DNA from: a virus
DNA: 10,748 nt
Direction: 5' to 3' (one strand)
Virus genome (UHGV): UHGV-0162320
Shown here: positions 1 to 10,748 of the stretch, one piece after another
Layout of the letters: each line of letters begins with the position of its first letter
Numbering within the stretch: the first letter of the stretch is position 1
Made by a program: the position numbers and the translations under genes
The notes under the pieces: model-generated
What the model saw: the letters and a program-made list of their open reading frames with translations, nothing else
Told to the model about the DNA's origin: nothing
The model's database searches: none

Positions 1-355
1 AGTCGACACGCTGCTCGACCAGCAGCTCATTGCCCTGCGCCAGCGCCCAAACAGTGTCGACGTAACGACCAACGGCTTCGACCATTTCCTCATCTACCTG
101 CGGGCCGGAAGTATCATCCGGGTGCTCAGCAAGAGGATAGGATCCAAGGAACATCGCGACGTTGCAACCTGCATAGTGCTCCGGGTGGCTCTGGCGGTTG
201 CGCAGCACCTTTTCGGCAAGTGCATGCGCTGCAGTGCCCTCGATTGCAAAAGTTGTTTCTTTATCCGGTTGTGTGGCCTCCAGCGCCAGACTTCCTGGGC
301 AGCGCATCCATCGATGCGCTGATGATGGAGAAAGTTGTGCATGAACGTCTGGCAT
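1..355 (-). CDS. PD-(D/E)XK-type nuclease, DUF2800-like (N-terminal 118 codons; gene runs off window start)
   Basis: Absent from the ORF track because there is no in-window stop. Minus-strand ATG at 355-353, GGAGGG 7 nt upstream, 2 nt after the stop of the preceding gene, open to position 1. Translation [51 protein letters not shown]... carries the LSPSS..RW..CPGS and EGTAAH motifs I recall from phage Cas4-like DUF2800 nucleases. Confidence 0.6.
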
Positions 356-357
356 GA

Positions 358-1260
358 TTAACCCTCCAGTGCTTTTTCAGCCAGGGTGATTACTTCAGCG
401 AGATTTTCATCCGTTACTTCACCAAGTTTCCTGGCTCCCTGTTTTTCCAGAATTGCAATAGCTTCTGCCCGGTAACCCCCTTTTGCTAACTGGAGGATCA
501 ACCCTTCAGCTTGTTTGCGTAGTGCCGCGAAATCAATTGTATGGTCATCTTTGGCGTCATTATTCTGGCTGGAATTTGCTGCGTCTCTGCGTGCAAATTC
601 TTCCTGCAGCTGAAGGTACTCAACACGGTTGATCTCGATATGGCCTTTTTTAAGCATCTCGTTCAACTTGCGTAAGGTATGGAGTTCACTGGCTGCTGTG
701 CCGGATACATTTTTGACGTAAAACGGCCCCGTGCGTTCTCCATCTTTGTTACTGGCCTTTTTCGGCTTAACTTCATCACGCCCATCTGCAGGTGCATCAA
801 GTAGCTGCTCGGCAAAAGCACGTCGCTCGCCGATGGTTGGCAGGTCGTCCCAGAACTTAAGGATGTTACGGGACAGGTCCAGGAGAGCAGGTTTAAGCAG
901 CGCCCTGGCTCGTTTGACGCCCTGCAATGCGCTGTCGAGAGCATCAATCTGAACAACTCGTTTATCGCCTTCAGCATCACGGTAGGCAACAGCACGTTGC
1001 AGCATGTCTTCTGTGATAGGGGTGGCTACCGGGTAGAAACCAGCCAGTGCGATAACGTCGCTGAACTCCAGATCATCCAGTGTCATTGCCGCTGACATAT
1101 TTTCAGTTTCAGTTGCTGTATCCCGACATTCCTGCACTCGTGAAATCGTGTCAGGATGCATAACAATGCCTGATGCCATTGTGCGGATAAGACGTTCAAG
1201 CAGCGCATTATGTTGTGCCAGAAGTTGATTATTAAGTTCTAGACTGGTTTCTAAACTCAT
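358..1260 (-). CDS. hypothetical early-operon protein, 300 aa, acidic; function not recognised (possible recombination partner of the downstream nuclease by position only)
   Basis: Complete 300-aa ORF in track; ATG at 1260 with GAGGA 7 nt upstream; start overlaps stop of upstream small ORF (ATGA); several spurious ORFs in other frames are embedded in it. Confidence 0.75.
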
Positions 1261-1427
1261 ACTGTGGTCCTCGCTACAAGGAGAATGAAAGTGATGATCA
1301 GACCGAGCGCAGTGGCAACGGCCAGACCGGTCATCAAATCGAAGTTTTTACGGCGATAACGGAGAACATCGCGCCCCGTCAGTCGATGGATGTGTTCAGG
1401 TTTCATCGGTTGTATTCCTTTTTTCAT
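1257..1427 (-). CDS. small protein with C-terminal transmembrane helix (about 49-56 aa); start ambiguous (ATG 1427 or ATG 1406)
   Basis: Track ORF 1257..1439; hydrophobic C-terminus [26 protein letters not shown]; stop overlaps start of the 300-aa gene, suggesting translational coupling; AAGGA lies upstream of ATG 1406. Confidence 0.5.
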   Translation of the reverse strand: MKKGIQPMKPEHIHRLTGRDVLRYRRKNFDLMTGLAVATALGLIITFILLVARTTV

Positions 1428-1463
1428 ATCGGGGAGCACGCTGTTGCGAGTGCGCTTTCAGAC

Positions 1464-1491
1464 ATAAAAAAGCCCGTCACGTGAGGCGGGC
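1464..1491 (-). terminator. rho-independent terminator on minus strand (tL1-like position)
   Basis: Plus-strand ataaaaaa + GCCCGTCACGTGAGGCGGGC; on minus strand this is a GC-rich hairpin around the palindrome TCACGTGA, followed by a T-run. Confidence 0.5.
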
Positions 1492-1522
1492 AAAGACTAC
1501 ACACAGCAATTACATGGATGAT

Positions 1523-1717
1523 TCAGTTGGTATTGTGCGTACGTGGTACCACAAGGTTGAAGCGGACACGCCAGTGCGTTGCAATGGTATGCAGGAAAGC
1601 ACCACATCCAGGGCAGTGCTCATAACATTCGTTGATTTGGTATCGTTTTGGCTTTGGTGTCAGAAGCTGTGTTTGGCAAGCAGGGCATTCACCTTTGAGC
1701 GGTTTATACGTTTTCAC
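1523..1717 (-). CDS. small Cys-rich zinc-ribbon-like protein (64 aa, GTG start)
   Basis: Track ORF VKTYKPLKGECPACQTQ...NECYEHCPGCGAF with CxxC...CxxxHCxxC spacing; AGGA 7 nt upstream of GTG; sits between a putative early-left promoter region and the 1464-1491 terminator. Confidence 0.45.
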   Translation of the reverse strand: MKTYKPLKGECPACQTQLLTPKPKRYQINECYEHCPGCGAFLHTIATHWRVRFNLVVPRTHNTN

Positions 1718-1912
1718 GCCGTTTCCTCATTCAGTTCACTTTGGTGGTTCGGCGGCTTCGACTTGTATCAGTAGACAGTGCTTCGCCGCACCCCAAAGGG
1801 AACTTACTGACCCGTATTGCCGACATCCTGTCCCGCCACGGTCCCGACGCATGGTTTAGAGTCGCGCCGTTCGACTTGTGGCTAAAGATACAATTTGAGT
1901 TGTATTATGTAA

Positions 1913-1926
1913 ACCACAAATGTGGT
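1913..1926. promoter_or_regulatory. palindrome ACCACA-AA-TGTGGT, candidate protein-binding site in early-left control region
   Basis: Perfect 6-bp inverted arms; further TGTGG copies at about 1877 and 1931; AT-rich surroundings. Confidence 0.3.
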
Positions 1927-2000
1927 ATTTTGTGGGGTGTGAATACTACTTTATTGATATTTAAGTGAATTTAATTTGTAAGACTTTACAAATGGGGTAA

Positions 2001-2020
2001 GGGAGGCTGTTACGCCTCCC
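2001..2020 (-). terminator. stable hairpin immediately 3' of the repressor gene (weak terminator candidate)
   Basis: GGGAGGC-tgttac-GCCTCCC, perfect 7-bp stem; the downstream tract on the minus strand is only partly U-rich. Confidence 0.35.
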
Positions 2021-2039
2021 GATATTTACGGTGGGAATA

Positions 2040-2663
2040 CTAACGTTTACGGCGGTAAATACGGTGTTCGATCATTACACCTATGATCTGTAAGTTCATA
2101 TCTGCACTACGAAAAATAGGGTAATCAGGATTTAGGGGGATTAATTCAAAGTCGTCGATGCCGATTCCTAATGGACGGTATTTTTTAAATGTAGCTTCGT
2201 GACCGTCGTTTTTGGCGACAACAAACTCCCCTGGTGCAGGACATAGATCAGGATCGATGATAACAATGTCTCCTTCTTTAAACTCTGGTTGCATGCTGTC
2301 GCCATCGATACGTAATGCGAAGCATGTTTCTGGAATGTCAGAGTCTGCCAAAATATATTCAAATTCCCCTGTCAGATCTGTTATGTCTCTTGCTTCTGTA
2401 AGCTCTCCTGCCTGAACGTAACTTAATATAGGTATGCGTCTGGTACTTATCTCCGCGAGAGGCATAATATTTTTACCGTTCAGTAGCCAGTCTGGGCTAC
2501 ATTTCAAGGCCTTAGCCAGATCCAGAAGATTGCGTGGCTTTCTGGTTCGTCCACTTTCGATGGATTCTATGGATTGTTGGCTAACCCCTGCAGAATTCGC
2601 TACTTCCACTTGAGTCATTCCTAATTCCAAACGACGTGCTTTAAAACGGGCTGCGAGAGACAT
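2040..2663 (-). CDS. CI-like repressor, N-terminal XRE-family HTH plus C-terminal S24 (LexA-like) autopeptidase domain
   Basis: ATG at 2663 (MSLAARFKARRLELGMTQVEVANSAGVSQQSIESIESG...) with AAGGA upstream; Ala-Gly cleavage site in VQAGE, Ser motif GDSM and a downstream Lys (ATFKKY) match the LexA/lambda CI autocleavage architecture. Confidence 0.9.
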   Translation of the reverse strand: MSLAARFKARRLELGMTQVEVANSAGVSQQSIESIESGRTRKPRNLLDLAKALKCSPDWLLNGKNIMPLAEISTRRIPILSYVQAGELTEARDITDLTGEFEYILADSDIPETCFALRIDGDSMQPEFKEGDIVIIDPDLCPAPGEFVVAKNDGHEATFKKYRPLGIGIDDFELIPLNPDYPIFRSADMNLQIIGVMIEHRIYRRKR

Positions 2664-2686
2664 GGGATTAGTCCTTCTGGGTTGTA

Positions 2687-2708
2687 TTAATGTGTATCCC
2701 CACATTAA
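2687..2708. promoter_or_regulatory. operator candidate: perfect inverted repeat TTAATGTG-tatccc-CACATTAA
   Basis: 8-bp perfect arms with 6-bp spacer in the divergent intergenic region between repressor and cro-like genes; direct repeats GTTGTATT at 2681-2688 and 2722-2729 nearby. Confidence 0.5.
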
Positions 2709-2726
2709 AAACAATTTTTGTTGTAT

Positions 2727-2756
2727 TTGACAAACCTCGTTTGTTGTTGCTAAATA
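2727..2756 (+). promoter_or_regulatory. candidate rightward early promoter (PR-like)
   Basis: TTGACA at 2727-2732, 17-18 nt spacer, TGcTAAATA extended -10-like element; about 25 nt upstream of the cro-like start. Confidence 0.4.
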
Positions 2757-2783
2757 CCACTAAAATTGTATGAGGTGAAAGCA

Positions 2784-2996
2784 ATGACCTTAGCGACCCG
2801 AGTAAAAGAACGACGTAAAGAACTCAAAATGACGCAAGTTACGTTGGCTGAGCTCACAGGAGTGAGCCAGCAGGCAATAAACAGAATTGAAAGTGGTGTT
2901 ATTGCTCGGCCACGTTATCTTCTTGAAATGTCTATAGCATTGGATTGCGACCCTAATTGGCTGTTGTATGGCTCACAAAACGATAAAAAGGCTTAA
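2784..2996 (+). CDS. Cro-like XRE-family HTH regulator (70 aa)
   Basis: ATG 2784 with GAGGTG upstream; MTLATRVKERRKELKMTQVTLAELTGVSQQAINRIESG is a classic HTH; divergent from repressor gene; stop 3 nt before primase start. Confidence 0.85.
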   Translation: MTLATRVKERRKELKMTQVTLAELTGVSQQAINRIESGVIARPRYLLEMSIALDCDPNWLLYGSQNDKKA

Positions 2997-2999
2997 CCC

Positions 3000-5192
3000 A
3001 TGTCCGATAGCAAACCATGGGGAGCTACGCCTGATGAGTGGTTTCATTTCGACCTGGTATTGGGGAGAACTGATCATCTTCTCCCAGTTGTATGTAACCC
3101 CAGTGCGACCATATCCCCTGATAGTAAACTGAAAGCGTTGGGTAAGACGCCGAGTCGCTATAACCGGGACCGCCAGGTCACCGGTATTGCTCAATGGACC
3201 GGGCATGTTGTTACTGAGCATGATTTTGCCCGCTGGTCGAATGAACCGGATTATGGCATCTGCGTGCGTACAGGCCATGGCTGGCTGGCGCTGGACTGTG
3301 ATAGCGAAGATGAAGACATTCAGGCAGATATTCGCAAAACGCTTGTGCAACTTCTGGGTGAGTTGCCGCCGCGACGCTGGCGAGCAAACAGTAATAAGTG
3401 TCTGTATCTGCTGGCCGTTGATGGTGATTTCCGTAAGCGTATCCATCGCCTGGCGGGGGATATGGGCATTATCGAGTTGCTGGCGAACGGGCAGCAGTTC
3501 GTTGCCTGCGGTACGCACAGCAGCGGCGCGCGTATTGAATGGGACGGCGGTTTGCCGGATGAACCTCCGGCTATTACTGGTGAGCAGCTTGAAACGCTGT
3601 GGCAGCGCCTGGCTGAACAACTCCCTGTGTCGGTAACCACCGAAGCGGGCAACACGAAGATGCGCGACCGATCAGCATTCACGCCCGGCGCGACGGATGA
3701 TACAGCTGAATATCTTGATGCCAATGGCTGGACGCTGCTGGATGGCGCAAATGGTGAACGATATATCCGCTGTCCGTTTGAAGACGGCCACAGTAGCGGG
3801 GGCGATCCAACAAGCACAGTTTATTTTCCTGCGGGAACCGCGGGCTTTGAGCAGGGGCATTTTAAATGCCTGCATGCCAGTTGTGCGCATCGTGATGACG
3901 GAGATTTCCTTAATGCCATCGGGATCCGCAACGACGATTTCGAAGATCTGACCAGCACCGAAGTGGCGGAACCTTTACCGCTGCCTGCTTTCGAGCGTGA
4001 TAAATGGGGGCGTATCGAGGCAACAATCAGCAACGCAGCCAAAGCAGTAGTACGCCCTGATTTTGTGGACATCGATATTCGCTTTGACCAGTTCCGCGAC
4101 GAAATCATGTTTGCCCCTGCAGGATCCGGACAATGGCGGGCATTCACCGATGCGGATTATGCGCGCCTGCGCATCACGATGGAAAAGCGGGGATTTAAAC
4201 CTGTTGGTCGTGAACTTATTCGCGATGTGGTGTTACTTGCAGCCGATGAACAACCATTCGATTCAGCGATCACTTGGCTGAACGGACTGGAGTGGGATGG
4301 CGTGCCGCGCATCGAATGTTTCTACCATACGCACTTCGGTACCGCCGACACGCCTTATACCCGTGCGGTGTCTATGTACATGTGGACCGCGTTGGCGGGG
4401 CGAGTACTGGAGCCAGGCATCAAAGCGGATATGGTGCCGATCCTCGTTGGTCCGCAGGGCTGCGGTAAGTCTTCCGGAGTGGAGGCACTGAGCCCTGATC
4501 CTGCGTTTTTTACTGAAATCTCTTTTGCCGAAAAAGACGATGATCTCGCTCGAAAAATGCGTGGTCGGCTGGTGGCAGAGATTGGTGAACTGCGCGGACT
4601 TAATACCAAAGAGCTGGAGTCAATCAAAGCGTTTGTGACGCGTACTCACGAAAACTGGATCCCGAAATACCGGGAGTTCGCCACCCAGTTTCCTCGTCGC
4701 CTGGTGTTCGTTGGTACCACCAATGAGGACGAATTCCTTGCGGACAAGACTGGTAACCGTCGCTGGCTCCCCGTGGAAGTGTCGAAAGTCGACGTGAAAG
4801 CGATAAAAAGAGATCTCCTTTTACTTTGGGCTGAGGCTCGTGAGGTGTTTCAGCGTCTGGGGGGTATCCAGTTCCGTGAGGCTGAACAACTGGCAGCGAG
4901 TGTCCATGAACAGTACACCATCAAGGATGCTTGGCTTGAAACGGTAGAGAAATGGCTCGACACGCCAGACCTGATGACTAATGAACTTCCGCGAAATTGC
5001 GAATTTTTACGCGCAAGTGATGTTTTGCGTGATGCGATTGGGCTAAATCCTGACCGCATCGGAAAACGCGAAGAAATGCGAATTAGTAATGTTTTGCAAA
5101 ATTGCGGGTATAAGCGTGCCCAAAGGCGAATTGGGGGGAAAATGACTCGAATTTTTGAGGCGGTGTCCCAACCTGTACCAACCTCAAAATAG
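3000..5192 (+). CDS. replication primase-helicase: AEP-type PrimPol N-domain, zinc-binding segment, VirE/D5-like P-loop NTPase
   Basis: 730-aa ORF; AEP motifs LALDCDSED and CGTHSSG; Cys/His cluster CPFEDGH...CLHASCAH; Walker A GPQGCGKSS and Walker B-like RLVFVGTTNE. Confidence 0.9.
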   Translation: MSDSKPWGATPDEWFHFDLVLGRTDHLLPVVCNPSATISPDSKLKALGKTPSRYNRDRQVTGIAQWTGHVVTEHDFARWSNEPDYGICVRTGHGWLALDCDSEDEDIQADIRKTLVQLLGELPPRRWRANSNKCLYLLAVDGDFRKRIHRLAGDMGIIELLANGQQFVACGTHSSGARIEWDGGLPDEPPAITGEQLETLWQRLAEQLPVSVTTEAGNTKMRDRSAFTPGATDDTAEYLDANGWTLLDGANGERYIRCPFEDGHSSGGDPTSTVYFPAGTAGFEQGHFKCLHASCAHRDDGDFLNAIGIRNDDFEDLTSTEVAEPLPLPAFERDKWGRIEATISNAAKAVVRPDFVDIDIRFDQFRDEIMFAPAGSGQWRAFTDADYARLRITMEKRGFKPVGRELIRDVVLLAADEQPFDSAITWLNGLEWDGVPRIECFYHTHFGTADTPYTRAVSMYMWTALAGRVLEPGIKADMVPILVGPQGCGKSSGVEALSPDPAFFTEISFAEKDDDLARKMRGRLVAEIGELRGLNTKELESIKAFVTRTHENWIPKYREFATQFPRRLVFVGTTNEDEFLADKTGNRRWLPVEVSKVDVKAIKRDLLLLWAEAREVFQRLGGIQFREAEQLAASVHEQYTIKDAWLETVEKWLDTPDLMTNELPRNCEFLRASDVLRDAIGLNPDRIGKREEMRISNVLQNCGYKRAQRRIGGKMTRIFEAVSQPVPTSK

Positions 5193-5346
5193 AGGTTGGT
5201 ACATTTTAACTAATTGAATTTAAAGGCCAGTACCAACTGTACCATCTGTACCAACCTAATTACTAAGAACCCCATATATATATATAAGTCGCTTGGGGAA
5301 AAGGTTTGAAAAGAGCTGGTACAGGTGGGTACAGGTTGGTACAGGC
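5174..5346. repeat. iteron-type replication origin: 12-bp inverted iteron pair, three direct 9-bp GTACCA iterons, (TA)n unwinding element, three inverted GGTACAGG iterons
   Basis: TGTACCAACCTC (5174-5185) and GAGGTTGGTACA (5192-5203); GTACCAACT/GTACCATCT/GTACCAACC at 5230-5256; catatatatatataag at 5273-5288; GGTACAGGT x2 and GGTACAGGC at 5318-5346. Confidence 0.6.
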
Positions 5347-5400
5347 CGAACAAGGAATTTTTTGCACATAACAGCGTGTAATAAGCGAATCGGAACTGCG

Positions 5401-5409
5401 TTATCCACA
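5401..5409 (+). promoter_or_regulatory. consensus DnaA box TTATCCACA
   Basis: Exact 9-mer match to the DnaA box consensus, with a partial inverted GGATAA 8 nt downstream; lies 55 bp beyond the iterons. Confidence 0.35.
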
Positions 5410-5473
5410 CCCACGGATAAACAAACGTGGTTCTCAGAAAATTTTTTCGTAGCAAAACGTAGAGGTCAGAGCT

Positions 5474-5896
5474 ATGCGTAATATTCAACAGGTTTTAGAG
5501 CGCTGGGGTGGCTGGGCAGCGAGTGAAGGTGGTAGTGTCTACTTTCCTCCTGTTGCAGCCGGGTTTAAGAATCTGCTACCCGCGACGCAGTCTGGAAGGC
5601 TGAAATGCAGTGACAATGACGGTCTTATCATCAACTCCGCTATGAGCTGCCTGAAGAAAAAAGATCCGTATCTGTGCACGCTCCTTGAGTGGCATTACGT
5701 CCAGGCCATGCCCGTGCGGGCGATGGGTGAGAAGCTCGGCGTATCTCACACCCACGTTCTGAAGAGGCTTCAGGCGGCAGAGGGATTTATTGACGGTTGC
5801 TTAGCCATGCTGGATGTGGTGCTCGAAATGGATCAGTCGGTTCAGTCAAAGCCTCAGGCTATCAGGACTTTGCGTAGGAGCTGCTCGGCGGCATAA
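5474..5896 (+). CDS. late-gene antiterminator, Q family (QuuD-like)
   Basis: ATG 5474 with GAGG upstream; MRNIQQVLERWGGWAA...VAAGFKNL...LKRLQAAEGFIDGCLAMLDVVLEMD parallels my recollection of E. coli DLP12 QuuD (MRDIQMVLERWGAWAA...AAGFKGL...). Confidence 0.75.
   Translation: MRNIQQVLERWGGWAASEGGSVYFPPVAAGFKNLLPATQSGRLKCSDNDGLIINSAMSCLKKKDPYLCTLLEWHYVQAMPVRAMGEKLGVSHTHVLKRLQAAEGFIDGCLAMLDVVLEMDQSVQSKPQAIRTLRRSCSAA
5869..5896 (+). promoter_or_regulatory. candidate late promoter (pR'-like) overlapping the 3' end of the Q gene
   Basis: TTGCGT (5869-5874), 16-nt spacer, CATAAT (5891-5896); lambdoid phages place pR' directly downstream of Q. Confidence 0.35.
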
Positions 5897-5927
5897 TATC
5901 CAGCAATCAATCACGTAAGGGAACCAG

Positions 5928-6269
5928 ATGGCTCTGATCAGCGTTCGCAACAGATTTGAAAGCTTCATGGAACAGAGGTACCCAGACCTGTCGTTGCAGG
6001 TCAAAGGTAATATTAGCGCATCAATGAAGGCTCAACTTGGCATCAGGATTGAACGAGAATTGTACAGTGAAGATGTTACTTACTGTGATTCAGCAGTTCA
6101 GTTGATGTGGACACTCTTTCAGGCAGGTGTTCTGGCCGAACGAAGAGCTACCAGCGTTACGCTTCCTGCGCTGAAGGCAAAGCCGGATAGCTTCTACGAT
6201 GCGGGTTATAACGAAGGTATTCAGGACTGTCGTAAACATCTGACGGCATCAGGCATCAAGGTAAGATAA
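5928..6269 (+). CDS. hypothetical protein, 113 aa, unrecognised
   Basis: ATG 5928 with AAGGGAA 6 nt upstream; clean ORF; followed by terminator structures. Confidence 0.7.
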   Translation: MALISVRNRFESFMEQRYPDLSLQVKGNISASMKAQLGIRIERELYSEDVTYCDSAVQLMWTLFQAGVLAERRATSVTLPALKAKPDSFYDAGYNEGIQDCRKHLTASGIKVR

Positions 6270-6336
6270 AAAATAGTTGTGGAATTCCAAAAAGCCGATT
6301 AGCCTGATATCCGTTGAAAACAGTTCATCACGAAGA

Positions 6337-6363
6337 GGCTTCCGCAAGGGGGCCTTTTTTATT
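6337..6363 (+). terminator. rho-independent terminator candidate
   Basis: GGCTTCC-GCAA-GGGGGCC (7-bp stem with two G-U pairs, GNRA loop) followed by TTTTTTATT. Confidence 0.5.
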
Positions 6364-6589
6364 GCCCCATTCTGGGGAAAAGTTAATAAAACAGGGCTTT
6401 CGCTGCGAAAAAACGCTATGCAGTTTTTGCCCTTTTTTATGCACCTTTTATTCACTCGAATTTCGTCATTCTGGACCACTTAAGTTGATTAAATAGGCCT
6501 TTCATCGCAAATCTATTGCGAGCGGGGATCGTGTGGTTCCTATAACATACATTATGTTAAATAACCTCCTTTTTTAACAAATTTAACAA

Positions 6590-6613
6590 GGTTCGCTATG
6601 GCGAACTTTTTTT
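6590..6613 (+). terminator. rho-independent terminator (tR'-like) upstream of lysis genes
   Basis: GGTTCGC-tatg-GCGAAC perfect stem followed by TTTTTTT. Confidence 0.7.
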
Positions 6614-6714
6614 GTATTCAGGGCCCACCGAAGGACGGCTCATAACCCAATCCTACGGGCGTATACGCAGGGCCCGCCTTTCAACAACACCCCGTAATGG
6701 CGGAGGTGGGAAGT

Positions 6715-7056
6715 ATGAAAATGCACAATGCTCCTCATTCCTGGCCTGACTTACTGGAACTCTTACAAAGTTGGTGGCGTGGAGATACGCCGTTGGGCGC
6801 AGTGGTTATGTCAATTGTTATGGCTGGTTTGCGCATTGCCTATTTTGGCGGTGGCGGCGGCTGGAAACGAAAAACGCTTGAGATTTTGCTCTGTGGTGCT
6901 CTGACGCTGACCTTTGCATCCGCTCTTGAGTATGTCGGATGGCCTAAATCACTTTCTGTTGCCATTGGTGGTGGGGTGGGGCTGATCGGTGTCGATGCTA
7001 TTCGTGGGGCTGCAATGCGAGTAATCGGTAACAAATTTGGTGGCTCTAAGGAGTAA
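6715..7056 (+). CDS. holin with lambda S-like dual-start motif (113 aa)
   Basis: GGAGGTGGG RBS 8 nt before ATG 6715; begins MKMHN (Met1-Lys2-Met3, as in lambda S107/S105); hydrophobic segments; C-terminus GLIGVDAIRGAAMRVIGNK resembles lambda S GYIGTDSIGSLIKRFAAKK; immediately precedes the endolysin. Confidence 0.8.
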   Translation: MKMHNAPHSWPDLLELLQSWWRGDTPLGAVVMSIVMAGLRIAYFGGGGGWKRKTLEILLCGALTLTFASALEYVGWPKSLSVAIGGGVGLIGVDAIRGAAMRVIGNKFGGSKE

Positions 7057-7059
7057 TTT

Positions 7060-7536
7060 ATGCAGGTACTAAATTCCCAGCGTAAAGCTTTCCTTGATAT
7101 GGTGGCTTGGTCAGAAGGAACGGATAACGGGCGACAACCGACACGTAATCACGGTTATGATGTTATTGTTGGCGGCGAACTGTTTACTGATTACTCTGAT
7201 CACCCTCGCAAACTTGTCACGCTAAACCCCAAACTCAAATCAACAGCCGCCGGACGTTACCAGCTTCTTTCCCGTTGGTGGGATGCTTACCGTAAACAGC
7301 TTGGTTTGAAAGACTTCTCCCCCAAAAGCCAGGACGCAGTGGCATTGCAGCAGATTAAAGAGCGTAGCGCTTTACCTATGATTGATCGCGGTGATATCCG
7401 TCAGGCTATCGACCGTTGCAGCAATATCTGGGCTTCACTGCCGGGTGCTGGTTATGGCCAGTTCGAGCATAAGGCTGACAGCCTGATTGCAAAATTCAAA
7501 GAAGCAGGCGGAACGGTCAGAGAGATTGAGGTATGA
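7060..7536 (+). CDS. R: endolysin, lambda R-type lytic transglycosylase
   Basis: 158 aa; roughly 94% identical to lambda R as I recall it ([54 protein letters not shown]...); catalytic Glu in WSEGT conserved; AAGGAG RBS. Confidence 0.95.

Positions 7537-10748: not shown

What the first reader, a model, noticed from the sequence alone, without database searches (positions are those of the whole stretch)
1..1439. Early-left operon: small membrane protein, acidic 300-aa protein and DUF2800-like nuclease
Three translationally coupled minus-strand genes (stop/start overlaps of ATGA and 2 nt). The last is a Cas4-like PD-(D/E)XK nuclease by its N-terminal motifs. The 300-aa protein in front of it sits where lambda has bet, so it may be a single-strand annealing or other recombination partner, but I cannot assign it to any known family. 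The 5' small protein has a C-terminal membrane helix and could be a host-acting Kil or exclusion-type factor.
Basis: partly seen in the sequence, partly recalled or inferred. Interest (0 to 1): 0.45.

Follow-up and report, generated by a model that had tools for sequence, protein, structure and literature searches.

The report
Uncharacterised partner gene of phage nuclease
The start of a prophage's early leftward operon encodes a small membrane protein, a 300-residue multi-domain protein of unknown function and a Cas4-like nuclease; the 300-residue protein is not a known DNA-annealing protein but an enlarged member of an unstudied protein family that sits just upstream of this nuclease in many unrelated phages.

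Summary
The three minus-strand genes are real and tightly packed. The first junction is an ATGA overlap. The second is a 2-nt spacer, not an overlap. The window is an E. coli prophage, 100% identical to strain F11 over bases 1-2000.

The last gene is a genuine DUF2800 nuclease with a Cas4/AddB-type four-cysteine signature and RecB-family catalytic motifs. It heads the published duf2800-gp2.5-polA module. That module's annealing protein is the Gp2.5/Enc34-type SSB, encoded just beyond the window edge.

That C-terminal domain links it to a web of "unknown function" PHROGs (phrog_408 and others). Members lie upstream of DUF2800, usually with overlapping stop and start codons, in phages of Proteobacteria, Firmicutes and Bacteroides.

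My best reading (confidence 0.38) is an accessory or adaptor subunit of the nuclease/recombination module. The 49-aa first gene encodes a basic, tail-anchored membrane protein, conserved only among enterobacterial relatives. Its function is untested.

The parts
1..355 (-). First 118 codons of a 433-aa DUF2800 (Cas4/AddB-like PD-(D/E)XK) nuclease. The gene continues beyond the left edge of the window. The in-window part holds the conserved H5, S11, W16, C19, G40, T41, H44 and E114.
   Evidence: Pfam PF10926 E 1.6e-23 on the fragment and 1.2e-109 plus PDDEXK_1 8.8e-11 on the full gene in L001. phrog_69 'exonuclease' 4e-32. Conserved motifs from an alignment of 15 phage homologues.
362..367 (-). 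GGAGGG Shine-Dalgarno for the nuclease gene. It lies inside the last codons of the 300-aa gene, 6 nt before the ATG at 355.
   Evidence: Read from the sequence.
358..1260 (-). 300-aa protein of unknown function (phrog_6784).
   Evidence: ORF. phrog_6784 E 1.5e-179 over the full length. 588 homologues, none with a Pfam domain. Only 78 representatives at 50% clustering among 1.84 billion proteins. AF2 model with mean pLDDT 84.7.
1174..1254 (-). Residues 3-29 of the 300-aa protein: an N-terminal helix with a heptad pattern. Positions a are L3, N10, H17, L24 and positions d are L7, L14, L21, M28. N10 is nearly invariant. Inferred to be a dimeric coiled coil.
   Evidence: AF2 helix 3-29. Heptad register. 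N10 conserved in >=90% of a 21-sequence alignment. The N-helix HMM also hits YeP5, APSE-1 P53 and Burkholderia vB_E332 gp45.
766..1083 (-). Residues 60-165: an all-helical domain with nearly invariant L108, A111, W137 and R146.
   Evidence: pLDDT above 90 across this stretch. Conservation. The helical-domain HMM hits only YeP5 and APSE-1 P53 among 14 distant phages.
559..732 (-). Residues 177-234: a beta-beta-alpha-beta mini-domain plus a helix (RxGPFY...EIxKVEYLQL). It is optional and mobile. Many relatives lack it, some carry it on the N-terminal side, and unrelated 500-aa YdfE_C proteins also have it.
   Evidence: Secondary structure. Presence, absence and permutation in relatives. P0185 context and its Pfam YdfE_C hit.
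364..531 (-). Residues 244-299: a C-terminal three-helix bundle (..LAKGGYRxEA..IL..FGAKKLGEV.DE.L..VI..). This is the domain shared with the phrog_408-like small proteins that precede DUF2800 in many phages.
   Evidence: pLDDT 81-92. phrog_408 3.3e-5 and phrog_33976 1.3e-22. tblastn to YeP4-6 and APSE phages. HMM hits in diverse phages. PHROG cross-hits. BFVD hits.
1257..1406 (-). 49-aa basic, tail-anchored membrane protein (phrog_11981). Its stop overlaps the start of the 300-aa gene (ATGA). Alternative in-frame starts are ATG 1427 and GTG 1439.
   Evidence: ORF. phrog_11981 E 3e-36 aligning to residues 12-60 of the 60-aa ORF. PGAP annotation in F11. pI 11.4 and TM 27-45. Found directly upstream in 77 of 81 loci that have it. 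The motif [HY]RLTGxD plus a TM helix is kept in distant relatives L083-L085.
1465..1491 (-). GC-rich hairpin (GCCCG...CGGGC) followed by a T run, just upstream of the small gene. It looks like a terminator, but its role is unknown.
   Evidence: Read from the sequence. The stem appears in the MFE fold, but the fold is no more stable than shuffles, z -0.24. The consensus scan missed it because the loop is too long. Homology with phage vB_EcoM-689R2 extends to 1519 and so includes it.
1885..1913 (-). Candidate early-left promoter (TTTACA, 17 nt, TATCTT). It overlaps an 18-bp palindrome, ATACAActcaaaTTGTAT (1888-1906), whose sequence recurs at 2711-2733 and 2753-2771 between the repressor and cro genes. 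These are inferred to be OL and OR operators.
   Evidence: Promoter scan (the count does not exceed the shuffles, so the match alone is weak). Repeats D1, D7, I1 and I3.

Best explanation
The region is the promoter-proximal end of the early leftward operon of a temperate E. coli phage. That operon carries the known duf2800-gp2.5-polA replication/recombination module.

The nuclease is a Cas4/AddB-like Fe-S PD-(D/E)XK end-resection enzyme. The annealing/SSB partner is the Gp2.5/Enc34-type protein encoded right after it, outside the window.

The 300-aa protein is an enlarged member of an uncharacterised superfamily. These proteins have an N-terminal amphipathic helix, a variable or charged middle, and a conserved C-terminal three-helix bundle. 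They are encoded just upstream of DUF2800, usually with overlapping stop and start codons.

I propose that it is a non-enzymatic accessory or adaptor subunit of the nuclease/recombination machinery. It would dimerise through the N-terminal coiled coil and dock through the C-terminal bundle onto a conserved partner, most likely the adjacent nuclease. The fast-evolving N-terminal domains would contact something variable, such as a host factor, DNA ends or the small membrane protein.

Shown: gene order, tight coupling, domain architecture, superfamily links and the lack of any enzyme or SSAP signature.

Inferred: dimerisation, docking, the identity of the partner, and any effect on nuclease activity.
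For: Context:
- Bases 1-2000 are 100% identical to E. coli F11. There the order is small gene, 300-aa gene, DUF2800, PF10991 Enc34/Gp2.5 SSB, Nmad5, family-A DNA polymerase ... VRR-NUC, methylases, SNF2, integrase.
- The duf2800-gp2.5-polA module is described in PMC8093625.

Synteny starting from the protein:
- 87 of 88 loci with a relative of the 300-aa protein have DUF2800 downstream. It follows directly (tblastn gap of 6-14 nt) in 73 of the 81 loci that also carry the small gene; the other 8 show a gap of about 520 nt.
- This includes relatives of only 27-38% identity.
- Small proteins carrying only the C-terminal domain lie directly upstream of DUF2800 in 3 of 4 look-ups.

Synteny starting from the nuclease:
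- 14 diverse DUF2800 phages were sampled. An HMM of the C-terminal domain was run against all 1471 ORFs of those loci.
- It hit only ORFs on the nuclease strand, upstream in the same operon: YeP5 8e-29, APSE-1 P53 1e-23, Streptococcus Javan38 3e-9, Roseobacter RDJL Phi2 1.5e-7, Staphylococcus P240 1.2e-3, Klebsiella Seifer 2.4e-3. Stenotrophomonas AXL_1 came in at 2e-7 on iteration. There were no off-operon hits.
- PHROG cross-hits tie phrog_6784 to phrog_408, 18562, 3709, 38276, 32389, 18196 and 7721.

Stop/start overlaps or tiny gaps with the nuclease gene recur in these phages.

Evolution: the N-terminal part shows a median 76% identity, against 88% for the C-terminal domain, 91% for DUF2800, 94% for the SSB and 93% for PolA.

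Structure: a confident AF2 model shows discrete domains joined by low-confidence linkers. The N-terminal helix has a heptad pattern with a conserved Asn at an 'a' position.
Against: - There is no direct evidence of any physical interaction. No gene fusion with DUF2800 turned up in the ORFs sampled.
- The domain was detected by HMM in only 7 of 14 sampled DUF2800 phages, with 2 more borderline. In K1H, Jerseyvirus, Teewinot and Salvo I see only a similar architecture by eye. In DSS3-P1 the gene directly upstream is an unrelated protein with a dGTP diphosphohydrolase N-terminal domain.
- Conserved adjacency is equally compatible with a host-directed early function.
- A DUF2800 nuclease is dispensable in phage Bas14 (bioRxiv 10.64898/2026.07.14.737667). 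An obligatory complex is therefore not implied.
Confidence: 0.38

Rival explanations
1. The 300-aa protein is a host-directed early protein. It could be a Gam-like protector of phage DNA ends (an inhibitor of RecBCD or AddAB) or another anti-defence factor. It would then be placed beside the recombination genes as gam is in lambda.
For: In lambda the order is kil-gam-bet-exo, so a nuclease inhibitor sits in the equivalent upstream position. The protein is helical, mildly acidic and probably dimeric. Its N-terminal two thirds evolve faster than every neighbour and show domain loss and permutation, as expected under an arms race. It is among the first genes of the early operon.
Against: It matches no anti-defence or Gam family in Pfam, PHROGs or PADLOC. 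The conserved C-terminal domain is shared between phages of Firmicutes, Bacteroides and Proteobacteria, whose end-processing nucleases differ. This fits a conserved phage partner better than a host target.
Confidence: 0.2
2. The 49-aa tail-anchored membrane protein and the 300-aa protein form a membrane-tethered organiser of phage DNA replication and recombination. This would be functionally analogous to phi29 p16.7, which has a TM helix, a coiled coil and a small helical DNA-binding domain (from my own knowledge of phi29, not tested here).
For: The two genes overlap by ATGA, and the small gene lies directly upstream of the 300-aa gene in 77 of the 81 loci that have it. The small protein keeps a basic cytoplasmic segment, the motif [HY]RLTGxD and a TM helix in relatives whose 300-aa protein is only 27-38% identical. 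The 300-aa protein supplies a coiled coil and a small helical C-terminal domain.
Against: The small membrane gene is absent from the more distant members of the superfamily in Streptococcus, Staphylococcus, Burkholderia and Dhillonvirus phages. It cannot therefore be part of the core mechanism. In some relatives an extra gene (DUF7666) is inserted between the two. No DNA-binding signature was detected.
Confidence: 0.12
3. One reading: the 300-aa protein is a new single-strand annealing protein that works with the nuclease as Bet works with Exo.
Confidence: 0.05

Closest known systems
duf2800-gp2.5-polA module of phages (Steczkiewicz et al. 2012, PMC3424549; Front Microbiol 2021, PMC8093625)
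   Same: The order is the same: DUF2800 nuclease, then a PF10991 Gp2.5/Enc34-type SSB, then a family-A polymerase. A divergently transcribed VapE-type primase-helicase is present too.
   Different: The passages of PMC8093625 that I read describe a three-gene module and do not mention an upstream gene. Here, and in many other phages, a further conserved gene precedes the nuclease. In this lineage it has grown to 300 aa, and a small membrane protein gene has been added.
phrog_408-like small phage proteins, for example Streptococcus phage Javan38_0034, Staphylococcus phage P240 GP46 and Hamiltonella phage APSE-1 P53
   Same: They share the C-terminal three-helix domain and the position directly upstream of DUF2800.
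   Different: Most are 100-130 aa: a helix, a charged linker and the bundle. The window protein adds a 105-residue helical domain and a beta-beta-alpha-beta mini-domain. All of them are annotated 'unknown function'.
Lambda Red region (kil-gam-bet-exo)
   Same: It is an early leftward operon with a small gene followed by recombination genes. There is tight coupling between the gene upstream of the exonuclease and the exonuclease gene.
   Different: The nuclease belongs to the Cas4/AddB-like DUF2800 family, not to the lambda Exo family. The annealing protein is Gp2.5-like and lies downstream of the nuclease. The 300-aa protein shows no homology to Bet or Gam.
Cas4 / AddB / AdnA-type Fe-S PD-(D/E)XK nucleases
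   Same: The family shows an invariant C19 with C246-x2-C249-x5-C255, D133, D146-x-K148 and Q162...Y166. A DUF2800 protein of phage Bas14 was modelled as AdnA/RecB-like.
   Different: DUF2800 proteins carry a conserved C-terminal half (P328, G329, K331, R340 and others) that the PDDEXK_1 nuclease-domain match (residues 7-255) does not cover. They are phage-encoded and free-standing.

Membership tests
DUF2800 (PF10926), Cas4-like PD-(D/E)XK nuclease | Profile match above the Pfam gathering score | tested here: met
   84 bits against a cut-off of 21 for the 118-aa in-window fragment. 367 bits for the full gene in the identical F11 sequence.
DUF2800 (PF10926), Cas4-like PD-(D/E)XK nuclease | Catalytic D...D/E-x-K and QxxxY motifs | tested here: met
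   D133, D146-x-K148 and Q162...Y166 are invariant in 15 diverse homologues. They lie just outside the window. Only E114 and the N-terminal motifs are inside it.
DUF2800 (PF10926), Cas4-like PD-(D/E)XK nuclease | Four-cysteine (C...C-x2-C-x5-C) Fe-S signature of Cas4/AddB | tested here: met
   C19, C246, C249 and C255 are present in 15 of 15 sequences. Only C19 is in the window. Metal binding itself cannot be tested here.
Single-strand annealing proteins (RecT/Red-beta, Erf, Rad52/Sak, Sak3/DUF1071, Sak4, Gp2.5), for the 300-aa protein | Sequence or fold similarity to any SSAP family | tested here: not met
phrog_408-like superfamily (uncharacterised), for the 300-aa protein | C-terminal domain of about 55 aa with the motif ..G(Y)(K/R).E....L...(F/Y)GA..(L/I/V)(S/G).(L/V)..E.(Y/L)..V(I/L) | tested here: met
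   The window protein hits phrog_408 at 3.3e-5 and phrog_33976 at 1.3e-22. Javan38_0034 hits both phrog_408 (2.3e-38) and phrog_6784 (8.4e-5). HMM hits. Alignment.
phrog_408-like superfamily (uncharacterised), for the 300-aa protein | Encoded on the same strand upstream of a DUF2800 gene | tested here: met
   87 of 88 loci. Distant relatives. Small proteins with only the C-terminal domain, 3 of 4. Diverse phages.
duf2800-gp2.5-polA module | Gene order nuclease, PF10991 SSB, family-A polymerase | tested here: met
   F11 context, identical to the window over bases 1-2000. The SSB and polymerase genes are outside the window.
Kil-type or superinfection-exclusion small proteins, for the 49-aa protein | Homology to a characterised Kil, Sie or Imm family, or toxicity or an exclusion phenotype | tested here: inconclusive
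   No Pfam, NCBIfam or PADLOC hit. Only phrog_11981, 'unknown function'. A phenotype cannot be tested with these tools.

The most novel reading that the evidence does not exclude
The phrog_408-like proteins, including this 300-aa version, are a previously unrecognised third component of one of the most widespread phage recombination/replication modules. DUF2800 matched 1764 of 50,697 phage records. The component would be a dimeric adaptor whose C-terminal bundle docks on the DUF2800 nuclease. It would couple end resection to the Gp2.5-type annealing protein, or to a host or membrane factor. Functionally it would do, as a separate polypeptide, what the C-terminal domain of Red-beta does for lambda Exo.
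Probability: 0.25. Interest if true: 0.6.

Novelty: new variant of a known kind. Interest (0 to 1): 0.42.

Why it matters
The DUF2800-Gp2.5-PolA module occurs in a large share of sequenced phages. DUF2800 matched 1764 of 50,697 phage records. Its nuclease has just been shown to trigger a retron defence. The module's biochemistry has hardly been studied.

A conserved gene coupled to the nuclease is an obvious missing piece. If it is an adaptor or regulator of the nuclease, three things follow. Attempts to reconstitute the system, or to use the nuclease and annealase for recombineering, would need it. It could modulate how defence systems sense the nuclease. A dozen PHROGs now labelled 'unknown function' would gain an annotation.

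If it is instead host-directed, it would be a new family of early takeover or anti-defence proteins with a modular architecture.

The immediate practical result is negative. The 300-aa protein should not be annotated as a Bet-like recombinase.

Tried and rejected
- AF2 with only close homologues (alignment A1) gave an unusable model, mean pLDDT 50. Adding distant representatives (A2) gave pLDDT 84.7.
- PDB sequence and profile searches found nothing apart from a chance myoglobin hit at E 0.16.
- NCBIfam and PADLOC found nothing for the 300-aa or 49-aa proteins.
- hhalign against lambda Bet was negative.
- The 5.8-billion-protein search with the C-terminal domain profile returned only fragments of the same enterobacterial family, plus Sodalis and Serratia pieces.
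- IMG/VR scans with single distant relatives found nothing. The diverse alignment was too variable for the scan.
- Correlating identity levels across loci did not single out a co-evolving partner. All leftward-operon genes correlate alike, rho 0.7-0.84.
- The hairpin at 1465-1491 is not more stable than shuffled sequence. I leave its role open.
- There are no tRNA genes and no Rfam families in the window.
- I looked by eye for a beta-clamp-binding motif and for a helix-hairpin-helix reading of the C-terminal domain. Neither fits convincingly, and no Pfam HhH family matched.
Full report
WHAT IS THERE

The window is part of a temperate E. coli phage. Bases 1-2000 are 100% identical to prophages in E. 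coli F11, BH100 and Ecol_542. They are about 95% identical to the induced phages vB_EcoM-689R2, 611R5 and 606R2.

On the minus strand lie three genes:
- a small ORF at 1257..1439;
- a 300-codon ORF at 358..1260;
- the first 118 codons of a gene that starts at 355 and runs off the left edge of the window.

The second is TAA-tc-ATG, which is a 2-nt spacer and not an overlap. The downstream genes each have a Shine-Dalgarno inside the preceding gene: GAGGA 7 nt before ATG 1260, and GGAGGG 6 nt before ATG 355.

The small gene most likely starts at ATG 1406, giving 49 aa. That start has an AAGGAA 8 nt upstream, is the one PGAP uses, and is where the 49-position phrog_11981 profile begins.

To the right lie a LexA/CI-type repressor (2040..2714, minus strand), a Cro-like HTH gene, a VapE-type primase-helicase, a Q antiterminator and lysis genes.

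A sigma-70-like promoter on the minus strand (TTTACA, 17 nt, TATCTT; 1913-1885) overlaps an 18-bp palindrome, ATACAActcaaaTTGTAT. Its sequence recurs twice in the cI/cro intergenic region. I read these as PL/OL and OR, by inference. The promoter match alone is weak, because the scan count does not exceed shuffled sequence.

Between PL and the small gene lie an unannotated 64-codon zinc-ribbon ORF and a GC hairpin followed by a T run (1465-1491). The role of the hairpin is open.

THE NUCLEASE

The 118-aa fragment hits Pfam DUF2800 at E 1.6e-23. The full 433-aa gene in F11 hits DUF2800 at 1.2e-109 and PDDEXK_1 at 8.8e-11.

I aligned 15 homologues from phages of Proteobacteria, Firmicutes and Bacteroides. 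The following are invariant:
- C19 together with C246-x2-C249-x5-C255, the Cas4/AddB four-cysteine pattern;
- D133 and D146-x-K148;
- Q162...Y166.

Only the N-terminal motifs (H5, S11, W16, C19, G40, T41, H44, E114) fall inside the window.

A recent preprint shows that a DUF2800 protein of phage Bas14 is dispensable, looks like the AdnA/RecB resection nucleases, and triggers a type IX retron (10.64898/2026.07.14.737667).

THE CONTEXT DECIDES THE 'BET' QUESTION

In F11 the operon continues as DUF2800, a PF10991 Enc34/Gp2.5-type ssDNA-binding protein (E 2.4e-44), Nmad5, a family-A DNA polymerase, then VRR-NUC, two methyltransferases, an SNF2 helicase and the integrase.

This is the published duf2800-gp2.5-polA module. 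The Gp2.5 family is counted among the single-strand annealing proteins (PMC8093625). RefSeq names the APSE-1 homologue 'Gp2.5-like ssDNA binding protein and ssDNA annealing protein'. The annealing role is thus already filled by the gene after the nuclease.

The 300-aa protein has no similarity to any SSAP:
- no Pfam hit at E<=1;
- only PHROGs of unknown function;
- no PDB sequence or profile hit;
- hhalign against lambda Bet gives probability 0.4%;
- Foldseek PDB finds nothing.

WHAT THE 300-AA PROTEIN IS

It is phrog_6784, matched over its full length at E 1.5e-179. The family is narrow. There are 588 homologues at E<=0.001 in 5.8 billion clusters; the 120 listed carry no name other than 'hypothetical' or 'uncharacterised' protein and no Pfam domain. 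Only 78 representatives appear among 1.84 billion 50%-identity clusters.

With a diverse alignment, AF2 gives a confident multi-domain model, mean pLDDT 84.7. The pTM of 0.44 reflects flexible linkers. The domains are:
- Helix 3-29. Its heptad pattern has L3/N10/H17/L24 at 'a' and L7/L14/L21/M28 at 'd', with Asn10 nearly invariant. I infer a dimeric coiled coil.
- A disordered linker.
- A helical domain, residues 60-165, with conserved L108, A111, W137 and R146.
- A beta-beta-alpha-beta mini-domain, residues 177-234.
- An acidic linker.
- A three-helix bundle, residues 244-299.

The mini-domain is optional. Many relatives lack it, and some have it moved to the N-terminal side. It also occurs in unrelated 500-aa YdfE_C proteins of lambdoid early-left operons.

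THE SUPERFAMILY AND ITS SYNTENY

Starting from the protein:
- 87 of 88 loci with a relative carry DUF2800 downstream. It follows directly (tblastn gap of 6-14 nt) in 73 of the 81 loci that also carry the small gene; the other 8 show a gap of about 520 nt that I did not resolve. The one locus without DUF2800 holds the YdfE_C protein, which shares only the mini-domain.
- Relatives of 27-38% identity keep the position.
- The C-terminal bundle alone is found in Yersinia phages YeP4-6 and in Hamiltonella APSE P53, again just upstream of the exonuclease and the Gp2.5-like gene.

Starting from the nuclease:
- I fetched 14 diverse DUF2800 phages and searched all 1471 ORFs of those loci with an HMM of the C-terminal domain.
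- Every hit lay on the nuclease strand, upstream in the same operon: Streptococcus Javan38 at 3e-9, Roseobacter RDJL Phi2 at 1.5e-7, Staphylococcus P240 at 1.2e-3 and Klebsiella Seifer at 2.4e-3. Stenotrophomonas AXL_1 came in at 2e-7 on iteration.
- Bacteroides BC669P3 and Burkholderia vB_E332 are borderline.
- The search converges on 7 of 14 phages with no off-operon hits.

PHROG cross-hits connect phrog_6784 with phrog_408, 18562, 3709, 32739, 38276, 36047, 32389, 18196 and 7721. All are annotated 'unknown function', and none is in Pfam.

By eye, K1H gp40, the Jerseyvirus '13.88 kDa' protein, Teewinot gp47 and Salvo gp69 have the same plan: an N-terminal amphipathic helix, a long charged linker and a small helical C-terminal domain. 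I could not show homology for these.

As a reverse test I looked up small proteins that carry only the C-terminal domain. Three of four overlap the start of DUF2800. The fourth abuts the SSB gene in a prophage that has lost the nuclease.

HOW IT PROBABLY WORKS

The protein has no enzyme signature. It has an oligomerisation helix, flexible linkers and a small conserved terminal domain. Its gene is coupled to the nuclease gene across phyla.

Its N-terminal two thirds evolve faster (median 76% identity) than its C-terminal domain (88%) and the neighbouring DUF2800 (91%), SSB (94%) and PolA (93%).

The simplest reading is an adaptor or accessory subunit of the nuclease/recombination machinery. The conserved bundle would dock on a conserved partner, most likely the nuclease. 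The variable part would contact something variable. I put this at 0.38. All interaction steps are inferred.

Rivals:
- A Gam-like or other host-directed early protein (0.20). Rapid evolution and its position in the operon favour this. Conservation of the domain across hosts with different nucleases argues against it.
- A membrane-tethered organiser formed with the 49-aa protein (0.12). The coupling and the conserved [HY]RLTGxD-plus-TM small protein in enterobacterial relatives favour this. The absence of the small gene elsewhere argues against it.
- A new SSAP (0.05).

THE SMALL PROTEIN

It is 49 aa with pI 11.4. It has a basic N-terminal segment and a single C-terminal TM helix at residues 27-45, so it is tail-anchored. 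It belongs to phrog_11981 and has no other match. It lies directly upstream of the 300-aa gene in 77 of 81 loci. In a few relatives a DUF7666 gene is inserted between them. A Kil or exclusion role is neither supported nor excluded.

NOVELTY AND VERDICT

The operon and the nuclease are ordinary members of a known module, and the exact sequence is in public genomes. Two things appear not to have been described in the papers I could search. One is that a conserved, uncharacterised gene family accompanies DUF2800 across phage groups. The other is that this prophage lineage carries an enlarged multi-domain version together with a small membrane protein.

I rate the finding as moderately interesting at 0.42. 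It is a testable lead on a widespread module. It is not a surprise in kind.

Noticed in passing
window 1523-1717 (minus strand): A 64-codon ORF with two CxxC pairs lies between the candidate PL and the hairpin. It looks like a zinc ribbon, with weak hits to zf-IS66 (1.4e-5) and Zn_ribbon_TFIIB and a faint Lar-like PHROG. PGAP does not annotate it in F11. It is present in only 18 of 88 related loci, so it behaves like a moron or variable early gene.
   Followed up: partly
window 1888-1906, 2711-2733, 2753-2771: An 18-bp palindrome, ATACAAnnnnnnTTGTAT, overlaps the candidate PL. Its sequence recurs twice between the repressor and cro genes. These are probably the OL and OR operators of this immunity type.
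   Followed up: partly
window ~7470-10748: The window is mosaic. Identity to the F11/BH100 prophage ends near 7470, inside the lysis region. Bases 8811-10729 match at 99.8% a different lambdoid prophage region elsewhere in the same genomes (hypothetical protein plus the end of a ClpP-like protease/capsid fusion gene). No complete E. coli genome holds 5200-10748 contiguously. Few long ORFs lie between 8400 and 10748.
   Followed up: partly
window 559-732 (residues 177-234); P0140-P0142, P0161; P0185 and P0188 (L090 6001-7503): The beta-beta-alpha-beta mini-domain (RKGPFY...EIxKVEYLQL) behaves as a mobile module. Many family members lack it, others carry it on the N-terminal side, and it also sits in 500-aa proteins with a YdfE_C domain in lambdoid early-left operons just before xis and int.
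   Followed up: partly
L110 5001-5920: In one prophage a 104-aa protein that keeps only the C-terminal domain is followed directly by the Gp2.5-like SSB gene. No DUF2800 gene is present. This looks like a deletion that removed most of the 300-aa gene and the nuclease.
   Followed up: no
L001 3395-10438 (outside the window, downstream in the same operon): The operon continues with Nmad5 (a nucleotide-modification-associated domain), a PerC/ANR-like regulator, a SAM methyltransferase, VRR-NUC, a cytosine methyltransferase and an SNF2 helicase. This hints at a DNA-modification function in this phage. Nmad5 is present in only 16 of 88 related loci.
   Followed up: no
L083 5284-5997; L079 5296-6001: In a few relatives an extra gene (237 aa, DUF7666 in L083) is inserted between the small membrane gene and the 300-aa gene. 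This breaks the ATGA coupling.
   Followed up: no
window 1465-1491 (minus strand): A GCCCG...CGGGC hairpin plus T6 lies immediately upstream of the small gene. It is conserved with phage vB_EcoM-689R2, in which the genes upstream are on the opposite strand. It could be a terminator, bidirectional or a read-through control point, or a protein-binding palindrome (its core is TCACGTGA). The fold is no more stable than shuffles.
   Followed up: partly

What the first reader, a model, noticed from the sequence alone, without database searches (positions are those of the whole stretch)
1440..2040. Zinc-ribbon mini-protein plus terminator in the slot lambda uses for N
Reading leftward from the repressor gene there are a hairpin (2001-2020), an AT-rich region with the ACCACA-AA-TGTGGT palindrome, a 64-aa CxxC...CxxxHCxxC ORF with a decent RBS, and a clear minus-strand terminator (1464-1491) right before the early-left genes. 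No N-like Arg-rich protein is present. The zinc-ribbon protein may be a regulator that governs read-through into the early-left operon. Direct repeats TTCGACTTGT at 1753 and 1869 are unexplained.
Basis: inference. Interest (0 to 1): 0.5.

Follow-up and report, generated by a model that had tools for sequence, protein, structure and literature searches.

The report
Put antiterminator and RprA-like phage terminator
This stretch is the early-left control region of an E. coli prophage that, like phage HK022, most likely reads through its terminator with a self-acting RNA (put) rather than an N-type or zinc-ribbon protein; unexpectedly, that terminator is a copy of the active 3' part of the host small RNA RprA, a module that many other phages also carry.

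Summary
All the described features are present, with small coordinate offsets. The proposed mechanism, a zinc-ribbon protein governing read-through, is not supported. Window 1803-1880 (minus strand) sits directly after a PL-like promoter and is a clear homologue of the HK022 putL antiterminator RNA. It is about 80% identical, has compensatory changes in both stems, and keeps every residue whose mutation inactivates put. This explains the absence of an N-like protein. The 64-aa zinc-ribbon ORF looks like a real gene (dN/dS 0.28, cysteines kept). However, it occupies a swappable cassette slot, the slot that holds nun in HK022. Sibling phages carry unrelated ORFs or none there and still keep the leader, the terminator and the early-left genes. 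The unexpected result concerns the terminator. Window 1462-1511 reproduces RprA60-105, the processed and active form of the host sRNA RprA. The match is 24/24 identical bases followed by a covarying hairpin and a U-run. The same core occurs in more than 120 viral contigs in at least 40 contexts, usually just downstream of a repressor gene, and also in lytic Erwinia phages. It is complementary over 15 bp to the csgD leader. Whether it acts as an sRNA is inferred, not shown. I found no publication describing it.

The parts
2001..2020 (-). GC-rich hairpin 20 nt after the stop of the LexA/cI-type repressor gene (2040-2663). It is probably the repressor-gene terminator or a stabilising hairpin. Its U-tract is weak.
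   Evidence: -16.1 kcal/mol, z -5.1. Sibling phages have a hairpin with a better T-run at the same place.
1885..1913 (-). PL-like sigma-70 promoter, with -35 TTTACA at 1913-1908 and -10 TATCTT at 1890-1885. It has the same -35 hexamer and the same spacing to put as HK022 PL.
   Evidence: a consensus match only; the number of sites equals the chance expectation. One search gives an ungapped alignment to HK022 PL from the -10 hexamer into put.
1888..1926 (.). Two inverted repeats overlapping the promoter: ATACAATTTGAGTTGTAT (1888-1905) and ACCACAAATGTGGT (1913-1926). They are candidate operators. ACAA/TTGT half-sites recur in the repressor-cro intergenic region (2710-2771).
   Evidence: The region is 90% conserved in the Enterobacter relative L311. 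Operator function is inferred.
1803..1880 (-). putL-type cis-acting antiterminator RNA, homologous to HK022 putL.
   Evidence: about 80% identity; 92.6% of cells paired on the cryo-EM structure, 9 pairs with compensatory changes, slid controls 24-39%; covariance-model hits; 76/76 identical in the Enterobacter prophage.
1733..1804 (-). Long, stable leader hairpin between put and the ORF's ribosome-binding site. It contains the second ACAAGTCGAA copy in its apical part. Function unknown.
   Evidence: -38 kcal/mol, z -4.6. The stem base is conserved with changed partners in L029, L072 and L311.
1523..1717 (-). 64-aa CxxC...CxxC ORF in the slot that holds nun in HK022. It is likely a real gene of unknown function and is not annotated by PGAP.
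   Evidence: no annotation in strain F11; three protein clusters; cysteines invariant; dN/dS 0.28 against the Enterobacter copy; zf-IS66 at 25.9 bits, cut-off 27.3.
1462..1511 (-). RprA60-105-like module: core AUUGCUGUGUGUAGUCUUUGCC (1489-1510), terminator hairpin (1472-1491) and U-run (1466-1471). It serves as the tL terminator of the early-left leader.
   Evidence: RF00034, 50.5 bits; 24/24 identity to rprA; same predicted fold as the native 3' end; conservation and covariation in phages; 15-bp complementarity to the csgD leader.
1257..1406 (-). First early-left gene downstream of the terminator: a conserved 49-aa protein with an Arg-rich N-terminus and a hydrophobic C-terminal segment. The longest ORF extends to 1439.
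   Evidence: phrog_11981, E 1.5e-36. It is conserved in all sibling loci.

Best explanation
Window 1440-2040, read leftward on the minus strand, is the early-left control region of an HK022-type temperate phage. The order of elements is: hairpin ending the repressor gene; PL-like promoter with operator-like palindromes; putL RNA; a long leader hairpin; a swappable small ORF, here a 64-aa zinc-ribbon protein; an intrinsic terminator; then the early-left genes. Proposed mechanism: when the repressor is lost, PL fires. The nascent put RNA folds, binds the beta' zinc-binding domain of the transcribing polymerase and makes it terminator-resistant. Polymerase then reads through the 1466-1491 terminator into the early-left operon without any N-like or zinc-ribbon factor. 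The terminator probably insulates the early-left genes from polymerases not modified by put. The terminator is itself a copy of RprA60-105, the processed and active 3' domain of the host sRNA RprA. Transcripts that end there and are cut at the conserved A|AUU site would release an Hfq-binding RNA of about 47 nt carrying RprA's conserved core. That RNA could act on RprA targets such as the csgD leader. Shown here: sequence and structural homology of put, its position, the replaceability of the ORF, the identity to RprA and its conservation across phages. Inferred: promoter and operator activity, put function in this phage, release and action of the sRNA, and any role of the ORF. The confidence given applies to the architecture and to put-mediated read-through; I put the sRNA function alone at about 0.4-0.5.
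For: put. The alignment to HK022 PL-putL is ungapped from the -10 hexamer into put. On the published cryo-EM structure (PMC9378689), 92.6% of cells pair, 9 pairs show changes on both sides, and slid controls give 24-39%. A9, U28, G35, G45, A64 and the AACCAU -10-like element are all kept. The window has a single put and no boxA. put is 76/76 identical in an Enterobacter prophage whose ORF is only 79% identical.

ORF not required. Unrelated ORFs, or none, occupy the same slot in sibling phages.

RprA module. Rfam RprA hit, E 3.6e-4. The match to rprA is 24/24 identical. The identity begins at nt 59/60, which is the 5' end of RprAproc/RprA60-105 (PMC9262595; PMC3465796). The predicted fold matches the native 3' end. 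More than 120 viral contigs and at least 40 upstream contexts carry it. In 10 of 10 of the largest contexts it lies downstream of an HTH/S24 repressor. In loci fetched independently of the core, 48 of 55 carry it, and the core is 98% identical against 55-79% in the flanks. The hairpin covaries: AU 13, GC 13, CG 4, UA 1. The core forms a 15-bp duplex with csgD site Ib at -25 kcal/mol; 0 of 500 shuffles reach this. RprA60-105 alone represses csgD when overproduced (PMC3465796).
Against: There are no expression or functional data for this phage. The promoter call is a consensus match whose count equals the chance expectation. Efficient put read-through would reduce the amount of RNA that ends at the terminator. 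PL is presumably repressed in lysogens, so any sRNA would be made mainly after induction. The RprA model scores 50.5 bits, below Rfam's 70-bit cut-off, and the 5' two-thirds of RprA, including the rpoS-pairing region, is absent. The module is dispensable: L283, L306 and L301 lack it, and several loci carry single substitutions in the core. Part of the csgD site Ia pairing is lost because the terminator stem differs (-31.7 against -37.0 kcal/mol). No putR was found in the window or in the whole F11 prophage.
Confidence: 0.75

Rival explanations
1. One reading: the 64-aa zinc-ribbon protein is an N-analogue or other trans-acting factor that controls read-through of the 1464-1491 terminator.
For: The ORF sits in the N/nun slot, has a good Shine-Dalgarno sequence, conserved cysteines and dN/dS of 0.28. 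Another CxxC...CxxC mini-protein occupies the slot in L029.
Against: A put homologue is present and suffices in HK022 (PMC9378689). Phages with the same terminator and early-left genes have unrelated ORFs, or none, in the slot. No nut or boxA site is present. There is no match to DksA/TraR or to any antiterminator family.
Confidence: 0.05
2. The RprA-like module is only a terminator, or a mosaic-boundary sequence exchanged between phages. Its likeness to RprA would then reflect capture of a good host terminator, with no trans-acting RNA function.
For: It always ends in a working-looking hairpin and U-run, and it sits at junctions between variable and conserved phage segments. It is absent or mutated in some relatives. 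No target was found within the prophage.
Against: Termination needs only the hairpin and U-run, and those are the parts that vary. The 22 nt upstream of them stay about 98% identical across otherwise unrelated contexts and hosts, including lytic Erwinia phages. The conserved block starts at the RprA processing site and equals the RprA fragment shown to be active.
Confidence: 0.35
3. The module is an attP-type remnant of phages that integrate into the 3' end of rprA.
For: Phages commonly carry the 3' end of the RNA gene they integrate into. Phage_Finder lists RprA among the candidate target RNAs it scans.
Against: In strain F11 the prophage sits next to yfhL, with its integrase about 10 kb from the module. 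The module lies inside the early-left operon downstream of the repressor in many families, and after thymidylate synthase in lytic N4-like phages that have no integrase context.
Confidence: 0.03
4. The zinc-ribbon ORF is a moron-type accessory gene, for example a superinfection-exclusion or host-modulating protein analogous in position to HK022 Nun. This is compatible with the best explanation.
For: It is a cassette-like slot with many alternative small ORFs. The position is the same as nun. The ORF shows purifying selection.
Against: There is no similarity to Nun or to any defence family. The structure model has low confidence, pLDDT 64. It is not known whether the ORF is expressed in lysogens.
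Confidence: 0.3
5. put here is an inactive relic, and the early-left genes are driven by their own promoter downstream of the terminator.
For: Weak promoter-like matches occur at 1255..1207 on the minus strand.
Against: Those matches are no more frequent than in shuffles, and they lie inside the early-left genes, downstream of the first gene's start. Only about 25 nt separate the U-run from the first gene's ribosome-binding site. put is perfectly conserved where neighbouring sequence has diverged.
Confidence: 0.05

Closest known systems
HK022 putL / putR (polymerase-utilisation RNAs)
   Same: The position directly after PL is the same. The two-stem fold with a stem-I pseudoknot/triplex is kept, as are the critical residues and the -10-like AACCAU. 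There is no N protein, and a non-antiterminator ORF follows.
   Different: About 20% of the sequence differs and stem II is one base pair shorter. No putR was found. The phage backbone differs: it is a myovirus-type prophage with a family A DNA polymerase, a VapE primase and DUF2800/DUF2815 genes. The following ORF is not nun.
Lambda N / nutL / tL1
   Same: The genetic slot and logic are the same: a terminator between PL and the delayed-early left genes must be overridden.
   Different: No Arg-rich protein and no boxA/boxB are present. The override is by a cis-acting RNA.
Host sRNA RprA, and specifically RprA60-105 / RprAproc
   Same: 24 of 24 nt are identical from the processing site to the terminator. 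The predicted small hairpin, linker, terminator and U-tail are the same. The anti-csgD site Ib is kept.
   Different: The module lacks the 5' stem-loop, the rpoS-pairing region and the Rcs-dependent promoter. It lies in the 3' UTR of a phage ORF. The terminator stem and loop differ, and the Rfam score is below the cut-off.
DicF (Qin prophage) and StxS (Stx phage PR' transcript)
   Same: These are Hfq-type sRNAs generated from prophage early or late leader transcripts by processing and/or early termination at a phage terminator.
   Different: They are unrelated in sequence, and neither copies a core-genome sRNA. Expression of the element described here has not been tested.
AgvB / AsxR phage anti-sRNAs of EHEC
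   Same: They are phage-borne RNAs that interfere with a core sRNA network.
   Different: They mimic sRNA targets and act as sponges. The element here mimics the sRNA itself.
HK022 Nun
   Same: It is the protein encoded in the same slot, between put and the first terminator.
   Different: There is no sequence similarity, and the function of the 64-aa protein is unknown.

Membership tests
put antiterminator RNA (HK022 type) | Located just downstream of the early promoter, transcribed as the 5' end of the early transcript | tested here: met
   The spacing from the -10 hexamer to put is the same as in HK022 PL.
put antiterminator RNA (HK022 type) | Two-stem structure: stem Ia 3-7/15-19, stem Ib 10-14/30-34, stem II 36-72 | tested here: met
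   92.6% of cells paired, 9 pairs with compensatory changes, slid controls 24-39%.
put antiterminator RNA (HK022 type) | Residues whose mutation inactivates put (A9, U28, G35, G45, A64) and the -10-like AACCAU at +23..+28 | tested here: met
   All are present in the window sequence. The mutational data come from PMC9378689.
put antiterminator RNA (HK022 type) | Factor-independent antitermination and antipausing that depend on the beta' zinc-binding domain | not testable with these tools
   Needs reporter or in vitro transcription assays.
put antiterminator RNA (HK022 type) | Second copy (putR) in the rightward operon | tested here: not met
   The covariance model finds one copy in the window and one in the 41.6-kb F11 prophage stretch. 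It does detect HK022 putR at 49 bits. This feature is not essential for putL function.
RprA (Rfam RF00034) | Score at or above the family's gathering threshold (70 bits) | tested here: not met
   50.5 bits, E 3.6e-4. Other phage copies score 47-56 bits.
RprA (Rfam RF00034) | 5' stem-loop and central rpoS-pairing region | tested here: not met
   There is no meaningful similarity 5' of RprA nt 59.
RprA (Rfam RF00034) | Conserved 3' core (nt 60-81), intrinsic terminator and U-tail, i.e. RprA60-105 | tested here: met
   24/24 identity and the same predicted fold. The same 22-mer occurs exactly in more than 120 species genomes across many genera of Enterobacterales; I did not check which of these copies are the native rprA gene.
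RprA (Rfam RF00034) | Free-standing gene at ydiK-ydiL with its own Rcs-controlled promoter | tested here: not met
   It lies in a prophage operon, 11 nt after an ORF stop codon. The native copy is elsewhere.
RprA (Rfam RF00034) | Hfq binding and regulation of csgD, dgcM and other targets | not testable with these tools
   Only the predicted pairing to csgD site Ib could be computed.
Lambda-type N / nut antitermination | Arg-rich-motif protein plus a boxA/boxB nut site in the leader | tested here: not met
   No such ORF. No boxA within 2 mismatches in the leader.
DksA/TraR-type zinc finger | Match to the family profile | tested here: not met
   No hit at E <= 0.1 in Pfam.
zf-IS66 (PF13005) | Score at or above the Pfam gathering cut-off | tested here: inconclusive
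   25.9 bits against a 27.3 cut-off, residues 34-59 only. One identical database protein carries a precomputed PF13005 tag.

The most novel reading that the evidence does not exclude
Phages of Enterobacterales, both temperate ones of many immunity types and lytic N4-like Erwinia phages, carry a portable mimic of RprA60-105 at the 3' end of early transcripts. After termination and RNase E cutting at the conserved A|AUU site, it would load onto Hfq and take over part of the host RprA regulon, for example csgD and dgcM and hence curli and biofilm matrix, during induction or infection. This would be the first case of a phage copying the active core of a core-genome sRNA, rather than sponging it.
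Probability: 0.4. Interest if true: 0.8.

Novelty: new variant of a known kind. Interest (0 to 1): 0.6.

Why it matters
There are two points. First, put-type RNA antitermination, known mainly from HK022 and a handful of relatives, turns out to operate the early-left switch of a quite different prophage family. That family has a family A DNA polymerase and a VapE primase, has a myovirus-type relative, and matches, at least in part, prophages in about 3% of complete E. coli genomes. In this family put alternates, at the same position, with a boxA-containing leader, which makes a convenient natural comparison. Second, the terminator that put must override is a copy of the most conserved and independently active part of the host sRNA RprA, and this module is widespread in phages. 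If it is expressed, phages would have a direct handle on the Rcs/RprA output (csgD, dgcM, possibly narP). That link between phage development and biofilm or envelope-stress regulation is directly testable with Northern blots, Hfq pull-downs and existing csgD reporters. It also raises the question of the evolutionary relationship between RprA's 3' domain and phage terminators.

Tried and rejected
- **ORF family searches.** Pfam, PHROGs and PADLOC searches of the 64-aa ORF and its neighbours gave only a sub-threshold zf-IS66 hit. There was no DksA/TraR, antiterminator or defence family match.
- **ORF structure.** AlphaFold2 on three homologues gave pLDDT 64 and an all-helical model. This is too unreliable for a fold search, so none was run.
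- **Second put copy.** A covariance-model search found no putR in the window or in the F11 prophage.
- **boxA/nut search in the window.** It returned only a chance-level match inside the primase gene.
- **Target inside the prophage.** Apart from the trivial antisense match, the best sites (-24.9 kcal/mol) fall within the range of shuffled seeds (-22 to -27).
- **Integration-site idea.** Rejected because of the module's position relative to the integrase and attachment site.
- **tRNA linkage.** Some contexts have a T-arm-like motif just upstream of the module, but ARAGORN finds no tRNA adjacent to it.
- **Rfam on HK022 and sibling loci.** No put family exists in Rfam, so the lack of a hit in the leader is uninformative.
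- **Literature.** Searches by name, by concept and by the sequence string found no description of a phage RprA-like element. The Papenfort 2015 RprA/ricI paper is not in the held library.
- **Independent promoter for the early-left genes.** Promoter-like matches are no more frequent than in shuffles.
Full report
**What the window is.** Region 1200-2800 is 100% identical to prophages in E. coli F11, BH100 and other strains. 153 of 5426 complete E. coli genomes match at least part of this query, and 43 match at least 80% of it. In F11 the prophage lies next to yfhL and carries an integrase, a family A DNA polymerase, DUF2800/DUF2815 genes, a VapE primase, a Q antiterminator and tail, baseplate and other morphogenesis genes. 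Its closest cultured relatives are the induced phages vB_EcoM-606R2, -689R2 and -611R5, which match only the left 320 nt of the query. Reading the window gives this gene order:
- a 300-aa early-left protein, 358-1260 (minus strand)
- a small Arg-rich/hydrophobic protein, 1257-1406/1439 (minus)
- the 64-aa ORF, 1523-1717 (minus)
- a LexA/S24-HTH repressor, 2040-2663 (minus)
- a Cro-like HTH protein, 2784-2996 (plus)
- a VapE primase, 3000-5192
- Q, 5474-5896

PGAP annotates nothing between the small early-left gene (window 1257-1406) and the repressor gene, so the 64-aa ORF and all RNA elements described below are unannotated.

**Check of the observation.**
- The hairpin at 2001-2020 is a perfect 7-bp GC-rich stem 20 nt after the repressor stop.
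- The palindrome ACCACAAATGTGGT (1913-1926) overlaps the -35 hexamer of a minus-strand promoter-like site, TTTACA-17-TATCTT.
- The 64-aa ORF has a GTG start and a GAGGAA Shine-Dalgarno sequence.
- The terminator has its hairpin at 1472-1491 and a six-U run at 1466-1471. The simple scan missed it only because its loop is longer than 8 nt.
- The 10-nt direct repeat lies at 1757-1766 and 1870-1879, slightly off the stated positions.

**The leader is a put RNA.** I compared phages that share the early-left operon. The sequence between the promoter and the ORF is conserved even where the ORF is not. I then fetched HK022 (AF069308) and read leftward from its cI gene. Window 1880-1803 (minus strand) aligns without gaps, from the -10 hexamer onward, to HK022 PL-putL at about 80% identity.

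I numbered the RNA as in the cryo-EM study (PMC9378689). The differences are compensatory:
- stem Ia: A5-U17 becomes U-A
- stem II: G38-C70 becomes C-G, C41-G66 becomes U-A, and U49-A57 becomes A-U
- one base pair is deleted on both sides

I tested the published pseudoknotted structure on an alignment of nine distinct sequences: HK022 putL and putR, the window, and six other phage variants. It gave 92.6% paired cells and nine pairs with changes on both sides. With the 3' partners slid by 1 to 3 columns, only 24-39% of cells paired.

The residues whose mutation inactivates put (A9, U28, G35, G45, A64) and the -10-like AACCAU at +23..+28 are all present. A covariance model built from this alignment finds one put in the window and one in the 41.6-kb F11 stretch. 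It recovers HK022 putL at 83 bits and putR at 49 bits. Rfam has no put family, which is why the Rfam scan was silent here. No boxA is present.

In HK022, put acts in cis on the polymerase that made it. It binds the beta' zinc-binding domain and needs no phage protein (PMC9378689). This is the most economical explanation for the missing N-like protein and for how the terminator is passed. Function in this particular phage is inferred from homology.

**The zinc-ribbon ORF.** It is probably a real gene.
- The 5.8-billion-protein database holds three clusters, at 100, 88 and 75% identity, from E. coli and Enterobacter bugandensis.
- C11, C14, C31, C35 and C38 are invariant.
- Against the Enterobacter copy, the ORF shows 15 synonymous and 18 non-synonymous changes, giving dN/dS of 0.28.

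It is not required for the architecture around it. In sibling phages the conserved leader end and Shine-Dalgarno sequence (...CCACCAAAGTGAACTGAATGAGGAA) are followed by other ORFs:
- an unrelated 69-aa ORF (L013)
- a 68-aa ORF (L005, L016)
- a different 58-aa CxxC...CxxC ORF (L029)
- a 175-aa ORF matching a PHROG named RusA-like resolvase, with weaker matches to DNA polymerase processivity factor families (L041)
- a 117-aa ORF (L008)

L302 has no ORF in the slot. In L283 and L306 both the ORF and the terminator are missing, and the sequence upstream runs straight into the first early-left gene; in L306 that upstream sequence is the boxA-type leader.

The slot corresponds to nun in HK022. Pfam gives only zf-IS66 at 25.9 bits, below its 27.3 cut-off. 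DksA/TraR, PHROGs and PADLOC give nothing informative. The AlphaFold model is unreliable, with pLDDT 64. I treat the ORF as an accessory cassette gene of unknown function. It may be a moron-type or exclusion gene, but that is speculation.

**The terminator is a copy of the RprA 3' domain.** The Rfam scan returned RprA (RF00034) on 1571-1462, minus strand, at 50.5 bits with E = 3.6e-4. This is below the 70-bit gathering score. A search of all complete E. coli genomes showed that window 1466-1511 matches the annotated rprA gene in essentially every genome. Alignment to a K-12-type rprA shows 24 of 24 identical bases, AATTGCTGTGTGTAGTCTTTGCCC (RprA nt 59-82). A terminator follows with a different stem and loop, and nothing convincing lies 5' of nt 59.

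That boundary is meaningful.
- RprA is cut by RNase E into a stable 3' species, called RprA60-105 or RprAproc (the last 47 nt).
- This species coexists with the full-length RNA (PMC9262595; PMC6202311).
[quoted passage not shown] The window RNA is predicted to fold like the native fragment, with a small hairpin, a linker, a terminator and a U-tail. So this element is not an rprA gene. It fails the model threshold, lacks the 5' stem-loop and the rpoS-pairing region, and has no promoter of its own. It is a faithful copy of the processed form.

**The module is widespread in phages.**
- The exact 24-mer occurs in 64 IMG/VR contigs.
- In the fetched loci the core [A/C]ATTGCTGTGTGTAGTCTTTGCC is always followed by a hairpin and a T-run. 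There are about 60 distinct versions in 43 upstream contexts.
- The hairpin base GCCC/GGGC is fixed. The fifth pair covaries (AU 13, GC 13, CG 4, UA 1), and the upper stem and loop vary freely.
- In the ten largest contexts, the nearest upstream same-strand ORF of at least 95 aa is an HTH or HTH-S24 repressor lying 230-1050 nt from the module. The module is therefore typically the first terminator of the early-left transcript in many immunity types.
- It also occurs directly after the thymidylate synthase stop codon of lytic N4-like Erwinia phages such as Ea9-2, Frozen, Rexella, Gutmeister and Tellus.

Those searches were conditioned on the core, so I also fetched loci through the neighbouring 300-aa protein. 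Of 55 such loci, 48 carry the core with at most 3 substitutions, and 38 carry it exactly. Mean pairwise identity is 98% for the core. It is 55% for the 20 nt upstream, 79% for the rest of the hairpin, and 73% and 61% further downstream. These are ungapped comparisons, so the flank values are lower bounds. In the Enterobacter prophage the core is 22/22 identical while the adjacent 15 nt are 60% identical. The same 22-mer occurs exactly in more than 120 species genomes spread over Enterobacterales, from Xenorhabdus and Proteus to Pantoea and Dickeya. Most are presumably native rprA, though I did not check contexts. This marks the 22-mer as RprA's functional core.

**What the module may do.** The conservation pattern is the signature of an Hfq-type base-pairing RNA rather than of a mere terminator. 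The sequence is constrained in the single-stranded part, only the structure is constrained in the terminator, and a U-tail follows.

The core forms a 15-bp duplex, with one G-U pair, with csgD leader -98..-84 (ACUACACACAGCAGU). This is site Ib of Mika et al. The duplex energy is -25.0 kcal/mol, against -13.7 +/- 2.5 for shuffled cores, and 0 of 500 shuffles reach it. The whole window module gives -31.7 kcal/mol and native RprA60-105 gives -37.0, because part of the site Ia pairing uses the terminator arm, which differs. No comparable target exists inside the prophage.

I therefore propose that transcripts ending at 1466 and cut at the conserved A|AUU site release an RprA60-105 mimic. This step is inference. 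There are several caveats:
- Efficient put read-through would limit the number of terminated transcripts.
- PL is presumably off in lysogens.
- Some relatives lack the module or have mutated it.

The main rival is that it is only a good terminator or a mosaic junction. That reading does not explain why the 22 nt that termination does not need are the conserved part.

**Other points.** This hairpin sits between put and the ORF's ribosome-binding site, and its stem base is kept with changed partners in relatives. In the related L058, L025 and L013, a 13-nt deletion removes most of that copy. The repeat is therefore partly explained, since one copy is put stem I, and has no demonstrated role of its own.

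Among the 50 sibling loci searched (excluding F11 and HK022), 23 carry put. At the same position, others carry a different leader of about 200 nt that starts with a perfect boxA (CGCTCTTTAACAA).

**Novelty and verdict.** The put element is a new member of a known family, in a phage backbone unlike HK022. I found no description of the RprA60-105-like terminator module in the searchable literature, whether by name, by concept or by sequence string. The closest precedents are DicF and StxS, which are sRNAs generated from phage leader transcripts, and the EHEC anti-sRNAs. None of these copies the active core of a host sRNA. The terminator's RprA mimicry is the interesting, testable residue, and I give about 0.4-0.5 that it is a functional sRNA.

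Noticed in passing
Sibling loci L034, L047, L005, L016, L021, L030, L029, L302, L306 (leader between the PL-like promoter and the slot ORF); not in the window: At the position where the window has put, many sibling phages have a different GC-rich leader of about 200 nt. It begins with a perfect rrn-type boxA (CGCTCTTTAACAA) and ends in ...GAAACGCCCCGATGATGGGGCG. No N-like protein is evident in those phages either. It may be an alternative, possibly Nus-factor-dependent, RNA antitermination element. L034 and L047 combine it with the same zinc-ribbon ORF as the window.
   Followed up: partly
window 1733-1804 (minus strand): A long, stable hairpin (-38 kcal/mol, z -4.6) lies between put and the ORF's ribosome-binding site. 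Its stem base is kept with changed partners in L029, L072 and L311. Its placement recalls the RNase III hairpin in the lambda N leader. Function unknown.
   Followed up: partly
L256 1500-1548 (Erwinia phage Ea9-2, NC_023579 22137-22183); also phages Frozen, Rexella, Gutmeister and Tellus: Lytic N4-like Erwinia phages carry the identical 24-mer RprA core plus a hairpin and U-run directly after the thymidylate synthase stop codon. The module is therefore not restricted to temperate phages or to the PL slot.
   Followed up: partly
L003, L024, L061, L009, L048 (20-35 nt upstream of the module): In some contexts the RprA-like core is directly preceded by a tRNA T-arm-like motif (GGTTCGATTCCGG or GGGTTCGAGTCCC). 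ARAGORN finds no tRNA adjacent to it; the only tRNA found is a tRNA-Met about 300 nt upstream in L048. Unexplained.
   Followed up: partly
L006, L076, L101, L028, L033 (upstream of the module): In Rac/YdaT-like lambdoid contexts the similarity to RprA extends further 5' (..GCAACGAAT..), and the leaders share conserved blocks such as CGGGTCGCCGCCAGTACGATGACATGCGGGAAAGACCGC. These may be fuller RprA homologues or other leader RNAs.
   Followed up: no
window 1257-1406 (minus strand): The first early-left gene encodes a 49-aa protein (phrog_11981) with an Arg-rich N-terminus (RLTGRDVLRYRRKNF) and a hydrophobic C-terminal helix. It is present in nearly all sibling loci fetched through the neighbouring gene. 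Function unknown; it is not N-like.
   Followed up: partly
window 1407-1465 (minus strand), and upstream of the module in L068, L004, L003 and L084: A GAAAGCGCA(C/T)TC... motif forming a hairpin with ...GCGTGCT/GGAGTGCGCT recurs next to the module. It lies downstream of the terminator in the window's family and upstream of the module in other families.
   Followed up: no
window 6336-6365 and 6594-6616 (plus strand): Two intrinsic-terminator-like hairpins with T-runs lie between the Q antiterminator gene and the holin gene. The first gives a weak Rfam ctRNA_p42d hit (26 bits, E 0.035). This is probably the PR'/tR' late control region.
   Followed up: no
window 1523-1717; L001 20208-20840: RefSeq/PGAP annotation of the identical F11 prophage has no feature between the small early-left gene and the repressor. 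The 64-aa ORF, put and the RprA-like module are all unannotated.
   Followed up: yes
L006 12230-12318: There is an above-threshold Rfam hit to sRNA-Xcc1 (68 bits, cut-off 53) elsewhere on a viral contig that also carries the RprA-like module.
   Followed up: no
E. coli genome search: 29 of the 5612 places matching the RprA-like query lie on records classed as plasmids. At least one of these (the 166.9-kb record NZ_CP074995.1) is annotated as rprA itself, so some may be native copies or misassigned chromosomal pieces; others could be phage-plasmids. Not examined.
   Followed up: no

Follow-up and report, generated by a model that had tools for sequence, protein, structure and literature searches.

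The window, a stretch of 10,748 nucleotides of the viral genome UHGV-0162320, contained a gene for a 730 aa primase-helicase, an array of short repeats that begins at the 3′-end of this gene and, to the right of the array, the antiterminator gene Q. The features of the locus, with positions counted from the first nucleotide of the window, are as follows:

3000-5192, + strand: proposed initiator gene, 730 aa, with an N-terminal Prim-Pol (AEP) primase, a VapE/SF3 helicase and a predicted C-terminal winged helix
4989-5162, + strand: predicted winged-helix domain, aa ~664-721
5064-5102, + strand: putative recognition helix (the conserved third helix), aa 689-701
5109-5162, + strand: variable beta-hairpin wing, aa 704-721
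5164-5203, no strand assigned: iteron set 1, with direct copies at 5164-5172 (TGTCCCAAC) and 5174-5182 (TGTACCAAC) and an inverted copy at 5195-5203
5229-5255, + strand: iteron set 2, three direct copies with a 9-bp period at 5229-5237 (AGTACCAAC), 5238-5246 (TGTACCATC) and 5247-5255 (TGTACCAAC)
5256-5314, no strand assigned: central spacer, putative DNA unwinding element, with (TA)6 at 5275-5286, between CCCC and GGGG
5315-5343, - strand: iteron set 3, three inverted copies with a 10-bp period at 5315-5323, 5325-5333 and 5335-5343 (read on the - strand TGTACCAGC, TGTACCCAC and TGTACCAAC)
5358-5366, + strand: conserved block TTTTTTGCA, adjacent to the inverted array on its right, of uncertain membership in the origin
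5401-5409, + strand: DnaA box of exact consensus, TTATCCACA, forming the left half of TTATCC-N8-GGATAA

The primase part of the protein was identified by a match to Pfam Prim-Pol (PF09250) over aa 53-184 (E 3.6e-10; 41 bits against a cutoff of 22.8) and the helicase part by a match to the VapE-like family PF05272 over aa 427-639 (E 2.3e-60). The SaPI Rep structure PDB 7pds_A matched aa 393-657 (E 8e-34). The PHROG matches were to DNA helicase/primase families, and no plasmid Rep family was found among the matches of this PrimPol-SF3 fusion. The C-terminal winged helix is predicted, with a structure model as its one source, since Pfam gave no family for the last 100 residues.

Between 5164 and 5343, nine copies of the 9-mer TGTACCAAC were present, each with at most one mismatch. 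Two direct copies and one inverted copy spanned the stop codon, followed by three further direct copies, (TA)6 and three inverted copies. Iteron set 1 encodes the last residues of the protein, and its first direct copy, TGTCCCAAC, is degenerate, lies inside the coding sequence and had been missed in the preliminary description. The other elements reported there were all recovered, namely a perfect 12-bp inverted pair across the primase stop codon (5174-5185 and 5192-5203), three direct 9-bp iterons (5229-5255), a (TA)6 tract (5275-5286) and three inverted iterons (5315-5343). The repeats are far beyond chance expectation and tightly clustered. The pattern TGTACCANC was matched seven times in the window against 0.21 expected, with six of the seven matches within 5174-5343, and none of 200 shuffles reached seven matches. 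In locus L001, an identical prophage of which 21.2 kb was scanned, nine of the 12 matches to the 9-mer with at most one mismatch were confined to 180 bp. Neither these 21.2 kb nor the window contained a further cluster of the 9-mer.

The element is a complete temperate phage integrated in E. coli, and the prophage carries holin, endolysin, terminase, portal, head and other structural genes as well as a DNA polymerase. Of 5,426 complete E. coli genomes, 145 contained matches to the primase-to-Q module (window positions 2700-5900), among them ETEC H10407 and several STEC strains, and in 76 of these 145 genomes at least 80% of the module was present. Matches in E. coli genomes that were restricted to Q started at approximately 5414-5449, a boundary to the right of the repeats, which indicates that the repeats travel with the primase gene. 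None of the records examined annotates an origin for this prophage group, and none of the papers found in the literature searches describes one. The GC skew was monotonic and followed the direction of transcription, and is therefore uninformative on the position of an origin.

The layout of the array relative to the stop codon, ++- +++ (TA)n ---, was common to approximately 85 related loci from E. coli, Yersinia phage YeP4, Trabulsiella, Pluralibacter, Pectobacterium and viral contigs. These relatives came mostly from a scan of viral contigs, and a scan of genome contigs gave only six loci because the search patterns were N-terminal. The ++- set at the gene end was kept in most relatives, set 2 was kept in position and period but with other 9-mers, and at the place of set 3 either two or three inverted copies were present. 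The central spacer was the best conserved non-coding segment, with a majority-base frequency of 0.87 overall and 92-100% in the TA tract, and a (TA)n or (AT)n run of three to nine units was found in all relatives but one. In duplex stability, the segment 5257-5287 ranked fourth from the bottom among the 31-mers of the window (-30.1 kcal/mol; mean -42.2, sd 3.5).

Across the approximately 85 loci at least 12 different 9-mers were found, e.g. TGTACCAAC, TGTCCCAAC, TGGAACCAC, TGTAACCAC, TAGACCACC and TAGACAACC, and homologues 39-51% identical over aa 1-700 carried unrelated 9-mers in an identical layout. Within any locus all iteron copies change in concert, and this joint change of all copies on both strands implies a common DNA-binding factor. 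The 9-mer type tracks the last ~20-30 residues of the adjacent protein and not the remainder. Over aa 1-700 the proteins of loci L013 and L015 show 100% identity with the window protein, yet these loci carry TGGAACCAC; after GGK their proteins read KCKVWE, as opposed to MTRIFE in the window protein, and the tail of the L015-type protein is KCKVWEPLEPRGTT. The protein of L074 is only 77% identical, yet shares both GKMTRIFE and the iteron of the window. The Mantel correlation between iteron distance and protein distance was 0.16-0.18 for aa 1-640, 0.46 for aa 641-700 and 0.58-0.68 for aa 701-722. As the wing codons are located less than 200 bp from the iterons, the association could partly reflect simple linkage in recombining cassettes, and in some variants, including the window, the iteron DNA itself encodes the last residues of the protein.

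The conserved layout, the protein combining PrimPol, helicase and predicted winged helix, and the design known from SaPI and PICI elements together point most likely to an origin with a self-loading initiator-helicase. By analogy with these systems, we hold it highly probable that this temperate phage, an E. coli prophage, has its replication origin at 5164-5343, and that this origin is of the SaPI/PICI type. The preliminary description had proposed an iteron origin in which a (TA)n tract is the unwinding element and the adjoining PrimPol-helicase the cognate initiator. In comparison this proposal is well supported, by the approximately 85 loci, the concerted iterons, their tracking of the C-terminus, the domain content and a layout identical to that of characterised SaPI and PICI origins.

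In SaPI origins the iterons lie directly downstream of rep, with an AT-rich centre and at least two opposed iterons per side, and are bound by the C-terminal WHD of Rep (PMC9371898, PMC7581432). In E. coli PICIs two iteron sets flank an AT-rich region located downstream of pri-rep, and pri-rep-ori drives plasmid maintenance (PMC6092414). Replication, binding and melting by an initiator-ori pair have been shown for SaPI1/5 and EcCICFT073 (PMC9371898, PMC6092414), and it is by analogy with these that we infer binding, melting, helicase loading and replication at the present array. Compared with the SaPI systems (Rep or fused PriRep5 with ori), the SF3 helicase part is likewise homologous to the Rep of 7pds, the AEP primase and the helicase form one polypeptide, as they do in SaPI5, and the iterons are proposed to be read by a winged helix at the C-terminus, here predicted. 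The iterons also begin at the end of the ORF, here overlapping its last codons and stop, and both systems have 6-12 iterons with an AT-rich centre between opposed copies, in the present case three direct and three inverted. Unlike the SaPIs, the present element has a Gram-negative host and is not a satellite but a complete temperate phage with its own DNA polymerase. Its iterons are 9 bp rather than 5-6 bp long, a perfect hairpin is formed by an additional ++- set that overlaps the stop codon, and the spacer holds a strictly conserved (TA)n tract.

EcCICFT073 pri-rep-ori, compared here by layout, resembles the locus in its E. coli host and in the two iteron sets around an AT-rich region (PMC6092414), but belongs to a satellite without structural genes, whereas the present element is a full prophage. 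PICIs are satellites without structural and lysis genes, and the prophage does not fall in this class; being a full prophage, it has only the replicon type in common with them. The design of the origin is thus most likely one already known from SaPIs and E. coli PICIs, here present in a complete temperate phage. By the same analogy, the self-loading PrimPol-helicase replicon known from satellites would also run complete temperate phages, and the array would place the replication origin of a widespread enterobacterial prophage group.

Other replicons share parts of this arrangement. In phage lambda the iterons, which adjoin an AT-rich region, are located within the initiator gene or at its end, in the rightward early operon between cro and Q, and the O protein is an origin binder only, which recruits host DnaB via P. 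The present locus resembles lambda in its iteron array and AT-rich region at the end of the initiator gene, between cro and Q, but its initiator is at once a helicase and a primase, and genes for O and P are absent. The alpha protein of phage P4 unites a primase, an SF3-type helicase and a C-terminal origin-binding domain in one polypeptide, and this domain recognises short iterons that occur in both orientations; the primase of P4 alpha is DnaG/Toprim-like, not AEP, and P4 needs two separated cis elements, ori and crr. The single polypeptide with primase, helicase and putative origin binder and the iterons in both orientations are common to P4 and the present locus, which differs in its AEP primase and in its one iteron cluster (21 kb examined) as opposed to ori and crr. 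Mention of P4 alpha together with its cognate ori is made in PMC6092414. In Cch2 of SCCmec a helicase similar to SaPI5 Rep has a C-terminal domain that binds direct repeats just downstream of its own gene, but there are only three iterons, a separate unusual primase and a putative origin (PMC7581432).

Short repeats in both orientations are also known at operators, centromere-like sites and integrase arm sites, and the arrays sit on the only transcription path from the cro-primase operon into Q. It nevertheless appears very improbable that they are a regulatory element, serving autoregulation of the primase-helicase, control of Q or as a transcription roadblock before Q, or a site for partition, packaging or recombination. 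The 9-mer is absent from the cI-cro control region, no partition genes are found nearby, the terminase genes are 3 kb away, and the site is internal and uninterrupted in integrated prophages. Moreover, a conserved (TA)n core that melts readily and is flanked by opposed arrays is typical of origins, and the homologous SaPI and PICI systems of this layout are proven origins (PMC9371898, PMC6092414). Genomic context led to the rejection of attP, for which the internal and uninterrupted position was decisive, and of a partition site and a packaging site; a cI/Cro operator was rejected on the distribution of the 9-mer.

At an origin of the SaPI/PICI type, initiation would proceed from a single polypeptide combining the PrimPol primase, the SF3 (VapE) helicase and the C-terminal winged helix. 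The winged helix would read the 9-bp iterons: in the consensus T-G-n-n-n-C-n-(A/C)-C, the conserved helix would contact the positions that are conserved, and the variable beta-hairpin wing the central ones that vary. The opposed arrays, with three copies a side, would place helicase hexamers flanking the (TA)6 spacer. The spacer would then melt, and the helicases would encircle single strands and move apart while the PrimPol domain primes. The PolA-type polymerase of the phage, encoded upstream, would extend the primers. The iteron set across the stop codon would add binding sites, and may here also weaken read-through towards Q.

The relatives gave no support for the DnaA box as an origin component. 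A single exact TTATCCACA is present in the window, separated by 57 bp from the right end of the last iteron, and since approximately 0.08 exact boxes are expected in 10.7 kb on both strands, its presence is by itself only mildly unlikely. The box was kept exactly in many close E. coli prophages, e.g. H10407, 13E0780 and 14EC029, as would suit a DnaA-assisted origin of plasmid type, where host DnaA at 5401-5409 helps the phage initiator to open the origin or recruit DnaB. Such an origin is nonetheless improbable here. Most relatives lacked a DnaA box, allowing up to one mismatch, within 600 bp of the stop codon, and among those without it were loci with the same iteron and the same (TA)n spacer (L025-L030, L040, L052 and L081). 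In lineages sharing the downstream segment the box varied (TTATCCACG, TTATTCACG, TTACCTATG), while the neighbouring CCCACGGA was invariant and conservation was higher in the flanks than in the box. As the box is missing or degenerate in most relatives, some of them with the same iteron, it is probably not a conserved component of the origin. Nor is there an obvious need of DnaA for an initiator that bears its own helicase and primase in a phage with its own polymerase, and SaPI Reps work without an accessory loader (PMC9371898). Plasmid origins of the Rep/DnaA type (pSC101, RK2, P1 oriR) further differ from the locus, where the DnaA box is not conserved and the initiator is a 730-aa PrimPol-SF3 fusion rather than a small Rep recruiting host DnaB. 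The exact copy noted in the preliminary description is indeed present, but a role of it in the origin gained no support from the comparison. Likewise, the textbook initiator-dependent layout claimed there stands for an iteron/(TA)n origin and not for a plasmid-type Rep/DnaA origin, the proper comparator being the self-loading helicase of the SaPI/PICI Rep type. A single exact DnaA box without comparative support should not be read as part of an origin.

The arms of the hairpin at the stop codon, TGTACCAACCTC (5174-5185) and GAGGTTGGTACA (5192-5203), form a perfect 12-bp stem with a 6-nt loop, and the TAG stop (5190-5192) lies partly in the loop and partly in the second arm. As RNA the hairpin has a folding energy of -20.5 kcal/mol (z -7.0). 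Its stem with six G-C pairs is followed by TTTTAA and was the sole terminator-like match in 4900-5700. No sigma-70-like promoter was detected in a scan of the same interval, and without a promoter-like site between the hairpin and Q, the expression of Q probably depends on read-through. These properties agree with an intrinsic terminator or attenuator between the early operon and Q, similar to the tR terminators that precede Q in lambda. That 5174-5203 is mainly such an element, with the other repeats secondary, is however rather unlikely. At least five T in the eight nucleotides after the stem were present in only nine of 64 distinct relatives, the T-run being missing in the TGGAACCAC, TAGACCACC and several TAGACAACC types, and in several close relatives point changes interrupt the stem while the iteron motif is kept. 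A terminator would also leave unexplained that the stem always consists of the iteron of the locus, of which six more copies occur on both strands within 150 bp. In the window phage a dual role as iteron and terminator is possible. The Rfam scan of 5000-5600 (E up to 1) showed no known RNA family in the intergenic region, and its sole match, to c4-a1b1 within Q, scored 16.3 bits and stayed below the gathering score of 46.7.

With the array read as an origin, one backbone carries at least ten specificities, arranged about a (TA)n core that hardly varies. We tentatively suggest that the wing and the approximately nine iterons may constitute a small, fast-switching specificity cassette or, as a second possibility, that occupied iterons and the stop-codon hairpin may gate read-through into Q. 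A cassette would suggest that selection favours private replication specificities, distinct from those of co-infecting relatives, resident prophages or satellites able to hijack the replicon, and gating would couple late gene expression to replication. The matched variants of wing and iterons represent a natural data set on how a winged helix reads its site and may also be used for building orthogonal replicons. To the right of the inverted array, the columns of the TTTTTTGCA block were invariant or near-invariant in alignments A2 and A4, with 97-100% conservation in 69 sequences.

The whole window recurs without change inside a prophage in the chromosome of E. coli BH100N. Its genes are arranged as follows.

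Gene order in the window
2040-2714, minus strand: LexA/S24-type repressor
2766-2996: Cro-like HTH protein
3000-5192: gene of the 730-aa protein
Between the 730-aa protein gene and the Q-family antiterminator gene: intergenic region, 281 bp
5474-5896: Q-family antiterminator
Right of the Q-family antiterminator: lysis genes, then terminase, portal and head genes

In L001, a 21-kb stretch of the identical prophage, a replication and modification module occupies positions 1-8000 on the opposite strand, upstream of the window's left end. The module upstream of the repressor comprises a PolA-type DNA polymerase, DUF2815, DUF2800, Nmad5, VRR-NUC, a SAM methyltransferase and a cytosine methyltransferase. 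The element is thus a complete temperate phage that encodes replication enzymes of its own, and not a satellite.

The repeat region downstream of the 730-aa protein gene is very probably the replication origin of this phage. All elements named in the preliminary description were recovered: a perfect 12-bp inverted pair (5174-5185 / 5192-5203) with the TAG stop codon (5190-5192) between the arms, three direct iterons with a 9-bp period (5229-5255), a (TA)6 tract (5275-5286), three inverted iterons with a 10-bp period (5315-5343) and an exact DnaA box, TTATCCACA (5401-5409). An additional degenerate direct copy was found at 5164-5172, so that the group at the gene end consists of two direct and one inverted copy. 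The core TGTACCANC occurred 7 times in the window (0.21 expected), a count reached in none of 200 shuffles, and 6 of the 7 matches were inside 5174-5343. In the 21 kb of identical prophage, 9 of the 12 iteron matches with at most one mismatch fell within 180 bp, and no second iteron cluster was detected.

The comparative evidence, drawn from sequence, is the strongest result. The 730-aa protein shared 91% identity with a protein of an E. coli B379 prophage and 73% with one of Yersinia phage YeP4. Downstream of both genes the window's layout reappeared with the repeats CTAGACCACCT and CTAGACAACCT replacing CTGTACCAACCT, and the TA-tract spacer was nearly identical between the window and B379. 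When 300 bp around each stop codon was scanned in 86 further loci, the orientation pattern '++- +++ ---' was found at equal offsets in nearly all of them, all but a single locus had 3-9 units of (TA)n or (AT)n between the direct arrays and the inverted ones, and at least 12 different 9-mers were in use. The layout was kept with unrelated repeats even at 39-51% identity over aa 1-700 (L007, L008, L087 and L088). Since the 8-9 copies on both strands co-vary around a fixed spacer, a single sequence-specific DNA-binding factor must recognise them all; neither RNA structure nor chance explains such concerted change. Two of the distant loci, L007 (Xenorhabdus bakwenae) and L008 (Izhakiella capsodis), displayed a more symmetric '++- ++ -- +--' arrangement about 0-260 nt past the stop codon, in which one further iteron set, absent from the window's family, lies to the right of the inverted array.

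Comparison of the loci showed that the iteron type tracks the very C-terminal end of the neighbouring protein.

Tail type, read after the conserved ...NVLQNCGYKRxQRRxxGK, and iteron
MTRIFE: TGTACCAAC
KMRIFE: TGTCCCAAC
KCKVWE: TGGAACCAC
VQRVW or VLKVW: TGTAACCAC or TGTATCCAC
QIRVW: TAGACCACC
QQR(V/I)F: TAGACAACC

Residues 1-700 of the proteins of L013 and L015 are 100% identical to those of the window protein, and both tail and iteron differ; the L074 protein is only 77% identical, and both are the same. Iteron distance was compared with protein distance across 72 non-identical loci; the Mantel correlation was 0.18 for aa 1-320, 0.16 for aa 321-640, 0.46 for aa 641-700, 0.68 for aa 701-715 and 0.58 for aa 716-722. 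Linkage contributes to this association, as the codons of the variable hairpin, or wing, are physically near the iterons. The last nine residues of the window protein, VSQPVPTSK, are themselves encoded by iteron DNA (5163-5192). In L062 and L074, however, the stop codon precedes the first iteron copy, and an iteron-encoded tail is thus not needed for the association. Relatives have their stop codon before, within or after the first iteron set, and the C-terminal tail therefore differs by iteron type as a by-product; it reads EPLEPRGTT in TGGAACCAC-type relatives. That so many matched wing and iteron specificities occur on almost the same backbone suggests that private replication specificity is under selection, and such variants are material for the study of winged-helix recognition.

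Pfam assigned aa 53-184 of the window protein to Prim-Pol and aa 427-639 to a VapE-like helicase, and the only solved relative by sequence was the SaPI Rep helicase (7pds; E 8e-34, aa 393-657). An AlphaFold2 model of aa 571-730, built from 23 sequences (mean pLDDT 73.6; 80-87 across aa 664-721), predicted three helices and, after them, a beta hairpin. Relatives vary in the hairpin (aa 704-721) but hardly at all in the third helix (aa 689-701); in the iterons, positions 1, 2, 6, 8 and 9 are conserved and positions 3-5 and 7 variable. The conserved helix and variable hairpin may correspond to these two classes of iteron position.

In a set of 69 distinct relatives, no non-coding segment was better conserved than the spacer (5256-5314), which had a majority-base frequency of 0.87 compared with 0.72-0.74 for the iteron arrays and 0.61 for the wing codons, and the TA tract was 92-100% conserved. 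The 31-mer at 5257-5287 is the fourth least stable of the window (-30.1 kcal/mol; mean -42.2, sd 3.5). The three least stable lie in a low-G+C island (0.35) at 8850-9150, downstream of the lysis genes; this island is a possible moron or regulatory region. To the immediate right of the inverted array, the block TTTTTTGCA (5358-5366; flanks 5349-5369) varied little or not at all across the full set of aligned relatives, irrespective of the downstream module they carry, and reads TTTATTGCAGGT in non-Q lineages. It matched no promoter consensus and could be a priming site, a loading site or a promoter element.

SaPI origins lie directly downstream of rep and have an AT-rich centre with at least two opposed iterons per side, which the C-terminal winged helix of Rep recognises, and a separate loader is unneeded (PMC9371898). 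E. coli PICIs likewise carry an AT-rich region between two iteron sets, and a rep-ori segment of EcCICFT073 supported plasmid maintenance (PMC6092414). Given the equal design, the predicted winged helix of the 730-aa protein would bind the opposed arrays and the protein would melt the (TA)6 core and load itself as helicase; its PrimPol domain would prime, and the phage polymerase would then extend the primers. On sequence grounds the replicon is assigned to the SaPI/PICI Rep-ori kind, five sequence-level features of which are present; the winged helix is tentatively indicated. Unlike a PICI, the element is a full phage. The P4 alpha system differs in having ori plus crr instead of a single iteron cluster, and its primase is of another type. 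Lambda O/P and plasmid Rep/DnaA origins differ in that the initiator here is the helicase itself. No origin annotation was present at this site in the records examined, and no paper describing one was found in the literature.

Other readings of the repeats were considered. The stop-codon hairpin satisfies the terminator consensus and is very stable as RNA (-20.5 kcal/mol, z -7). It may have a secondary attenuating role before Q in the window phage, since the stretch from the hairpin to Q contains no promoter-like site. Of 64 distinct relatives, however, just 9 retain a T-run after the stem, and the stem is mismatched in several close relatives; what appears conserved at the stop codon is the iteron motif and not a terminator. 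Repressor or Cro operators were excluded, the control region being free of the motif, and attP was excluded since integrated prophages carry the site internally and uninterrupted. As to a partition or packaging site, no partition genes lie in the vicinity, and terminase genes are 3 kb off. The intergenic region matched no Rfam family. A weak match to c4-a1b1 (C4 antisense RNA targets) inside the Q gene (5539-5579, plus strand) is probably due to chance: its 16.3 bits fall far short of the gathering score (46.7).

The DnaA box is real, but the comparison lends no support to it as a part of the origin: most relatives lack one, at up to one mismatch, within 600 bp of the stop codon. Loci with the window's iteron and spacer but a different downstream module (L025-L030, L040, L052 and L081) are among them. 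In loci with the common Q-upstream segment, the box reads TTATCCACA, TTATCCACG, TTATTCACG or TTACCTATG, and the adjacent CCCACGGA is invariant. The initiator, being itself a helicase, has no obvious need of DnaA; the box at 5401-5409 may conceivably have a local accessory role in the window phage. Its segment (5385-5448) also contains TTATCC-N8-GGATAA, followed by the invariant CCCACGGA, and a conserved AAAATTTTTTCGTAGCAAAACGTAGAGGTCAGAGCT leader precedes the Q start codon. The segment was found in 104 E. coli genomes, at a single place in each, and between a VapE gene and a Q gene in each of the four genomes fetched. Two Klebsiella pneumoniae proteins annotated as antitermination protein Q (PF06323), P0015 and P0032, matched the C-terminal part of the primase-helicase with 83-90% identity over 31-69% of the query, a pattern suggestive of fused or truncated genes, or of wrongly called starts, spanning the origin region in some Klebsiella prophages.
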